DNA of 63,568 nucleotides, the filler included, from an uncultured Methanoregulaceae archaeon (GTDB taxonomy: Archaea > Halobacteriota > Methanomicrobia > Methanomicrobiales > Methanospirillaceae): the NCBI GenBank assembly GCA_964530035.1. It is 14 parts of 14 records of this genome, joined end to end, with 100 filler letters (N's around TTAATTAATTAA, not from the genome) between each part and the next. Parts side by side here need not be neighbours in the genome. Positions count along the whole stretch, not along the records: positions 19,470 to 24,086 come from CAZGXZ010000180.1; 13 more parts are not named here. One strand, written 5' to 3'. Positions 1 through 63,568 of the stretch are shown in pieces. Numbering within the stretch: the first letter of the stretch is position 1; each line of letters starts with the position of its first letter. Position numbers and translations under genes: made by a program. The notes beneath the pieces are model-generated. The model ran no database searches, had not been told where the DNA came from, and saw only the letters and a program-made list of their open reading frames with translations.

Positions 1-291
1 CACCTTGTTTGGGTTTTCAGGTCCCATAGAACCGTTTCTCAGATCAATCCTGACAGGATACCGAAAACGTCCCATAAAATTCGATGCACTGGTCAAATAT
101 TCAGGCCGGATCCTCATCGTATGGATCGAGCACTTACCCGGGGTCATCGGAAAAAGGAGAGTCACGGGGTTTTAACTAATATAGGGAAACCCATCCAGGT
201 AAACGATTCCATAAGTACTCGTTTTCGAAACCTGTCCAGGAGGATGTACTCAACAATATGCTTATTGCCCACGTCATTCTTCATCATTCAT

Positions 292-888
292 ATGGGGAAG
301 AAGATCATCGGGGTGCTCGGCAGCCCATTGACTGACGGCAACACGGCCCAGTTGCTGGAGCAGGCCCTGAAAGGGGCCAGGGATGCAGGATGCGACACGG
401 AGACCATATCAGTTTCTTCTCTCGAGTTCGATGCCTGTATGGAGATGATGTTCTGCAGGGAACACTCCACCTGTATCATCGATGATGACATGCAGAAGAT
501 CTATCCCAAGTTCCAGGAGATGGACAGCCTGGTCCTGGCAACACCCGTGATGACCATGGGAATACCGGGAAAACTGAAGTCCTTCATGGACCGGTTCCAG
601 GTCTTCTTCATGGCAAAATACCTGCGAAAGGACCCAATGGTCGATAAAAACCTGAAAAAGCACCGAAGAGGGCTCTTTATCTGTATTTCAGGCATGAGTA
701 TACCAGAGGTATTCGATGGGGTGAAACTGTCGGTTCATGCCTTTTTTGATATTATTGACTGCCATTACAGCGATGAACTTCTCATCAGCAACATGGACAC
801 AATCCGGGACATCAAGACCCGGCAGGACCTTCTTGATTCAGCGTATAGAAAGGGGTATGACCTGGGAAAATCCCTGGTGGACAGCTAG
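292..888 (+). CDS. Flavodoxin-like / iron-sulfur flavoprotein (Isf, NADPH-dependent FMN reductase family)
   Basis: GSPLTDGNT FMN loop, C-x5-C-x5-C...DDM, ATP(V) and LKSFMDR motifs; start moved to ATG 292 (MGKKIIGV). Confidence 0.8.
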   Translation: MGKKIIGVLGSPLTDGNTAQLLEQALKGARDAGCDTETISVSSLEFDACMEMMFCREHSTCIIDDDMQKIYPKFQEMDSLVLATPVMTMGIPGKLKSFMDRFQVFFMAKYLRKDPMVDKNLKKHRRGLFICISGMSIPEVFDGVKLSVHAFFDIIDCHYSDELLISNMDTIRDIKTRQDLLDSAYRKGYDLGKSLVDS

Positions 889-1061
889 ACCAGGCTGCGG
901 GCAAATTTATCATGCCTGCCGGGATTTTCTTCCAGGAACTTCTCTTTAACTACGTCATCTGTTTTACCAGCCTTTGCGGTCCCAGGGTCGCCGATCCTGT
1001 TCCGGAAGAGGTTGTTCCGATGAATAAAAACGTCGAGGAAAGGAATAAAAAAGGAACTTGC

Positions 1062-2306
1062 TCAGTACTTCTGTCTCCTGATGCGGACAGACGAAGCATG
1101 AGCATGAAGCCCCTCTGCCTCGGCAATTGTTTCAACGATATCCCCTATTGCCTCAAGTCCTTCGGGAGCGACCATCTCGACCGATGCGGTCTTGCAGAAA
1201 TGGTTCACATCAAGACCAGAATAGATCTTTGAATGCCCTGCAGTCGGCAGGACGTGATTTGTCCCGATCGCATAGTCCCCGCTGGCTACCGCAGAGAAAC
1301 GTCCGACAAAGATCGCTCCGGCATTTTCGACCTTCGTGACAAGCGCAAGAGCGTCCACGGTCTGGATAGACAGGTGTTCGGGGGAGACCTCGTCTGACAC
1401 TGATACTGCCTCCTCTAAGTCCTCAACGACTATGTAGCCCGAATTTCCAAGTGCTTTTTCAATTATTTCCTTCCGGGGAGCTTTTTCCCTCATGGCGGCG
1501 ATATACTCCCCGGTTTTCTGTGCAATGGACCTGTCGGTCGTGATCAGGAGGCAGGCCGCATCAGGGTCATGCTCCGCCTGGGCAAGGATATCCGCGGCGA
1601 CGATCTCGGGGTCAGCCGTATGATCGGCGATTATTGCGACCTCGCTCGGTCCGGCAGGGAAATCGATTTCCACCTTCTCCCGGAGCATCATCTTCGCCAT
1701 CGTTACATACACATTCCCAGGGCCGACGATCTTCTGCACGGGCCGGATGGTCTTCGTCCCGAGGGCCATTGCAGCGATTGCCTGTGCACCTCCTGCATTG
1801 TATATCTCGGAGACTCCCGCTATGTCGAGGGCGACCAATGTCAGGGGCTTGATCGGGGGCGGTGAACATGCACAGATTTCATGCACCCCGGCAACTTTTG
1901 CCGGGACTGAACACATGAGGGCGGTTGACGGATACGCCGCCCGTCCTCCTGGGACATAAATCCCGACACGACGGAGAGGCGTCGTTTTCACCCCAAGGAC
2001 AATGCCCGGTTCGACATTATCCAGCCAGAGACCCCTGGGCCGCTGGAGTTCGTGGAACTGCTCAATGCGGGCTTCAGCCTCGATGAGCCGTTCGACAAGC
2101 CGGGTGTCCACCTTATCATAGGCCGCCTCGACTTCGTCCTCATACACCGCTACCTCCTCAAGCACGACATGGCGGGACATTGCCTTGAGGGCTTCATCAC
2201 CATCCCTTCGCACCCGGTCAATTATCTCAGCAACGTTCGCACGGACGTCCTCAAGGCTTGAAGTCCTCCCGGCAACCCATGCATCAACGTCGACTTCCTT
2301 CCACAT
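1062..2306 (-). CDS. hisD: Histidinol dehydrogenase
   Basis: [40 protein letters not shown] and [13 protein letters not shown] motifs. Confidence 0.97.
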
Positions 2307-2573
2307 GGTGAGAACACATGAAACAGGTATGGTTGTTAATGTTTCGGGTTCTCCATTTCCTGGATGAACCAGATCACTTCATCGAGATCCGGGACCAAAT
2401 GAACCGGATAAACCTTAACGAACCTCGCCCTTCCGTTACAGGACCATGCGTGGTCATGGGGGAGGGCAGCTCACATCGGACCTGACCTCCATCCAGCCAG
2501 AACCACAAGGGTGGCGTTACATGTATTGATTTCATATCGCATCCGATCTTCCAATGAAGGGTGATACGACGTC

Positions 2574-3602
2574 ATGATTGAAATTGCCATAATAACGGTC
2601 ATCCTGGCGTTCGCATTCACATTCACCAACGGGTTTCAGGACGCCAGCTCAATCGCCGCAACATTCATTGCATCACGGTCGGCATCGCCAAAAAAAGGAA
2701 TGGTTTACATTGCCGGGGTTGCGTCGATCGGTGCGATCCTTGGGGGGAGTGCTGTTGCGTTCACGATATCCGGGCTTGTCGTTCTCCCCTCGCCTGATCA
2801 GACCCTGCTCGTACTGCTCGTCGCACTCCTGACTGCTACGGTATGGAACATCATCACCTGGAAATTCGGTCTCCCATCATCGTCAACACATTCGTTGGTT
2901 GGAGGACTTGTCGGGGGCGGTATTGCCGCAGCGGGTATTGAGAGTGTATCCTGGGGCATAGGGGATCTGACCACCCCACCCTTTGAAATTACCGGCCTGG
3001 TAAAAATATTCTTTTTTTTCATCATTTCACTCCTGATTGGTTTCATCGGGAGCTACGTGATGCACAAATGCACAGGGATCCTCCTGCGCAATGCACAGAG
3101 ATCAATCAACAGACCGATAATATTCCTCAACTGGTGCGCTGCGGGAGTAATGGCCTTTTCAAACGGTGCGAACGACTCCCAGAAACAGCTCGGAATCATT
3201 GCCCTTGCCCTCTTTTCTGCGGGGCTCTCAGCCGCAGCGGAGGTGCCCTGGTGGTCGAGGGGGATCTGTGCCATCATGCTTGCAGCCGGGACCATGAGTG
3301 GCGGCTGGCGTATCATGAATACCCTGGGGAGAAGGATATTCAAAATCGAGCCGATTCATTCCTTTGATTCACAATTTTTTTCTTCGTCGTCCATCGCCCT
3401 CTCCACACTTGCCGGGGCACCTGTATCCTCAACCCAGATCATCACGATGTCTGTGCTGGGGGTGGGGGCAGCGGATAATCCAAGGAAAGTGAAATGGTCG
3501 GTTGGGACTCACATCCTGATTGCGATGCTGCTAACCCTGCCTGCCACCATGATTATATCAGCCGCCCTGTACTCGTTGATTATCACCACAGGAGGTGCGT
3601 GA
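2574..3602 (+). CDS. PiT-family inorganic phosphate transporter
   Basis: NGFQDA and GANDSQK signature repeats, GLPSSSTH, PVSSTQ, many TM segments. Confidence 0.93.
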   Translation: MIEIAIITVILAFAFTFTNGFQDASSIAATFIASRSASPKKGMVYIAGVASIGAILGGSAVAFTISGLVVLPSPDQTLLVLLVALLTATVWNIITWKFGLPSSSTHSLVGGLVGGGIAAAGIESVSWGIGDLTTPPFEITGLVKIFFFFIISLLIGFIGSYVMHKCTGILLRNAQRSINRPIIFLNWCAAGVMAFSNGANDSQKQLGIIALALFSAGLSAAAEVPWWSRGICAIMLAAGTMSGGWRIMNTLGRRIFKIEPIHSFDSQFFSSSSIALSTLAGAPVSSTQIITMSVLGVGAADNPRKVKWSVGTHILIAMLLTLPATMIISAALYSLIITTGGA

Positions 3603-3608
3603 ATACCC

Positions 3609-4274
3609 ATGGAAAGGAACGATGACCCCTCCCGGAACCTCCAGGATAAAGCAAGAAAAAGAAACCCATTTTTCGAACTTTTTCCGCGTGAGCATGATTT
3701 TGAACTCATGCTGGCAAACCAGGCTGAAATGACCGTTTCCGGTCTGCAGACATTTATCGTCTGGCTGGATACACGGCTTTCGGTAAATGCCCGAGAACTT
3801 CAGCGTATCGAGACGGAGGTCGATTCCATCCGCCGGGATATGGAAGAAAAACTGGTACGGTCATTTTCCACCCCCTTTGACCGCCAGGACATCTTCAGCA
3901 TTTCCCGCCAGATGGATTACATCCTCAACTTTTCGAATGAAACCGTCAAGGAGATGTACGCCTTCGGGGTTGAAACAGACCACTACATCGAGAAGATGGC
4001 AGGTCACCTGCTCGAGGGCACAACCTGTATCTCAAGAGGGATCAGGAGTATTACTTCAGACAAGAATGCCGTCGAGGGGGAGATCCGCCGTGCACGGGAA
4101 GACTACCACAGGATCGAAGAATTATACATAACCAGTATGACAGAACTGTTGAAAACCAGCGACCCCATGTATGCATTACGGAAACGTGAGATCTATCACC
4201 ACCTCCGTGATGCAGGACGGGCAATGCGGGACACGCTGGACATCCTGCATAATGCGGTAATCGACCTGGCCTGA
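3609..4274 (+). CDS. DUF47 / PhoU-like phosphate transport regulator
   Basis: FSTPFDRQDI motif; lies directly downstream of the PiT gene. Confidence 0.9.
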   Translation: MERNDDPSRNLQDKARKRNPFFELFPREHDFELMLANQAEMTVSGLQTFIVWLDTRLSVNARELQRIETEVDSIRRDMEEKLVRSFSTPFDRQDIFSISRQMDYILNFSNETVKEMYAFGVETDHYIEKMAGHLLEGTTCISRGIRSITSDKNAVEGEIRRAREDYHRIEELYITSMTELLKTSDPMYALRKREIYHHLRDAGRAMRDTLDILHNAVIDLA

Positions 4275-4417
4275 TAGAGGCCTTTCCATTTCCCTTACAA
4301 TCCGAAATATTTTCAATACTACAGGTCACCGGGAGACGGGAGGCAGGGTTCAACTCGCATGCGACCTTTTCTGCATGATCCGGGAACCCGGGCTGGCGTA
4401 CCTGGACAGACAGAGGT

Positions 4418-4777
4418 TCACAACACGCACACTTTGCAGTCCTGTTGACCGCAGGGAGTGTTGATTATCTTCCATTTCAATGCCCAGCTCTTGATGTCCC
4501 TGATGATGTCCACAATCTCGAGCCCGCTCTCCGTCAGGCTGTACTCGGCCCGGACAGGAAACGCGGTTGCATCGACCTTTCGCGAGATAATATCCTCCTC
4601 CTCGAGTTCCTTGAGCCGTTCAGAGAGGACCTTTGGCGTTATTCCATGGAGAGCAACGCGAAGTTCTGAAAAGCGCCGCGTGTATTGGTCGCCCTTGTAG
4701 AGTTCAAGTATAATGAGGAGTGTCCAGCGCTTCGAGAGGTACCGGACGGTCCTGCTGACAGTGCATGAATCCTGCAT
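4418..4777 (-). CDS. HxlR-family winged-helix transcriptional regulator (Cys-containing)
   Basis: KRWTLLII..RRFSEL..ITPKVLSERLKELE..PVRAEYSLTESG; N-terminal Cys and C-terminal C-x4-C-x2-C. Confidence 0.9.
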   Translation of the reverse strand: MQDSCTVSRTVRYLSKRWTLLIILELYKGDQYTRRFSELRVALHGITPKVLSERLKELEEEDIISRKVDATAFPVRAEYSLTESGLEIVDIIRDIKSWALKWKIINTPCGQQDCKVCVL

Positions 4778-4857
4778 GGTATGGAAATGGAAACTTTTCT
4801 CTATTTATAATTTAGTATAATAATTATACCTTGTTTCAAAAAGAGACCTAATGGAGT

Positions 4858-4957
4858 NNNNNNNNNNNNNNNNNNNNNNNNNNNNNNNNNNNNNNNNNNN
4901 NTTAATTAATTAANNNNNNNNNNNNNNNNNNNNNNNNNNNNNNNNNNNNNNNNNNNN
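4858..4957. other. Artificial contig spacer N44-TTAATTAATTAA-N44; also at 9789, 14651, 19370, 24087, 28788, 33308, 37806, 42274, 46715, 51142, 55364 and 59476 (100 nt each)
   Basis: Identical 100-nt spacer with stops in all six frames; contig lengths decrease monotonically (4831, 4762, 4619, 4617, 4601, 4420...). Confidence 0.99.
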
Positions 4958-4958
4958 G

Positions 4959-5486
4959 AACCAGTATACTGCATTTTCAGCGATCCGGAATGCCAGGAGA
5001 ATCACGGGTGACACGCTCCTGCTTCGCCACCTTGAGGCGGTCGACCATGTACAGGCGATGGCGATGAAGTCAGGCTGGTGCGGAAGACCGCCCCGTTCCC
5101 GGAGCCAGCACGAGGCCCATGAGGCTTTTTCATTGTTCATGAATATCTTAAGCGACCTCGAAGTCCGGTCTTCCACCCTCGTCAGGTCAAGAAAGGCAGC
5201 GAGGGTGCTCCGTTCCCTCCCTCCGGACAAAGCCTTCCATTTCTCCTATCCGCACCGTTATGCAGGTTTTTCTGCCCACAATCTTGCTGAGTTTCTGGAG
5301 ATGATCGGTTTTGCACCTGATGAAGTCATTGCCTTCCACCAGGAGCGTGGCGATTTCGCCCGCTGGATCGAAGAGGTTCTTGAAGATGCCATCCTTGCCC
5401 GCGAGGTACAGAAATGCCAGGACCGGTGCGGTCTGGACAGGTCGGTACGGAAACGGATAGAATACCTGGAAAAACGCTTAAAATAG
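4959..5486 (+). CDS. C-terminal part of a GH57 alpha-amylase-like protein with DUF5752-like tail (5' truncated)
   Basis: Frame open from the contig edge (NQYTAFSAI..RHLEAVDHVQAMAMK); tail FHF..AHNLAEF..FHQERGDFARWI; glycogen gene context. Confidence 0.65.
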   Translation, partial: NQYTAFSAIRNARRITGDTLLLRHLEAVDHVQAMAMKSGWCGRPPRSRSQHEAHEAFSLFMNILSDLEVRSSTLVRSRKAARVLRSLPPDKAFHFSYPHRYAGFSAHNLAEFLEMIGFAPDEVIAFHQERGDFARWIEEVLEDAILAREVQKCQDRCGLDRSVRKRIEYLEKRLK

Positions 5487-6628
5487 CGTTTTTCTGCTGG
5501 GAATCCGTATATTCCGTGAAGGTCGGCGGGTTGGCCCCTGCCGCGACCCATTTAGCGGAGCGTCTGGCACGGACCCACGAGGTCCACTTCTTTACCAGGG
5601 GCCAGGGCCAGGACACGGAAATAAACAATGTCAGGTTTCATTATTGTAATCCCAGCGGGCCCCATATCCTGGCCTATTGCCAGGACTTTTCCAAACAGGT
5701 CCTCGACCTCTTTTCCCATTACGATGACCCCCCGTTCGATATCATCCATGTCCACGACTGGCATGCCGTAGATGCGCTCCACGAGCTCCGCAGCCGGGTC
5801 ACCGTAATGTCATTCCATTCCACAGAATATGGCAGAAACGGGAGTGCCTTTGGAGACTGGTGGGAGTTCAAGGAGATCTCGGGAAAGGAGTGGTATGGGG
5901 GATTTATCGCACGGCGTGTGACCACCGTTTCAAAACACACGAAAACGGAGGTCATGTGGCTCTATAATGTCCCAGGTTGGAAGATAACCGTTATCCCGAA
6001 CGGGATTGACCCCGAGCTCTATTACGAACCAGTCGACCCGGCAGAGGTAAAGAAACAGTACGGCATCCACCCGCTCGTTCCCATGGTGCTGTTCGTCGGA
6101 AGGCTTGTCTACCAGAAAGGCCCGGACATCCTCATCAAGGCGATACCAGCCGTACTTCATAAAAGGGGGGATGTCCAGTTTGTTATCGCCGGTGACGGTT
6201 CGATGAGGGGATGGCTGGAGGAGATCTCCCGGGGACTTCCGGTGACGTTCACAGGTTTCCTAACCGATGCAGGGATACGCCGCCTGATGAACGCCGCCGA
6301 TGTGGTCGTAATTCCGAGTCGCAACGAGCCGTTTGGCCTGGTGCTGACCGAGGCCTGGTCAGCGGGCAAATGTGTCGTAGCATCCGATGTGGGGGGGCTT
6401 GCAGAAAACATCGATAACTTTATCGACGGGATCAAGGTCCCGGTCAGGGCGGATTCGCTCGCCTGGGGGATAAATTATGTGATAGATGACCCCAGGATGA
6501 TGCGCCAGCTTGGCAGGGCGGGGAGGCTAAAGGTATCAACGGAGTTTGACTGGGACCTTGTCGCTGCCTCGGTCATGAGAGTATACGAATCAGCAATGCG
6601 TGACAGTCGTACGGATCCCGGGGTGTAA
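5414..6628 (+). CDS. GT4 glycosyltransferase (probable archaeal glycogen synthase)
   Basis: WES..KVGGL, HVHDWH, FVGRLVYQKG and PSRNEPFGLV..EAW motifs; start uncertain. Confidence 0.88.
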   Translation: MPGPVRSGQVGTETDRIPGKTLKIAFFCWESVYSVKVGGLAPAATHLAERLARTHEVHFFTRGQGQDTEINNVRFHYCNPSGPHILAYCQDFSKQVLDLFSHYDDPPFDIIHVHDWHAVDALHELRSRVTVMSFHSTEYGRNGSAFGDWWEFKEISGKEWYGGFIARRVTTVSKHTKTEVMWLYNVPGWKITVIPNGIDPELYYEPVDPAEVKKQYGIHPLVPMVLFVGRLVYQKGPDILIKAIPAVLHKRGDVQFVIAGDGSMRGWLEEISRGLPVTFTGFLTDAGIRRLMNAADVVVIPSRNEPFGLVLTEAWSAGKCVVASDVGGLAENIDNFIDGIKVPVRADSLAWGINYVIDDPRMMRQLGRAGRLKVSTEFDWDLVAASVMRVYESAMRDSRTDPGV

Positions 6629-8546
6629 CGTGGAGGAAGCGGGAACGATACCCTATTTCACCGACTATGACGTGTTCCTGTTCAGGCAGGGGACACATTC
6701 CCGCCTGTATGAAAAAATGGGGGCCCACCTTGCTACAAAGAACGGTGAAAAGGGGGTTTTCTTTGCGGTCTGGGCTCCGGAAGCACGGTCGGTATCAGTC
6801 ATTGGTACGTGGAATGACTGGGACCCTGGTGCCGATCTCCTCGGTCTCAGCCCGGCAGGTACCGGAATCTGGGAAGCATTCGTCCCGGGAGTCAATGACG
6901 GCAGTTTGTACAAGTACCACATCGTTCCGAATAACGGAGCCGGTGCCTTTGACAAGGGGGACCCGTTCGCTTTTTTCTGGGAACTGCCCCCGAAAACAGC
7001 TTCGATCGTGAGAGACCTGTCGTATTGCTGGAAGGACCACGAGTGGATGTCACAACGGGCCCTTAAAAACCCGCTCGAGGAGCCTGTTTCGATTTACGAG
7101 GTCCATATAGGCTCATGGAAGCGTGTCCCGGGACAGGACTTCCGCTCACTCTCGTACCGTGAAATAGGTCATGAACTGGGTGAGTATGTCACAGACATGG
7201 GGTTCACCCACGTCGAGTTCCTCCCGGTCATGGAGCACCCTTATTATCCGTCCTGGGGATACCAGACCCTTGGGTACTTTGCCCCGACAAGCCGTTTTGG
7301 TGTCCCGCAGGACTTCATGGCCCTTGTCGATCACCTTCACAGGCTGGGAATAGGGGTGATCCTCGACTGGGTGCCTTCACATTTCCCGGATGACGCCTAT
7401 GGTCTGAGGTTGTATGACGGGACGGCACTCTATGAACACCATGACGACAGGCAGGGCCTGCATCCCGAATGGAAAAGCAGGATTTTCAACTATGGCCGTC
7501 ATGAGGTCAGATCGTTCCTGATAAGCAGCGCCCTCTTCTGGCTTGACCGTTACCATGCGGACGGCATCAGGGTCGATGCCGTGGCCTCGATGCTATACCA
7601 CGATTTTGCGCGGCAGGACTCCGGGTGGGTTCCGAACCGGTACGGGGGCAGGGAAAACCTCGATGCCATCGAATTCATGCGACGGTTGAACGAGGCAGCG
7701 TACACCTCCCACCCGGGGATCATCATGATAGCAGAGGAATCCAGTGCGTGGCCGATGGTAACACGGCCACAGGACACCGGCGGCCTTGGTTTCGCACTCA
7801 AATGGAACATGGGCTGGATGCATGACACCCTTGACTTTTTCGCGCGGGACCCGGTCCACAGGAAATACCATCATAACCAGCTGACCTTCTCGATCTGGTA
7901 TGCCTTTTCTGAAAACTTTCTCCTGCCTTTCTCACATGACGAGGTCGTGCACGGCAAGCATTCGCTCATCGGGAGGATGCCCGGGGACGACTGGCAGAAG
8001 TTTGCCAATTTGCGGGCGATGTTCGGCTACATGTACACCCACCCGGGAAAGAAACTTCTCTTCATGGGTTGTGAGTTTGGCCAGCGAAACGAGTGGTACC
8101 ATGAAACGAGCCTTGACTGGCACCTGCTCGGCAACCCGCTCCACTCCGGGCTCCTTGCATGGATGCGCGACCTCCAGTGGTTCTACCGTACGACCCCGGC
8201 ATTATACAGGAACGATTTTTCCGGTTCAGGCTTCTCCTGGATGGACTGCTCCGATCATGAGCAGAGCGTCATCGTGTTCACACGGTTCGGCAGGCCGGGG
8301 GATGTGCCGGTCCTCGTAGCCCTGAACCTCACGCCGGTGGTACGGCGGGAGTACCGGGTCGGGGTCCCGTCAGGGGGAAGGTGGACAGAACGGCTCAACA
8401 GTGATAGCGCTATCTATGGCGGGAGTAATACCGGGAACCTGGGTGGGGTCGATGCCGAGCTCTTCCGGTACCATGGGAGGGACTGGTCTGTCCTCCTGAC
8501 GCTCCCCCCGCTCTCGGCAACGGTACTGACCGGTGAGGCCCGATGA
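6600..8546 (+). CDS. glgB: 1,4-alpha-glucan branching enzyme (GH13)
   Basis: FAVWAP, IYEVH.GSW, SWGYQ, DWVPSHFP, DGIRVDAVASM, AEESS, KWNMGWMHD and SHDEVVHGK motifs. Confidence 0.96.
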   Translation: MTVVRIPGCNVEEAGTIPYFTDYDVFLFRQGTHSRLYEKMGAHLATKNGEKGVFFAVWAPEARSVSVIGTWNDWDPGADLLGLSPAGTGIWEAFVPGVNDGSLYKYHIVPNNGAGAFDKGDPFAFFWELPPKTASIVRDLSYCWKDHEWMSQRALKNPLEEPVSIYEVHIGSWKRVPGQDFRSLSYREIGHELGEYVTDMGFTHVEFLPVMEHPYYPSWGYQTLGYFAPTSRFGVPQDFMALVDHLHRLGIGVILDWVPSHFPDDAYGLRLYDGTALYEHHDDRQGLHPEWKSRIFNYGRHEVRSFLISSALFWLDRYHADGIRVDAVASMLYHDFARQDSGWVPNRYGGRENLDAIEFMRRLNEAAYTSHPGIIMIAEESSAWPMVTRPQDTGGLGFALKWNMGWMHDTLDFFARDPVHRKYHHNQLTFSIWYAFSENFLLPFSHDEVVHGKHSLIGRMPGDDWQKFANLRAMFGYMYTHPGKKLLFMGCEFGQRNEWYHETSLDWHLLGNPLHSGLLAWMRDLQWFYRTTPALYRNDFSGSGFSWMDCSDHEQSVIVFTRFGRPGDVPVLVALNLTPVVRREYRVGVPSGGRWTERLNSDSAIYGGSNTGNLGGVDAELFRYHGRDWSVLLTLPPLSATVLTGEAR

Positions 8547-9788
8547 ACAAGGGGTATGTCTGCATCCACGGGCACTTTTACCAGCCCCCGCGGGAAGACC
8601 CCTGGACCCGGGAGGTCCCGGTTGAACCATCCGCCTTCCCGTTCCTGAACTGGAACGAACGTATCTGCGCCGAGTGTTACAGGCCGTTCTCGGATGCCCG
8701 GATACTGGGAGCTGAAGGCCTTATCGAGGATATCGTCAACCTGTACAGTAAGGTCAGTTTCAATGCCGGCCCGACCCTCCTCTCCTGGCTGGAGGCCGCC
8801 AATCCCGCGGTGTACTCAGCGATGATAGAGGGAGACCGCGATGCGGCGGAAAGGTTCGGGGGACATGGTACAGCTGTCGCAATGCCGTACTACCACCTGA
8901 TCCTTCCCCTCTGCCGTCCGGATGACAGGGACGTCGTTATCCGCTGGGGTATCGACGACTTCAGGGAGCGTTTTTCACGTGAGCCTGAAGGGATGTGGCT
9001 GCCTGAGACCGCGGTCGATACCGATACCCTTGAGGCGCTGGCACGAGAAGGCATGAGGTTCACCATTCTCGGGCCGGACCAGGCCGCCAGGGTCAGGAAA
9101 CCCGGTGGTCTCTGGCAGGAGGTGACCAGGGGAGACCTCGATACTACGATACCGTACGTGTGCCGCCTCCCTTCAGGCAAGGATATCGCCGTTTTCTTTT
9201 ACGATGGAGCGATTGCTTCGGAGATCGCCTTTGGAGACCTCCTTGCTGACGGGAAGAACCTAGCAGCACGTCTCCTGAAGCCCCTCGAACCAGCGGGGGC
9301 CAGGGAGGGTATCGTGAACGTGGCCGTTGATGGAGAGACCTTCGGACATCATAAGGCGTTTGGAGAAATGGCTCTCGCTTATGCAATCAAGGTTATTTCC
9401 GGGGGTAATACCGCACGTATCACGACATACGGCCAGTACCTCGCGGATCACCCGCCGGTATGCGAGGTCGAGGTAATCCCGGGGAGCTCCTGGTCATGCG
9501 CACACGACCTCTGCCGCTGGAAGGGCGGGTGCACCTGTGCGATGGGGGGCAGGCTGTCGTGGTCTGTTGACTGGAGAGAGCCCCTCAGGGCTGCCATGGA
9601 CCAGCTCAATGACTCCCTGTCAGCGTTTTACCGTGCCGAGATATCCCGGGCAGGCCTGGACCCGGAACATGTCAGGAACGCCGCGGGGCCGCTGGTATCG
9701 TATCAGTCGGCTTTCCAGGCTCAAAAACTCCTGGCGAGGTTCAGGATAACGGACACTGACACGGCAGCCCGGGGCCTCTCTCTTAGCG
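8543..9788 (+). CDS. GH57 / DUF3536-family glycoside hydrolase (3' truncated)
   Basis: IHGHFYQPPRE, GMWLPETAVD, DGETFGHH and SWSCAH motifs. Confidence 0.9.
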
Positions 9789-9888
9789 NNNNNNNNNNNN
9801 NNNNNNNNNNNNNNNNNNNNNNNNNNNNNNNNTTAATTAATTAANNNNNNNNNNNNNNNNNNNNNNNNNNNNNNNNNNNNNNNNNNNN

Positions 9889-10404
9889 TGAGAAAAAGGG
9901 TCCGCGGAGATTTTCAATCCTGACCGCCTCTTCCCACGAGATGTCACCGCTGTCCAGGTCCTTCATGCGTTCGGGTTCCAGCTGGATGCAGTAGATGTTC
10001 GGCACTCGTTCCCAGAACCAGTCCGCGCTCCCGAACTGGACAAAATCCGGGTCCATGCCGGGGATTTTTTCAAGTTCTGAATACAGCTCGTGTCCGGCCG
10101 GAGAGTTTTCCAGGCAGAGGGCAAGGTATGCAATGCGGTATTCTATCCGGCCGACTTCACGCGAGTACCGCGATACCGGCACGAGGTTCTCGCGGTCAGG
10201 TTCACATGCATGGACAAAATGCCCAAAGCAGCACTGGACCGTGAAACAGTGCGGAATCCAAAGAAATTCCTGGACAAGCGGAAGGAGGGGAACATCGATG
10301 GCCTTTTTCTGAACCTCTTCCCGGAGGTTCCGGTGTGCCATCTTCCGGTCCTCGCTGTAGCGGGGATGGGTTGTGAACGGGCGGGGTGGTGTGAAGGTTT
10401 CCAT
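9889..10404 (-). CDS. Conserved hypothetical protein; its 3' end continues on the contig ending at 55363
   Basis: ORF with ID.PL..LV...FT.QCC.GHF motif; 9889-9943 is identical to 55309-55363. Confidence 0.7.
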
Positions 10405-10699
10405 GGGTATTCCACAACCGGATAACCGGGATTATTCTGTGGTATTTGACCAGCCATAGGTAATAAATGCCCCATGTCCCGGAACAACGAATATGAACAG
10501 TCAATACTTCGGGATGACCCGCCCGGTTTTTTTCATGCAGTCCCGGAACTCATCGCCGAACTCCGCAATGAGCAGATCTTCTTCCTTTGACACCCTGAAA
10601 AAGCAGAGCAGCCCCCAGGCAGGAGGGTGAAAGAAGAAAGGGCCTATCTTCTCAAGGATACCTGTTTTGCTCTATAAGACCTCTCCGTGGTCCCGGGCA

Positions 10700-11113
10700 T
10701 CACCGGGCCTTCGGGTCGGGCTGGAGCATCCCGAAGAGGTTCCCCTCGGTATCGGCACAGCGGGCCCACCAGCCAATCCCGCGGATTGCCATCCGGGGGT
10801 CCATGACCCGTCCGCCGGACGCACGGACCTTTTCAACGAAGGCACCGAGGTCAGGGACCTCCACCGTGCAGAGGAAGGCGTTCACGGCCTGGCCTTCAGT
10901 AGGTGGCTCCCCCCGGCGGAACACGATCCCGCCGTTCACCGTGGCCTGCACGGGGTCCACCATGGTGTTCACGAGCCAGAACCGGTTCTCGTCCTCCATC
11001 CGCACGCCCGGTATCACCCATTCCCGGATGTCCCAGCCGAACACGTCCCGGTAGAAGGCCGCGGCCCGCTCAGGGTCCTGTGCCTGCACCTCGAAATGGA
11101 TTATCCTGCACAT
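10700..11113 (-). CDS. VOC / glyoxalase-bleomycin resistance family protein
   Basis: IIHFEV..DPERAAAFY..VFGW, NGGI and DTEGNLFG motifs. Confidence 0.9.
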   Translation of the reverse strand: MCRIIHFEVQAQDPERAAAFYRDVFGWDIREWVIPGVRMEDENRFWLVNTMVDPVQATVNGGIVFRRGEPPTEGQAVNAFLCTVEVPDLGAFVEKVRASGGRVMDPRMAIRGIGWWARCADTEGNLFGMLQPDPKAR

Positions 11114-11470
11114 ATGCTGTTCATCTCCCTGTATCGTTTTATAAGTGCCTTTTTTGTCATACGGCCGTACCCAACCCCTCCATTCCGGGTCGCCAGGGAC
11201 CACATGGTTCTTTCAGTCTTCCCGTTTCAACGGACGGTCCCTGGACAGGCTGACCCGTATCAGCACGGGTGGACGGGACTGTTTCTGAAGTGGCCGGCCT
11301 TACGTGCCGCCCTGTCGCTACCACCGGAGGAACTGCCTTCAGATAACCTCATCACTCCCGTAAAATGACCCGGAAAAGACCGGCATTCATCCGGTTGATC
11401 TATCAGGCACCCTTCCTGACTCCCGATGCACTACGTACCCGGCCTGTTGGATATACCGGAGAAATTACAC

Positions 11471-11791
11471 TTATTGCTTCTTCCGACAGAATATCGCCCC
11501 CAGGATGCCAAGGATAATACCGGCAGCCACGGCAACCCCGAGCGCGACCGTCAGCATCTCTTCAAGGGCTGCCACCTGTGCGTAGGGCACCTGGGTCACT
11601 GCGATGACGACTACGACCACAGCGACAGGAAGTACGATGAGGATCAGACGGGAATCCGGTTTATTGTCCGCTGAGACCTGGTCCGTCTGTTGTACGGGAC
11701 GGATCTGCTGGTCTCCCGTGAGGCCGGCACCGCACGTCGTGCAGAACCTGGCACCGTCCCGGTTCCTTGCCCCGCATTGGGAACAGAACAC
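11471..11791 (-). CDS. Zinc-ribbon membrane protein
   Basis: MFCSQCG...ARFCTTCG followed by two hydrophobic segments. Confidence 0.75.
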   Translation of the reverse strand: MFCSQCGARNRDGARFCTTCGAGLTGDQQIRPVQQTDQVSADNKPDSRLILIVLPVAVVVVVIAVTQVPYAQVAALEEMLTVALGVAVAAGIILGILGAIFCRKKQ

Positions 11792-12070
11792 CTGTGACCA
11801 CTACCTTCAGGTTCAAAAACGTACCAGCAAGGGATAACAGTAGCTATCTCTCTGGTGCCGCTTCTCATCGGATGCCGGTATGGCCTCCTCCAACCCGTTG
11901 TGCTCTATATACTGGCACCGGATTCTCTCTCCTGATTCATTCGCCCTGACGAGGGCCATCCGGGCGGAAACCCATGAGGATGTCCCGGGCCGTATCACTG
12001 CCCTGGCCATGGACGGTCTAATAACGTGGCAGGTCATACGGTATTGCGTTCAACTGGCAACGGTATTTTC

Positions 12071-13519
12071 ATGGATGAGAAAGGGACCGATACGGACTTC
12101 AGGGCACTGTTAGACAATACTTCAGAGGCGGTCCTCGTCCATGACCTGGAAGGGAGGATCCTGTATGCAAACCCGGCAGCCCTGGCGCTTGCAGGGGACA
12201 CTTCACTTGAGATCGCGATGAAAAGGTCGATATTCGACCACATCCCCAGGACGGTCGCAGACGAAGGGCGGAAGGCGATCGAGCAGCTTCTGAAGGGTGA
12301 ACAACTCCCGCCGGTTGTTGCCCCGTTGTTCCTGGTGAACGGCGACCGGATCGATGTCGAAATACTGCTGAACCTGGTGCAGTTCAGGGGGCAGAAAGCC
12401 GTCCAGGTATCCCTGCGTGACCTCACCCGGCAGAAGTCGATGGAAGAAGTCCTCACCGAGCGACTGGAAACGGAACGGGCGCTTATCAACAGCCCGGTGG
12501 ACATCGCGGTCCTCATTGACGCGGACGGCACTATCCTCAACTTCAACGATAATTATGCCAGGATCCTCGGCCGTTCCCGTGAAGACCTCCTTGGCAGGTG
12601 TGTGTGGGACCTGATGCCCCCGGACATGAAAGCCCGCCGGACCGCACTCATTGACCAGCATCAATGGTCAGGCCAGCCCCTCCGCCTCGAGGAGGAGCAA
12701 GGCGGCAGGTGGTACGACACCTGCATAAACCCCCTCCTGTCTTCCCGAGGGACCGTCACCCGGGTCGTCATAACCGCGAGGGACATCACCGACCGTAAAA
12801 AAGCCGAAACCCAGCGGGAGGAATCCATCAGGAGCCTGAAAAAAAGCAACGATGACCTGGAACTGTTCGCCCATATCGCCGCCCACGACCTCCAGGAACC
12901 TATCCGTGCCATCGTCGCGTTCTCCGAGCTCCTGCTCCGCAACTGCAGGGCCGGGACATCGTCGGCAGACGAACGGTACCTGATGAAGATAGAGCAGGCC
13001 GGCCTGCGGATGCACCGGCTCATCGATGACCTTCGCCAGTACTCGGGCGTGCGGGCGGAGGATGTCAGGCCCGAGATAACCGACATGGAGGAGGCCTTTA
13101 CAGGTGCCCTCACGAACATTCATTTTGCCGTCCAGGAGTCCGGGGCGTCGATAACGCATGACCCCCTCCCGACCATCCCGTTTCACAGGACCAGGGCGGT
13201 CCAGGTCTTCCAGGCCCTTTTGGAAAACGCCGTCAAGTTCCGGAAGGAGGGGGAGCCCCCACGGGTCCATGTCTCTGTCACGGCCCTTGAAGGCACGTGG
13301 CGTTTTGGTATTCAGGACAACGGGATCGGCATCAGGCCCGAATACCATGACAAGGTCTTTGTCCTGTTCGAGCGCCTCCACACTGAAGACGTGTATCCCG
13401 GGACAGGGCTCGGCCTCGCCCTCTGCAAGCGGATCATCGAGCAGCACGGGGGAAGGATCTGGGTCGAGTCGGAGCTCGGCAAGGGCTCCACCTTCTGGTT
13501 CACCCTGAAAAGGGAGTAG
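12071..13519 (+). CDS. PAS-PAS sensor histidine kinase
   Basis: Two PAS/PAC repeats, H-box AHDLQEP, N-box ENAVKF, DNGIG, GTGLGL. Confidence 0.93.
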   Translation: MDEKGTDTDFRALLDNTSEAVLVHDLEGRILYANPAALALAGDTSLEIAMKRSIFDHIPRTVADEGRKAIEQLLKGEQLPPVVAPLFLVNGDRIDVEILLNLVQFRGQKAVQVSLRDLTRQKSMEEVLTERLETERALINSPVDIAVLIDADGTILNFNDNYARILGRSREDLLGRCVWDLMPPDMKARRTALIDQHQWSGQPLRLEEEQGGRWYDTCINPLLSSRGTVTRVVITARDITDRKKAETQREESIRSLKKSNDDLELFAHIAAHDLQEPIRAIVAFSELLLRNCRAGTSSADERYLMKIEQAGLRMHRLIDDLRQYSGVRAEDVRPEITDMEEAFTGALTNIHFAVQESGASITHDPLPTIPFHRTRAVQVFQALLENAVKFRKEGEPPRVHVSVTALEGTWRFGIQDNGIGIRPEYHDKVFVLFERLHTEDVYPGTGLGLALCKRIIEQHGGRIWVESELGKGSTFWFTLKRE

Positions 13520-13626
13520 GGGCTGCTGACGCTGCCCCGGGGCTTCACGATCCGGAGCCTGGATATCCTTGTGATGGCGCGCCTATCGGGCCAGGAATTA
13601 TCCTCTCCTCTTTTAATCCCTTTTAT

Positions 13627-14649
13627 TCAGACCGCTTCCTTCCACTGGCAGGAACAGTGGCGGAAGTCCATCAGGGCTGCCGATGCACAGTCCTTGCAGA
13701 TCCGGGCAGGTGCCGCCGCGACACCCTTGTGAAGGGCGATGATGTTCGTCATGAGGGTCGCCGTGACCGGTTCGCTCGTGAGGAGGCACGGGTAGTCCGA
13801 GAGGCGCATCATTGCCGAGAACCGCACGGTCATCGCACAGGCGGGATAGGTGTACCGTTGCGGGTTGGCGAGCACCTCGTTTTCATGGATCGGCGACAGG
13901 TCGACCTCGGACCCGCCCACCTTCGGCCGCACGATGCCAGGGGTGCTGCTCTGCATCCTCCGGGCCTTGTCGACTAACTTCCAGCCACGGTAGATCATGT
14001 CCATGAAGTCGCAGTTGTGGAGCTCGATAGCCGCCCCACGCCTTGGGTACAGCTGGACATAGTTGTGGTACCGCTTTGTGAGCATGTCCACGACCATGAT
14101 GGCGTTGAAGCCGTCGAGCTCGAGGATGTATTCTGCGGCGCTCGCCGAGGCCCCGGTGGCGACCGAGAGCACCTGGTTCTCGTTTGTTATGTTCCGGGCG
14201 GCAGCCGCCAGCGTCCGGTCCATCACGGCGGTGACGGCCTCGATAACGGCCATGACCACGTCGTCCGTGCACCTGTTGTACGTGGACTGGGAGATGTGGT
14301 GGGCGATATCACCGACACAGTAGGCCGGGACGGTCACTATGTTGCCGTAGTGGACCCCCTCGTCGAGGGAGGCCTTCACTGCCCCCTTCATTCTTGCCCG
14401 GTACTCCTTCATGTATTTCCGGCAGTCGAATGAGGACTGTCCCACGCTGTCCATCAGCTGTGCCTGGGCCTCGACCGGGGTGTCGTAGATGGACCGGACC
14501 ATGGCGACCTCCTTGTCGACCGCGTCGGCAAGCGTCGCCCCGTTCTCGACCGCATGGGCGAAAATGTCGCCGATCCCATACGAGGTGTTCATCGCCCACG
14601 ACTTTGCGGCGAGAATCGTCTGTTTATGAGCAGCAGGAATGTCGGTGGT
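13627..14649 (-). CDS. DUF2193-family protein (5' truncated)
   Basis: VHYGNIVTVPAYCVGD..HHI, ELHNCDFMD and C-terminal CKDC..C; frame open to the contig edge. Confidence 0.7.
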   Translation of the reverse strand, partial: TTDIPAAHKQTILAAKSWAMNTSYGIGDIFAHAVENGATLADAVDKEVAMVRSIYDTPVEAQAQLMDSVGQSSFDCRKYMKEYRARMKGAVKASLDEGVHYGNIVTVPAYCVGDIAHHISQSTYNRCTDDVVMAVIEAVTAVMDRTLAAAARNITNENQVLSVATGASASAAEYILELDGFNAIMVVDMLTKRYHNYVQLYPRRGAAIELHNCDFMDMIYRGWKLVDKARRMQSSTPGIVRPKVGGSEVDLSPIHENEVLANPQRYTYPACAMTVRFSAMMRLSDYPCLLTSEPVTATLMTNIIALHKGVAAAPARICKDCASAALMDFRHCSCQWKEAV

Positions 14650-14751
14650 CNNNNNNNNNNNNNNNNNNNNNNNNNNNNNNNNNNNNNNNNNNNNTTAATT
14701 AATTAANNNNNNNNNNNNNNNNNNNNNNNNNNNNNNNNNNNNNNNNNNNNC

Positions 14752-15379
14752 AATCCTGTTTGGTTTCAACATCATCCCCGCCTTCCCCATGGACGGCGGG
14801 CGGGTGCTCCGTGCCTGGCTTGCAAAACGGATGCCACTTGAGCGGGCGACAAAGATTGCCTCCGACATCGGCAGGGCATTTTCCGTCGTCTTCGGGATCG
14901 TCGGGGTCCTGACCCTTGACTTCATCCTCGTCCTGATCGCAATCTTCATCTATATCGGGGCTTCCCAGGAGTCGACCCAGGTCAGGTACGCAGCTCTCTT
15001 AAAGGACGTGACCATGGGTGACATCATGAGCCGTCCGGTCTCAGTCGTCCCCCCGTATATGCCCCTCCATGAGGTTGTCTCGCTCATGTATGCCACGAAG
15101 CACCTTGGGTTCCCGGTCGTTGACAAGGGGGTGCTCGTGGGGATGGTGACGGTAGCCGATGTCCATGCCATGTCCTCCATCGACCGGGACGCCATGCAGG
15201 TCAGGGACATCATGTCGCGGCGGCCTGTCACGCTCCCGCCCGGGGCCCCGGTAACCGAGGCGCTGCGGCTGATGACCGTATCAGATATTGGCAGGATCCC
15301 CGTGGTCTCGGAGGGTGTCCTGGTCGGGATCGTCACACGGACCGACATCTTCAAGGTTATTGAACTGAAGGGGATCTGA
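14752..15379 (+). CDS. Site-2 (M50) metalloprotease with tandem CBS domains (5' truncated)
   Basis: FNIIPAFPMDGGRV motif followed by two CBS repeats. Confidence 0.9.
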
Positions 15380-15431
15380 CCGTCCTGCGGGATCCCGTCA
15401 GGCAGCTCCCGGATGCTGCCGGAAATGGGGA

Positions 15432-17078
15432 TCAGGAAAAACTGAACAGGATGTCTGTCGGGAGTGGCCCGGTAAGCGATTCCAGGTCAGAGCGGCTTGA
15501 AAACGGGCGTTTTGATGCAATAAGCCCTGCCTTCTTCTTCCCGATGCCCGGTATCCATCCCAGTGCCGCAACCGGGAGGGAATTGACCGGTACGGGACAG
15601 GGCAGGGCGGTCAGCGACCGGGAGCCGTATCCGACGACGAGGGCGTCGCAGACCGTCTTTTTGGTCATCCGGAGTGGAAAACCCACGAGGATCGGGTAGG
15701 AACCCATCTGTCTCCCGAACGAGGGACTGCCCTCCACCTCGGTGATGACCTCTTTGAGGACCGTCCCCGGAGGGAAGACCTTTGCAAGCATGATATGGTC
15801 AAATCGTTCGCGGACGGTGGTCTTGAAACGAGAGAACCGTTTTTCATGGCGGCGGAGGGTATTGTCCGAGAAAGCCCGGGTTCCGGGGAAGGGCATCAGC
15901 TGCCTGATGTTCACCCTCCGTACCAGGAGACCGGCTGCAATGATGCGGGCAAGGAACTCCTCGTTCCTGTCATAGGTCGAGGGGGTCTCCCCGGCCAGCC
16001 CGCACACGAAGTTGAGGCCGGGGAGGAGGTCGGGGACATTGTCCCTCCGATGTGCACCGACCTCGTTCACGACCTCGATGGCCCGGAAGACCTCGTCGGG
16101 TGAGGCCTTGAGGTTGTTTGCCCGGATGACTTCAGGGTCGGCGGTCTCCATCCCGAACGCCGCAACGTCCCCAGGTGTATGTCCGGCGACGATAACCGCA
16201 AGTGCTTCCCGTGCCTCGTCCTCGAAGCGGGCTATCGTCCCGGGGTTGATGTTGTCGATATGGAGGGTCTTTAAACCGGGTGCCGCCTGCCTGATCCCGG
16301 AAAAGAGCTCCCCGAGGGCACCGGGGTCAGGGCGGGGAGTCTCGCCGGGCCCCGAGCGGTATGCCAGCAGGTCGGGTTGTCTGCCCAGGCGGAAATGAAG
16401 CGCCCCGTGGGAGCAGAGCGCTGCGACCTCACCAGCTATTCCGGCAGAGCCCCGGTATACCGGAGGGCCGTAGAAGGGTTCGGTGCAGAACGAGCAGCCC
16501 CCGGTCACGGACCTGGCGCATCCCCTCGCGGTCTCGAGCTCGCACATTACGTGGGGGAACGAGGGGTGCTGCCTGATAACATGGCTCCCGAGCACCCCCC
16601 ACCGGTCCTCGAGGGTGTAATCCTGTCGGGACGGCCCCTCCTCCCCGCGGACCCAGGCGTCCACCGCTTCCGCAGGGGGCCCCTTGAGGACCGCCGAAAA
16701 ACCCGTCCCTTCAAGCGGCACGGCATGCCTCCCGCCTGCACCGGCATACCCGAATGTCACCGGGCCGCACAGTGCCGACCGTCCGCCCCTGCAGAGGTGG
16801 CCTATCTGCCTGATGTCCGTGAGCGTCGCCGGGCTTCCCCCGAGGTAGGCCCCTGGGACCGTCGTCCCTGCGACCATGACTACGATCGGGGCCGTCCTGA
16901 TGAGTTCCCCTAGCGACGGGTCGTCCCGGAGCTGGTCTATGGTGAGGTACGTGCAGGAGAGGCGGTGCTCCTCCAGGACCCCGGCTATCGTCCTGATGTA
17001 CGGGGAGACATAGGGCGGGACGCCGAGACATGCCGGCTCATCGACATACCCGTCGACTAAAAGCGCCTTAGCAGTCAT
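15432..17078 (-). CDS. Radical SAM protein with TRAM-like and C-terminal helix-hairpin-helix domains (COG1031-like)
   Basis: DGYVDEPACLGVPPY, C-x7-C-x2-C (GCARSVTGGCSFC), GRQMGSYP, IPGIGKK. Confidence 0.85.
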   Translation of the reverse strand: MTAKALLVDGYVDEPACLGVPPYVSPYIRTIAGVLEEHRLSCTYLTIDQLRDDPSLGELIRTAPIVVMVAGTTVPGAYLGGSPATLTDIRQIGHLCRGGRSALCGPVTFGYAGAGGRHAVPLEGTGFSAVLKGPPAEAVDAWVRGEEGPSRQDYTLEDRWGVLGSHVIRQHPSFPHVMCELETARGCARSVTGGCSFCTEPFYGPPVYRGSAGIAGEVAALCSHGALHFRLGRQPDLLAYRSGPGETPRPDPGALGELFSGIRQAAPGLKTLHIDNINPGTIARFEDEAREALAVIVAGHTPGDVAAFGMETADPEVIRANNLKASPDEVFRAIEVVNEVGAHRRDNVPDLLPGLNFVCGLAGETPSTYDRNEEFLARIIAAGLLVRRVNIRQLMPFPGTRAFSDNTLRRHEKRFSRFKTTVRERFDHIMLAKVFPPGTVLKEVITEVEGSPSFGRQMGSYPILVGFPLRMTKKTVCDALVVGYGSRSLTALPCPVPVNSLPVAALGWIPGIGKKKAGLIASKRPFSSRSDLESLTGPLPTDILFSFS

Positions 17079-17688
17079 ACCCGAGACGTGCGAGGAGCCG
17101 CTTCGCCCAGATAAGCTTGCCCCGTTTCATGGGATTGACCCTGGTATCCCCGCAGTCGAAGCCGACGAGCCGCACGGAGGCCGCCCCGAGGTGAAGCACG
17201 CCGTAGACCGCCCTGTCCCCGTCTGAAAACCCCCCGAAGTTGTAGACCCCGGGGACCGGGGAGGCCTGTGTTGTCAGGACCAGTGGTCCCCGGATACCCG
17301 GCACCCATTCCTCGAGGAGAGGGATGTTGTCCCCGTGGGCATGGACGACGAGCACGGTCCCGAGAAGGTTCATTTCAGAAAACTGTTCGTCGGCCCCGTC
17401 AAGGTCGGTAAAGATGACTTCGGGCCGTATCCCGTTCTCATAGAGCACAAGGGCCGCTGCATCCGCCGCACACACAACTCCTGAAATTCCCGGGATATTT
17501 TCAACGAGAGACGGAGCGTTGCCGCACACCGTCACATCCCTGCCTTTGACCAGTCCTTCGAGGAGATGCAGGTCATCATGCGGTGAAAGGATGGCCGCCC
17601 GGTCGCGTGCCGCCTCGTCAGCCGCCCTGTCAAACTGGAAATAGTCCAGTATCTCCTGGTACAGGGGCTCCCACTCAGAGAACTCCAT
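17068..17688 (-). CDS. mptE: 6-hydroxymethyl-7,8-dihydropterin pyrophosphokinase (DUF115)
   Basis: W...Y.EI, AADAA, TDLDG, HAHGDN, NFGGFSDGDRA and LVGFD motifs. Confidence 0.88.
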   Translation of the reverse strand: MEFSEWEPLYQEILDYFQFDRAADEAARDRAAILSPHDDLHLLEGLVKGRDVTVCGNAPSLVENIPGISGVVCAADAAALVLYENGIRPEVIFTDLDGADEQFSEMNLLGTVLVVHAHGDNIPLLEEWVPGIRGPLVLTTQASPVPGVYNFGGFSDGDRAVYGVLHLGAASVRLVGFDCGDTRVNPMKRGKLIWAKRLLARLGYDC

Positions 17689-19204
17689 TGTCCTCCCTGG
17701 GATCGCTTCCGTTCCCCTTCCTCTCGGTCTTCTGGGAGATGTCAAGACGTTTTCCATCCCGTTCGAGCCCGACGATATCTGAAAACCGTTCCAGGATCTG
17801 CCCGATGACGAGGGAGAGCAGGGTTTCCTTGTCGCTTACCCGGGCGAAGTATCGGAGCGGGATCGTTGCCGCCGCCATGTTTGCGTGTCCGCCGGCATCC
17901 CCTATCTCCCCGAAAGCTTCTGAGAAGACGTTCCCGATATGGAGCCGCAGGTCGCGGTTCCGGGCCGAGATGATAATGGCGGTCTCTGTTATCCCGTATA
18001 CCAGGGCGGTGTTGACTCCTTCCAGGTTTATAAGGAGGTCCGCCGCCTGGGGGAGGGCGTCGCGGTTCCTGACATACCCGACATCGGAGAAGAGATACCC
18101 GCTTATGACCCGGCGGTTCGTGATCGCGGTCCCGAGGACGTCAAGGGTCTCCATGGACAGCGAGGGGGAGATGATCTTGTCGAGGAGGTCGGAGTCGGAG
18201 AGGGGGAGGAGAAACCCGGCATTGCAAAGGTCATCAGGGGTCACACCCCTCCGGAAGTCCTTGGTATCGGAACGAATCCCGTAGAGGAGCCCGGTGGCGA
18301 CCTTCCGGTCAAGGGGAATGCCGAGTTCGCGCACATACTCGGTAAGGATGCTCGCCGTGGCTCCGAGCCCGGAACGGAGGTCTACGAACTCCGGTTCAGG
18401 ACCCGTGTGCTGGCCGTTTGAATGGTGGTCAATGACGATGTCAACCCTGGCACCCGGTGAAAGGCCGTTGTTCACCCCGGGAGCCGGACTGTCCACAAGG
18501 GCGAAGTACTGGCATTCGGCCAGCGATGCCGGGCTTAACCGCTCCATCCTGATGTCGAGGAGGTTCACGAGTGTCCTGTTTTCCTGGTGGCCGATGGTGC
18601 CGTCATAGAAAATCCGGGTCTTCAGGCGGTCGGAGCCTGCGATCCTGGCGATCGCCGAGAGGGCAAGGGCGCTTGATATGGCGTCGGGGTCCGGGTTGTT
18701 GTGTGTTATGATGCCCAGCGTCCCCTCGTACCCGTTCAGGAGGGAGAAAAGACGCTTCGACATCCGGGAGATGTGGAGTTTTTTAATCTCTGTCACAGCC
18801 GCCCTTGCCACGACGAGCTGGGGATAAAGGACAAGGTCGGCACCTTCGGACTCCATGAGGCTGGCCGAAAGGGAGTCTGCCGCGCGGACCACAACATGGG
18901 CTGCGGGGCATGCCGCCTTTATCGTCCTTAATGCTGCCAGGTTTGCTTCAGGGTCGTCGCTTAAAATAAAGACTATGTCAAAGACCGGGATGTCCCTCAG
19001 GAGGTCAGGGCTCCTGATGTCCCGCAACCGGGTGTCGAACTGCTCGTCACGGAGTTCCTGGACGCGCTTTTCATCCCGTTCAAGGATAAGGACGCTCTTC
19101 TGCTCATCCACGAGCTCGCGGAGTACGTGGTAACCGGTGCTGCCGCACCCGCAGATCAGGTACTTGGCCCTCCTGTCCCTGGCTGGCTGCGTCCCCTCCT
19201 GCAT
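17675..19204 (-). CDS. RCK_N (TrkA-N)-DHH-DHHA1 phosphoesterase
   Basis: GCGSTG Rossmann motif, HNNPDPDA, IDHH, GIRSDT, AGGH. Confidence 0.88.
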   Translation of the reverse strand: MQEGTQPARDRRAKYLICGCGSTGYHVLRELVDEQKSVLILERDEKRVQELRDEQFDTRLRDIRSPDLLRDIPVFDIVFILSDDPEANLAALRTIKAACPAAHVVVRAADSLSASLMESEGADLVLYPQLVVARAAVTEIKKLHISRMSKRLFSLLNGYEGTLGIITHNNPDPDAISSALALSAIARIAGSDRLKTRIFYDGTIGHQENRTLVNLLDIRMERLSPASLAECQYFALVDSPAPGVNNGLSPGARVDIVIDHHSNGQHTGPEPEFVDLRSGLGATASILTEYVRELGIPLDRKVATGLLYGIRSDTKDFRRGVTPDDLCNAGFLLPLSDSDLLDKIISPSLSMETLDVLGTAITNRRVISGYLFSDVGYVRNRDALPQAADLLINLEGVNTALVYGITETAIIISARNRDLRLHIGNVFSEAFGEIGDAGGHANMAAATIPLRYFARVSDKETLLSLVIGQILERFSDIVGLERDGKRLDISQKTERKGNGSDPREDNGVL

Positions 19205-19317
19205 ACTATCGTTTTTACCCGCATCTCCTATTAAATGCGTGACGCCAGGCAGCACGTGGTGGCGGATATTGAATCGAAACCTTTATTCGAATCGCAAAAC
19301 CACAGAATAAGGCACAC

Positions 19318-19369
19318 GGGCTTGTAGCTTAGTTCGGAAGAGCGACGGACTCTTAATCCGTAGGTCAAG
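19318..19369 (+). tRNA. tRNA-Lys(CTT), 3' truncated at the contig end
   Basis: GGGCTTGTAGCTTAG..; anticodon arm ACGGA-CTCTTAA-TCCGT. Confidence 0.9.
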
Positions 19370-19469
19370 NNNNNNNNNNNNNNNNNNNNNNNNNNNNNNN
19401 NNNNNNNNNNNNNTTAATTAATTAANNNNNNNNNNNNNNNNNNNNNNNNNNNNNNNNNNNNNNNNNNNN

Positions 19470-20726
19470 GTACAACCTGCAGAGCAGCTTTACCAGGGTT
19501 GTCTTTCCCGAACCGTTCTCTCCGACGAGGGCCACGGTCCGGCCCCGGGGAATGGCAAGACTGATATCGGAGAGGGCGGCCTGGTCCGACCCGGGATACC
19601 TGAAGGAAACGTGGTCGAAACGGATCTCATCCTGGATCGGGGCGGGGAACGGTTTCGGGCGTTCCGGCTCCCTGATCCCAGGGGTGATATCAAGGAATTC
19701 GTAGAGGCTCGTCAGGAAAATCGCGTCTTCATACAGCCCGGCCACACCGGTAAGAAGCGTATTCATGAAGGCCTGGCTCTGCTGGATAATCCCGAAATAG
19801 AAGACCAGGTCTCCGACCGAGATGCTGCCCTGGACAGCCCGGTACACTACGACAGCGAGTGCGATGAAGAGGCCAAGGACGGCAAGGGACTGGGCTGCAA
19901 GGTCAGCACCAACTCTCTTCGCCGATATATCGAGGTACTCCCGGCGCAGCTCCCTCCGGAGGTCCTTGTATCTCCCCTTGAACCGTGGGCCAAGGTTGAA
20001 GAGCCTGATCTCCTTTGCATGGCTGTCACTGGTGAGCATCCAGTGGTAATACCAGCTCCGGCGTTCCTTCGGGGTCCTGCTGCGCCTCCAGGAGTACAGC
20101 CTGCCGGCATACTTCCAGCGTATGTAGGCGACAGGGATGATGGCCAGGAGGAGGACCACTGCGAGGACCCAGCTGAAGGAGATCAGGATAACCGCTATGG
20201 CTGCCAGCGTGACCGTACTCTGTCCTACCTGGACGAGTCCGTTCACGATACGGGTGGGACGGACCGGCGCCTCCATCTGCGCCCGGTAAAAGGTGTCATA
20301 ATACGCGGGGTTTTCATAGTATTCCAGGTCTACCTCGACGGATTTTGCATGCATGACGTCCTGGACGTGGTCGGTGGTGAGTGCGGACTGGACCTCGCTG
20401 ACATGCATAGAGAGCGACCGGGTAACCACAGTAGCCAGGCTTGTCCCGCACAGGAGGGCTATCAGGACAATAACGGGGATAAACGCCTCCTGCATCGTAC
20501 CGGACGCTATCGCGGCCGTGACCGCATCGATGATGAGTTTCAACAGGTATAATGAGACCAGAGGCAGGATTCCCTGCAGGACAACAAGGACCGAGCCCGC
20601 TACCGTCCATCCCGGGGCACTTTCCCATACGAGGGCCACCGCCCTCCGGAGGGTGAGGAACGTGTCAAGTTTCCTGTGAAGGCCATGAATTCCCGGCGTG
20701 GTCCTGGTTTCCTCTCCGGAGCTCAT
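19470..20726 (-). CDS. ABC exporter, fused permease and ATPase (lasso cluster D-type), 3' truncated
   Basis: N-terminal TM helices, AKEIRLF, Walker [10 protein letters not shown]. Confidence 0.9.
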
Positions 20727-20851
20727 CTCATTTCACCCTTCCCGTCTCCTGTCATGGCCGGCTGATCCCTAACCTCTCTACCATTACCTCATCAGCATTT
20801 CCTTTTGAAAATGTCCGTTTTGCTGGGAAACGGACAAATAGGGTCTGGTCA

Positions 20852-21838
20852 TCACAACCCCGCGAGATCCTCGAGAATGGCCTCGTCCACCTGTCGGAGG
20901 TGCTTAAACCCGGACGGATAGTACAGGCGTCGCATGGGGACCTGCACCACCAGGCGCCCAAAAAACATCATCCTCTGCACCTCCAGCCCGAGTGCCTCGA
21001 CGATTGAAATTGAAAACGAGTTCCGGACAAGCTCGATAAGGGCATCCCTTGGCGGGACCGGCTCGATGAGTATATCATCAGAACTTTCCTGCCGTCTTGG
21101 AAGATAAAGGGCCTTTATCGGTTGCTTTGTGTTGCAAAAGGTCCCGAATCCCTCCTCTCCGACAGGAACCCGGCGTTTGTCGAACCAGGGATGTACTATC
21201 TCCAGGTCATTATGTCGTCCCAGGAAGAACCGTGCCTCGTCGGGCCACATCCGCATGCAGGGATACCCGGGCCTGCAGAAAAACGTGCCATTGGACTCCT
21301 CCACGGGCATGATGTCGTCGGTCAGGAGAGCGTAGCCCTGTTGCACGAGTGATGCCGCAAGAGTACTTTTCCCGCCCTTGTTCGTTGACAGGAAACCGAC
21401 AGCACCGGCATCCGTCTGCACGGCAGAGGCATGGATTGCCGGGATACCATGCTTTTCGAGCCAGAGTGAGAGTACCTCCCCGAGCAGGAGGATCTCCACG
21501 AGGAATTCATAGTCAGGGTCCTGCACACAAGCGTCAATGTGGTCGTCGAACAGGTAGAAATCAACGGTCCGTGTAAAACGGACGACATCGCATTCTCCCG
21601 TCCTGTAGATCACCTGGAGGGGTTCACCGTCTTCAAGAACAGACCCCGAACGATAGACCGGTTTTGTACCCTTCCAGTCATCAGGGACCGGGGGGTTGTC
21701 AACCACGTTAAACCGGACATCAGGTTTACCGGATCCCTTGACAAACCTGTTTTTAAACGGATAGTCGCTTGCTAGAGTCAGCCCATAGAGCGTGTGATGC
21801 CATTCCAGTCCGGAGGAAGGGCCGGTATCATGAGACAC
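20852..21838 (-). CDS. HPr-kinase-like peptide kinase (lasso tailoring kinase type)
   Basis: IHASAV, variant P-loop STNKGGKST, LLTDD; probable GTG start at 21838 after GAGGAG, overlapping the upstream stop. Confidence 0.85.
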   Translation of the reverse strand: MSHDTGPSSGLEWHHTLYGLTLASDYPFKNRFVKGSGKPDVRFNVVDNPPVPDDWKGTKPVYRSGSVLEDGEPLQVIYRTGECDVVRFTRTVDFYLFDDHIDACVQDPDYEFLVEILLLGEVLSLWLEKHGIPAIHASAVQTDAGAVGFLSTNKGGKSTLAASLVQQGYALLTDDIMPVEESNGTFFCRPGYPCMRMWPDEARFFLGRHNDLEIVHPWFDKRRVPVGEEGFGTFCNTKQPIKALYLPRRQESSDDILIEPVPPRDALIELVRNSFSISIVEALGLEVQRMMFFGRLVVQVPMRRLYYPSGFKHLRQVDEAILEDLAGL

Positions 21839-22988
21839 TGCTTGTCTCCTCGAGAATCCGCTTCTGAAGTAACAGGTCAATGAAATCCGTCACTTCAGCC
21901 TGGAGAACCTGCTTGTCTGCGTCATATTCATCGGCGAGGGCCGTGATGACCTGTCCGCGGTTGCCAAATTTCACGACGGCATTCCATATGGCCGCGGAGA
22001 CCCCGTCCAGGACATAGCTTTCACGAGAAACAGTATGCCCGATGACCACTTCTTCCCCGATGACTGCAAATATCACCTCTTTTGATGGTGCGAGCGGACC
22101 TCTGGAAACAGGCTGCACATACACTGGAATCCTGGGTGGCATGTTCTTCAGGCACCGCCTTGGGGGGAGCAGGGTCCATCCGCACTCGGTTTTTTCAGTA
22201 ACCGGGTTCCAGAACGGCCTGTCCGGTTCGTTCCAGGAGAAGCAGAGATATTCAGGCAGCCCTATCCAGAGGCGTTCATTGTCGAAACGCCCGCTCCAGG
22301 TCTTTCGGTAGGATTCTGTTCCTCCATTGACCTCATCTGAATAGTCCCCGAGGTCACGGGCACTGATACACGCGGTAACGGGGAGTCCCAGGCGTCCTGC
22401 ACGAAGTTCCGGGTGAGAATATAGTGGGGCGAATATGACCTCCTTTTGCCCACAGGACTCCATGAAAGCCGAAAAGCGCTCACCGCTGATCGCACAGTCG
22501 TCAACGACGACCAGGGGCACGTCCGGTGACCCGGGGTACTGCAGCTGCCCTGGACTGATGCCCATGATGTATGAGAGGATGCCGAGGACGATGAGACCCC
22601 CGCGGGGGAGGGCATTGAAGGAGCACCTTTGAATTTTGTCATCACCAAGGTGTTCCCTGAACCGGGCTCCAAGTACCCGGCAGTCCTCGACAGCCTGCGG
22701 AAAATTGACATATCTCAGGTGGCGGAGAGCATAATCTACGTGCCACGAAAGAGCGCGTATACGGGCCGTTTCTACCTTGTTATACCTCCCGACAACTGCA
22801 ATAGTTGGGGGATTTATATGCACTACGATAGCTGAGGGGGGCATTGAGGACCAGAGGGGGCTCGATGCAATTCCCTGGGCAAGCTCTAGGAGGGGAGTCT
22901 CGCAATCCGGGCACACCTGATTATGGTAAGACTCAGTTCCACTTAGTTTGGCAATGATAATATGAAAATCCAAATCTGAATTGTTCAC
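21828..22988 (-). CDS. Phosphoribosyltransferase-like domain fused to a C-terminal PqqD/RRE (RiPP recognition element)
   Basis: ALPRGG and PRPP-loop-like VVVDDCAISG; C-terminal YVLDGVSAAIW...LADEYD...DFIDLL matches the PqqD/RRE pattern. Confidence 0.75.
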   Translation of the reverse strand: MNNSDLDFHIIIAKLSGTESYHNQVCPDCETPLLELAQGIASSPLWSSMPPSAIVVHINPPTIAVVGRYNKVETARIRALSWHVDYALRHLRYVNFPQAVEDCRVLGARFREHLGDDKIQRCSFNALPRGGLIVLGILSYIMGISPGQLQYPGSPDVPLVVVDDCAISGERFSAFMESCGQKEVIFAPLYSHPELRAGRLGLPVTACISARDLGDYSDEVNGGTESYRKTWSGRFDNERLWIGLPEYLCFSWNEPDRPFWNPVTEKTECGWTLLPPRRCLKNMPPRIPVYVQPVSRGPLAPSKEVIFAVIGEEVVIGHTVSRESYVLDGVSAAIWNAVVKFGNRGQVITALADEYDADKQVLQAEVTDFIDLLLQKRILEETSSVS

Positions 22989-23037
22989 AAAAAGAACCTT
23001 GTAGCTTCAGGAATTGTTCCATTAAAATGATATAAGC

Positions 23038-23046
23038 AAAAAAAAG
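23038..23046 (-). terminator. Oligo-T archaeal terminator candidate after precursor A1
   Basis: Run of 9 T on the minus strand about 40 nt after the A1 stop. Confidence 0.45.
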
Positions 23047-23085
23047 AATTCCTGTTCTCGCTCCCCTATTTGAAATGCATTAATT

Positions 23086-23268
23086 TTAATCCCGATAAGG
23101 TAGATCATTCGGAGTCGGAGTCTGCTGAACCTCCATTCCTGTTGGCCGATATGGATCGAACGAACCTGCACCGCCAGAGTCATTATAAACCCCAGTTCCA
23201 CCAAGCGTCAGATCCTTCACATTGCCTACTTTCACCAGTTCTGGTGATTCATACGTTCCTTTCTTCAT
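23086..23268 (-). CDS. Lasso peptide precursor A1 (22-aa leader, 38-aa core)
   Basis: Leader YESPEL (YxxPxL), G...LT with Thr at -2; core starts Gly1 with Asp8; purine-rich RBS GGGAAGGA upstream. Confidence 0.88.
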   Translation of the reverse strand: MKKGTYESPELVKVGNVKDLTLGGTGVYNDSGGAGSFDPYRPTGMEVQQTPTPNDLPYRD

Positions 23269-23359
23269 AAAATCCTTCCCCTAATTCATCTTTTAATAAC
23301 AATTAAATGAACGGTTTCCAGAAATAAATAAGTTGCTCAGCACCATTGACTTTACTTTT

Positions 23360-23504
23360 TCAGCCCTTCTCCCCTTCATATGATCTGGCACTGCCAAGGT
23401 CCTGATAGGGACCTTTATTCCCAAGGGTAAGGTCCTTCACATCGCCACCTTCCACCACTTCAGGATATTTAAATGCCTTTTTATTTGACTCAATCCTTTT
23501 CCAT
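23360..23504 (-). CDS. Lasso peptide precursor A2 (not in the ORF track; start codon is out of frame or non-canonical)
   Basis: Hand translation of 23494->23360: IESNKKAFKYPEVVEGGDVKDLTL-GNKGPYQDLGSARSYEGEKG*; ATG at 23504 is one base out of frame. Confidence 0.75.
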
Positions 23505-23612
23505 ATCTTTAGGAAAAGGTAGCACTTCCCCCCTCCTGATTTAAATAGTAAATAAATTTAGCATGGCTCTCCCTGATGCGAATGCCGTTTCCCAGACAAA
23601 GGTAATCTCATT

Positions 23613-24086
23613 TTATGTTAGCTCATTCACCTCCTCACCCGGGATCCTGCCGAACCGTTTTTCATATCCGCGTAACCATGCCTCGGCACAGAGAAAGCGG
23701 ACCAGAGGCCGGGCGGGGTAGCCCGTCCCATCGAGGTAAGATTTCCAGGCCTGTTCCAGGGGTTGCTGCCTGACAAGACCCAGCCTGACCGCACCCGGTT
23801 CCTGGAGCAGTGCCTCGGCCCGGTCTTTCTCTCCGGATTTCAGGCCCCGGTCCTGCAGGTCACCGGCATGGGCCTTCGAGAGCCGCGTCCTGATCTTCTC
23901 CGGCACCATTCCCTTCATCGCCTCCCTGAGCTGGCAACGGGTAACCCCGTCCCTGAAGGTGAGTCGAGGCGGCATCATGACCATGAAATCTATCAGCCTC
24001 CGGTCATAGAAGGGAAAACGCCATTCAACCCCTGTTGAGGAGGCATACGTGTCCAGGGTCACCCGGTACGCCGAGTTAAGGCCGTC
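23613..24086 (-). CDS. C-terminal part of an asparagine-synthetase-like lasso cyclase (C protein), 5' truncated
   Basis: EWRFPFYDRRLIDF..MP, LREAMKGMVPEKIRTR.SKA; directly upstream of the precursors. Confidence 0.8.
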   Translation of the reverse strand, partial: DGLNSAYRVTLDTYASSTGVEWRFPFYDRRLIDFMVMMPPRLTFRDGVTRCQLREAMKGMVPEKIRTRLSKAHAGDLQDRGLKSGEKDRAEALLQEPGAVRLGLVRQQPLEQAWKSYLDGTGYPARPLVRFLCAEAWLRGYEKRFGRIPGEEVNELT

Positions 24087-24186
24087 NNNNNNNNNNNNNN
24101 NNNNNNNNNNNNNNNNNNNNNNNNNNNNNNTTAATTAATTAANNNNNNNNNNNNNNNNNNNNNNNNNNNNNNNNNNNNNNNNNNNN

Positions 24187-25194
24187 ACCCCCATCATGAT
24201 CGGCCACATGAGCTACGGGGCCATCAGCCTCAATGCCCAGATGAGCCTCGCGAGGGCGGTTTCGGAAACCGGGACATTCATGGGGACCGGTGAAGGCGGG
24301 CTCCACGAGCTCCTGTACCCGTACCAGGACCACATGATCGTCCAGGTAGCATCAGGCCGGTTCGGGGTGAACATCGATTACCTTGAACGGGGAGCCGCCA
24401 TCGAGATCAAGATCGGCCAGGGGGCGAAACCAGGGATCGGCGGTCACCTCCCCGGGGAGAAGGTCTGCCTCGATGTCTCCTGCACGAGGATGATCCCCGA
24501 GGGGAGCGATGCCATCAGCCCCGCACCCCACCATGACATCTACAGCATCGAGGACCTGAAGCAGCTGGTCCGCAGCCTCAAGGAGGCTACTGAGTGGAAA
24601 AAGCCGGTGTTCGTGAAGATCGCCGCGGTCCACAACGCTGCCGCGATTGCTGCCGGGATAGCGCGGTCGTCGGCCGATGCCGTCGTCATCGACGGCTTCA
24701 GGGGCGGGACGGGTGCCGCCCCGAGAGTCTTCAGGGACCATGTCGGCATCCCTGTCGAGGCCGCGATCGCTGCCGTCGACTCAAAACTCAGGAAACAGGG
24801 GATACGAAACGAGGTCTCACTGATCGCAAGCGGAGGTCTCCGCGAGAGTGCGGATGTCGTCAAGGCGATTGCACTCGGTGCTGACGCCGTATATATCGGA
24901 ACGGCAGCCCTTGTTGCCATGGGCTGCCGGGTCTGCGGGACCTGTTACCGCGGTCTGTGCCCCTGGGGTATTGCGACCCAACGTCCCGACCTCGTACAAC
25001 GGCTCGACACGGAACAGGCGTCCGCCCAGGTCTCCAACCTGCTCCATGCCTGGACACTCGAGATCAGCGAACTGATGGGTGCAGCGGGGATCAACAGCAT
25101 AGAAAGCCTCCGCGGCAACCGTGACCGGCTTCGCGGCTACCTCCTGGACGAATCCATCATGAAGGTCCTTGACGTGAAAGGAATAGGAGCGTGA
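24187..25194 (+). CDS. gltB: Archaeal glutamate synthase FMN-binding subunit (GltB domain 2), 5' truncated
   Basis: MSYGAIS, TGEGG, QVASGRFGV, EIKIGQGAKPG.GGHLPG.KV, SPAPHHDIYSIEDL and a Cys cluster. Confidence 0.93.
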   Translation, partial: TPIMIGHMSYGAISLNAQMSLARAVSETGTFMGTGEGGLHELLYPYQDHMIVQVASGRFGVNIDYLERGAAIEIKIGQGAKPGIGGHLPGEKVCLDVSCTRMIPEGSDAISPAPHHDIYSIEDLKQLVRSLKEATEWKKPVFVKIAAVHNAAAIAAGIARSSADAVVIDGFRGGTGAAPRVFRDHVGIPVEAAIAAVDSKLRKQGIRNEVSLIASGGLRESADVVKAIALGADAVYIGTAALVAMGCRVCGTCYRGLCPWGIATQRPDLVQRLDTEQASAQVSNLLHAWTLEISELMGAAGINSIESLRGNRDRLRGYLLDESIMKVLDVKGIGA

Positions 25195-25201
25195 AGTCCG
25201 G

Positions 25202-25942
25202 ATGACCACTGTCCGCATCGATGCCCAGGGTCTTCATTATACCCCGCTCAACAGGATGATCAGGGAGGCCGTGGCCGGTGGTGCCACAGAGATTGTTATT
25301 GACAATGTGATGGGTCAGCGGTTTATCGCCGACGGTCTCAAAGGGAACGCAACGCTCGTCATAAACGGCGTCCCGGGCGGTGACCTCGGGATGTTCATGT
25401 CGGGTCCGACCTGTGTCGTGAACGGGAACTGTGAGCACGCCCCGGGGAACACGATGGACGAAGGGACCATTGTCATCCACGGATCGGCAGGCGACGCCGT
25501 GGCCCACAGCATGCGGGGCGGCAGGGTCCTGGTCAGGGACTCGATCGGGTACCGCGGGGGTATCCATATGAAGCAGTACGACAGCAAGCGCCCCCAGCTG
25601 ATCATCGGCGGGTGCGCGAGGGCTTACCTCGGCGAATACATGGCGGGTGGTGAAATTCTCGTCCTCGGGACCGGCTGCAGGGAGACGGTGACCGAGCGGG
25701 GTATCGGCAGCGGCATCCATGGAGGGGCTATTTTTGTCAGGGGGGAGGTTGACGAGTGGTACCTCGGGGTAGGTGCGAAGACGGCCCCGTTGACCAACAG
25801 CGACCGGGAGGACATCGAGGTCATGATCAGGGAATTTTCCCGGTGGTTCGGAACGGATGCGGATGCTCTTATGAAGGAGCCGTTCACCAAGATCGTCCCG
25901 TCGAGCGCACGTCCGTTCGCAAATAAATACACGTGGGAGTGA
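25202..25942 (+). CDS. Glutamate synthase GXGXG (domain 3) subunit
   Basis: Beta-helix GXGXG repeats, LGEYMAGG, RPF...Y C-terminus. Confidence 0.9.
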   Translation: MTTVRIDAQGLHYTPLNRMIREAVAGGATEIVIDNVMGQRFIADGLKGNATLVINGVPGGDLGMFMSGPTCVVNGNCEHAPGNTMDEGTIVIHGSAGDAVAHSMRGGRVLVRDSIGYRGGIHMKQYDSKRPQLIIGGCARAYLGEYMAGGEILVLGTGCRETVTERGIGSGIHGGAIFVRGEVDEWYLGVGAKTAPLTNSDREDIEVMIREFSRWFGTDADALMKEPFTKIVPSSARPFANKYTWE

Positions 25943-25943
25943 G

Positions 25944-26978
25944 ATGATGGTCGAAACGAGTTACCAGGACTTAAAACGGTCGGTCTGGGAAAAGGGGCGG
26001 TGTTCAGGGTGCGGGGCGTGCACCGCGGTCTGCCCGGCCGACGCCCTCTACTTTGACGAGGAGGGGACGGTGTCCTTCCCGGTCCACAACGGCTACTGCA
26101 AGCAGGAGACCGACGGGGTGCCATGTGGAGCCTGCTATGCCGTCTGCCCGAGGGTCGAGCTCCCAGCTCCGGAGCCGCTTGGCCAGTACCGGCGGATCAT
26201 CGCCGGACAGGCTTCACAGACCGTCCCACGGAGCCAGAGCGGCGGGGCTGTCACCGCGATCCTCAAAAACGCCCTTGACACGGGCCTGATCGACGCGGTC
26301 GTCACTGTGGGAGAGGACAGGATGACGCTCCGTCCGTTTTCCATCCTCGTCACGTCCTCAGAGGAACTCCTGCACTCGGCCGGTTCACGGTACAGCTGGT
26401 GGGTTCCGCTCCTCGGGTCGCTCAAGACCGCGGTCATCGACCGGAAGTTCAGGAAAATTGCCGTCGTCGGGGTACCCTGCGTCGTCCAGGCGGTCGACCG
26501 CATGAGGACCAGCGGCCATGATCTCCTGCAGCCCTTCGGGAAGTCCATCAGGCTTGTCATCGGGCTCTTCTGCACCGAGTCCTTCGACTACCGGATGCTC
26601 GTCGAGGGAAAGATGCGGCAGGAGCACGCCATCGAGACCTGGAGAGTGAAAAAGCTCGACGTCCGGGGAAAACTCGAGATCACGATGTCGGACGGTTCAA
26701 CCACGTCGTTTCCCTTAAAGGATATCGAGGACACGGTCCGGTCCGGTTGCCACGTCTGTACTGATTTTCCTGCCCTTAAAGCGGATATCTCCGCCGGTTC
26801 GGTCGGGAGTGCACCCGGGTATACCACCCTGGTCGTCAGGACGCCCGAGGGTGACGCCTTCGTCGATAGTGCCGTCCACAACGGGGTGATGTGGATTTCG
26901 GAGGATGTCGACAAAAACGCCATCGAAAAACTCGCCACGGCAAAGATCGCCAGAAACGTGGACAAAACGGTCTCCTGA
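25944..26978 (+). CDS. FrhB-family F420-binding Fe-S flavoprotein (probable electron-input subunit of glutamate synthase)
   Basis: CSGCGACTAVCP ferredoxin motif, QSGGAVT, VGVPC, IGLFCTE, GCHVCTD, ADISAGSVGS. Confidence 0.88.
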   Translation: MMVETSYQDLKRSVWEKGRCSGCGACTAVCPADALYFDEEGTVSFPVHNGYCKQETDGVPCGACYAVCPRVELPAPEPLGQYRRIIAGQASQTVPRSQSGGAVTAILKNALDTGLIDAVVTVGEDRMTLRPFSILVTSSEELLHSAGSRYSWWVPLLGSLKTAVIDRKFRKIAVVGVPCVVQAVDRMRTSGHDLLQPFGKSIRLVIGLFCTESFDYRMLVEGKMRQEHAIETWRVKKLDVRGKLEITMSDGSTTSFPLKDIEDTVRSGCHVCTDFPALKADISAGSVGSAPGYTTLVVRTPEGDAFVDSAVHNGVMWISEDVDKNAIEKLATAKIARNVDKTVS

Positions 26979-27061
26979 ACCCTCATCTCAGAAGAGACCG
27001 GCGGATTATTCATTTTCATCACCTTTTTCCCGGCCGAAGGCCTATAGTGAGGTACCTCTCC

Positions 27062-28102
27062 ATGACACCCAGCCCGGAGGGGACCGTTTCCCGGGACCGC
27101 CTCTCAGAAGGCTGCGTCCTTTGCCACCATGGTGCGAAGATGGTCCTCTTCATCACCGGCACTTGCGACCGCGACTGCTGGTACTGCCCGCTTTCCCTTG
27201 AACGGAAGGACGTCGATGCAATATATGCCAACGAACGGGAGGTCTTTTCTCCGGATGAGGCGGTGGGTGTCGCAGAGACGATGGAGGCCCTCGGTACCGG
27301 GATCACCGGGGGCGAACCGCTCCTCGTGCGAGACCGGGTCGTTGCTTATGCCCGGGCCCTGAAGGAGCGGTTCGGCCCGGACCACCATATTCACCTCTAT
27401 ACGGGGAGGGCGCCTTCGGAGGAGGACCTTGCGGCGCTCGAAGGTCTCGTCGATGAGATCCGGATGCACCCCCCCGTGGACGAATGGAGAACGGTTTCAG
27501 GATCGGAGTATGATAAGGCCTTGGAAAGGGGACATGCACATGGTTTTGAGATCGGGTTTGAAATCCCCTCACTGCCTGGCCTCGAGGCGTTTCTTCCGCT
27601 CATTCCTCAAACGGATGTCTTCAACATCAACGAGCTCGAGTGGGGCGAGACCTGCTCGGACGCCATGAGGGAACGGGGCCTGTTTACCGAGGACGACCTC
27701 CACAGCGCCATAGACGGTGCGAAGGACTGGGCACTCCCGCTCCTCTCCGTGCCGGAGGTGCACTGGTGCTCGTCCCGGTTCAAGGACGGCGTCCAGCTGA
27801 GGATGCGGCTGATCAGGATCGCCGAACGGACCTGCCGTCCCTTTGACGAGGTCACGGACGAGGGTACGGTCGTGTACGGAGCATGGGAGCCCGAGGGAGA
27901 CTGGTCATCCCGGATAGCCGGTATTCCTGCCGACCAGAGGGAGGTCTGCGGACCGCTCGTGGAGATGTCCTGGGAGTACCTCTCCGACCACGCCGGGGAC
28001 CTCCCTGGCCGGAAGTGCATCGTGGAACGGTACCCTGACAGGGGGATGATCGTGGAGGTGATCCCGGTTGGCGATTCAGGAATTCCTGTATCGGTTGTAT
28101 GA
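27062..28102 (+). CDS. Archaeal radical SAM protein (COG2108-like)
   Basis: GC.LC..GAKMVLFITG.CDRDCWYCP, TGGEP, HIHLYT, NINELE. Confidence 0.85.
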   Translation: MTPSPEGTVSRDRLSEGCVLCHHGAKMVLFITGTCDRDCWYCPLSLERKDVDAIYANEREVFSPDEAVGVAETMEALGTGITGGEPLLVRDRVVAYARALKERFGPDHHIHLYTGRAPSEEDLAALEGLVDEIRMHPPVDEWRTVSGSEYDKALERGHAHGFEIGFEIPSLPGLEAFLPLIPQTDVFNINELEWGETCSDAMRERGLFTEDDLHSAIDGAKDWALPLLSVPEVHWCSSRFKDGVQLRMRLIRIAERTCRPFDEVTDEGTVVYGAWEPEGDWSSRIAGIPADQREVCGPLVEMSWEYLSDHAGDLPGRKCIVERYPDRGMIVEVIPVGDSGIPVSVV

Positions 28103-28787
28103 GCGGCACCTGCTTTCCCAGTGTACCCACATCCCATGCCATGTCGCGATAATCCAGGACGGAAACCGGCGTTTCGCAAAAATGGCCGGCGTCCAGGTGA
28201 GCCAGGGACACCGGATGGGAGCCGACGTAACCGAGCGGATGCTTGACTGGGCCCATGAGCTCTCTATCTCGCACATCACCCTCTACTCCTTCTCGACTGA
28301 GAACTTCCGCCGTGACAGGGGAGAGGTCTCCGACCTGTTCGAGCTATTCAAGGAGAAGTTCAGGTCGTTTATCACGGATGACCGGGTCCACCGGTACCGC
28401 ATCAGGATCCGGATGCTCGGTGACCGGTCGCTCCTTCCCCCCGACCTCCTTGCCGTCATCAGGGAGGCTGAAGAGGCGTCGGCACACTATGAGGGTTTTT
28501 TTCTGAACATCGCCATCGCGTACGGGGGAAGAAACGAGATCGTGCATGCCGCACGGGAGATCCTCGCGGGAGTTGAAGCCGGGGAGATACAGCCGGATGC
28601 AATCTCCCCGGGGCTCGTGGAAAAACACCTGTACCCCGGGGTGACCATCCCGCCCGTGGACCTCATCATCAGGACGGGAAACGAGTTCAGGACGTCGAAC
28701 TTCCTGCCCTGGCTCGCGAGCGGTCATGAGTCCGCGGTGTATTTCTGCATCCCGTTCTGGCCGCAGTTCCGGATGATCGACCTCCTT
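28068..28787 (+). CDS. uppS: cis-prenyltransferase (undecaprenyl diphosphate synthase family), 3' truncated
   Basis: HVAIIQDGNRR, YSFSTENF.R, AYGGRNE, DLIIRTG..RTSNFLPW. Confidence 0.95.
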
Positions 28788-28888
28788 NNNNNNNNNNNNN
28801 NNNNNNNNNNNNNNNNNNNNNNNNNNNNNNNTTAATTAATTAANNNNNNNNNNNNNNNNNNNNNNNNNNNNNNNNNNNNNNNNNNNNG

Positions 28889-29410
28889 ACAGCCGATCCC
28901 TCGTTCAATGTCAAGGTTGCCGAACGGAGCGAGTTTGCATCGTTTGACCCAGGGCAGGACATCCACCGCTACTCCCGGGACGACCTTGTGTCAATCCTGG
29001 ACAATATTGACATCCTCTTTGCCAACCGCCATGAGGTCGAAGAGATGTGCAGTGTACTGGACCTGAACCGACAACAGCTCGCCCGTGAAGTCCCCATCGC
29101 GGTCTTCACCTCAGGTGGCGAGGGGAGCACCCTCTTCAGTCAGGGAGAAAGATGGAACATATCTCCGGTGCCGGTCAACATGCAGGACCCCACGGGAGCC
29201 GGGGATTCCTACCGGGCCGGTTTTCTCACTGCATACGCACAGGGATACGCCCTCCATGTATGTTGCTGCATCGGCAGCGTGACGGCGAGTTACGTGGTCG
29301 AACACCCCGGCTGCCAGACCCACCTTCCGGACTGGGATGCAGTTGTAACCCGGTTCCAAAGTCATTTTGGATCGTTTCCGGAACCTGGTGAGAGGCGGGT
29401 GCCGGAATGA
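28889..29410 (+). CDS. PfkB-family carbohydrate/nucleoside kinase (5' truncated)
   Basis: FDPGQD, FAN.HE, DPTGAGDSYRAGF. Confidence 0.9.
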   Translation, partial: TADPSFNVKVAERSEFASFDPGQDIHRYSRDDLVSILDNIDILFANRHEVEEMCSVLDLNRQQLAREVPIAVFTSGGEGSTLFSQGERWNISPVPVNMQDPTGAGDSYRAGFLTAYAQGYALHVCCCIGSVTASYVVEHPGCQTHLPDWDAVVTRFQSHFGSFPEPGERRVPE

Positions 29411-29460
29411 GCATGGTTAGTAGGAAATTAAGAGGATAAACGACCCTGGTGCAGTAAACC

Positions 29461-31239
29461 ATGAAGCAGGACCCCGGCAGGCCGAAAGGTCAGGGTGTGC
29501 AGAACAGTGATGCACGGCTTGAGAACCTCTCCCGTTACCTCTTTACCGCCCCTCACTGGCCCGTACCCCTCGCCCTGTTTGCCATCATGGCCGGTTGTAT
29601 CGACCTTGTATTGCTTTCGACCGGGGGGTCGGCATTTCCCGCGGTGACCCTTCTTTTCACCCTGCCTGTCATCTGCGGGTTCATCGCAACCAAGCCCATG
29701 GTGTCCCGGCTCGGCAGGCCGATGACCTGGAACCGCTCATCATTGCTCGCAGCATCGGCCGGGCTGTTCGGGCTGCTTATCACCGGGACAGGGCTGGTGT
29801 TCTACGGTGGTAAATTTCCGCTCTGGTATGGTATTGCCCTTGCCTTCATCTTTGGCCTGCGACTGCTCGTACTCGTTGCCATTTCGGACGCCCGCTCAGC
29901 CAGGATGTCACTTCCGGCCCTGATGGAGACCGTCCCAGGAATAATCACTGGTGGTTTTCTCATCCCCGGTCCCTTTGTCCTCCTGGCGGTCATTTTTCAC
30001 CTTATCTTCTGGGCAGGCTTCACGGGCTTCTTCTGGCTTATCGATGAACCGATGTACCGTTCTCTCCGCATTCCGGGCCTTTCTCTCCTCAATGCCTATG
30101 TTGCGCATCATACCGACGGCTCGAGAAGCCTGGATGTTTTTTTCAGGAAGATGGGAGAGGAGGTGTATGTCCCCCAGGCGAGCATCTTCATACGAAGGAT
30201 GGGCCGGGAGGAGATCCTATTAACGGTCCCGAATATCCACCCCGGCCCGATGGGCACGGTAGGTGGGAGTAACCTCCCGTCCTATCTTCATGATGCGTTT
30301 TCTGGCAATGTCCTCGTCCCCCACGGCTGCGCCACGCATGATTTCAACCTCGTTTCGATAGATGAAGCAGACAAGCTTGTCCGGGCCGTCAATGCCACAA
30401 AGGATGACCTAGTGTTTCACCCTGCTGCCACCCATTCGTTCCGGGTGGAGAAAGGGACCGTGTCACTTCTGGTCCAGAGGTTTGCCAATACACTTCTTGT
30501 CGTCGGGACCCGCTGCCCCCTCAAAACGGAAGACCTCGAGTTCGCCATGTGCCTGGCAATCATCGGGGAAGGCCGCCAGTTCAACTCCCATATTGCCTTT
30601 GTCGATGCCCACAACTGCATGACGGCAGGGCTTTCTCCTGTACTTGCCGGTTCCAAAACGGCAACCGAGTACCTTGACGCCTGCAGGACGGCCGGAAAAA
30701 TGAGCAGACAGATGGATGAGATGCCCTTTTCTGCCGGATACGCCCGAATAGCCCTGCCGTATTCGGAGGACGAGGGATACGGTCAATTGGGTGTCCAGGT
30801 CATGGTCGTTGATGTCGGGGGCCGGCTGACCGCGTACGTGCTGTATGATGGCAACAACATGGTTGAAGGGCTTCGCGACGAGATCAGAAACTCCCTTCTG
30901 ACCCTTGTTGACGAAGCGGAGGTCATGACAACCGATACGCACGTGGTCAACATGCTGTCCGGGAAGAATCCCGTGGGATGCCAGGGGAATACCCGGGAAC
31001 TTGTAGAATACACCATGCGTGCTGTACAGGATGCCATCGCTGACCTGGCTCCTTCGGAAGTGGCCGGAAGCACGGCGATCTGCGAACGGGTCGTCATCTT
31101 TGGCTCGAGCCGGATAGCGCAACTGGCAAGCACGGTAGGGACTATTCTTGTATATGTGCCCCCCCTGATCCTGGGCATGCTCCTTCTCGCGGGAATTCTT
31201 TCACTCCTGGTCTACACTGCCCTGTACCCGTACAGTTGA
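29461..31239 (+). CDS. DUF2070-family membrane protein
   Basis: TM N-terminus; IHPGPMG..GGSNLP, HG..THDFN, DAHNC, DGNNM and TTDTH motifs. Confidence 0.85.
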   Translation: MKQDPGRPKGQGVQNSDARLENLSRYLFTAPHWPVPLALFAIMAGCIDLVLLSTGGSAFPAVTLLFTLPVICGFIATKPMVSRLGRPMTWNRSSLLAASAGLFGLLITGTGLVFYGGKFPLWYGIALAFIFGLRLLVLVAISDARSARMSLPALMETVPGIITGGFLIPGPFVLLAVIFHLIFWAGFTGFFWLIDEPMYRSLRIPGLSLLNAYVAHHTDGSRSLDVFFRKMGEEVYVPQASIFIRRMGREEILLTVPNIHPGPMGTVGGSNLPSYLHDAFSGNVLVPHGCATHDFNLVSIDEADKLVRAVNATKDDLVFHPAATHSFRVEKGTVSLLVQRFANTLLVVGTRCPLKTEDLEFAMCLAIIGEGRQFNSHIAFVDAHNCMTAGLSPVLAGSKTATEYLDACRTAGKMSRQMDEMPFSAGYARIALPYSEDEGYGQLGVQVMVVDVGGRLTAYVLYDGNNMVEGLRDEIRNSLLTLVDEAEVMTTDTHVVNMLSGKNPVGCQGNTRELVEYTMRAVQDAIADLAPSEVAGSTAICERVVIFGSSRIAQLASTVGTILVYVPPLILGMLLLAGILSLLVYTALYPYS

Positions 31240-31419
31240 GGTAAGGCCTCGCATTTGCTGATAATATGGGTGAAAAAAATCAATTCGCGCAGGGGCGGGG
31301 AAGGCGGATTTCAGGGTGCCAGGGGGCTATTCTCATGGTAAACGCGGAATGGCGAAGCCACGGGAAGAACGGGGCATGATTTGGTCATGAATGTGTATTT
31401 TCCGCGCTGAAACTAATTA

Positions 31420-31435
31420 GAAAGGTATTAATAAG
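31420..31435 (+). promoter_or_regulatory. BRE/TATA promoter candidate for fdhC
   Basis: GAAAGG-TATTAATA about 95 nt upstream of the ATG; GAGGTG RBS just before the start. Confidence 0.5.
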
Positions 31436-31528
31436 ACCAAAAAGGATTTTATGTTTAACCTATACGACACAAAAATCATAGGATTTCAGTATAGGTTGGA
31501 CAATCAGAGAACGTGAGGTGTAGAAAGA

Positions 31529-32425
31529 ATGGCATTTCATCCACCAGTTGCCATCGTCGCTAAGGCTGGAGACGCAGGCAAGTACAAGACAGGCCTCCCC
31601 GCCTGGAACATGATCCTCCGTGGATTCATGTCGGGTGCGTATATCGCCATGGGAGGCGGACTTGCAACCGTCTGTAGCACCGGTATCCTGGCAAGTGACA
31701 AGGCAATGCAGTTTGGTGTGGCGGGTTCAGGTTTCTCTCAGCTCATCCTGGGTGCGGTCTTCCCTGTCGGGCTTATTATCACCGTTCTTACGGGTGCGGA
31801 ACTCTTCACCGGTGACGCGATGCTTGCCCCCATGGCAGCCTTCATCCATAAGATCAGCTGGGCACAAGTCATGAACCTCTGGGTATGGGTCTATGTCGGA
31901 AACCTGATAGGATCCATTGTATATGCGTATATCATGGCGTATGGGCCATTTACCACCTGGAGTGCAGCAGGAGCCGGAACCGCTACGGCATTCGGAGTGC
32001 GTGCGGTCAATATCGCCCTGGCGAAGGTCAGTTATGTAGGCATGGCCGGCATGTGGTCGGCGTTCCTCAAGGCCATAGGGTGCAACTGGCTGGTCAACCT
32101 GGCAATTCTCCTGGGAATATGTGCGGATGACCTGATAGGGAAGTTCTTTGGTATCTGGTTCCCGATCATGGCCTTCGTTTCTACCGGGTTCGAACACTCG
32201 ATCGCCAACCAGTACTTCATATCTGCAGGAATATTCACGAGCCAGTTCCTGACAGCGGACCAGATCACTGCTATAACCGCAGAAAAACTGGCTACGCTGA
32301 ACTGGATAACCTTCTGGACGAACAACATGATCATCGTCACGATTGGAAACATCGTGGGTGGGATGGTCTTCGTCGGAATCATCTACTGGGTCGCGTTCAA
32401 GAAAGAGATCGCCGCCCTCAAGTAA
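31529..32425 (+). CDS. fdhC: Formate/nitrite transporter family, formate channel
   Basis: FPVGL, GAELFTG, GNLIGS, CNWLV, GFEHSIAN and GNIVGG motifs. Confidence 0.92.
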   Translation: MAFHPPVAIVAKAGDAGKYKTGLPAWNMILRGFMSGAYIAMGGGLATVCSTGILASDKAMQFGVAGSGFSQLILGAVFPVGLIITVLTGAELFTGDAMLAPMAAFIHKISWAQVMNLWVWVYVGNLIGSIVYAYIMAYGPFTTWSAAGAGTATAFGVRAVNIALAKVSYVGMAGMWSAFLKAIGCNWLVNLAILLGICADDLIGKFFGIWFPIMAFVSTGFEHSIANQYFISAGIFTSQFLTADQITAITAEKLATLNWITFWTNNMIIVTIGNIVGGMVFVGIIYWVAFKKEIAALK

Positions 32426-32431
32426 TCCTGC

Positions 32432-32959
32432 ATGAAAATCGGAAATGTAAGGCTGAAGGTCCCGATCACCGTGATCGTGGTGATCGTGTTCTTCACCATC
32501 CTTTTATCAGTTTACTATCTTCTCACGGGAGATCGTAGTCTGCTTATTATTGGCGTACCGACCATTATCCTCCTCCTGGTATTTCCCCTTGCCCTGAACT
32601 ACATGAGCCAGCGCGAGTATCGCGATCTTGCACCGGTGTACGAAGCAAAGGCGAAAACGGTCAGGATCAAGTCTATTAACCAGAACTCGATCGGTTCAAT
32701 TGTCAGGATCGAAGGCATAGTTGAACGGACCTATTTCCAGTTCATTAACCGGCCCCAGTTCCTTGTTGCAGACCGTTCAGGGGAAATTTCAGTGAAGATG
32801 TTCACCAACCCGGATGAGGATGTTAAAAAGGGTGATATCGTCGAGGTATACGGGATGGTCATACACCGGTACATGATGACGGGTGACGCTGTCGTCAACG
32901 GGGTAGTCATCCGCAAACTCGCGAAACCCACCCAGCAAGCGGGAAATAAAGCGGAATAA
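32432..32959 (+). CDS. Membrane-anchored OB-fold protein
   Basis: Two TM helices, then VRIEGIV..VADRSGEI..KGDIVEVYG OB-fold pattern. Confidence 0.7.
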   Translation: MKIGNVRLKVPITVIVVIVFFTILLSVYYLLTGDRSLLIIGVPTIILLLVFPLALNYMSQREYRDLAPVYEAKAKTVRIKSINQNSIGSIVRIEGIVERTYFQFINRPQFLVADRSGEISVKMFTNPDEDVKKGDIVEVYGMVIHRYMMTGDAVVNGVVIRKLAKPTQQAGNKAE

Positions 32960-33408
32960 TCCCTAAACAGGGATTAGATGCCCTTTATCCGCCTTATTGC
33001 TGCTGTTTGTGAAACCACTGCTGTACAACCGGAAGTCTGCCGGCGGGTCTTTACAGCATTCTCCCGGTATCAGCCCGGTCATATTTCATTCTGTACCTTA
33101 AAGTGATTGGGAGGATTTCCTGCATTCTTCGTCCCTCCCTGACCTTTCTGGTAATGATCCGCAGGGATTATTCCCTTCAGGTTTCGTATTACCTCTGACC
33201 GTCTTTGGAATGTATCAAGTATTCCAAGCGCGATGTTCATGAGGTGATGAACTCTGTCAAAAGAGGCAGTTGATGCCCTTTTCAGGGCATATGCAGCCTT
33301 GACCGATNNNNNNNNNNNNNNNNNNNNNNNNNNNNNNNNNNNNNNNNNNNNTTAATTAATTAANNNNNNNNNNNNNNNNNNNNNNNNNNNNNNNNNNNNN
33401 NNNNNNNG

Positions 33409-34920
33409 GATGACCACCAGGTTCAGGTTGTCGACATAGGTCTTCGGGATATTGATCGGGTCACCACAGAGACGCTGGATAAGTTTTTCCACCGAAGAAG
33501 CGTGGAATGTTGAGAGGACCGGGTGACCGGTCTGCATCGCACCGAATGCGACCGCACCCTCGACCCCTCGTATCTCCCCGACGAGGATCTGGTTTGGGCG
33601 CTGCCGGAGGGCGGCCCTGAGGAGGTCGAACATGGTAACGTCCCCTCCCTCCCCCTCTCCTTTTCCTTTGCCCTTTGAAACCTCCCGTGTCCAGTTCCTG
33701 TGGGGGACCAGGAGCTCCGGGGTGTCTTCGATGGTGACGATCTTGTTCTCAGGGGGTATAAAACCTGTAAAGGCGTTCAGGCTGGTTGTTTTTCCACTGG
33801 CAGTCTCCCCGCTCATGAAGAGTGACATGCTGTTCTCGATGCAGATCCAGATGTAGGCGGCACACATGTAGTCGCAGGTCTTGAACTCGATCAGCTTGAG
33901 GATGCTGATGGGGTCGTCCATCGCCTTCCGTATGGTGAAGTTCGAACCGTGCCGGCTGATGTCGGTGCTATAGACGATGTTGATACGTGAACCGTCAGGG
34001 AGGGTCGCGTCCACGATGGGATTCCGGTAGGTTATGGGCCGCCGTATGCGTTCGGCAAGCTTGATCACATAGTTGTCAAGGGGTGCGGTTTCCGAGAACC
34101 CGACGACGGCTTTTAATCCCTTGAAGATCTTGTGTTCCACGAATATCGGGCCGCACCCGTTGCATGAGATATCCTCGATGTAGGGGTCGTTGATGAACGG
34201 TTTCAGGATCCCGACATCAATCTTGTCCCTGACCATGAGATATTCCACGGCCCCGTATTCGAGGGTTGTCACAATGATCTTTCCGTCGGGTGTCTGTGGC
34301 ACCTTGGCAAGAACCTTATCGCGGTGGGGGCTTCCTTTCGCTGTAAGGTCCTTGTTTAAAAAATCGGCTACCTTGTCCTTGATCCCCTTTGACTCCTTCA
34401 CCTTGAACGTCGCGGCATCGATCACTTCGTCGGGTTTTTTAATGTAGACGACTTTCCTCATCAGTTCCTGGAGGACACGAGTCCTGTCCTCGTCTGATAC
34501 CGGGTCCTCCTCGAGGGCGTCGAGGAGGTCTACCAGCTTGACTTCGACCGCGGCCATCAGGTCACTGATGTTGTGAAGGAAAGAGGGTTCGATGGGTATG
34601 TAATATGCCCGGACATCGTTCGGGTCGTAGAATATATGGACAAAGAGGCCGTCCTTGGCGGGGTATATGAGGTTTGGCTCCTTCATCGATTTCAGGTCCC
34701 GCTTGAGTTCGGAGAAAAAAAGGGGGATCCCGAACTCATCGACCGGGAAGATGTGGAGGTATTCGAGGAGGTGGGGACTGTTCTTGCAGTATTCCTTCGC
34801 GTTCACCGGAAGCATCCGGTACAGCGCGCATGATTCCAGGTCGCCGGAGCAGTTGTCTCCGTCGGTTTTTTCAGCCTTTTTAAATGGCAGTGTCAGTGGA
34901 ATTGCCAGTGCGTCGCTCAT
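33409..34920 (-). CDS. flaI: Archaellum motor ATPase FlaI/ArlI (3' truncated)
   Basis: GETASGKTT, TIEDTPEL, ALRQRP, VGEIRG, TGH..STFHA. Confidence 0.95.
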
Positions 34921-34940
34921 GACCCTTCATCCGTTTGTCC

Positions 34941-35720
34941 TTACACCTTCGCCATCGAGACAGGGATGATCTTCATCCCGTACCCCGGGTGGACTTCAAA
35001 TGAAACCAGGTTTCCGGTTGTTTTCCGTGCACCCCTGACCTTGACCACCTCGAGGACCATGACGTACTTGTCACCCATGAGGGACCGCTTCATGTACAGG
35101 TGTGCATCGCATATTGACCGTATCCTGACAAGCACCTCTTCTGAAAATGCATAGGTGTGCATGGTGATGAGGATGGTCTTTCCCTCGTCACAGATGTTTT
35201 TACAATGGGTCAGGAATGTCAGGATGGCCTCGTGAGTCGTGTACTCGGTGAACATCGTCAGCGAATCGATGATGATGACCTCGGCCCTGCTCCTGCGGAT
35301 GTGAGAGACGATACGGAGGAGGATATCGTCCATCTCCTCTTTCCTCCATTTGAAGTCGACCAGGTGCACGTGGAAGAGCTTGATGTACCCCCAGGCAAAG
35401 TAATCGGTTACATTCAGGCTCATTGAGTCCATCTGGGAGAGAAATGACTTCGTCGTCATCTCGGTGGTGTACAGGTCGACGCAGAGGTTCGTCTTCATCG
35501 CACCCCAGATGATCTGCTGGGTAAGGACACTCTTCCCGGTATCATTTTCTCCTTCGATGAGGGTCAGCGAACCAAGGGGGAGGCCGTCGGCGATTTTTTT
35601 ATCGATCTCGGCGTTTCCTGTGGAAAGGATCTTCCGCTCTTCAACGCCAAGGAGCGAGGAAAAGGCTTCCCCTCCGTCAGAAGCCGATTCCTCCTCCTCA
35701 AACAAGGGTTTGCCTGGCAT
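34941..35720 (-). CDS. flaH: Archaellum protein FlaH/ArlH (KaiC-like)
   Basis: GENDTGKS, IIDSLT, IRSICD; position in the fla operon. Confidence 0.92.
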   Translation of the reverse strand: MPGKPLFEEEESASDGGEAFSSLLGVEERKILSTGNAEIDKKIADGLPLGSLTLIEGENDTGKSVLTQQIIWGAMKTNLCVDLYTTEMTTKSFLSQMDSMSLNVTDYFAWGYIKLFHVHLVDFKWRKEEMDDILLRIVSHIRRSRAEVIIIDSLTMFTEYTTHEAILTFLTHCKNICDEGKTILITMHTYAFSEEVLVRIRSICDAHLYMKRSLMGDKYVMVLEVVKVRGARKTTGNLVSFEVHPGYGMKIIPVSMAKV

Positions 35721-35787
35721 TGATGTCAGCTATGAACGTATCACATCGGCCGATATTAATAATATGTGTAGGGGAGAAGGGTGAATT

Positions 35788-36270
35788 CTACAGGTATCCC
35801 GATACCGAGACCCCGTTCTGGGTCGTGACCCTCACCCACAGCGGGGATGCACCTGTCTCTGGTACGATAGTTAGGTTCAGCTGTTCCCCCGGGTCCCACA
35901 TGCGGGGGTTGATGATATCCGGGACGATCGGGGTTTCATTCTTCCATGTCCCCGCCCCCCCGGCCAGGTTGTACTGGTAGCGGGTCAGGCCGGAGGTTGT
36001 GTCATACACGTAGACATCCATCCGGTTGAACGGGCCGATTATTTCACGGCCCGTATTGTTCAGGACCAGGGTTACCGGGGATTCCCCGGCTGGAGAAAAG
36101 TACACGATAGAGAAGGATGTGCCAAGGATGCGTTCCTGGACACCGGTCATTTCCTTCTGTGCGCCGACGGTTACCTGGCTGACGGTGATCGCACCAGACA
36201 CCAGGACATAGGCCGTAACGATCAGGAGAATGATCCCCACCGCCGAGCCGACTAACGAGGCGCCCGCCAT
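35788..36270 (-). CDS. flaF: Archaellum accessory protein FlaF
   Basis: N-terminal TM, NNTG, DIINP..WDPGE, VTTQNG. Confidence 0.75.
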   Translation of the reverse strand: MAGASLVGSAVGIILLIVTAYVLVSGAITVSQVTVGAQKEMTGVQERILGTSFSIVYFSPAGESPVTLVLNNTGREIIGPFNRMDVYVYDTTSGLTRYQYNLAGGAGTWKNETPIVPDIINPRMWDPGEQLNLTIVPETGASPLWVRVTTQNGVSVSGYL

Positions 36271-36276
36271 ATCGGA

Positions 36277-36744
36277 TCAGTTCGTCGTTCCCTCACCCGA
36301 CCGCCTGACCCCGTTTGATAAAACAACCGAGACGGAGACGGGTTCGCCGGATGATGCCGGGATGTTCGAAGGAGCGGCCGATATCTCGATTGTTTCTCCT
36401 GGGTCCCACCATGTGTTGCCACCATCGCTCAAGGTGACCGCTCCCCGGAGTGAAACCCTCTGGACGTCCGAGGAGGCGCTCACGAACATGTCAGCCATGC
36501 TCACCTCGTCGAGGGAAAGCCGGTTGGTGCCGATATTCTTCATCCATACCTTGATGTTCGGACTTTTAGCGTAAATGGCGACGATCGAGAAGTCAGTCCG
36601 CATCCTGGTATCGGTGTCATGGGAAACGGATCCGAAGGACTGCCCCGTCTGCATGATCACCGGGAACACCGAATTCAACAATACTCCCGCGGCTACGACT
36701 GCTCCGATAAGAAATAAGGCGGTGACAATCGTCTCGCTCGACAT
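36277..36744 (-). CDS. flaG: Archaellum accessory protein FlaG
   Basis: MSSE...ALF.I.AV.AAG, WMKNIG, WDPGET. Confidence 0.8.
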   Translation of the reverse strand: MSSETIVTALFLIGAVVAAGVLLNSVFPVIMQTGQSFGSVSHDTDTRMRTDFSIVAIYAKSPNIKVWMKNIGTNRLSLDEVSMADMFVSASSDVQRVSLRGAVTLSDGGNTWWDPGETIEISAAPSNIPASSGEPVSVSVVLSNGVRRSGEGTTN

Positions 36745-36757
36745 GGGGATGACTTCC

Positions 36758-37612
36758 TCACTCGCGGGTCTTTACGAAGGGAAAGCCGGTATCAACGGAA
36801 CTGCCTTCACGACGGGACTTGTTAGAACCGTTGGCCAGCTGTTTCCGTTCCATGAGGACCTCGATCATATCCCTGTCAAGGGACGAATCGGTGGGGTTGA
36901 GGATATTGTTCAGTTCGTACAGGGCGGATACGAACTCTTCCGCCGATATTTCATGTTGTTCCCCGATCGACGGGGGCATGAGCCTCGTCACGTCCCGTAC
37001 CTGCTTCATTGCTTTTTCTGAGAGGTACCCCATCTCCTGGTATGACTCGAGCATCAGGTCGATCCGGTCATGACCGTACCGTTTCACCGTTTTCGAGGCC
37101 CACTCAAAGAGCATGAAGACGTTCTGCAGCTTGACCTTTCCGTGAGGAGGCTCTTTAACAGTGGGCTCAGGCACGACCGGCTGGAGAGGTGGAGCTCCGA
37201 GGTGTGCCTTGAGGGCTTCAAAAAGGTCGGCATCGCTGACCGCATCCTGATCCTGCCTGGAGATCCTGGGGGCCGGAATCCTGTCCCTGGGTTCCTGGCG
37301 GACTTCCGGTACCATCTCCGGGATCTCCTCGCTGGCGGGAAGAGGCTCCGGTTCAGGGGTTTTTACAACGGGTTCGGGTTCTGGGACGGGGGCCGGTGGA
37401 ACAGGCTGTGAAACGGAGGTGGACTTTCCCTGGAGGGCATAGATCAGCGGATTTTCCGTATCATTCATCCGTTCCCTGATATCGATTAAAAGCCTCTTAA
37501 TCGAGGTCTTCAGGAGTTCGACCTCGTCCTTCAGCTTCAAGAGCTGGATCTCCGGGTCCTCTGCCGAAGCGGACGAGATGATATGGTCGACCTGCCCCTG
37601 GTTGATCGCCAT
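36758..37612 (-). CDS. FlaD/E-like archaellum accessory protein
   Basis: N-terminal coiled coil (DIRE.MN..ENP), Pro-rich linker, C-terminal W..V..YG...Y..MGYLS. Confidence 0.7.
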   Translation of the reverse strand: MAINQGQVDHIISSASAEDPEIQLLKLKDEVELLKTSIKRLLIDIRERMNDTENPLIYALQGKSTSVSQPVPPAPVPEPEPVVKTPEPEPLPASEEIPEMVPEVRQEPRDRIPAPRISRQDQDAVSDADLFEALKAHLGAPPLQPVVPEPTVKEPPHGKVKLQNVFMLFEWASKTVKRYGHDRIDLMLESYQEMGYLSEKAMKQVRDVTRLMPPSIGEQHEISAEEFVSALYELNNILNPTDSSLDRDMIEVLMERKQLANGSNKSRREGSSVDTGFPFVKTRE

Positions 37613-37906
37613 GGTTGTTCAACACTTCATTCTCGTGATGTGTTTTATAGGTTATGGTGGAGTCCCTGTCCATGCCTTCAAAAAGTCCTGAACGAGGGAG
37701 GAAGGAATGGCCTGAATGTACGTGTTTCTGTGACATGTGCCTTTTGCGTCAAATGGTAATAGGACTTACGCAGTTCACCGAAAGATCCTTAGCCTATAAA
37801 AGCGANNNNNNNNNNNNNNNNNNNNNNNNNNNNNNNNNNNNNNNNNNNNTTAATTAATTAANNNNNNNNNNNNNNNNNNNNNNNNNNNNNNNNNNNNNNN
37901 NNNNNG

Positions 37907-38875
37907 TCTCTCCGGCAGGTTGATCCCGATGATGCCAGCCGGGGTGTCCTGTTATCGGTCACTGATATCACCGAGGTCGTTGAGCTCAGGGAGGAGGTCA
38001 GGCAGCTTGAAGTCCGGTACCGCGAACTCCAGCAGATATCCGGTACCCTGATCATGAGGACCGGTGATCAGGGGAAAATTCTGTTCATGAACAAGGCAGG
38101 CCTCGAATTGTTCGGTTACAGCGACCGGGAAATCCTTGGAAAAACCGTTGCTGAGGCGATCATGGCCCCGGGATCGGAAGGGGCACCCGTCGGCGACCCG
38201 TTTGCCACCCCCATAACCGGCGAGGAGTCCGGGATGCACATCAGTGAGCATGTCAGGCGAAATGGTGACCGGGTTTTTATCGCGTGGACCTTCAGGCCTG
38301 TATCAGGCCAGGAAGGCGAAGGAACAGAAACGCTCTGGTTTGGTCATGATATCACCGACTATGAACACCCCGGCTTTGGGAGGATCAGCACTGCGAGCTG
38401 GCGGGATCCAATCATTGCGGGCACGGATGTCGAAGGGGAGGTTTTTGACGCGGTTTTTCATATATGCACAGAGATCGTACGGGAAGGCAGGGAAGGCCAC
38501 AAGGTGGGTACTACCTTCATTGTTGGCGATGCCCCGGCCGTGATGGAACAGTCCAGGCAGCTTGGCCTGAACCCCTTCGAAGGACATCCCGAAGGCCGCC
38601 GTACCGTCACGAACCCGGACACGAAGGAGAACATCAAGGAATTCGCCACGATGGACGGGGCATTCGTAGTGAACGGCTACGGGGTCTTTGAAGCAGCACG
38701 GAGGTACCTGACCGCTCCGGCCGAAGGCATTGATATCCCTGAAGGATTCGGCACCAGGCACCGTTCAGCCGCTGCCATGACAAAAGTAACCCGCTCGATA
38801 GCCTTTGTCGTATCAGAAAGCGGGGGGCGCATCTCGATATTGAGGGACGGCAGGATTGTGAAACTTATCGCCTGA
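37907..38875 (+). CDS. PAS-domain diadenylate cyclase (DisA_N/DAC), 5' truncated
   Basis: PAC remnant (VTDITE), a full PAS/PAC, then EGREG..VGT, MDGAF, GTRHRSAA and VSESGG DAC motifs. Confidence 0.88.
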   Translation, partial: SLRQVDPDDASRGVLLSVTDITEVVELREEVRQLEVRYRELQQISGTLIMRTGDQGKILFMNKAGLELFGYSDREILGKTVAEAIMAPGSEGAPVGDPFATPITGEESGMHISEHVRRNGDRVFIAWTFRPVSGQEGEGTETLWFGHDITDYEHPGFGRISTASWRDPIIAGTDVEGEVFDAVFHICTEIVREGREGHKVGTTFIVGDAPAVMEQSRQLGLNPFEGHPEGRRTVTNPDTKENIKEFATMDGAFVVNGYGVFEAARRYLTAPAEGIDIPEGFGTRHRSAAAMTKVTRSIAFVVSESGGRISILRDGRIVKLIA

Positions 38876-39071
38876 AACCTGGCGAATCCTGTTAAACGCA
38901 TTTTATCACATTAGAATTCGAAAAAAAGCAATTTTACCGCCCATATTTTAAAGTCCTCATATATGGTCGTAAAACGGTAGACACGTCTTGTACGGGGCAT
39001 GATAAAAAAACGGTTCCTATCCCCTTTTTTTTCGCGCAATCTTTATATAATATTATGTGGCTGCTCTTTTT

Positions 39072-39656
39072 ATGAGGATTATTGTCATTTTTGCACTCCT
39101 TGCCGTGTCCTTTGTCCTGGTAGCAGGTTGTACGCAACCTTCGGGGCAGGCGACCTCCGGTACACCGGTGGCGACCGCGAAACCGACAGATACCATGCCG
39201 GTAACCCAGGTAACGACCGCTCCACCGACTGATTACCTGACAAGCGTCCAGAAGGGAAACGAAGAGGTCCTGGCCGGGAAGCAATCGATGCAGCAGGGCC
39301 GCGACCTCATGCTCCAGGCGCTTGCAAAACAGGGAAATGTCATGACGGTGCGTCCCATCCTTGACCAGGCGGCTGCGAATTTCACCGAGGCGCAAAAGCA
39401 CTATCGTCAGGCAGGGGACTATTACACGGCTGCCCAGCCAACGGCGCCCTCTGGCATGCAGGGCAACCTGCAGACCATGATCAGCACACTCCAGGGTACG
39501 GTCGTGTCCTGTAATGCATTCCTGGCATCAACCGACCTGGCAATACGCGGTGACTGGTACGGGGCCAACGACGCCTTCAACAAGGCGGCGAGCTACTACG
39601 ATGTTTCAATGAACACCATCAACCCCATCCTCATCCTCCTCGGCATGGCGAGCTAA
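39072..39656 (+). CDS. Predicted lipoprotein with a helical domain
   Basis: Signal peptide with VAGC lipobox, Thr/Pro linker, helical body. Confidence 0.75.
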   Translation: MRIIVIFALLAVSFVLVAGCTQPSGQATSGTPVATAKPTDTMPVTQVTTAPPTDYLTSVQKGNEEVLAGKQSMQQGRDLMLQALAKQGNVMTVRPILDQAAANFTEAQKHYRQAGDYYTAAQPTAPSGMQGNLQTMISTLQGTVVSCNAFLASTDLAIRGDWYGANDAFNKAASYYDVSMNTINPILILLGMAS

Positions 39657-39787
39657 GATACCCTCTCTTTATCTTTTTTTTACCACGTGGATCCAAGGTC
39701 CCTTCAGGGCCGGGCATGCCACTGCCGGACGGAACGTCCCTGCAGAAAACAGACACATCGTGTTCGATTGTTGTGCACGGATGGGGA

Positions 39788-40648
39788 TTATAAGGCACAG
39801 GCACCCTGTACCGGAGGATACGGGTAACTGGTCATGATAAGTTCCCGTGCCCCTGTCCGCCGGTCTCCCCTGCTGTTTATGGACCTCCTGGTCAGGATCT
39901 GTGACCGGTGAAACCGGTCGTACAGCCTCTGTATTTCAACTGTGTCCGAGTTGCTTACCATGACAAAAGCCCCCCTCCGGGCAGCGGCCATGCACTCCCC
40001 GGCAAGCCTGGCCTGGTCACTGGCAGAGAACCCCCCCGGACCGTACTGGGTAAAGGAGGCTGTCCTGGATACCGGGAAGTATGGGGGATCACAATATACC
40101 AGGTCACCGTACCCCGCATCCCTAAGGGCCGATGCAAAATCCTGCTCCCTGATCGTCACCCGTTTCAGCATGGATGAAAAGGCAAGGAGCACCTGGTGGT
40201 CAGGGAGTGACACCTTTGAATACCTGCCAAACGGGACATTGAAATCCCCCTTCCGGTTGACCCTCCACAGGCCGTTGAACCCATGCCGGTTCAGATACAG
40301 AAAAATCCCCGCCCGTTCGGTCTCAAATCCAGAATATAAGCGAATTGCGTTGAACCTGGCACGATATGCAGAATATGCCTCGCTCGTATTCATGAATGTC
40401 TCGCTCGAGAGGTACTCGGCCAGGTCTCCCGGGCGTGCCTGTACGACCCGGTACAGGTTGATGAGCTCCGGGTTGGCGTCAGAAATTACCCCCCGCCCGA
40501 TGCGTTGCTGGTTATAAAGAAATGTCAGGAGGGCAGCTCCTCCCACGAACGGTTCATAATAGGTATTCCATACCGGTGGTAACCTACTTGAAAGCTCGGA
40601 TAACAACTGCCGTTTGCCTCCTGCCCATTTTACCAGCGGCTGAATCAC
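39788..40648 (-). CDS. dam: Dam/DpnM-type DNA adenine methyltransferase
   Basis: KWAGGK, EPFVGG, NGLWRVN..G.FNVPFG, DPPY and SNS motifs. Confidence 0.92.
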   Translation of the reverse strand: MIQPLVKWAGGKRQLLSELSSRLPPVWNTYYEPFVGGAALLTFLYNQQRIGRGVISDANPELINLYRVVQARPGDLAEYLSSETFMNTSEAYSAYRARFNAIRLYSGFETERAGIFLYLNRHGFNGLWRVNRKGDFNVPFGRYSKVSLPDHQVLLAFSSMLKRVTIREQDFASALRDAGYGDLVYCDPPYFPVSRTASFTQYGPGGFSASDQARLAGECMAAARRGAFVMVSNSDTVEIQRLYDRFHRSQILTRRSINSRGDRRTGARELIMTSYPYPPVQGACAL

Positions 40649-41048
40649 ATAATGAGGTTAGTACGGCCTCTATTTAGATCTTTGGGTTATTTTATCGCTA
40701 TTTTCAAAATCAGAGTCGTTTGGTTGAGCGGTTTTACCAACAGGGAGTAATGGTGCGGGTTCCCAAAAAAACATGCTGGTGTCCCAGAATTGATTTCTAT
40801 TGCTTTTAAACCCTGTTTTTCATAAACGGTGATGGCTTGTTTTTTATTCATGCGCTTACTGGGACATCATGACCGGAAGGGAAACCCTGCCGGCATCAGT
40901 CAGCACAGATGTTTTCAAATCGATACCGTCGGGATGATCCCGAACACCCGTAAAAAACATCAACAAACCCTACCGGTATATCAGAAAACGGTATCCCTGG
41001 TCCTGCCCTTCCTGTGCCGGCGCTCTATGCGTCAATACCCGGCATGGG

Positions 41049-41315
41049 TTACACGGGCAGCACCTGCTGGGTGCCATCACCCCCGTGCGGGTGGAGATGC
41101 TGCCAGTTTTTTTCCATCTCGAGGAGGACGACAAAGACCACCGCTTCAAGAGGGTCTTCAAAGGGGGGAATCCTGTCGTCGAGGTGCCGCTCGATCATCG
41201 CGATCAGGCGGTCAGCATACGGCTGTTCCCCTTTTTCAAGGGCTTTCCTCGCTCGTTTCCACCGAAGAACTGCATTTTTCATGATTATTGCCGTGCTTTC
41301 CGGTTCATACCGCAT
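41049..41315 (-). CDS. Small conserved hypothetical protein
   Basis: Coherent helical ORF (RW..ARKAL...YADRL..M...DPLEA..F.VL.E). Confidence 0.6.
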   Translation of the reverse strand: MRYEPESTAIIMKNAVLRWKRARKALEKGEQPYADRLIAMIERHLDDRIPPFEDPLEAVVFVVLLEMEKNWQHLHPHGGDGTQQVLPV

Positions 41316-41582
41316 GGCTGGCCTCACTGGTCCCTTCGGGATGGTGGGCCCGCCGGTGGGATGAAGGAGGTGTGCATGCAGGACGAAAGTGGGTTGCGAA
41401 AAAAGGAGTTCCGTTGAAGTCTGATTCAACAGAGTAAAAAAATTAATTTTAACGAATAATTCTTCCTTCCTTCCCATAATTGTCAGGCTATTTGCATTAT
41501 TGAAGAAACGGGATCTGGAATATTTCTAACCTTTCAGAACGTTTCCAGACCTTGCCGGATAACAGTGGCATCACCTTTCCCG

Positions 41583-41896
41583 GTATCCAATAAACATCAA
41601 CCCTTCAGTGGTGGCTTCGCCCCCACTCCCCTGACAAGATTCCCAGCTGCCCCCGAAGGGCGCCCCGGCGGCGGTCTCCCGCTCCATCATTCATATTTCG
41701 AAGTGAAAAAAAAATCCTCGCTGAAGACGAAAAACTACAAAAACATGTGACAAATAACCCTGATAAAGGAATCGCCAACGGCTTGCCATGGCTATCGTAT
41801 GCAGGGGGTTTGGGGGGCGGCATCCCCCCGGTTCCAATCCCTCTCGCCCTCTGCCTGCTCAAGGTGAAACCAAAAAAATTGGCCCTGTTAGAACCC
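41583..41896 (+). repeat. Dispersed ~310-bp hairpin-rich non-coding element, copy 1
   Basis: Colinear with the reverse complement of 61674-61986; shared blocks GCCCCCGAAGGGCGCCCCGGCGGCGGTCTC and AATCGCCAACGGCTTGCCATG. Confidence 0.9.
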
Positions 41897-41943
41897 ACGT
41901 GAAAGGGAGTTTATACCCCCTCATGTGCGTTTCAACAGAGCCT

Positions 41944-42273
41944 TTAAAATGTCTTTTTGAGGATTTCGGTGACGTCCTCGATGGATTTCCGGTCTGTTGA
42001 GTCCTTCCAGGCAGACCTGTTTCCAATCGTGATGATCTGGCGAATGTCCTGGTAGGAGAGTCCTGAAAATGAAATCTTCTCCCAGACGGAACGATCAAGG
42101 TACACCCAGCATTCCCCGAGCATACGTTCCAGGACAACGGTGTCGTCCCGGGTCAGCATGTTCCAGTCGCCCCCTATACCCTGACGGATCTTTTTTATCG
42201 CGGTTTCGACACCTTTCCCCTTGTGGACCTGGAACAACCTCCTGCCCACCTCGGTCTTTGACACTTCCGGCAT
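41944..42273 (-). CDS. Hypothetical protein
   Basis: 109-aa ORF starting at the contig edge, protein-like composition. Confidence 0.6.
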   Translation of the reverse strand: MPEVSKTEVGRRLFQVHKGKGVETAIKKIRQGIGGDWNMLTRDDTVVLERMLGECWVYLDRSVWEKISFSGLSYQDIRQIITIGNRSAWKDSTDRKSIEDVTEILKKTF

Positions 42274-42373
42274 NNNNNNNNNNNNNNNNNNNNNNNNNNN
42301 NNNNNNNNNNNNNNNNNTTAATTAATTAANNNNNNNNNNNNNNNNNNNNNNNNNNNNNNNNNNNNNNNNNNNN

Positions 42374-42555
42374 TGAGCGATGCCACGAAACGGTGGCTCA
42401 CCTTCGACCACCCGCCCGCCGAGCAGGAGAGCCTGCTCCACCAGGTCGCCGAGGCGGAGGCCCGGAAATGCGATACCTACACGGTATCCGTCCCCTCGGC
42501 ATGGTACCAAATTGAGTACGGCCTCATCAGGGCCTCCGGCAAAGGGATGGCCTGA
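42374..42555 (+). CDS. Small hypothetical protein (5' truncated)
   Basis: Hand translation SDATKRWLTFDHPPAEQ...GKGMA*; stop lies 1 nt before the next ATG. Confidence 0.45.
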
Positions 42556-42556
42556 C

Positions 42557-43330
42557 ATGAACCGGCTCACCCGCAGGCAGAAACTGGTCATCGGAGGCTG
42601 TGCCTTTGCATGCCTCGCCGCCGGGATTGTCCTCGGGCCGTGCCATGCCCGGGCCGCCACGGTCGATATCGCCTGCACCTCGGCCGCCTCGGACTACACC
42701 ATCGGCCTGTCAGACATGGCCTGGGCGGCGTCGGACGGCGACATGACCGGCATCCCGCCGCTCGGAATTGGGCAGGAGGTCATCACCGGGGGACACCGGG
42801 AACAGCTCCTGGTGTCCGGGCCGGCCCGGTACTATAGTTTGAAGGGCCTCAACAATACGGAGATCATCCGGTTCGGTTCGGAGAACGCCCTGGACTCGGA
42901 GGGACCTGGTATGTACGAGGAAAGCCACTGGGTCGACTCCTGCGGGTCGGCAACCTCCGGGGTGGACTGCGCCTCCGGGGATGAATTAAACCGGGACGGG
43001 GCGAACTTCACCGCAACTCCATACTGCGAACGCCTCGTCACCACGAACTCCTTCATGGCCGACCGGCTCACCTACCGCTCGTCCGGGGAGATCACCCAGG
43101 CCGATTCGAACCTGCCTGACAGCCTTCTCTCGGACACAAACACGACAGGTCATGGCACCGGGTCATTCAGGGCGGTTGGCGGGACGAAGGCTGGTATCGG
43201 GAACACCAATGACCTTGGTTACACCAACGAACTCCAGGAACAGGTGCACGTCGGCGGCTCCTTCGACCTCGCCGGGAAGGTCCGCTGGACCAGCTTCAGA
43301 AAGTCGTTCGAACTCCCGGGATATGCATGA
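42557..43330 (+). CDS. Secreted Gly/Ser/Thr-rich hypothetical protein
   Basis: MNRLTRRQK + hydrophobic segment + ARA cleavage-like site; beta-rich body. Confidence 0.65.
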   Translation: MNRLTRRQKLVIGGCAFACLAAGIVLGPCHARAATVDIACTSAASDYTIGLSDMAWAASDGDMTGIPPLGIGQEVITGGHREQLLVSGPARYYSLKGLNNTEIIRFGSENALDSEGPGMYEESHWVDSCGSATSGVDCASGDELNRDGANFTATPYCERLVTTNSFMADRLTYRSSGEITQADSNLPDSLLSDTNTTGHGTGSFRAVGGTKAGIGNTNDLGYTNELQEQVHVGGSFDLAGKVRWTSFRKSFELPGYA

Positions 43331-43743
43331 AAATGAGGGAAAGATGCTCATTCTTCCATTCGACGGGTAAGGGTCCTCCCTGCAGATGACACAACCCCCG
43401 GGGAGGTCCCGAAGTCCGGGAAACGCGCCTTTCTTAAGTACATTCCTGGTTTCCACGCTGTTATGCAGACCGGGAAAAATCTCCCCGGACCTGATGAGGT
43501 TTGTCCCGGTGGAGACATCACTCGCGGCGGAAAATGAGAGGTTTGCCTGTAGTACGTCCATGAACCTCTGATGGGTATTTTTTAATGGGCCAGGAACCCG
43601 CACACAGGATTTCACATCCCGGTCCTCTTTCTCCACCCGCCCCGGGCATGCCGGGGGCATGGAGCAGATTTTCGTCGGTGCAGTCCGGCGTCCATCTGAT
43701 AAAAATGGATCCATTTATCTGTTTTTCCTTATCAGTACCGTAT

Positions 43744-44418
43744 ATGGGAAGAAATGGATTGCCTTTGCTTTTTGCCCTTTTCCTGATTATCCTGATATCG
43801 ACCATCCCCCCGGTTTCTGCAAAAACCGCTGAACAGTGGTACAATGAAGGATTAAAATATGGCAGTCAGGGGAAATACACGGAAGAAATCCAGGCGTATG
43901 ACGAGGCCCTGGTACTTGACCCCGGCTATGTGAAGGCGTTATACAACAAAGGGAGAGCATTGGATGATCTTAACAGGCTGAATGATGCCATCGCAACCTA
44001 TCAGAAGGTACTTACAATCGACCCGAAACATGCAGACGCCCTGTACAACATGGCGTACGATTTCAATGAACTGGGGAGGTACCAGGAAGCCCTTGACACA
44101 TACGAGAAAGTAATCCAGATAGAGCCCAATGCGCATGATGCCTGGTCGAATAAAGGCTATTCACTCTACTTCCTGGGAAGGTACCAGGAGGCACTCGATG
44201 CGGCTGACAAGGCCCTTGCGATAAATCCCAATTACCCGGAGGCCCAGCAGGTCAAAAGCAGGGCACAGGCAAAAATTAACAGCAATACGGGATCTTCCGC
44301 GGGGATCACAGCCTCCCCTCCAACCACTAGGGCAGCTCCTCTTGTTGAAGCCCCCCTTGTATCAGTGGTTATTGGAGCGTTATGGGTCTCAACCAGGAAA
44401 AAGACTTTTTTTCCATGA
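43744..44418 (+). CDS. Secreted TPR-repeat protein with C-terminal membrane anchor
   Basis: Signal peptide, about 4 TPR repeats, Thr/Pro linker, TM helix and basic tail (sorting-signal-like). Confidence 0.85.
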   Translation: MGRNGLPLLFALFLIILISTIPPVSAKTAEQWYNEGLKYGSQGKYTEEIQAYDEALVLDPGYVKALYNKGRALDDLNRLNDAIATYQKVLTIDPKHADALYNMAYDFNELGRYQEALDTYEKVIQIEPNAHDAWSNKGYSLYFLGRYQEALDAADKALAINPNYPEAQQVKSRAQAKINSNTGSSAGITASPPTTRAAPLVEAPLVSVVIGALWVSTRKKTFFP

Positions 44419-44643
44419 ATCCCATTTCAACAACCTGACCTGATGGAATGATTGCCACGGGTGACTCGGCGATCTCACGAATGTGTGATCATACGGTTCT
44501 CCCACGTGGGTCTCGATGAAAAGATGGAGTGTACGAATACGTGTCAACCTCCAGGGTAACCGCTCCTCCTGATACGCCCTCCCAGGAACCCTTTTTCCGC
44601 CAACCCTTATCCCCGCCCCTGACCAACCGTACCGCACCGTCCC

Positions 44644-45192
44644 ATGCAGATCGCCACCCCCAGCTCCCTCCTCCGCGACTGGACCCCGGAAGACATCCCT
44701 GCACTCGCCCGGAACGCTGACGACCCCCGGGTCGCAGCCATGATGAGGGACGGCTTTCCGTCGCCATATACAGAGGAGGACGCCGGGCGGTTCATCGCCA
44801 TGGCAACCTCCCCGGACGCTCCCGGGCTGTTCCTCGCGATTGACGTGGACGGAGAGGCTTCGGGCGGCATCGGCATTCACCCATTTTCCGACGTGTACCG
44901 GCGGACCGCCGAGATCGGCTACTGGCTCCCGCCGTCCCTGTGGGGGAGGGGAATTGCCACCGACGCCGTGCGGGCGCTTGTCCCGGTGGCATTCGCGGCG
45001 TATGACATCGTCAGGCTCCAGGCCGGCGTCTTCTCTGGCAACCCGGCCTCTGGCAGGGTGCTTGAAAAGTGTGGCTTCGTCCGGGAGGCGGTCCACCGGC
45101 ACGCCGTCACGAAAAATGGCCGGCTCCTCGACGAAATCCTGTACGTCCGTTTCAGGACGGATGCTCCTGACCAGGATACCGCGGAGCAGTAA
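44644..45192 (+). CDS. GNAT acetyltransferase (RimJ/RimL family)
   Basis: AEIGYWL...WGRGIAT, N.AS.RVLEKCGF..E. Confidence 0.92.
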   Translation: MQIATPSSLLRDWTPEDIPALARNADDPRVAAMMRDGFPSPYTEEDAGRFIAMATSPDAPGLFLAIDVDGEASGGIGIHPFSDVYRRTAEIGYWLPPSLWGRGIATDAVRALVPVAFAAYDIVRLQAGVFSGNPASGRVLEKCGFVREAVHRHAVTKNGRLLDEILYVRFRTDAPDQDTAEQ

Positions 45193-45445
45193 CCACTAAA
45201 AGAGCGTGTCGCGGCCCGCTGCTTCATGAAGTCTTTAGCCACCCCGGGGGAGACCTCCGCCGTGCCAGTCACTCTATTCAATCCTGCTGTTCCTGTTTTT
45301 CATGACGGGGGCCATCTCCTGTGGATGCGTCCATGACCTGACCCACGGGTCTCACGTGACGGGTATGATAGACGTGCTAACGCATTCTGATGACCGGCAA
45401 GTTTTATATACTTTTAATGCTGCAACGCTTTAAACCGGAGATATC

Positions 45446-46642
45446 ATGAAAAAAAGACCAGGCCGTTCAATTCTTCACGTCGTTTTGCTTATCATGGTCA
45501 TTTCTTTGGCCTTCACCATTTTCAACACCGTTCCTGCGGTGGATGCCGCCGAGGGTGCCGCTCCCCTGCTCGCCAACCAGGACGCAGTGGCAACCCCAGT
45601 ACCGACTATCACCCAGGCTGCCCAGGTCCTGCCGACCCAGTACAGCCAGGGGTCGATGCTCCTTGTCGTCGCCATCATCCTCCTTCTTGGCGGGATGTTC
45701 GTCCTCCTCCTGTGGTGGTCCAATAAGCTCGACCAGGCCAGCTACCTCGGGAGGTTGTACCGGGACACCATCGAGGAGATCGAGTACCAGCGCATCGCCA
45801 CGGTGCTGCGGGAAAGATTTGCAAAGCGGGAATTTCACACCGAAGTCCTGGAGGACCCAGAATGGCTGGCTAACAACCCGAAACCTGAGTTGCCCCCGGA
45901 GATTGAAAATTTGTTTGCAGACTCCAGCCATGAAGCCTATCCTTATGAATTCGAGGGATCCAATTCGCTCATCCTAGTGGATTCCAAATTGAAAAAAGCG
46001 GCGGAAGATTATAATTTAAAAAAGAGTGTTTGGGATAAAAAGGTAGAGACTGAGGCTATACGGCGGTACCGGAAAGAATTGAGCCTCGGCCGTGAGAAGG
46101 CAAAAGGTCGGGCCGACAGTGCCGTATCCGTGGACCTCTCGGTACTCCGGGGCCGGGGCACGGAGTTCGTCCTCGAATTCACGACCGTGGTCGTGATCAT
46201 CTTCGCGGCCGTCATCCTCGGCATCCTCCAGATCCTCGACACACAGCAGATCGGCACGCTCCTTGCCGCGATAGCGGGTTACGTCCTCGGGCGGGCGACG
46301 ACCCGGACGAAGGACTCCGAGACGGTCACTCCTGCGAAGATTACCGAGCTTTCCGAGCTTGTCCTCGCTTCAAAAGGGATTACAAGAACCCCGACGGGAA
46401 CGGATTTACCCCAGAAACCAGCACAGGAAACAACAACCCAGACCAAAATAGACGAGCTGATTACCCTCTTAAAGGCCCAGGGTGCAAAGGAGACGCCAAA
46501 GCCACCCTCCGGAGGGACTCCTGCCGGGCCGCTACCAAAGGAACCTGATGTACCGGCCGCAGAGAACGCACCGGCGGCACCAGGTGCGCCCACGGGACAG
46601 GACGTACCAGTGAATACAGGAGACAGTCCCCCGGGACAGTGA
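45446..46642 (+). CDS. Hypothetical membrane protein
   Basis: Signal peptide, 3 TM segments, Pro-rich tail. Confidence 0.7.
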   Translation: MKKRPGRSILHVVLLIMVISLAFTIFNTVPAVDAAEGAAPLLANQDAVATPVPTITQAAQVLPTQYSQGSMLLVVAIILLLGGMFVLLLWWSNKLDQASYLGRLYRDTIEEIEYQRIATVLRERFAKREFHTEVLEDPEWLANNPKPELPPEIENLFADSSHEAYPYEFEGSNSLILVDSKLKKAAEDYNLKKSVWDKKVETEAIRRYRKELSLGREKAKGRADSAVSVDLSVLRGRGTEFVLEFTTVVVIIFAAVILGILQILDTQQIGTLLAAIAGYVLGRATTRTKDSETVTPAKITELSELVLASKGITRTPTGTDLPQKPAQETTTQTKIDELITLLKAQGAKETPKPPSGGTPAGPLPKEPDVPAAENAPAAPGAPTGQDVPVNTGDSPPGQ

Positions 46643-46814
46643 ACCGGATCCAAAACCTGCAGACATTTCCGGGAAGCGGTTCCCGGGCCTGGACGGGAAG
46701 GTGAACGTTCCGGGNNNNNNNNNNNNNNNNNNNNNNNNNNNNNNNNNNNNNNNNNNNNTTAATTAATTAANNNNNNNNNNNNNNNNNNNNNNNNNNNNNN
46801 NNNNNNNNNNNNNN

Positions 46815-48696
46815 CCCGCTGCATGAACCGGAGCACCGCATTCGCCTTGATCAGGTCGAGCAGCATCTCAGGGTTCCTCCGGTTCGAATGCGCCAGGAAC
46901 CGGATCCGGGTGGCAAACGGGATGGTGACGAAGAACATCTGCCGCCCGACAATCTCCCAGATCGCCTGGCAGGTCAGGACCTCGGGAGATTCGCGGTTCT
47001 GGTCCTCGGGAGGAGCAAGGTCCCGCAGCAGGATACGGACCAGGACCCGGTCATCCTGCTCGGCAGAATCATCGATCCAGCAGGTGAGCATCCGGTTGAA
47101 GACCTGGTCATCACCGGCCCCCTCCACCTTCGCAACCCACCAGATGCACCGCTCGGGGATGGTGCAGACCTGCCCCTTGCGGTCCTTGCTGACCGTCCGG
47201 TAGAGGAACGGCTCCCGGAAGGAGGTGGTGACCCCTTTCAGGATCTCTGCCATGTCCTCCGAGAGCGTGGTATCATCAAAGACGATCACCGACCCCGGTT
47301 GCAGGTTCTCCACGTAGAACAGGGCCTTGTTGCTCATCCTTCCTGCCAGCCGGAACCGCTTCGGGACCTGCTGGAGCAGGGTGGTGAAGGCATGACTCTT
47401 CCCCTTTCCACTCTCCCCGGTGACCGAGACGTGCAGGCCATTGGTGTTCAGGACCGATCGGGAGGCAAGGGAAAGGATCATGCACTCGGCCGGCACCTCG
47501 TCGCCTTCATGGTCGAGGGCAAAGGTCCGGAGCATGACCTGTTTCGGATCGCTGTCTTTGAGGATGGCAAGCGCCTCCTCCCTTAACGGGAGCTCATCCA
47601 ATGCGATGGGTGGAGAGGGACCGGAGCGGGATCCCGGGATGGGTCCTCCCGGTCCTGAGGGTGGCCGGGCCGGTCCTGTTTTTTTCCGATCAGCGAGCGG
47701 TTCGAACCGTTCCCGCAGCTCCTGCCACCGCTGAGCACCTGCCCCGCAGGAGGCATGATGGCACCCGGCATAGATGGCTCCGCTGGGGAATTGAATGGCA
47801 AACGCTCCATCCCGGTGAGTACCAGAGAAGGGGCACTCGTCAAGGAGATAGAGGGTCCCGCCCTGGTAGGGTTTCTCCCCCCTTACGGCGATGTGATGGT
47901 CCCTGAGCCAATGCGCAAGGTTGATCGGCTGCTTCGCTCCGGCAGTTCGATTCGATATCGGGCCTGGAGAGGTCTCAGGGAGGGCGGCTGCCAGCCGTTC
48001 CAGGACCTCCTTACCCACTACCTCCACTTCTTCCGGGACCGAGATGAGGCGTGACCTTCGATGAGGCCGGTCGGGGGTATTGTCACCCTTCCGGCTCATC
48101 GTCCCGTAGAGCTTCCAAATCCGGGCGGCGTTGTGGTTCGCGGTATCGACGGTCGTCCGATCATCATCAAAGAGAGCGGACAATATCTCGAGACCCCGCT
48201 TCACCAGGTCCCGGCTCCCGTCATCGTTCGGAAGGTCGATTCGGTAGAGGAGATGAGCCCCATTCCCTGAGTCAGCGAAGACTGGTTCTGGCCAGCCCAT
48301 CCCGCCCAGGTAATCGGCTATCCAGGCGGCGCAATCCAAAGCGGCCTGGTGCTCCTCATCCGTAGAAGAGACTCCTGACGGCCGGACCGGGTCCACATCG
48401 ATCGGGAACCAGTGCCGGCGCAGGATGTCGGTATCAGCCGTGGTGGCATCCTTCTTCGAGAGCCGGGTCTTGATCCGGTTTGCCCTCCGGGAAAGCAGGG
48501 CAGGATTCACCTCGTTCAGGGTGACATAGATCCCCTGCATCCCCGAAAGCCCATCCAGGGTGTTTACCCGTTCAGCGAGCTGCTCCGGGTCATCGAAGTA
48601 TCCACTGGCCATCCCCTCATCGGTGATCGCCCTGACCTCGATGACCTGGCCAGGAGAGAAGAGGACCCGGACAGCGTGAAGCACGTCATCGGTCAT
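46815..48696 (-). CDS. AEP primase-polymerase / Zn-finger / P-loop helicase replication protein (3' truncated)
   Basis: IDVDP (DxD), DSGNGAHL, CPF..H...CHHASC, Walker A GESGKGKS, Walker B IVFDD. Confidence 0.8.
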
Positions 48697-48910
48697 AATC
48701 CTCTACCCTCTTCATCCTGCAGTCACAATCTCGGCAAGAACACCCTGATTCCGAAGTGAGACCAATCGCTTCCCCGACCGTCACTTCGCTGCCACAGCGG
48801 TGACAACGGGCGAACACATCGTGCCGGTCCCACGAATGAGCCCCACAGATCGGGCAGACCAGGTCGCCTGCATCTCCCGATGCGGTGACGATGACACTCG
48901 TATGGGTCAA
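48686..48910 (-). CDS. Small Zn-finger protein
   Basis: CPICG..CHRC and CSCRDCDC; overlaps both neighbours. Confidence 0.6.
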   Translation of the reverse strand: MTHTSVIVTASGDAGDLVCPICGAHSWDRHDVFARCHRCGSEVTVGEAIGLTSESGCSCRDCDCRMKRVEDYDR

Positions 48911-49278
48911 TCCATCACCTCGGCAAGACCCCCAGGCAGGACCTCGTAGATCAACCAGCCCTCCTGACCGGAGTAGATCCAGAACTGGACAGAACCCCCA
49001 ACCGCCAGCGGGAGATTCTTGAGCTGTTCAATCTCCCCGGGCCACCGGGAAATGACATTGGCAGCCCCGGAAACCGGCCGGCGGGCACGCTTCACCCGTA
49101 TAAAGATCGGGTGGTTCCGGTCCTCCCATGCAATAAGGTGGATAAGGGAGTCGGACCCTGTTGACCGGAATACCGCATATCCCCTCTTCCGCAGGATAGC
49201 CAGGGCAAGGAACTCTGCCGCCCTGCCTTGTTGGATAGTGGTCCTGTGCGAGGGGTGGTTCCTATCAATCCCCGGCAT
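48907..49278 (-). CDS. Hjc-like PD-(D/E)XK-fold protein, apparently with degenerate catalytic residues
   Basis: G..AE..A..IL..RGY.V.R..GS....(H)LIA.....I(R)VK. Confidence 0.65.
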   Translation of the reverse strand: MPGIDRNHPSHRTTIQQGRAAEFLALAILRKRGYAVFRSTGSDSLIHLIAWEDRNHPIFIRVKRARRPVSGAANVISRWPGEIEQLKNLPLAVGGSVQFWIYSGQEGWLIYEVLPGGLAEVMD

Positions 49279-49420
49279 GGGGATCCGGCTCCTGGTAGTC
49301 CGGGTGTGCCTGGCAGTGTGGATTGGGACAGATCCTGTCCTCTGGGATGGTGCAGACCAGTTTGGTCCATTTCCCCTCCTTCCGGCTCTTGAAGAAAGGA
49401 CACTTCTTTGCCTTCTTCAT
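49265..49420 (-). CDS. Small Cys/His-rich protein
   Basis: MKKAKKCPFF...C...CPNPHCQAHP; GAGGT RBS; overlaps the next gene. Confidence 0.5.
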   Translation of the reverse strand: MKKAKKCPFFKSRKEGKWTKLVCTIPEDRICPNPHCQAHPDYQEPDPHAGD

Positions 49421-49565
49421 AGCCGATGACGACCTCATGCCGAATCCCATCAAGACACCCCCGTAGGTGCGCGATAAGAAGGTTTTTTACTGTGCGCAAA
49501 CAGGAGAATATTGGCTCTTCCCTTTGTAGTGAAGCTTGGGAGGCAACATTCGGGGGGAGGGCCCA

Positions 49566-49778
49566 CTATTCTGGACATGCGTGTTCCTCATCGGCGATGA
49601 TGATCAACCCACGGTCGACAAAAAACTGCCCGATACCCTGAAAGCCGGTGTGGCGTTCATAGGCTTCCAGGGCTTCTCTTCGTGTATGTAACACATCTCT
49701 CTCCAATTTATCACCTGTATGAACCCATGCAAACAGGAAGAGAGGGAGGGCAAAATTTGGTGTCTGGGTCTCATACAC
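49566..49778 (-). CDS. Small hypothetical protein in the integrative element
   Basis: 70-aa ORF directly after the integrase. Confidence 0.4.
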   Translation of the reverse strand: MYETQTPNFALPLFLFAWVHTGDKLERDVLHTRREALEAYERHTGFQGIGQFFVDRGLIIIADEEHACPE

Positions 49779-49801
49779 AGAAAAAAAAGTATGAGCCCTT
49801 G

Positions 49802-51025
49802 TTAAATTTTTTGAGCTGATAAGTACCCTTCTTTTTCCTCAATCCGGTCCAGAAATTGCCGGAATGCCTTTGGGTTCTTTATTACAAACCGACGGATAGC
49901 ATCCTCGTCAGCGATCGCTTGAATCGAAAGAGCTTCCATGCATCCCCGGCAATAATCTTCACCGGGCGGATTAATCAAATTACACGACGGGCATATCCGT
50001 GGTTCCAGCCGCGCAGACTTTTGCCCCGTTTTTGTGTCCAGACCATAGAGCCGCGAGATCTCGGCATCGACATCTCCTCCCGTCAGATGGGCATAGGTCA
50101 TGAGCATGTCAGTATTGAGCGATCCCCACATCATCATCTTGACGACACTCTCGGAAGCTCCCTCGCGGAGCAGATGGGTGATACGGGAATGTCGGAACAA
50201 GTGGGGAGTGAGATGCTTGGTCATCCCTGCTCTCTTGGCAATCCTGTTGATCTGTACTGCCATGGCATTCCAGGTGAGCGGACGTCGTTTCTCATTCAGA
50301 AAGACAAAGGATTCAGAGGTGATGGGGAGGGGGTAATCCGCCCGCCACTCGGAGATATACTTCTTGGCCATCACGAGCCGGATATACCGAGTGATGCCGG
50401 TCTTGAAATTCACATTGACGGCAATCCCATTGGGGTCCGACTTCAGGTCCCTCCACTTGAGCTGGCAGACCTCACCTGGACGGAACCCCCCTTCGTAGAG
50501 GGTCATGATCATCGCCCGGTCCCGGGAGCTTCGGGAGGCCTTGACCAATACCTTCACTTCCTCGGGTGACAGGAGCTGCGACGCCGTCTTGGTGATGGTA
50601 TCTTTCCGCGGGGACTTGATCACCTTGACTTTCTTCTCGGGGAGATTACTATACTCGTTCTCGATCATCCAGAGCAGGAACTGCTTCAGGATCGAGACAT
50701 GATCAAAGAGGGTGTTCTGTTTATAGGGCCGCCCTTGAGGTGTTTTCGCATTCTTTATCGCATCGATTCCCATGTACACGGTCCCTATGGTGAGCGTGGA
50801 AAACGGGGGGATGAAGCGACGCCAGGTTACCAGGGTAAAGGTGAGCTTGTCAACACGTCCATGGCTTATCCCGCCTGCAGCCCGGCGTTCGGCAAGAAAT
50901 TCCGAGATCAGTCCGGCATCTTCATGGGTTATTCGTTCTGTGCTCACGTACCGGTCAATGATGGTATTTGCATACCCCTTCTTGACACTGGAAAAATGAT
51001 CTTGTGAAAGAGTGCTGGGAGGCAT
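49802..51025 (-). CDS. Tyrosine recombinase/integrase with C-terminal Zn ribbon
   Basis: GGFRPGE (R), KTG (K), HLFRHSR (HxxR), TYAHL (Y), CPSC..C..C. Confidence 0.95.
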   Translation of the reverse strand: MPPSTLSQDHFSSVKKGYANTIIDRYVSTERITHEDAGLISEFLAERRAAGGISHGRVDKLTFTLVTWRRFIPPFSTLTIGTVYMGIDAIKNAKTPQGRPYKQNTLFDHVSILKQFLLWMIENEYSNLPEKKVKVIKSPRKDTITKTASQLLSPEEVKVLVKASRSSRDRAMIMTLYEGGFRPGEVCQLKWRDLKSDPNGIAVNVNFKTGITRYIRLVMAKKYISEWRADYPLPITSESFVFLNEKRRPLTWNAMAVQINRIAKRAGMTKHLTPHLFRHSRITHLLREGASESVVKMMMWGSLNTDMLMTYAHLTGGDVDAEISRLYGLDTKTGQKSARLEPRICPSCNLINPPGEDYCRGCMEALSIQAIADEDAIRRFVIKNPKAFRQFLDRIEEKEGYLSAQKI

Positions 51026-51088
51026 AAAGAATTGTTTGAGAGAGGGGTATATAAACTAAAACCGGGGGATTAGAACTTTGTGTTCGAA

Positions 51089-51141
51089 TGCGAGGGAAGG
51101 GATTTGAACCCTAGAACTCCTACGAGACGGACCCCTCAAGC
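51089..51141 (-). tRNA. tRNA-Leu(GAG), 3' part (5' truncated by the contig end); probable att site
   Basis: Minus strand: TTGAGGG anticodon loop, long variable arm, GGGTTCAAATCCC T-arm, CCCTCGCA 3' end. Confidence 0.82.
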
Positions 51142-51241
51142 NNNNNNNNNNNNNNNNNNNNNNNNNNNNNNNNNNNNNNNNNNNNTTAATTAATTAANNN
51201 NNNNNNNNNNNNNNNNNNNNNNNNNNNNNNNNNNNNNNNNN

Positions 51242-51853
51242 CCTGACCGGGGCACCGTCCTCGTCTTCGGAAAGCCCCCGGAAGAGACCCGGCACCGTAT
51301 CGGGTACGTCCCCCAGATTCGCACCTTTGACTTTGATTACCCGATCAGCGTTCGGGGGATGGTCCTTTCCGGCCTCCTTGGCAGGAAGAACGGGAAAATC
51401 CCCAAAAGGTACTCTGAAGAAGATTTCCGCTTTGCTGATTCTGCACTCTCGACCATGGGGATCCAGCACCTTGCAGACCGGACCATCCGTGAGCTTTCAG
51501 GGGGAGAGCGGCAGCGTGTGGTCATTGCACGGGCGCTTGCAGGAAACCCGCAGGTCCTCCTCCTCGATGAACCAACCGTCTTTGTTGATGCACCCACGGA
51601 AACGAAGTTCTACGATATCCTTGCCGGCCTGGTAAAGTCGATGACCATTGTCCTTGTCACCCATGATATCGGCGTTGTGGTCTCCCATGTAACCAAGGTC
51701 GGGTGTCTCAACCGCTGCCTCTACACCCACGATTCGAAGGAGCTGACCGGCGACATGATCCAGAGTGCATACCATTGCCCTGTCGATATCATCGCCCACG
51801 GCCATCCCCACAGGGTGCTGCGCACGCATACCGAGGAGGAAAAGCATGCTTGA
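51242..51853 (+). CDS. Zn/Mn ABC transporter ATP-binding subunit (5' truncated)
   Basis: IGYVPQ, LSGGERQR, LLLDEP, VTHD and a His-rich C-terminus. Confidence 0.92.
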   Translation, partial: PDRGTVLVFGKPPEETRHRIGYVPQIRTFDFDYPISVRGMVLSGLLGRKNGKIPKRYSEEDFRFADSALSTMGIQHLADRTIRELSGGERQRVVIARALAGNPQVLLLDEPTVFVDAPTETKFYDILAGLVKSMTIVLVTHDIGVVVSHVTKVGCLNRCLYTHDSKELTGDMIQSAYHCPVDIIAHGHPHRVLRTHTEEEKHA

Positions 51854-52694
51854 GATCCTCTCCTTTGCATTCTTCCAGAACGCCCTCATCGCCGGGGTCC
51901 TTGCAAGCATCGCCTGCGGGGTCATCGGTACGTATGTCATCATCCGCCGGATGGTGGCCATAAGCGGGGGGATCTCGCATGCTGCCTTCGGAGGTATCGG
52001 TATCGGGTACTATTTCGGTATCGAGCCGCTCCTTGGCGCGGTGATCTTCACCACGGGAGCTGCAGTTATGATGGGCGAGCTCGAGCGAAGAGCTCACCAG
52101 CACATGGATACCCTGATCGGGGCGGTCTGGGCAACCGGTATGGCGCTCGGTATCCTCTTCATCTACCTCTCGCCCGGATTTGCTCCCGACCTTTTCGGGT
52201 ACCTTTTTGGTAACATCCTCCTTATTCCACGAAACGAACTGGTGATCCTGTTATTTCTTGTTGGTGTCATCATCATCACCGTCGGACTTCTGTTCAACGA
52301 CCTGCTTGCCGTTACGTTCGATGAAGAGTACGCAAGGGTCACCAACCTTCCCGTAACCGCCCTTACGCGGGTCCTGCTCGTTCTTATTGCTTTAACCGTG
52401 GTGATGCTCATCCAGGTTGTCGGGATCATCCTGGTCATTGCCCTCCTTACCCTCCCTGCAGCGATCAGCAGGGAATTTACCAGGGAATTAAAGACCCTGA
52501 TGACTGGAGCCGTCCTGCTCGGGGTGTTGTTTACCACCACCGGTATCTTCCTCTCGGCCGCGCTCGATGTCCCCTCTGGGGCGACGATTATCCTGGTTAG
52601 TGCCGGAGTATATGCGGGCGTGCTCGTCCTGAAAAAAATTTTCACAAACCGGCCATGGACACGATCCGCTTATGGAGCAGAATTACCGGAATAG
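51846..52694 (+). CDS. Zn/Mn ABC transporter permease (ZnuB family)
   Basis: ISHAAFGG, YLFGNIL, FDEEYA, VGIILVIALL..P. Confidence 0.93.
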   Translation: MLEILSFAFFQNALIAGVLASIACGVIGTYVIIRRMVAISGGISHAAFGGIGIGYYFGIEPLLGAVIFTTGAAVMMGELERRAHQHMDTLIGAVWATGMALGILFIYLSPGFAPDLFGYLFGNILLIPRNELVILLFLVGVIIITVGLLFNDLLAVTFDEEYARVTNLPVTALTRVLLVLIALTVVMLIQVVGIILVIALLTLPAAISREFTRELKTLMTGAVLLGVLFTTTGIFLSAALDVPSGATIILVSAGVYAGVLVLKKIFTNRPWTRSAYGAELPE

Positions 52695-53220
52695 AGCCCA
52701 TTCTTGAACCCCTCCCCTCCACAAAGTCCCTTGAGGTTTCAACGGACAGGCCGACTGGACCGGCCTGGCATGACCGGTCCGGTCCCGGGGCCCGGTCCGC
52801 AACTCCGGATGCCTTTACATCACCCTTGGATCTTTGTTTCAAGATAGAGATGCCGTTTTTACAAGATTCCGTCTATGATTTGAACTCAGGTCGTATGATG
52901 CCTTTAACCAACCCTGGGATTGAGCAGAGATATAATCCGCGCCCGGTTACGAAAAAATGTCCGGGAAGCGCCTTCGATTTCGGGTCGTACTTGTCGGCGG
53001 ACTGATACCGCACCCTACGCCTCGTCCCTGACATGCTATCGTGATATTTTTTCATGAAAGAACCCATCATGAGGCGTTTTCCGTGGGCGTACCTGAATAT
53101 CAGAACGAGGTATCAGGTGGGGAATGGGTCAGGGTATGACGTATTGAATGAATGTACCGTTGGTCGATACAACGCCATCCGGGGTACGTCCCAGGCTCCA
53201 AAAGAAGGGTCCGGGGTGCC

Positions 53221-54669
53221 CTATTCCACCTGCACCCCGTATATCCCGCCCCCGATCCACCACGAGTCGTCGACGGGCATCATGTACACCAGCTTCGGCA
53301 CCTCGGCCGTCCCGTTCGAGGCGGTGTTCGGGAACATGGCATGGGAGAAGCCGGTGCCGTCCTTCATCGAGGAGATCCCGACCTGTGTCGTCTTCACCCC
53401 GTTGCTGTCGGTGAACCCTATGAAGTTCTGGCCAATCCCGGACGTGAAGAACGGGTCGGCGAGGACCGTCCCGTCCGTGGACTCTGCCCAGACAAAGAGG
53501 TCGCCGGAGACGAACGGGCCTTTCGGGTCGTTGATGGTCGCAAGCGTTTTCTCCTTTCCGTTCACCCTGGCATAGGCCACCGTCCGGTTCACGAGGTCAT
53601 ACAGTTCCTCCTTCGTATGGTTCCTGACCTGGACTTTTGAAAGGTTTGCAGTGGTCATGCCGGAGTACTCCGGGACGATGATCCCTGAGAAGAGCCACCA
53701 GTCCCGGTCGACCGGTTCGGCGTAATCGATCTTCGGCAGGTACACGTCCTTTCCGTCCACCTTCACCTTCGCGACGGTGTAGAGGAAGCCGCCGCCCTCC
53801 TTCGCGATATCCCGCATCCCCCTGATGGTATCAATGCCGTCCGGGTCATGGTAGTTCACCAGGTTGATGTGGTACTCCGACAGTTCGGGCGAGTATGGCG
53901 GCCCGGCCAGGTTCGTCCCGTTGGAATCGAAGGCCAGGGTGACGAGTTCGCCCCTGACGAAACGTCCCGTCCTGTTGTTGAATGCCTGGAATGCCTTCTC
54001 CTTCCCGTTCTCTTTTGCGTAGGCGACGGCGTCCTTCACGTACGCGACCAGGTCGCCGACCGACGGGGTCTCTCCCGCGGGGTTCAGCACGACGGACGGG
54101 TAGACTTCGCCATCAGAGGCAGACAGTCCGGCGGCGATATAGTATGTCCCGTCGACGTCCTCGACAACGGCGATCCTGGGAACGTAGGTGTTGTTCCGAA
54201 GCGGATCAGGGTAGGTGTAGCTGACGTACCCCCTGCCGTACCTCGCGGTCTCCGCCAAGTTCCGCACGAAGGGCGTCCCGAAGGAATCGGTCATGTCCAT
54301 GATGTTCTTCCCGACCATTTCCGGTTCCTCCGGGTCGGCGAGGAGGGTGCCGTTGTAGGAAACCGCGAACACGTGGACGTTCCCTGACACGAACCGCCCT
54401 TTCCCGTCATTGAACGCTGCAAGGGCCTTTTCGCGCCCGTTCTCACGGGCGAAATCCGCGGCACCGGCTACGAACGCGGCAAGGGCGGGGGTAGTGGCTA
54501 TCGGATCGGTAGACGTGCCGGGAGTACCTGAGGATACCGACGTCCCGGGAATGACCGGCGTCACCTGCGGCGTCATGTCCCCGGTACCCGGGCCGCCGGT
54601 GCAGCCGGTCACGAGGACGAGGAGCACGATGCATACGGCGGCGCCAGGAACTGCATACCTGCCTGACAT
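53221..54669 (-). CDS. Lipoprotein with three tandem single-Cache domains
   Basis: VTGC lipobox; three repeats of A..YA..NG.EKA...FN...G.FV.G...D..G...G.G...Y... Confidence 0.85.
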   Translation of the reverse strand: MSGRYAVPGAAVCIVLLVLVTGCTGGPGTGDMTPQVTPVIPGTSVSSGTPGTSTDPIATTPALAAFVAGAADFARENGREKALAAFNDGKGRFVSGNVHVFAVSYNGTLLADPEEPEMVGKNIMDMTDSFGTPFVRNLAETARYGRGYVSYTYPDPLRNNTYVPRIAVVEDVDGTYYIAAGLSASDGEVYPSVVLNPAGETPSVGDLVAYVKDAVAYAKENGKEKAFQAFNNRTGRFVRGELVTLAFDSNGTNLAGPPYSPELSEYHINLVNYHDPDGIDTIRGMRDIAKEGGGFLYTVAKVKVDGKDVYLPKIDYAEPVDRDWWLFSGIIVPEYSGMTTANLSKVQVRNHTKEELYDLVNRTVAYARVNGKEKTLATINDPKGPFVSGDLFVWAESTDGTVLADPFFTSGIGQNFIGFTDSNGVKTTQVGISSMKDGTGFSHAMFPNTASNGTAEVPKLVYMMPVDDSWWIGGGIYGVQVE

Positions 54670-54793
54670 GGATCGAAGGGTCTGTCACGGCGGCAAAAAG
54701 GGTTGTGAATCGCATCCGGGTGACGGAGACAGGCAGGAACGGGGGTGAAATGAAAGAAAAAGGGCCCCCGTCCGGCGAATGTCCGCCAGGGTT

Positions 54794-55174
54794 TTATCCG
54801 TTTTTCACCCTGTCTCTTCCGGACTCTTCGACACGGAACCGGACCATCCTCCGCACCAGGTCCCAGGGGACCGGCTCACCGATAGGGAACTGCACGGACC
54901 CCTTTCCCTGCCGGTACGTGACCAGTTCGCGTGAGAAGGCGGCAATCGCAGTCGGTGTCGGGTAAAACCCTATATGGTCGGGAAATGCGGCAAAATGGAC
55001 GAGGTTCACACCGTCCAGCCGGAAGGTGGGTATCCCGTACCTGATGGCCTCCCCGGCGTCCGGTGCGGCCTCCCGGACCGTCCTCCGCATCTGTTCCAGT
55101 ACTTCCCTGGTGTCCGGCGGAAAGGATCGGATGTACTCGTCGATATCGCGGACCTTCGTCAGTGGCGGTTTCAT
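54794..55174 (-). CDS. DUF1801 (YdhG-like) protein
   Basis: IDEYI, E.I.YGIPTF, HFAAF..HIGFYP, GKGSVQFP. Confidence 0.9.
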   Translation of the reverse strand: MKPPLTKVRDIDEYIRSFPPDTREVLEQMRRTVREAAPDAGEAIRYGIPTFRLDGVNLVHFAAFPDHIGFYPTPTAIAAFSRELVTYRQGKGSVQFPIGEPVPWDLVRRMVRFRVEESGRDRVKNG

Positions 55175-55363
55175 CCTGCTCCTTCTCTGTCAGCACCTGC
55201 ATCAGGGCAGGGCGGATAGTCACACCGGCGGGCTTTCCCGGGCATGTAATCAGTCCAGCGGTCAGGTCCGCAACGTTCCCGGTGCCGTTGCACGATTTCT
55301 GTAAGCCTTGAGAAAAAGGGTCCGCGGAGATTTTCAATCCTGACCGCCTCTTCCCACGAGATG
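55171..55363 (-). CDS. 3' end of the hypothetical gene that starts at 10404
   Basis: Same frame reads ..LRGPFFSRLTEIVQRHRER...EGAG*; its TGA overlaps the DUF1801 ATG (ATGA). Confidence 0.7.
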
Positions 55364-55463
55364 NNNNNNNNNNNNNNNNNNNNNNNNNNNNNNNNNNNNN
55401 NNNNNNNTTAATTAATTAANNNNNNNNNNNNNNNNNNNNNNNNNNNNNNNNNNNNNNNNNNNN

Positions 55464-55721
55464 TACCCCAGAATCAAGCGAGAACGGCATGGTGAAGTTC
55501 ATCGTGTCATACGTGAACGATGTGTTCTTCATGGTTGCAAAGGTGGAATCGATCACAAAGGTGAAGTTCTGACCGTTCTGCAAGCCGACAATATCCATGT
55601 ACAAATAGTCTCCCTTGTACATCCTTTCGGGATGAGTTGTGATGGTTACCGCGGATACTGCGGATACCATGGCGCATGACAGCACCAGGAGACTCATAAG
55701 TCTGACGAATTGACCCTTCAT
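55464..55721 (-). CDS. Secreted / cell-surface protein (3' truncated)
   Basis: MKGQFVRLMSLLVLSCAMVSAVSA signal peptide, then beta-rich sequence with N-x-T sequons. Confidence 0.7.
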
Positions 55722-56322
55722 AAGCACACCCATTGATGATAAATAGTATAGTGTAACGGGTAAAAGGTATAAATAATTTGTCATAAAAAATGGGTAAATT
55801 TTGTCCTGATTATCATTTTACCAGATCAGATTCCGTCTTCCCTGTATCGATCAGAGAATTGAGCCCTTTCAAAACACTATATACCAATATAGTTTATTTC
55901 AAGAATATAGTAAAGGAGGGACTCCCAATGATATTCTGCAAACCGTTCTCTCCCGGGAGGTGCGGAGCACACGTGCCCACAGGGTAACTCCCCGCCCTTT
56001 TTTATCCACCAAAGGCAACAATACAGCCAATCAGGAATTACCCCGCAGAATAAAGGATAATCGTAGTGATGCCATGAGTCCTGTACCGGAGCAGCACCTG
56101 GGAAATACCAAGAAATGGCTCTTTTCTATTCACGCCCGGAGATCTTCGTACATCAGGCGTCTCCGGCCCAGCCTGTCTATCCGGCCAAAAAAGCCTCGTT
56201 CGATACCTATATGTCGTTTATGGTTCAATTGATTATCAGGTTTCATAAACAGCCCGGAATGGCAGGAACCGCCATAGGGAAACTGATTGATACGCTGACC
56301 ACCCCCTGTTCACGATAAAGCC

Positions 56323-56796
56323 ATGACTTCACGGATGCTTTCCCCCCATACCACCTGTCCGAGCTGCCACGAAGAGGTGTACCTCGAGGAGCTTATACGG
56401 GGCCGATGTCCCCTCTGTGGATATTCCCTTGAGGAAAATGAAGACTCCTGCGACGAGTACGATGAAATGCTCGGAAGGGCCGACCTTTCCTGGCTGGTCT
56501 TCAGCTACGCCCTGTTCCGGCGTTTCGGAGAACTTGGTGTGCCGCCGCTCAGAATCCTTGAACTGGTTGCGGCATGCGAAAAATCACCCCAGGCTGGGGA
56601 AAAGAGCACCCATTTTGACCTGGAAATTCCGCAGAAGCCAACCGACAGGATCATGGTCAAGAAGTGCCAGGACTGCAGTTCCCTGTTCATCACCGGTGCA
56701 CGAAAATGGGTTGCAGGAGACCTGACATCCCCGGACGTCAGGTTTTATTATACCTGTCCCCGCTGCCGCTCAGTAGGAACGCCCGACAAGAGTTAA
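56323..56796 (+). CDS. Hypothetical double Zn-ribbon protein
   Basis: CPSC..CPLCG and CQDC..CPRC. Confidence 0.7.
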
Positions 56797-58200
56797 TTCG
56801 CCTTCCTTTCCACAAACGATGCAGGGGCCGGTGGAACGGGTCGTATACGGCGAATCGACCCCGGTTCCCAGTACCGAGGCATCGGTGGCTTTTTCCATCT
56901 CATCCGCACATCCCCGGTCACCGCACCAGTGGACAAGGGCCACACCGTGGTCAAGGACATCCCGTGCGGATTGGATGTCCCGGCACATGACCAGCCTTTT
57001 TTGCAGGGCTTCCCCTGCACGTGCCATAAGTGCATGAGAGAGGTTGTCCAGGGCAAGGCCAACATCCCGGGCACATGTGGCGAGGGGGATCGTGGACTTC
57101 TCTCCAAGACGGGTTACCACGGTTACGACCCCGGCGTCAAGGTCTCTCGGGCCGATCTCGAGTCTCAGGGGAACTCCTCTCAGTTCCCAGTAATAATATT
57201 TCGCTCCCGGCCTGAGGGCACGGTCATCACATTTGACCCTGAAACCGGCATCCTTCAATTCACCATCAATTCTTTTCGCTGCGGCTGCAACGTCGTCCTT
57301 TCGCTTTCCGATCGTAATCGGCACTATGACGACCTGGACCGGGGCGACGACAGGTGGGAGTACAAGTCCGCGGTCGTCCCCGTGGATGCTGATAATGGCT
57401 GCAATGGAGCGTTCCGATATACCATAACAGGTCTGGAACGCACATTGCTGGTTCCCCACGGCATCTTCGTAGGTGATGCCGAAGGTCTTCGAAAAATGGT
57501 CACCCAGGTGGTGAACCGTACCGATCTGCAGCGTCCTTCCGTCGGGCATTATTGTGTCTACGGCGAGGGTATAGTCCGCTCCCGGGAACTTGTCCCATTC
57601 CGGCCTGCGGGAGAGGATGACAGGGATAGACAGCCGGTCGTAGAATTCCCGGTAGAGGCGTACCGCTTCTCTCACCTGGTCCTCGGCGTCCTCCCAGGTG
57701 GCATGGACGGTGTGGGCCTCCTTGAAGGACGTGATTTCACGGAGCCTGATGAGAGGCCGCGTGTGCTTGGTCTCGTACCGGAAGGTATTGACGATCTGGT
57801 ATAACCGCAGCGGCAGGTCAGCATGAGACCGGATCCAAAGGGCATACATCGGATAGATCGCGGTTTCACTCGTGGGCCTGAGTGCAAGGGGTACCTCGAG
57901 GGGCGTCGTCCCACCATGGGTTACCCAGTAAACCTCATCCTCGAAGCCCTTGATGTGTTCTGCCTCCTTCATGAACTCCGGTTCAGGAATAAGCAGTGGG
58001 AAAAGAGTTTCCTGGTGGTCGCGGTCCATGATCTCACGGAGGATGGCATACGTATTTTTTCGTAAGGAAAACCCGAACGGATACCAGACATACAGTCCTT
58101 TAACCGGGTACCGTACATCCATGACCTCTGCACGCCAGAGCAGGTCATTGTACCATCCGGAAAAGTCGCTCTTATTGGGAAGGGTGCTCTCTTCGTCCAT
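56770..58200 (-). CDS. proS: Proline--tRNA ligase (archaeal type)
   Basis: [32 protein letters not shown]-terminal Zn domain ending ..RSY. Confidence 0.97.
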
Positions 58201-58273
58201 GAAAAAGGGCTCCGTTGTATGAAGAATTCCTTCATGTCAGCCGGTCGCGGATCAGCCGGAGGGACACAGGCAT

Positions 58274-58846
58274 CTATGAGGAAATCACCAGACGTATGAT
58301 TTCAGGCGTAATAAATGCCTCTATAAGCGCGGCACCGGCCACCAGCGGGATGACCAGGATAATGAAAATTCTCGCATGTGAGAGGGCTGCCGCTGCTGCG
58401 TCCTCGCCGGAGGTCATCTCGCGGAACAGGCCGCGGGTGAGGAGAAAACCCAGCATGCCGGCCAGGATGAAGGCCGGTATCTCGACGATCCCGTGAGGCA
58501 TGATCGCTGCCAGGACAAATGTCATGCCCTTCAGGGTGCGGGCAGTTTCCAGTATCGCACCGATAACGATGCCGTTTACAGACAGGATGAACACTGTCAG
58601 GGTGCCGAACGCGGCCCCCCCGATAAAAAGGAGGACGCAGGCCCCGAGATTGTTGATGAACAGGATTGCCGCGAGCTCGAGTGGGGGGCGGTCAGTCATC
58701 CCGCTGCCGACCGTATCCTTGAAAAGGGCAAGGAGGTTCGTTCCGATCTCGGGGTTGTCCCGTGCCGCGAGAACCCCTATCAGACAGGACACGAGGAAGA
58801 CCGCTGCTGAAATGATGAGCGGTTTCAGACCGGCCCGGTCATACAT
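58274..58846 (-). CDS. SpoIIM (DUF95) family membrane protein
   Basis: LFINN, NGIVIG, PHGIVEIPA, AALIEAFITP. Confidence 0.88.
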   Translation of the reverse strand: MYDRAGLKPLIISAAVFLVSCLIGVLAARDNPEIGTNLLALFKDTVGSGMTDRPPLELAAILFINNLGACVLLFIGGAAFGTLTVFILSVNGIVIGAILETARTLKGMTFVLAAIMPHGIVEIPAFILAGMLGFLLTRGLFREMTSGEDAAAAALSHARIFIILVIPLVAGAALIEAFITPEIIRLVISS

Positions 58847-59475
58847 AGAGCACCATCCTGACCATGTCCCTGACCCCGGGTGCAAGGCCCACGGTGATCA
58901 TCGCGAGGACGATGAGGTGGAACAGGTCGGATGATCCATCCTTCCTGTACATCTGGAGGATATAGATCCCAGGCACCAGGACAATGAGTTTTAGGGGAAA
59001 CATCGAGAAGGCGGTCCCGGTAAGGGCGATCAGGTTGGACCCGACGACGTGCTGTTCAACATACGCCATGGGATGGATGTCGATACCGTAGGATGTTGCA
59101 CTGGCATCAAGCATGTGACCGAAGATGAGAGAGAGATAGAGGGGATCGGCGGCATACGTCCATTTGAGGCCGTACCTGATGAGTACAAATACAAGCGCCG
59201 TTGTAATGACCGCAAGGGAGAGGATGACTGCAAGGACACCCAGGTCAAGGTGAAAGCGGGTCACCCCGAGATATGCCAGGTACCCTGCAGTTATCAGGAC
59301 CAGGACGACTCCCACAAGACCGTATGCCTTGTATGCATTCCCGACGAGCCCGCGCCCCGACAGGACCCATGCCGTTATCAACACGGCAAACGCGATGAAG
59401 AAGATGACAAAGAATATAACCGGCGTAATCAGCAGAAAACGCCAGTCGGATGTGATTACTCCGGTATCCTCGACC
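58839..59475 (-). CDS. DUF63-family membrane protein (5' truncated)
   Basis: HMLDASAT..GID...Y.EQHV, GLAPG.RD. Confidence 0.85.
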
Positions 59476-59575
59476 NNNNNNNNNNNNNNNNNNNNNNNNN
59501 NNNNNNNNNNNNNNNNNNNTTAATTAATTAANNNNNNNNNNNNNNNNNNNNNNNNNNNNNNNNNNNNNNNNNNNN

Positions 59576-59628
59576 TACGCGGTTGACTGCAGATCAACTA
59601 CACTCCGGTTCAAATCCGGACCTTGGCT
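59576..59628 (+). tRNA. tRNA-Cys(GCA), 5' truncated
   Basis: Anticodon arm GTTGA-CTGCAGA-TCAAC, T-arm TCCGGTTCAAATCCGGA, 3' CCTTGGCT. Confidence 0.9.
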
Positions 59629-59632
59629 TGGG

Positions 59633-59761
59633 GAGTATTAGCGGCCATAGCAGATGGGTAACACCTGGTCCCTTTCCGAACCCAGCAGTTAAGCCTTCTT
59701 ACGTATGGTTCTGTACTGAGGTACGCGAGTCCTCGGGAACTTCCATTCGCTGCTAATACTC
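59633..59761 (+). rRNA. rrf: 5S rRNA
   Basis: GCGGCCATAGC...CCGAAC.CAG.AGTTAAGC...GTACTG; terminal helix GGGAGTATTAGCGGC/GCTGCTAATACTCCC; exact ends uncertain. Confidence 0.92.
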
Positions 59762-59902
59762 CCTTTCATCTTCTTCTCTTACTTCGTTTCCTCTACCGGA
59801 CGATTTCCTTTGCCTTTTTCTGGATCTTGTAAAATATAGCGGATGCTCTCCTCGTTATCCTCCGACTTATCCGCCTTCCGACAGGTATTCCGACCAGTCG
59901 TC

Positions 59903-60538
59903 CTACCAGAGCATAACCGGCCAGAACCCTTCCGCCCCGGGTATCATGACCGTCTGGTACGGCGCCGGTTGCGAGAACGGGGACAAGGGAGTCATGGGAA
60001 TGCCTGTTTCATTGGTATACCAGGGATTTTTAAAACTGGTATAAGGATTGAAGGGTGCGTATTTATCCGGGATTCCTTCCACGAAAACGACATTCTGACT
60101 TGGTAACTGCCTGGGGAACTGCATGTACGGCACGATGATGCTGCCGTCGCTCCTCACCCGGGAGCCCTGTGTCAGGTAGGTAACTTCCCCGGACGGACCC
60201 ACCGCTATCGCCTTGTCGGCATACCTCGTGCCGTTCGGGGTCTCGAGGATGACCCTCGTGTCCCAGGGGTTTGAAGACGGGATGAGCCCTTTGGACCCGA
60301 GAATGTAATAGACTGTTGTAACGGCGGCCTGGGGAACAGCCGTGGGGCTCACGGCCGGCACCGGGGTGGTTGGGATGGGCACTTGAGTAGGCCGGTCCTG
60401 TATATACTGGCCAAGCGGCTTGTATACCGGGACACGGGCGCCGAACTTACCGACGAGGTCGCTCCCATCGACCGCCATGAAACCCGAAAGGATGATGGTT
60501 GCGATGAAAACGACCAGGACATACCGGGAGAGTGTCAT
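59903..60538 (-). CDS. Secreted Pro/Thr-rich hypothetical protein (paralog 1)
   Basis: Signal peptide; shares motifs with 60656-61333. Confidence 0.75.
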   Translation of the reverse strand: MTLSRYVLVVFIATIILSGFMAVDGSDLVGKFGARVPVYKPLGQYIQDRPTQVPIPTTPVPAVSPTAVPQAAVTTVYYILGSKGLIPSSNPWDTRVILETPNGTRYADKAIAVGPSGEVTYLTQGSRVRSDGSIIVPYMQFPRQLPSQNVVFVEGIPDKYAPFNPYTSFKNPWYTNETGIPMTPLSPFSQPAPYQTVMIPGAEGFWPVMLW

Positions 60539-60655
60539 GGTTGATCACACATTTCCCCATATGGACCACAGGATTAAAGCATTTCGGGTTGTGACACCTT
60601 GGATGCTCAATTGTGAAAAAAAGAATCTCGTAGGGCGACGCTGGTCCTCACCAGC

Positions 60656-61333
60656 CTATCCGAATATTCCCCCGGTCGATACCCCGGGTGCCGGGAGGAG
60701 CAGGGGGAGCTCCCAGGACTTTGAACTGAGGGGGGAGAGCCAGTTCGAGAAATTGAATCCCTGGCTGCTCCCGTAGGTCCATGGCTGCTGTGAGGAGGTT
60801 GTGGTCGTCGGGAACGACGGTGATGGGAATGACAGGTATTTCGCCGGGATGCCTTCCTTGAACACGAACGGTTTTCCCGTTATGGTCACGGTCTGTTCTG
60901 AAAACGGGTAGTGCAGTATGCCCGAGCGGTCCAGCATGGAACCCCTCGGGAACGTGATGCTCCGTCCGTCAGGCAACACCGCGACCGCCTCCTCGACGAG
61001 GATGGACGTCATCGGCATCTGGAGGATGATCCTCATGTCGGTCGAGGGGTCGGGTGCCACCCCGGTCCCAAGCGGTCCGACCCGGTAGTAGATGGTCGTG
61101 CTCCGCACGGGTGTCGCCGTGGGTGTGGGGGTTTTCGACGGAACAGGGGTTGTCAGGTTCTGCCGGTCCTTGAGGTACAGGTTGAACGGCTTGTACGAAG
61201 GACTTTTAATACCGGCCGGGGTGAACTTCTGACTTAAACCCGTCGTTTTCTGGAACACGGTGGCGAGCGCGGGCGTGACGATCACGACAGTGACAAGGCA
61301 GAGGACCAGTACGGGCGTGATGCGGTTATTCAT
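60656..61333 (-). CDS. Secreted Pro/Thr-rich hypothetical protein (paralog 2)
   Basis: Signal peptide (..PALA); shares motifs with 59903-60538. Confidence 0.75.
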   Translation of the reverse strand: MNNRITPVLVLCLVTVVIVTPALATVFQKTTGLSQKFTPAGIKSPSYKPFNLYLKDRQNLTTPVPSKTPTPTATPVRSTTIYYRVGPLGTGVAPDPSTDMRIILQMPMTSILVEEAVAVLPDGRSITFPRGSMLDRSGILHYPFSEQTVTITGKPFVFKEGIPAKYLSFPSPSFPTTTTSSQQPWTYGSSQGFNFSNWLSPLSSKSWELPLLLPAPGVSTGGIFG

Positions 61334-61673
61334 AGCTCGTGTCTATGTTTCAGAGGGGATGAGCTTTGTGCTCGCGGCATGCCGGTTCCACCTCCAATAA
61401 CGCCGATTTTTCTTCCAGCGCGAAGCAATTATCACCCCTTCTGATCCCCTTCAGGGGAGGAAGCGGCCTGCCAGTCCCGAAGGGCCCCCATCAGGGGAAG
61501 AATGACAACGGGACGAGGATGAATGGAATGCAGGAATTCGGTGAAGACCATGCCAGGAAGGAACCCGGGGTATTCAAAATTATCCGCCCCGGCATGACAG
61601 ATGAACCAGGACCATACATCTCCATTTTTATTCACCCAGTTATTGCGATCTCCATAAGCTGTAATTCCGATCA

Positions 61674-61986
61674 TAGGATCCAGCAGAGTCGATTTTTTGG
61701 TTTTCACCTCGAGCAGGCAGAAGATGAGAGGAATGAGAACCGGGGGGCTGCCGCCCCCCAACCGCCTGCATACGATAGTCATGGCAAGCCGTTGGCGATT
61801 CTTTGACCAGGGATGATTGTGGTATGTTTTTTAGAGAATCAGTCCTCAAAGGGATTTTTTTTCGATTAGAAATCGTACTAAAGGGCCGTGAGACCGCCGC
61901 CGGGGCGCCCTTCGGGGGCGGCGGCATATCGTCCGGGGGGTGTGGGGGTAAAGCCCCCACTGAAGGCTGATTGTTTGTGAGATATC
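61674..61986 (-). repeat. Dispersed ~310-bp hairpin-rich non-coding element, copy 2 (inverted relative to copy 1)
   Basis: Reverse complement aligns by eye with 41583-41896. Confidence 0.9.
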
Positions 61987-62168
61987 TGGACAGAATGTGA
62001 GAATAAGTTAAGACAGGATACACCCTGGGCGGCTGCAGCATGCCTTTAAGGGGGTGCGGGGGCGAAGCCCCCCTGATGGGTTGATGTTGAGAAGAGATCG
62101 GGGAAGGTGATAATGAGAGATCCCGATCAGCAACGGTTCATGGCCGGTATCTGACAGGGGAACGGGAG

Positions 62169-63568
62169 TTATTTTTTCTGGGCCTTCATTGAGGGTCTGA
62201 CCATTTTTTCAGGCCTCACGTGCCGGTCGAACTCCTCGCCGGTCAGGTACCCGAGCTGAAGGCAGGCTTCACGGAGGGTGAGCCCGTTCACATGGGCGGT
62301 ATGGGCGATCTCAGCCGCACGGTCGTACCCGATGACCGGAGACAGGGCGGTGACATGCATGAGGGACTTCGTGAGGTATTCACCGATCCTTCCTTCATCA
62401 GCCCTGAGGTCACGCACCAGGTATGTGTTGAAGGAACGGCAGGAGTCCGAGAGGATCCGTATGGAATGGAGGAGGTTGGAGATCATGACCGGCTTGAAGA
62501 CGTTCAGCTCGAAGTTACCCTGAGTGCCTGCGAAGGCCACCGCGGTATCGTTCCCGATGACCTGGACACAGACCATGGTCATCGCTTCGCACTGCGTCGG
62601 GTTTACCTTTCCCGGCATGATCGAGGAGCCCGGCTCGTTCTCGGGGAGGAGGAGCTCACCTATCCCGCACCGGGGCCCGGACCCGAGCCATCGGATATCG
62701 TTGGCAATTTTGAAAAGCGAGGTGGCGAGCGTCCTGACGGCACCGCTGGTCATCACGATGGCGTCGTGGGCTGACAACTCGGCAAACGGATTTTTCGCCG
62801 CCCTGAACGGGTGCCCCGTCATAAGCGCTATATGGGCGGCCGCACGGCTGCCGAAATCAGGGTGGGCGTTTAAACCGGTCCCGACCGCAGTCCCCCCGAG
62901 GGCGAGGTCGTACAGCCCGGGAAGGGTGGACTCGACCTGGCGGATCCCATGCTCGAGGAGGGCGACATACCCTGAAAACTCCTGGCCGAGCGTCATCGGG
63001 ACAGCGTCCTGGAGGTGGGTCCTCCCGATCTTCACGATATGGTCGAAAGCGACCGATTTTTCATTGAGACCATCACGGAGCTCCCTGACCGCCGGCAGGA
63101 GCTGGCCGTCGATGGCAAGGACGGCGGCGATGTGCATGACGGCCGGGAAGGTATCGTTCGAGGACTGGGACGCATTGACATGGTCGTTCGGGTGGACCGG
63201 GACCTTGCTGCCGATGACCCCGCCGGCCATCTCAATCGCACGGTTCGCGATGACCTCGTTTGCATTCATGTTGGTCTGGGTGCCGCTCCCGGTCTGCCAG
63301 ACCCTGAGGGGGAATTCGGCATCCAGTTTCCCGGAGATGACCTCGTCGGCTGCAGCGGCGATAACCTTTCCCTTGTCACCGGGGATGACGGACAACTCAA
63401 CATTTGCAAGGGCTGCGGCCTTTTTCAGGACGCCGAAGGCCCTGACCACCTGCAACGGCATGACATCGTCGCCGATGTCGAAATGGACCAGCGAACGCTG
63501 GGTCTGGGCGCCCCAGTAATGGTCAGCCGGGACCTCGATCTTTCCCATGCTGTCCGATTCCGTCCGGG
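62169..63568 (-). CDS. fumC: Class II fumarate hydratase (start lies beyond the window edge)
   Basis: [48 protein letters not shown]. Confidence 0.96.

Follow-up and report, generated by a model that had tools for sequence, protein, structure and literature searches.

Gene content and assembly of the locus

The window, the whole stretch of 63,568 nucleotides that was analysed, consists of 14 contigs of one genome bin, separated by spacers of the form N44-TTAATTAATTAA-N44. The bin (229 contigs, 86% complete) represents a methane-producing archaeon of anaerobic digesters. Positions 19470-24086 correspond exactly to a single 4617-bp contig, C180, whose minus strand carries, in order, the C-terminal fragment of a lasso cyclase, the precursor genes A2 and A1, a fusion of a PRTase-fold domain to an RRE, an HprK-like kinase and a truncated ABC exporter. 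The co-oriented gene order described in an earlier, sequence-only reading of this DNA is borne out by the open reading frames and profile matches on this contig.

Two further contigs of the bin carry additional parts of the cluster. C219 encodes a stand-alone B1, B2 and the N-terminus of the cyclase and adjoins an archaeal AglB gene, and C209 encodes the remainder of the ABC exporter. One end of C180 overlaps an end of C209 by 54 nt, of which 53 are identical; comparison of the ends of C219 and C180 revealed no overlap, and the three cluster contigs are unjoined in the assembly. With the full cyclase gene of the same-genus relative L013 (635 aa) as a yardstick, about 6 residues separate C219 from C180, suggesting a gap of about 6 codons. 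In a same-genus bin, the order AglB-B1-B2-C-A-A-fusion-kinase is found on a single 5226-bp contig. Our best explanation of the locus, which taken as a whole we consider probable, has the cluster divided among three contigs, ordered C219, C180 and C209, with a divergent AglB gene followed by B1, B2, C, A2, A1, PRTase-RRE, kinase and ABC exporter.

Core lasso enzymes and exporter

The cyclase fragment on C180 (23613-24086, minus strand) comprises the C-terminal 157 aa of an Asn-synthetase-like protein. It matches PF00733 with 73 bits against a cut-off of 21 (4.6e-20), covering profile positions 226-354 of 354, and its best NCBIfam model is the lasso cyclase model NF033535. The N-terminal 472 aa (C219, 1206-2621, plus strand) score 358 bits with NF033535 against 170 with the AsnB model TIGR01536. 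When the full-length relative (413 bits) is included, the lasso model is preferred about twofold (358-413 versus 170-216 bits), these scores lying below the curated NF033535 cut-off of 525 bits. The protein begins MSGIGG rather than Met-Cys and so lacks the glutaminase Cys, leaving no active glutaminase nucleophile, and the SGGLDS PP-loop is kept. In the comparison with ordinary AsnB proposed earlier, the cyclase thus falls on the lasso side.

The leader peptidase B2 had been expected to lie beyond a contig edge, and it was found on C219 (766-1209) beside B1 and the cyclase N-terminus. It is a transglutaminase-like protein matching NF033537 (100.3 bits versus 33) and PF13471 (81.4 versus 26), with its Cys, His and Asp residues in TCL, AHAW and EIDG motifs. 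The RRE/PqqD-like B1 (C219, 492-785) overlaps the start of B2 and scores 75.8 bits with NF033536, just below the cut-off of 80; its Methanolinea orthologue passes PF05402 (63.5 versus 23.4). All three profiles suggested for checking the cluster (PF00733, PF05402 and PF13471) score above cut-off within it, PF05402 through the fusion described below, and, together with the matches to NF033535, NF033521, NF033537 and NF033536, they uphold its identification as a lasso cluster.

The ABC exporter, D, occupies 19470-20726 on the minus strand, where 419 aa comprising the transmembrane domain and the start of the ATPase (ABC_membrane, ABC_tran) are broken at the Walker A motif by the contig end. An open reading frame on C209 (3088-2447, minus strand) supplies the other 213 aa, and the exporter shares 64-70% identity with its 612-aa counterpart in the Methanolinea cluster.

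Precursor peptides

A1 (23086-23268, minus strand) is a canonical lasso precursor of 60 aa that matches the leader model NF033521 with 28.5 bits against a cut-off of 19 and can be aligned with 12 other precursors. Its 22-aa leader contains YESPEL (YxxPxL) and has Thr at -2. The core begins GGTGVYND, with a predicted Gly1-Asp8 ring, continues through Ser14-Phe15 and ends in Asp. At 38 residues it is long among lasso peptides.

The second precursor-like gene, A2 (about 23360-23497, minus strand), was identified from its reading frame and by DNA alignment with L013. It encodes a leader remnant (FKYPEVV...DVKDLTL) and a 20-aa core, GNKGPYQD..., with Gly1, Asp8 and Ser14-Tyr15, ending in Gly. The ATG start of L013 is AGG here and one base has been lost; the sole in-frame start is a GTG within the leader, and the YxxPxL motif is altered from Tyr to Phe and from Leu to Val. 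This region is covered by DNA contigs of runs X1 and X9, for which no difference is listed. Of the two precursors first proposed, then, A1 stands but A2 has no canonical start.

We surveyed 52 unique locus/core candidates from the family of clusters bearing the fusion. Thr occupies -2 in 51 of these, and 49 carry Asp or Glu within core positions 7-9. Position 14 is Ser or Thr in 27 candidates, preceded by Gly13 in 20, whilst only five have a C-terminal Ser. In the archaeal cores, Ser14 is followed by Tyr or Phe in six out of six.

The only RNA-library contigs on the 4.6-kb stretch, from two libraries of two studies, cover A1 (X18, 23050-23270; X20, 22980-23130) and show no differences. As assembled contigs they give no information on strand or level and may stem from carried-over DNA; they offer a hint that A1 is expressed. 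On the minus strand, 41-48 nt 3' of the A1 stop codon, is a run of eight T residues (23038-23045) that might conceivably act as an archaeal oligo-T terminator or attenuator. The X18 contig stops short of this run and X20 reads through it.

The PRTase-RRE fusion

The gene at 21828-22988 (minus strand) encodes a putative tailoring enzyme of 386 aa, with a type I PRTase-fold domain (residues ~90-300) followed by a lasso-type RRE (~300-380), the latter matching PF05402 at residues 315-379 (41.5 bits versus 23.4). The best PRTase profile match is weak and below cut-off (PRTase-CE PF24390, 14.7 bits versus 27), no PF00156 match was reported and no Pfam PRTase cut-off was reached; among the matches listed for relatives, PF00156 is precomputed for 8 of 120. 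Assignment of the fold comes instead from an AF2 model (mean pLDDT 83.7), for which Foldseek returned XGPRT, HGPRT and APRT (E 3e-5 to 1e-3, 14-22% identity), and from the motif alignment. The fusion shares with these enzymes a Rossmann-like core, a PRGG PPi loop and a PRPP loop in which an acidic pair is followed by S/T-G; PRGG and DDCxx(S/T)GxR occur without exception in the 64 fusion sequences compared. It differs from them in its extra conserved N-terminal and 'hood' regions and in its presumed acceptor, a peptide rather than a base. C-terminal to the PRPP motifs is a strongly conserved block, CF-WNEPD ... W ... C-KN (52-63 of 64 sequences per position), and position 165, directly after the DD motif, is an invariant Cys where ordinary PRTases have a hydrophobic residue. 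We hypothesise that the domain might carry out PRPP-dependent phosphoribosyl transfer and that the conserved block might form its acceptor site.

The C-terminal domain superposes on TbiB1 of Thermobaculum terrenum (5V1U/5V1V) in its complexes with leader (TM 0.83-0.87, 25-31% identity). TbiB1 acts on its own as a chaperone of the B2 peptidase, whereas the RRE of the fusion is joined to an enzyme domain and coexists with a separate B1, to which it is only 25% identical over 56 residues. Since C219 carries this stand-alone B1, the fusion represents an additional RRE protein with a tailoring role and not B1 itself: the PRTase-RRE fusion that had been noticed is present, but it is not the only RRE of the cluster. 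A model of the fusion in complex with A1 scored 0.83 against 0.01 for the best control, a mark that 116 of 157 solved complexes attained, as did 2 of 215 mismatched pairs. Contacts agreed between runs to at least 65% (partner pLDDT 51-52), and leader residues 3-21 were placed on the RRE, as in TbiB1, with the core left unplaced. This model supports binding of the A1 leader by the fusion, although its pass may reflect likeness to the TbiB1-leader complex, which has already been solved.

The HprK-like kinase

The downstream gene (20852-21880, minus strand) encodes a 342-aa HprK-like/PEPCK-fold P-loop kinase, its annotated TTG start overlapping the 3' end of the fusion gene. Its profile matches are weak and below cut-off (PF07475, 15.6 versus 33.3; TIGR04352, 31.2 versus 200; TIGR00679, 14.2 versus 240). 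The AF2 model (pLDDT 90.4) aligns with PEPCK in VIA-align (Z 17.0, 274 aligned, rmsd 4.9) and, over residues 146-342, with HprK/P 3tqf_B (Z 13.8, 139/150 residues, rmsd 2.8). The motif H-A-S...GGKS...LLTDD, which contains the P-loop and DD elements, is kept in 12 sequences. We rejected the identification of this protein as HPr(Ser) kinase/phosphorylase proper, with which it has only fold and motif in common. The kinase has no RRE of its own.

Proposed pathway and alternatives

Tool results underpin the gene identities, the synteny and the archaeal location; all of the chemical steps we infer from homology. The locus is probably a complete class-II-type lasso cluster of a methanogenic Methanomicrobiales archaeon that works as follows. 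A1 would be translated from transcripts probably more abundant than those of the enzymes, and B1 would bind its leader (YxxPxL ... Thr at -2) and hand it to the Cys protease B2. The cyclase would adenylate Asp8, giving a Gly1-Asp8 macrolactam round the tail. Before the leader is removed, the second RRE would bind it too, allowing the PRTase-fold domain to modify the core, most likely with a 5-phosphoribosyl group from PRPP and jointly with the kinase. The best candidate acceptor is the conserved Ser14, unlike the C-terminal Ser of paeninodin, and the ABC transporter would export the product. Minviopeptin is reported to be an ADP-ribosylated triceptide RiPP (PMC12912966); the hypothesised resemblance lies in a ribose-phosphate-type group placed on a ribosomal peptide during biosynthesis, but the enzyme there is an ADP-ribosyltransferase using NAD on a triceptide, rather than a PRTase fold presumably using PRPP on a lasso peptide.

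It is also conceivable, though we think it unlikely, that the PRTase-fold domain has a regulatory or scaffolding role, binding a nucleotide or PRPP and delivering the leader-bound precursor to the kinase, phosphorylation being the only modification. Foldseek also matched non-transferase PRTase folds, namely a ppGpp-binding protein (5vog) and PyrR (4p80), the RRE-less kinase lies directly downstream of the fusion homologue in 36 of 58 kinase-bearing loci, and Cys165 fits this role as well; our literature searches found no description of a peptide-modifying PRTase. Against this are the invariance of both PRPP-site signatures and the CF-WNEPD ... W ... C-KN block, which would suit a catalytic acceptor pocket.

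That the cluster is instead a decaying, non-functional remnant of horizontal transfer is improbable. The lost A2 start and altered leader motif would be expected of such a remnant, and a search of the other 60 related genomes yielded a full-length homologue of the fusion in only 1, while a sample of 400 further genomes of the phylum yielded none. However, none of the six enzyme and transporter frames is interrupted and their catalytic motifs are intact, A1 is canonical and is covered by the RNA-library contigs, and two families of Methanomicrobiales retain the gene order at ~50% protein identity. An identical stretch is also present in 14 DNA runs of six studies, any of which may be the source sample.

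Comparison with the paeninodin/pseudomycoidin-type clusters of Bacillota, which have an HprK-like kinase with or without a nucleotidyltransferase, raises the prospect that the kinase phosphorylates a C-terminal Ser of the linear precursor and that the PRTase-RRE protein acts on the phosphate, much as the pseudomycoidin nucleotidyltransferase does. A, B1, B2, C, the ABC exporter and an HprK-like kinase are common to both, the kinase fold and P-loop motif fit, and HprK-like kinases of lasso clusters place their phosphate on the C-terminal Ser of the linear precursor. According to PMC8498205, the kinase there works on the linear precursor and a second enzyme can extend the initial modification, that of pseudomycoidin adding a sugar onto the phosphate. 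The acceptor is absent here, though, with A1 ending in Asp and A2 in Gly, a C-terminal Ser being as scarce in the family as noted above and the conserved hydroxyl residue being the internal Ser14. The kinase is also distant in sequence from the paeninodin type (31 bits versus 200 with TIGR04352), the place of the nucleotidyltransferase is taken by a PRTase-fold protein that has an RRE of its own, and the host is archaeal. We regard this alternative as very improbable.

Archaeal location

The same gene order, including AglB (archaeal AglB_L1 domain), is found on a 657,739-bp Methanolinea contig. A scan of 30 of the 55 flanking open reading frames there identified Orc1/Cdc6, XerA_Arch and Dph6_archaeal (277 bits versus 197), all three within 40 kb, as well as Trm5b/Taw-type hits. 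Because the order recurs on the same-genus contig and on this Methanolinea contig, flanked by Orc1/Cdc6, XerA and Dph6, the archaeal location of the cluster is well supported; the binning, on which archaeal origin had been said to depend, is thus corroborated by synteny next to AglB in two other assemblies. Tetranucleotide distances, a check suggested at the outset, are typical for the bin (C180 ranks 12/83 and C219 26/42 among contigs of similar size). MtrA was found in all three genomes (the bin and two relatives), and a search for mcrA in the 86%-complete bin and the same relatives found none.

A misbinned fragment from a bacterium of the same digester is highly improbable: C180 itself has no archaeal marker gene, the closest named fusion relatives outside Methanomicrobiales are bacterial and a midpoint-rooted quick tree puts the three archaeal fusions within a set of bacterial sequences, but those three form their own clade (SH-aLRT 99), the cluster lies beside archaeal-type AglB in three independent assemblies, its tetranucleotide profile is that of the bin, and run X9 contigs of 20.9 kb and 20.7 kb reach beyond both ends of the stretch.

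Distribution and significance

Relatives of the fusion and kinase occur in lasso clusters of Cyanobacteriota, Gemmatimonadota, Acidobacteriota and other phyla. The module is not specific to archaea but widespread in bacterial lasso clusters. Where the fusion homologue is flanked by at least 3 kb on either side (37 loci), the kinase is present in 33, the cyclase in 31 and the two together in 28. Lasso clusters of Euryarchaeota have, according to PMC7533575, PMC12480086 and PMC12214591, already been noted by genome mining. The suggestion of an undescribed system is accordingly narrowed to the PRTase-RRE tailoring enzyme, of which our literature searches found no description. This is a real archaeal lasso cluster, and its uncharacterised fusion and kinase probably decorate the peptide in a manner hitherto undescribed among lasso peptides.

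Biosynthetic genes divided between contigs

The lasso-peptide gene cluster at window positions 19470–24086 is real, complete and well supported as archaeal, and it carries an uncharacterised, widespread tailoring module. The 63,568-base window holds several molecules: its 14 stretches are whole contigs (C175–C191), sorted by length, and 26 runs of 44 Ns flank the TTAATTAATTAA spacers between them (e.g. 19370–19469 and 24087–24186). Because the contigs are separate, genes facing each other across a spacer are not thereby neighbours in the genome. The bin to which they belong comprises 229 contigs and 2.36 Mb, and is 86.25% complete and 0.03% contaminated.

The cluster piece coincides exactly with one 4617-bp contig, C180 (19470–24086), and all six features described in the sequence-only reading were found there, on the minus strand and in the same order. 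The C-terminal part of an Asn-synthetase-like cyclase (24086–23613, minus strand; the last 157 residues) matches PF00733 at 4.6e-20 over profile positions 226–354 of 354, with the lasso cyclase model NF033535 as its top NCBIfam match. The precursor gene A1 (23268–23086, minus strand) encodes 60 amino acids and scores 28.5 bits against the NF033521 lasso-leader model (cut-off 19). It is accompanied by a second precursor gene, A2, and followed by a 386-amino acid PRTase-fold/RRE fusion protein (22988–21828, minus strand), in which the PqqD/RRE domain occupies residues 315–379 (PF05402, 41.5 bits against 23.4) and the PRTase match is weak. Next come a 342-amino acid kinase (21880–20852, minus strand), for which there are weak HprK matches only, and an ABC exporter gene, also on the minus strand, which is cut off by the contig end at its Walker A motif. 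No tRNA was detected by ARAGORN in window 19000–24200.

The leader peptidase B2 had been expected beyond the edge of C180, and this proved correct: a PF13471 search of the bin gave one strong match, on the 2623-bp contig C219, where PF00733 also locates the cyclase N-terminus. C219 encodes the N-terminus of an AglB/STT3 protein (2–340, minus strand), the 97-amino acid stand-alone RRE protein B1 (492–785; NF033536, 75.8 bits against a cut-off of 80), the 147-amino acid B2 (766–1209; NF033537, 100.3 bits against 33) and the N-terminal 472 residues of the cyclase (1206 to the contig end). This part of the cyclase gives 358 bits with NF033535 and 170 with the AsnB model TIGR01536, and begins MSGIGG, with the glutaminase Cys replaced and SGGLDS retained; it is thus a lasso cyclase and not an ordinary AsnB with an active glutaminase, the distinction on which the sequence-only reading had staked its claim.

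No exact overlap between C219 and C180 was found, and their adjacency is deduced from gene order in relatives; compared with the complete 635-amino acid gene of a same-genus relative, about six cyclase residues are absent between the two contigs. At its other end, C180 overlaps a further contig of the bin, C209, by 54 nt, 53 of them identical, and C209 encodes the other 213 exporter residues. Downstream of the exporter, C209 (locus L107, 689–2247) encodes a 203-amino acid HExxH membrane protein, site-2-protease-like by motif only, and a 326-amino acid methyltransferase-like ORF; the genes at the corresponding place of the Methanolinea locus described below differ from these.

A join between C219 and the 29.5-kb contig C7, which has the C-terminal part of an AglB gene at its end, was rejected, the 149-nt overlap being only 82.5% identical. 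Relative to the C219 protein, the sequence of the C7 AglB points to a paralogue or a second population. The end of C7 (about 29366–29514) aligns with C219 positions 1–148, and its second AglB copy stops exactly where that of C219 begins. Over this stretch of 50 residues, the C7 protein agrees with the cluster-adjacent AglB of the same-genus relative in 49 of 50, and 42 of 49 residues are shared between the C219 and C7 versions. Contigs C92 and C98 of the bin hold additional AglB fragments.

Precursors and their expression

A1 has the canonical features of a lasso precursor: YESPEL and DLT-L in the leader, then GGTGVYND, giving the YxxPxL motif, Thr at −2, Gly1 and Asp8. A2 is homologous to it from leader to ring (FKYPEVV and DVKDLT-L, then GNKGPYQD), and its sole in-frame start is a GTG within the leader. 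Where the same-genus relative has ATG, the sequence here reads AGG, with one base missing. DNA contigs of two other runs span the A2 start with no difference listed and, since they agree, the loss is unlikely to be an error of the present assembly alone. Of the two proposed precursors, A1 is recognised by the leader model and A2 has lost its ATG.

The A1 core (window 23086–23202) has 38 residues and its equivalent in the same-genus relative 37; other cores in the family are mostly of 15–29 residues, those of cyanobacteria and of a few other bacteria measuring 34–56. Neither A2 nor the precursors of Methanolinea have anything like the Pro/Thr-rich tail that follows residue 20 of the A1 core.

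When small ORFs of the window and of 72 loci with fusion homologues were searched with an iterated profile, 55 hits were returned, reducing to 52 unique locus/core pairs. Thr at −2 is present in 51 of the 52 and Asp or Glu at core positions 7–9 in 49. Ser or Thr occupies core position 14 in 27, preceded by Gly13 in 20 of the 52, and in all six archaeal cores Ser14 is followed by Tyr or Phe.

Two small metatranscriptome libraries, from two studies, bear on expression. Their sole assembled contigs on the 4.6-kb stretch, 23050–23270 (221 nt) and 22980–23130 (151 nt), are free of differences and centred on A1; with assembled contigs from libraries of this size, the lack of coverage elsewhere is uninformative for the other genes. 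A run of eight Ts lies 41–48 nt after the A1 stop codon; one RNA contig stops 5 nt short of it and the other continues past it. These observations are consistent with an A1 transcript more abundant than the enzyme messages, with the proviso that assembled contigs show neither strand nor level and that DNA carry-over is possible.

Archaeal origin

The sequence-only reading had made an archaeal origin conditional on correct binning. Misbinning of C180 and C219 is unlikely given the archaeal neighbours of the cluster in relatives, the typical tetranucleotide profiles, the presence of MtrA and the contigs that extend past both ends of the stretch. The 72 loci came from a scan of species genomes for fusion homologues, and the nearest (74% identity) is on a 5226-bp contig deposited as an uncultured Methanospirillaceae archaeon, of the same genus as the window's bin. 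It holds in one piece AglB, B1, B2, a complete cyclase gene, two precursors, the fusion and the start of the kinase. The second-nearest (49% identity) is on a 657,739-bp contig deposited as Methanolinea sp., in the order AglB (868 amino acids, with the archaeal AglB_L1 domain), B1, B2, cyclase, two precursors, fusion, kinase and ABC exporter. In the 80 kb around this cluster, a survey of 30 of the 55 larger ORFs gave matches to Orc1/Cdc6, archaeal XerA, a Trm5b/Taw-type tRNA methyltransferase and, above cut-off, archaeal Dph6. The same gene order beside AglB in both relatives bears out the archaeal assignment, and the tetranucleotide distances to the bin mean are ordinary for the bin, C180 ranking 12th of 83 and C219 26th of 42 among contigs of like size.

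MtrA, taken as methanogen marker in place of mcrA, is found in all three bins, with two adjacent copies on contig C11 of the window's bin. For mcrA, PF02249 gave no match in the Methanolinea bin and PF02745 none in any of the three; McrG was found in the Methanolinea bin only, at a contig end. The absence of mcrA may reflect assembly loss, as the mcr operon seems to be missing systematically, whether unassembled or withheld. Fourteen DNA runs from six studies, on wastewater, anaerobic digesters, bioreactor sludge and biogas fermenters, contain exactly this stretch; the source sample may be any of them. In one run (X9) contigs of 20.9 and 20.7 kb reach beyond both its ends.

Right after the exporter, the Methanolinea contig carries a second RiPP-like cassette (G061:C1; L014:13379–16003 and L091:795–1766), a SynChlorMet cassette comprising two radical SAM/SPASM proteins, a PqqD-like protein and ScmC (TIGR04249, 202.6 bits against 125). 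No equivalent was seen on C209.

Other archaeal lasso clusters

Full-length fusion homologues are present in two of 61 related genomes, the window's own and the same-genus bin, and in a 401-genome sample of the phylum solely in the window's own. Of the 400 other sampled genomes of the phylum, 16 have a B2-type peptidase that exceeds the Pfam cut-off (0 of 28 in the window's own family), and several of the loci concerned carry B1–B2–cyclase or B1–B2–kinase–exporter. Three loci from archaea of another family of the phylum (L094, L095 and L104) encode B1, B2, an ABC exporter and an HprK-like kinase that shares 26–31% identity with that of the window, with no PRTase–RRE fusion; they represent another type of kinase-containing lasso-like cluster in archaea.

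In print, passages of one paper name Euryarchaeota as an underexplored source of lasso peptides, citing Tietz 2017 (PMC7533575), and passages of another place solved lasso structures in three bacterial phyla only and include Euryarchaeota among the predicted ones (PMC12214591). Archaeal lasso clusters are thus already known, as predictions only, and the present cluster adds a member to that class. What stands of the 'undescribed system' of the sequence-only reading is the PRTase–RRE tailoring, of which we found no description.

The PRTase–RRE fusion and the kinase

The RRE of the fusion shares only 25% identity with that of B1 over 56 residues and, as a separate B1 is encoded on C219, the fusion is a second RRE protein rather than the pathway's B1. 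The fusion noted earlier therefore exists without being the only RRE of the pathway. The family numbers 256 proteins in a word-indexed search and 310 clusters at 50% identity (E up to 1e-30) in an exhaustive one, with named relatives in Cyanobacteriota, Gemmatimonadota, Acidobacteriota, Chloroflexota, Actinomycetota, Rhodothermota, Pseudomonadota and others. A quick maximum-likelihood tree of 60 sequences, rooted at the midpoint, places the three archaeal fusions together in one clade (SH-aLRT 99) that lies among bacterial branches, the clade's sister group being unresolved. At window 22396–22452, within the fusion gene, contigs of two other DNA runs (X1 and X9) differ by nine substitutions and a 6-nt insertion, and relatives carry two extra residues at this spot; the difference reflects either strain variation at this place or a local mixture in the assembly.

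In the AF2 model of the fusion (mean pLDDT 83.7), the C-terminal domain resembles TbiB1–leader complexes (TM 0.83–0.87, 25–31% identity) and the middle part matches type I PRTases. The complex model of the fusion with A1 scores 0.83, against 0.01 for the best control, a level that 116 of 157 solved complexes attained, as did two of 215 mismatched pairs. Contacts agree by at least 65% between runs, with a partner pLDDT of 51–52, and leader residues 3–21 contact RRE strand 317–327, the RRE helices and N-terminal strand 5–14, the core not being placed. The modelling supports binding of the A1 leader by the fusion, although the score may reflect likeness to the solved TbiB1–leader complexes only.

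The kinase model (pLDDT 90.4) matches PEP carboxykinases over the whole protein (Z 17.0, 274 aligned, rmsd 4.9), and residues 146–342 match HprK/P 3tqf_B (Z 13.8, 139 of 150 residues, rmsd 2.8); a PDB sequence search gave chance-level matches only (E at least 0.44). The motif H-A-S, GGKS and LLTDD is kept in 12 sequences. The kinase gene is present in 58 of the 72 fusion loci, in 36 of these 58 directly downstream of the fusion, and the cyclase gene in 50 of the 72; where 3 kb or more is available on each side (37 loci), the kinase occurs in 33, the cyclase in 31 and the two together in 28. According to passages of PMC8498205, characterised lasso kinases phosphorylate the C-terminal Ser of the linear precursor. 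Paeninodin- and pseudomycoidin-type kinases thus use a C-terminal Ser, whereas the present family is mostly without such an acceptor (5 of 52). As it is absent here too, comparison across the family would favour Ser14 as the modification site.

Across 64 aligned members of the fusion family, neither the PPi loop PRGG nor the PRPP loop DDCxx(S/T)GxR varies, and the block CF-WNEPD, W and C-KN is kept in 52 to 63 of the 64 at each position. To true phosphoribosyl transfer by the PRTase domain we give at best an even chance, and perhaps somewhat less. That the PRTase-fold module is non-catalytic and merely serves the kinase, its neighbour in so many loci, we consider rather unlikely.

Proposed pathway and implications

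From the family membership of B1, B2, the cyclase and the ABC transporter, B1 would bind the A1 leader, B2 cut after Thr-x, the cyclase close the ring between Gly1 and Asp8 and the transporter export the product. For the accessory pair, the reading that we adopt is that the fusion, as a PRPP-using transferase, would act with the kinase in a leader-guided modification of the linear precursor, probably at Ser14. Our fullest proposal is a tentative one, on balance doubtful: that a leader-guided peptide phosphoribosyltransferase and an HprK-like kinase place a phosphoribosyl or phospho-linked ribosyl group on Ser14 in hundreds of lasso clusters from at least ten phyla, and that digester methanogens make and export the product.

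The literature searched yielded no description of a PRTase taking part in lasso or any other RiPP biosynthesis, although subscription papers and the supplements of RRE surveys could mention one; 'ribosyl' and 'PRTase' are absent from the main text of two RRE-survey papers. A 2026 paper reported an ADP-ribosylated RiPP, which its abstract describes as a breakthrough for ribosyl-type RiPP chemistry (PMC12912966). If our proposal were true, the modification would be of a type as yet undescribed for RiPPs and the product would be the first characterisable archaeal lasso peptide; a bulky group on Ser14 might plug the ring sterically, holding the tail.

The cluster offers a concrete case for expression, with all its genes identified, a canonical precursor and a hint of precursor transcription in digesters. 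Fusions with their own leader-binding domain, together with HprK-like kinases, represent a large uncharacterised branch of lasso biosynthesis, whose chemistry could bring a new modification to the RiPP toolbox, and the cluster bears on competition or signalling by methanogens within anaerobic communities.

Follow-up and report, generated by a model that had tools for sequence, protein, structure and literature searches.

A tandem lasso peptide precursor gene without a start codon, a probable pseudogene, in an uncultured Methanoregulaceae archaeon

The lasso peptide gene cluster of an uncultured Methanoregulaceae archaeon contains, next to an intact precursor gene (A1), a second precursor homologue, A2 (23360..23497, minus strand; positions refer to the window, i.e., the whole stretch of 63,568 nucleotides that was analysed), which, judging from its sequence, is most probably a fixed pseudogene that was left by the loss of its start codon and yields no lasso peptide. 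Its first codon is AGG (23495..23497, minus strand), which aligns with the ATG of the intact orthologue in a genome of the same genus (G001) under all four pairwise scoring sets, and the recognition motif YxxPxL of its leader has been eroded to FxxPxV (23473-23456). Recent pseudogenisation had been among the options of a sequence-only reading of this DNA, and with AGG facing the start codon of an intact orthologue it is now the best reading of A2.

The A2 reading frame and its gene cluster

A2 comprises 45 codons and a stop (minus strand, 23497-23360), divided into a leader (23423..23497) and a core of 20 amino acids (23363..23422). Translation of the minus strand from 23494 to 23360 yields IESNKKAFKYPEVVEGGDVKDLTLGNKGPYQDLGSARSYEGEKG followed by the stop, exactly as given in the sequence-only reading, which had the right frame and began the gene one codon too late, at the ATT that follows the AGG. 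No stop interrupts the frame between a TAA at 23560 and the TGA at 23362-23360, and neither ATG, GTG nor TTG occurs in the 21 codons preceding the ATT or anywhere before the FKYP motif. A2 thus lacks the canonical in-frame start of a translatable ORF and is missing from the list of ORFs of at least 35 amino acids, both of which had been recognised before. The homology to A1 that had been proposed at the same time also stands, as the similarity exceeds chance: a tblastn search of the whole 2.36-Mb genome with A1 gave A2 as the sole other match (50% over 36 amino acids, E = 1.4e-5), and in the alignment the two cores have G1/G4/Y6/D8/G10/A12/S14/(F,Y)15/(D,E)16 in common.

The contig of A2 (G000:C180, 4617 bp, positions 19470-24086 of the window) carries, all on the minus strand, the 3' part of the lasso cyclase gene C (23613..24086), A2, A1 (23086..23268; intact ATG, SD-like site and YxxPxL leader), a gene encoding a protein of 386 amino acids with a predicted type I PRTase-like fold and a C-terminal lasso-type RRE (21828..22988), a gene for an HPr-kinase-related protein (20852..21880, a weak match under the cut-off) and the 5' part of an ABC exporter gene (19470..20726). 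The 5' part of C is found together with B1 and B2 on contig G000:C219 and the remainder of the exporter gene on G000:C209, so that B1, B2 and C all accompany A2 in the order B1, B2, C, A2, A1, PRTase-like/RRE fusion, HPr-kinase-like, ABC. We infer the joins across these contig breaks (C180-C219, C180-C209); the same genes are contiguous in G001 and in a third genome, G267. The window itself consists of about 15 joined contigs linked by N-runs around TTAATTAATTAA, and genes on either side of such a linker are therefore not true neighbours. The stop codon of A2 is followed by a conserved non-coding block (23305..23359, minus strand; 45/55 nt identical to G001), which is possibly the promoter region of A1 or the site of a regulator.

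In a search of 401 genomes of the order, a match to the cyclase at E 1e-60 was obtained in three of them (G000, i.e., the genome studied here, G001 and G267). The locus occurs in metagenomic runs from digesters and sludge, with small shares of it (0.05-0.20) in runs X15-X20, and we take the host to be a methanogen. In all three genomes the lasso cluster lies head-to-head with a gene for the oligosaccharyltransferase AglB (L006:1-340, L004:1-468, L009:6831-9437), an assignment made by Pfam for the copy of G267 and by N-terminal similarity for the other two. The tail of A1 past YRPT (23086-23136, minus strand) shares just 23/51 nt with G001, with a gap of 16 nt there in the MAFFT alignment; it possibly runs in another frame than in G001 and in protein P0008 (SERYVG...), and change in this lineage may extend to A1. 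In G267, two precursors start with ATG (L009:12440-13178) and each lies behind a duplicated upstream element of ~110 nt; in the second of these, which scores 17 bits with the lasso-leader model NF033521 (cut-off 19), Ile replaces Thr at position -2.

Start codon and leader compared with intact orthologues

The locus of G001 is 79% identical to the one described here and contains an intact A2 that begins MTESKKKTYEPPEL; in a DNA search of 41 genomes only three matched, namely G000 itself, G001 and, over 31 nt, G040. The search of related genomes for an intact orthologue, which had been put forward as a check of the sequence-only reading, has thus returned an ATG-started A2. A protein search with the G001 sequence returned four candidates (P0001-P0004), all Met-started and three of them full-length, which are 74-87% identical among themselves and 59-64% identical to the A2 allele. 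With the allele itself as query, no called protein sharing three 5-mers was retrieved, and its exact sequence is absent from the collection. Among 80 related loci (duplicates not removed), a canonical start is present in 76/76 motif-bearing precursors. A2 has one of the features of a pseudogene, a disabling change relative to intact orthologues that is found beyond one assembly.

A MAFFT alignment alternatively places a gap at the T of the G001 ATG, and the start is gone under either alignment. The ATG at 23504 (ATG GAA AAG GAT TGA), rightly described before as one base off the A2 frame, sits in the region of the SD-like GGTGG motif of G001. A 1-nt insertion had been invoked to account for this offset, yet the genome is 1 nt shorter than G001 there, not longer; and the start MEKIESNKK that removal of one base was said to restore is without counterpart, because M-(T/N)-E-S-K-K is the beginning of all three full-length orthologues and MEKI that of none. 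The SD-like site of G001 A2 is lost from the A2 allele as well: SD pairing amounts to -2.1 kcal/mol before the A2 ATT versus -6.5 for G001 A2 and -5.9 for A1, energies that are comparative only, since G000 yielded no 16S 3' end and an assumed anti-SD motif was used instead. Opposite 29 ATGs of G001 that lie at the onset of conservation, this genome has ATG in 26 cases, a canonical start within 6 codons in two, none in one and ATT in none, which is a small sample, as 29 of 182 genes were scorable. A sigma-70 promoter scan (2 sites versus 1.6 expected) is not applicable to an archaeon and was discarded.

The leader of A2 has been altered at the very residues that characterise lasso precursors. 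Its FKYPEV is a broken YxxPxL, with Phe for Tyr and Val for Leu, and because of the Phe at the Tyr/Trp position it does not conform to the pattern [Y/W]xxPx[L/V/I/F/A], which G001 and P0002-P0004 do; Phe at this position occurs in 0/86 leader matches of the 80 related loci (duplicates not removed). NF033521 gives A2 15.8 bits, below the cut-off of 19, versus 28.6 for G001 A2 and 28.5 for A1. Four of the 14 columns that are invariant in eight intact precursors (P0001-P0004, two A1 and two from G267) are changed in A2, i.e., Met1, Tyr9, Leu14 and Lys16. YxxP and Leu sit in the cleft of the RRE and are required for recognition, as far as the available portions of the sources describe it (PMC6784204; PMC13381572). 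The change from Tyr to Phe in A2 need not abolish binding, because hydrophobic changes in predicted recognition motifs, e.g., YxxP to LxxP, are reported as tolerated in the accessible text of PMC12710340.

A2 has nevertheless kept Thr-2, Gly1, Asp8, Tyr15 and KDLTLG, and it is free of internal stops and shifts. Thr stands two residues before the core (KDLTL/G), and with Gly1, Asp8 and 20 amino acids the core, delimited here by means of this Thr, has the small N-terminal residue, the Asp/Glu at positions 7-9 and the length of 14-24 amino acids that the available part of PMC6784204 gives for lasso cores. A core of this length with a predicted Gly1-Asp8 ring had been read from the sequence before and is borne out. 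Five core residues (K3, P5, L9, R13 and K19) are unlike those of all four orthologues; among them is the Arg13 that had been suggested as a plug, which is a private change and not a conserved plug, because position 13 is Gly in 4/4 orthologues; the conserved Tyr15 is still a candidate plug. The earlier interpretation has thus held in its recognition of a lasso homologue and in its option of pseudogenisation, and has failed in its assembly error, its 1-nt insertion and its Arg13 plug.

Selection on A2 and alternative readings

Compared with G001, dN/dS of A2 is 1.01 (leader 1.30, core 0.68), a value based on just 5.5 synonymous changes and inflated because pS (0.17) is under the genome median (0.35), whereas the leader of A1 has a dN/dS of 0.16 and B1, B2, C and the PRTase-like gene have values of 0.06-0.38. 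The difference between A2 and the pooled enzymes has Fisher p 0.002-0.009, and that between the A2 leader and the A1 leader alone has p 0.05-0.14. Ratios of pN/pS of at least 1 were reached in 12/1122 background windows of 44 codons (182 genes), sampled from 20 of about 210 G001 contigs (207 kb) and counted without 7 of 189 matches whose ratio exceeded 0.5 and which seemed to be non-coding or out of frame; with these included, 28/1140 windows reached 1. At columns unanimous in the other four A2 sequences, the A2 allele has 6/28 private changes, versus 0, 0 and 0 of 22 and 1/23 in the others. Together with the dN/dS of 1.01 this is consistent with relaxed selection, on small counts and with a dN/dS of 1.30 also in the intact A1 core.

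Out of 17 differences between A2 and G001, 14 are private to the A2 allele by eye (binomial p 0.001 for 14:1 and 0.013 for 14:3), a polarity test whose assumption is that at least one of P0002-P0004 is no nearer to G001 than the present genome. The four changes at invariant columns are independent of this assumption, because the A1 paralogues and G267 carry the ancestral state. In a neutral simulation with 15-23 substitutions no stop arose in 47-59% of cases, and the open frame of A2 is therefore weak evidence against a pseudogene.

The following course of events would fit these observations. In the relatives, by analogy with the family, A2 would be translated from its ATG and bound by B1 via YxxPxL, after which B2 would cut behind Thr-Leu and C would close Gly1 to Asp8. 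In the genome studied here, A2 without a start would stay untranslated, and a leader without YxxPxL would bind poorly to the B1 recognition element, so that neither cleavage by B2 nor cyclisation by C would follow. Since start, SD-like site and motif are all lost, A2 likely yields nothing. The cluster would be retained for A1, whose leader, like the enzymes, appears to be still under purifying selection.

Alternatively, a non-canonical start in the A2 frame, either the ATT (23494) or an ATA (23506), might still support low-level translation of A2, and its changed leader might still be processed to a divergent lasso peptide. The A2 frame is open, Thr-2, Gly1 and Asp8 are kept, the ATT lies one codon past the ancestral start, and in Ribo-seq data of Methanosarcina mazei 5% of unannotated small ORFs had a CTG start according to the available text (PMC11456600). 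We nevertheless consider this route unlikely. No SD-like site precedes the ATT or the ATA (-2.1 and -1.7, respectively), the accessible part of a review of archaeal initiation (PMC7531240) names AUG, GUG and UUG with 0 occurrences of AUU, the available M. mazei text lists no ATT start, and none of the 29 scorable orthologous starts, few as they are, is ATT in this genome. Moreover, the erosion of the leader would be left unexplained if the product mattered.

Ribosomes might also arrive from upstream. A2 is preceded by a uORF of 11 codons (23490..23525, minus strand) that starts with GTG, contains the out-of-frame ATG at 23504 and ends with a TGA (23492-23490) overlapping both the ATT of A2 and a TTG in the third frame (23493). 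Its SD-like site AGGAGG (23537-23532) is strong on the same comparative scale (-8.8 kcal/mol), and ribosomes that start at the GTG (23525) or at ATG 23504 might reach A2 through a +1 shift or might reinitiate at the ATT that the stop overlaps. Both termination-reinitiation and -1 frameshifting are known from archaea in the accessible texts (PMC7531240; PMC8211752), TTT-C and AAA-G in the uORF could by inspection slip +1, and G001 has a homologous uORF of 10 codons whose TGA overlaps the ATG of A2. This overlap may be due to chance, because any ATG with an A after it already contains an overlapping TGA, and the arrangement is not conserved, as G001 has its ATG in frame and only weak SD pairing (-3.7) before its uORF. 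The expected site of reinitiation would rather be the canonical TTG 23493, which leads to an unrelated peptide of 17 amino acids; the required shift is +1, and an X-XXY-YYZ heptamer is absent from the uORF frame by inspection. As the A2 leader is eroded regardless, we regard entry through the uORF as decidedly improbable, and the two routes remain a minor possibility even when taken jointly. That the methanogen makes a divergent lasso peptide by one of them (ATT or uORF entry), with an RRE that accepts an FxxPxV leader, is doubtful. If it did, tandem precursor copies would be tuned by translational recoding rather than lost, and an ATT start or recoding would be a rare event in an archaeal RiPP gene.

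A diversification of the A2 allele under selection, or its maintenance for a role as DNA or RNA, e.g., through regulatory sites of A1 in its 3' half, has very little probability. The A2 core with 55/63 nt and the adjoining non-coding block are indeed more similar to G001 than the other spacers (47/97 to 23/36), and pS of A2 is low; but pS of A1 is equally low, as it is in 73/1122 background windows, and such a role would be compatible with a pseudogene, to which it would merely add. It is scarcely credible, finally, that a normal ATG-started gene was disrupted by a single base wrongly inserted during sequencing or assembly, as the sequence-only reading had considered for the A2 start: short homopolymer runs (AAAA, GG) do lie between ATG 23504 and the A2 frame, and each of the four Logan runs carries a flag as a potential source of the assembly, with rare variants hidden in contigs, but in 4/4 runs from four studies a single contig covers the stretch 22900-24080 with 0 deviating letters and 0 gaps, an error being very unlikely because these studies agree at every base, and the orthologues are without extra residues between Met and Thr/Asn.

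Related systems and the PRTase-like/RRE fusion protein

The A2 allele is, on the evidence of its sequence, best classed as a pseudogene of the class II lasso precursors with discrete RRE (fusilassin/fuscanodin type; NF033521, NF033536, NF033537, NF033535), as start and leader motif deviate from them. The cluster resembles this type in its order B1-B2-C-A and its ABC exporter, and the precursors in Thr at -2, Gly1, Asp8 and a core of 20 amino acids without Cys. It differs in its archaeal host, in its two tandem precursors and in an A2 without start and with FxxPxV, and the scores of B1 (75.8 of 80 bits) and of C from G001 (413.5 of 525) are just under and under the curated cut-offs of the NCBIfam models, respectively. 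With the intact orthologues P0001-P0004, A2 shares the core scaffold G(N/G)(I/V)G(T/S)YQDPGSAGSYEGEMG, and with G001 A2 the location between C and A1, the same gene set being found beside AglB in G001 and G267. Unlike A2, however, P0001-P0004 and the precursors of G267 are Met-started and have kept YxxPxL.

Paeninodin-like clusters carry an HPr-kinase-like tailoring enzyme, which phosphorylates the terminal Ser of the core. An HPr-kinase-related gene is also present here, with a weak match (TIGR04352, 31 of 200 bits), but the cores are without terminal Ser and the PRTase-fold/RRE fusion is additional. The leaders of paeninodins have WxxP in the available text of PMC13381572 and those described here YxxP. 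The gene fucA1 of Saccharolobus/Sulfolobus solfataricus is likewise an archaeal gene interrupted relative to its orthologues, but it is read, according to the accessible part of PMC8211752, by a -1 shift at a slippery heptamer with downstream structure, whereas A2 has lost its start, would need a shift of +1 and encodes an eroded protein. The conserved slippery site and frame break of a programmed frameshift are not found in A2.

As a pseudogene, A2 would represent the loss of a tandem lasso precursor from one lineage in which A1 and the enzymes have been conserved, a case that is real yet ordinary. It warns genome miners against the "repair" of A2 by a frameshift correction, because the intact orthologue of G001 is the sequence worth studying. 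Putative lasso genes in Archaea have been noted before in the available text of PMC6784204, and Euryarchaeota are among the predicted producers (PMC12214591). Our literature search, with most subscription papers outside its scope, found no characterised lasso peptide from Archaea or Methanomicrobiales, and by title and opening of the abstract no paper on lasso pseudogenes or on the loss of their start codon.

The fusion protein of 386 amino acids is the more unusual element of the cluster and a better lead than A2. Its N-terminal part, predicted as a type I PRTase-like fold (model pLDDT 64), has weak Foldseek matches to OPRTase and XGPRT (E 0.01-0.1), its PRGG and DDC motifs are invariant in 9/9 homologues, and its C-terminal part matches the lasso-type RRE of TbiB1 (E 9e-6). 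It is a candidate for an RRE-guided tailoring enzyme. Homologues of the fusion are found in or beside lasso clusters of G001, G267 and the bacterial loci L010 and L012-L015. Among metagenomes, the PRTase-like protein led to six loci, all distant and without a close A2 allele. A fusion of this kind was not described in the literature on PRTase with lasso or RRE, as far as titles and openings of abstracts go, nor in the accessible text of PMC12710340. Three archaeal loci (L043, L088 and L104; two from Methanobacterium and one from a euryarchaeote) contain a cyclase homologue, a YxxPxL precursor and, by eye, a kinase-like gene. In a locus of cyanobacterial type (L015:240-900), a lasso precursor is duplicated in tandem, and the two copies are identical.
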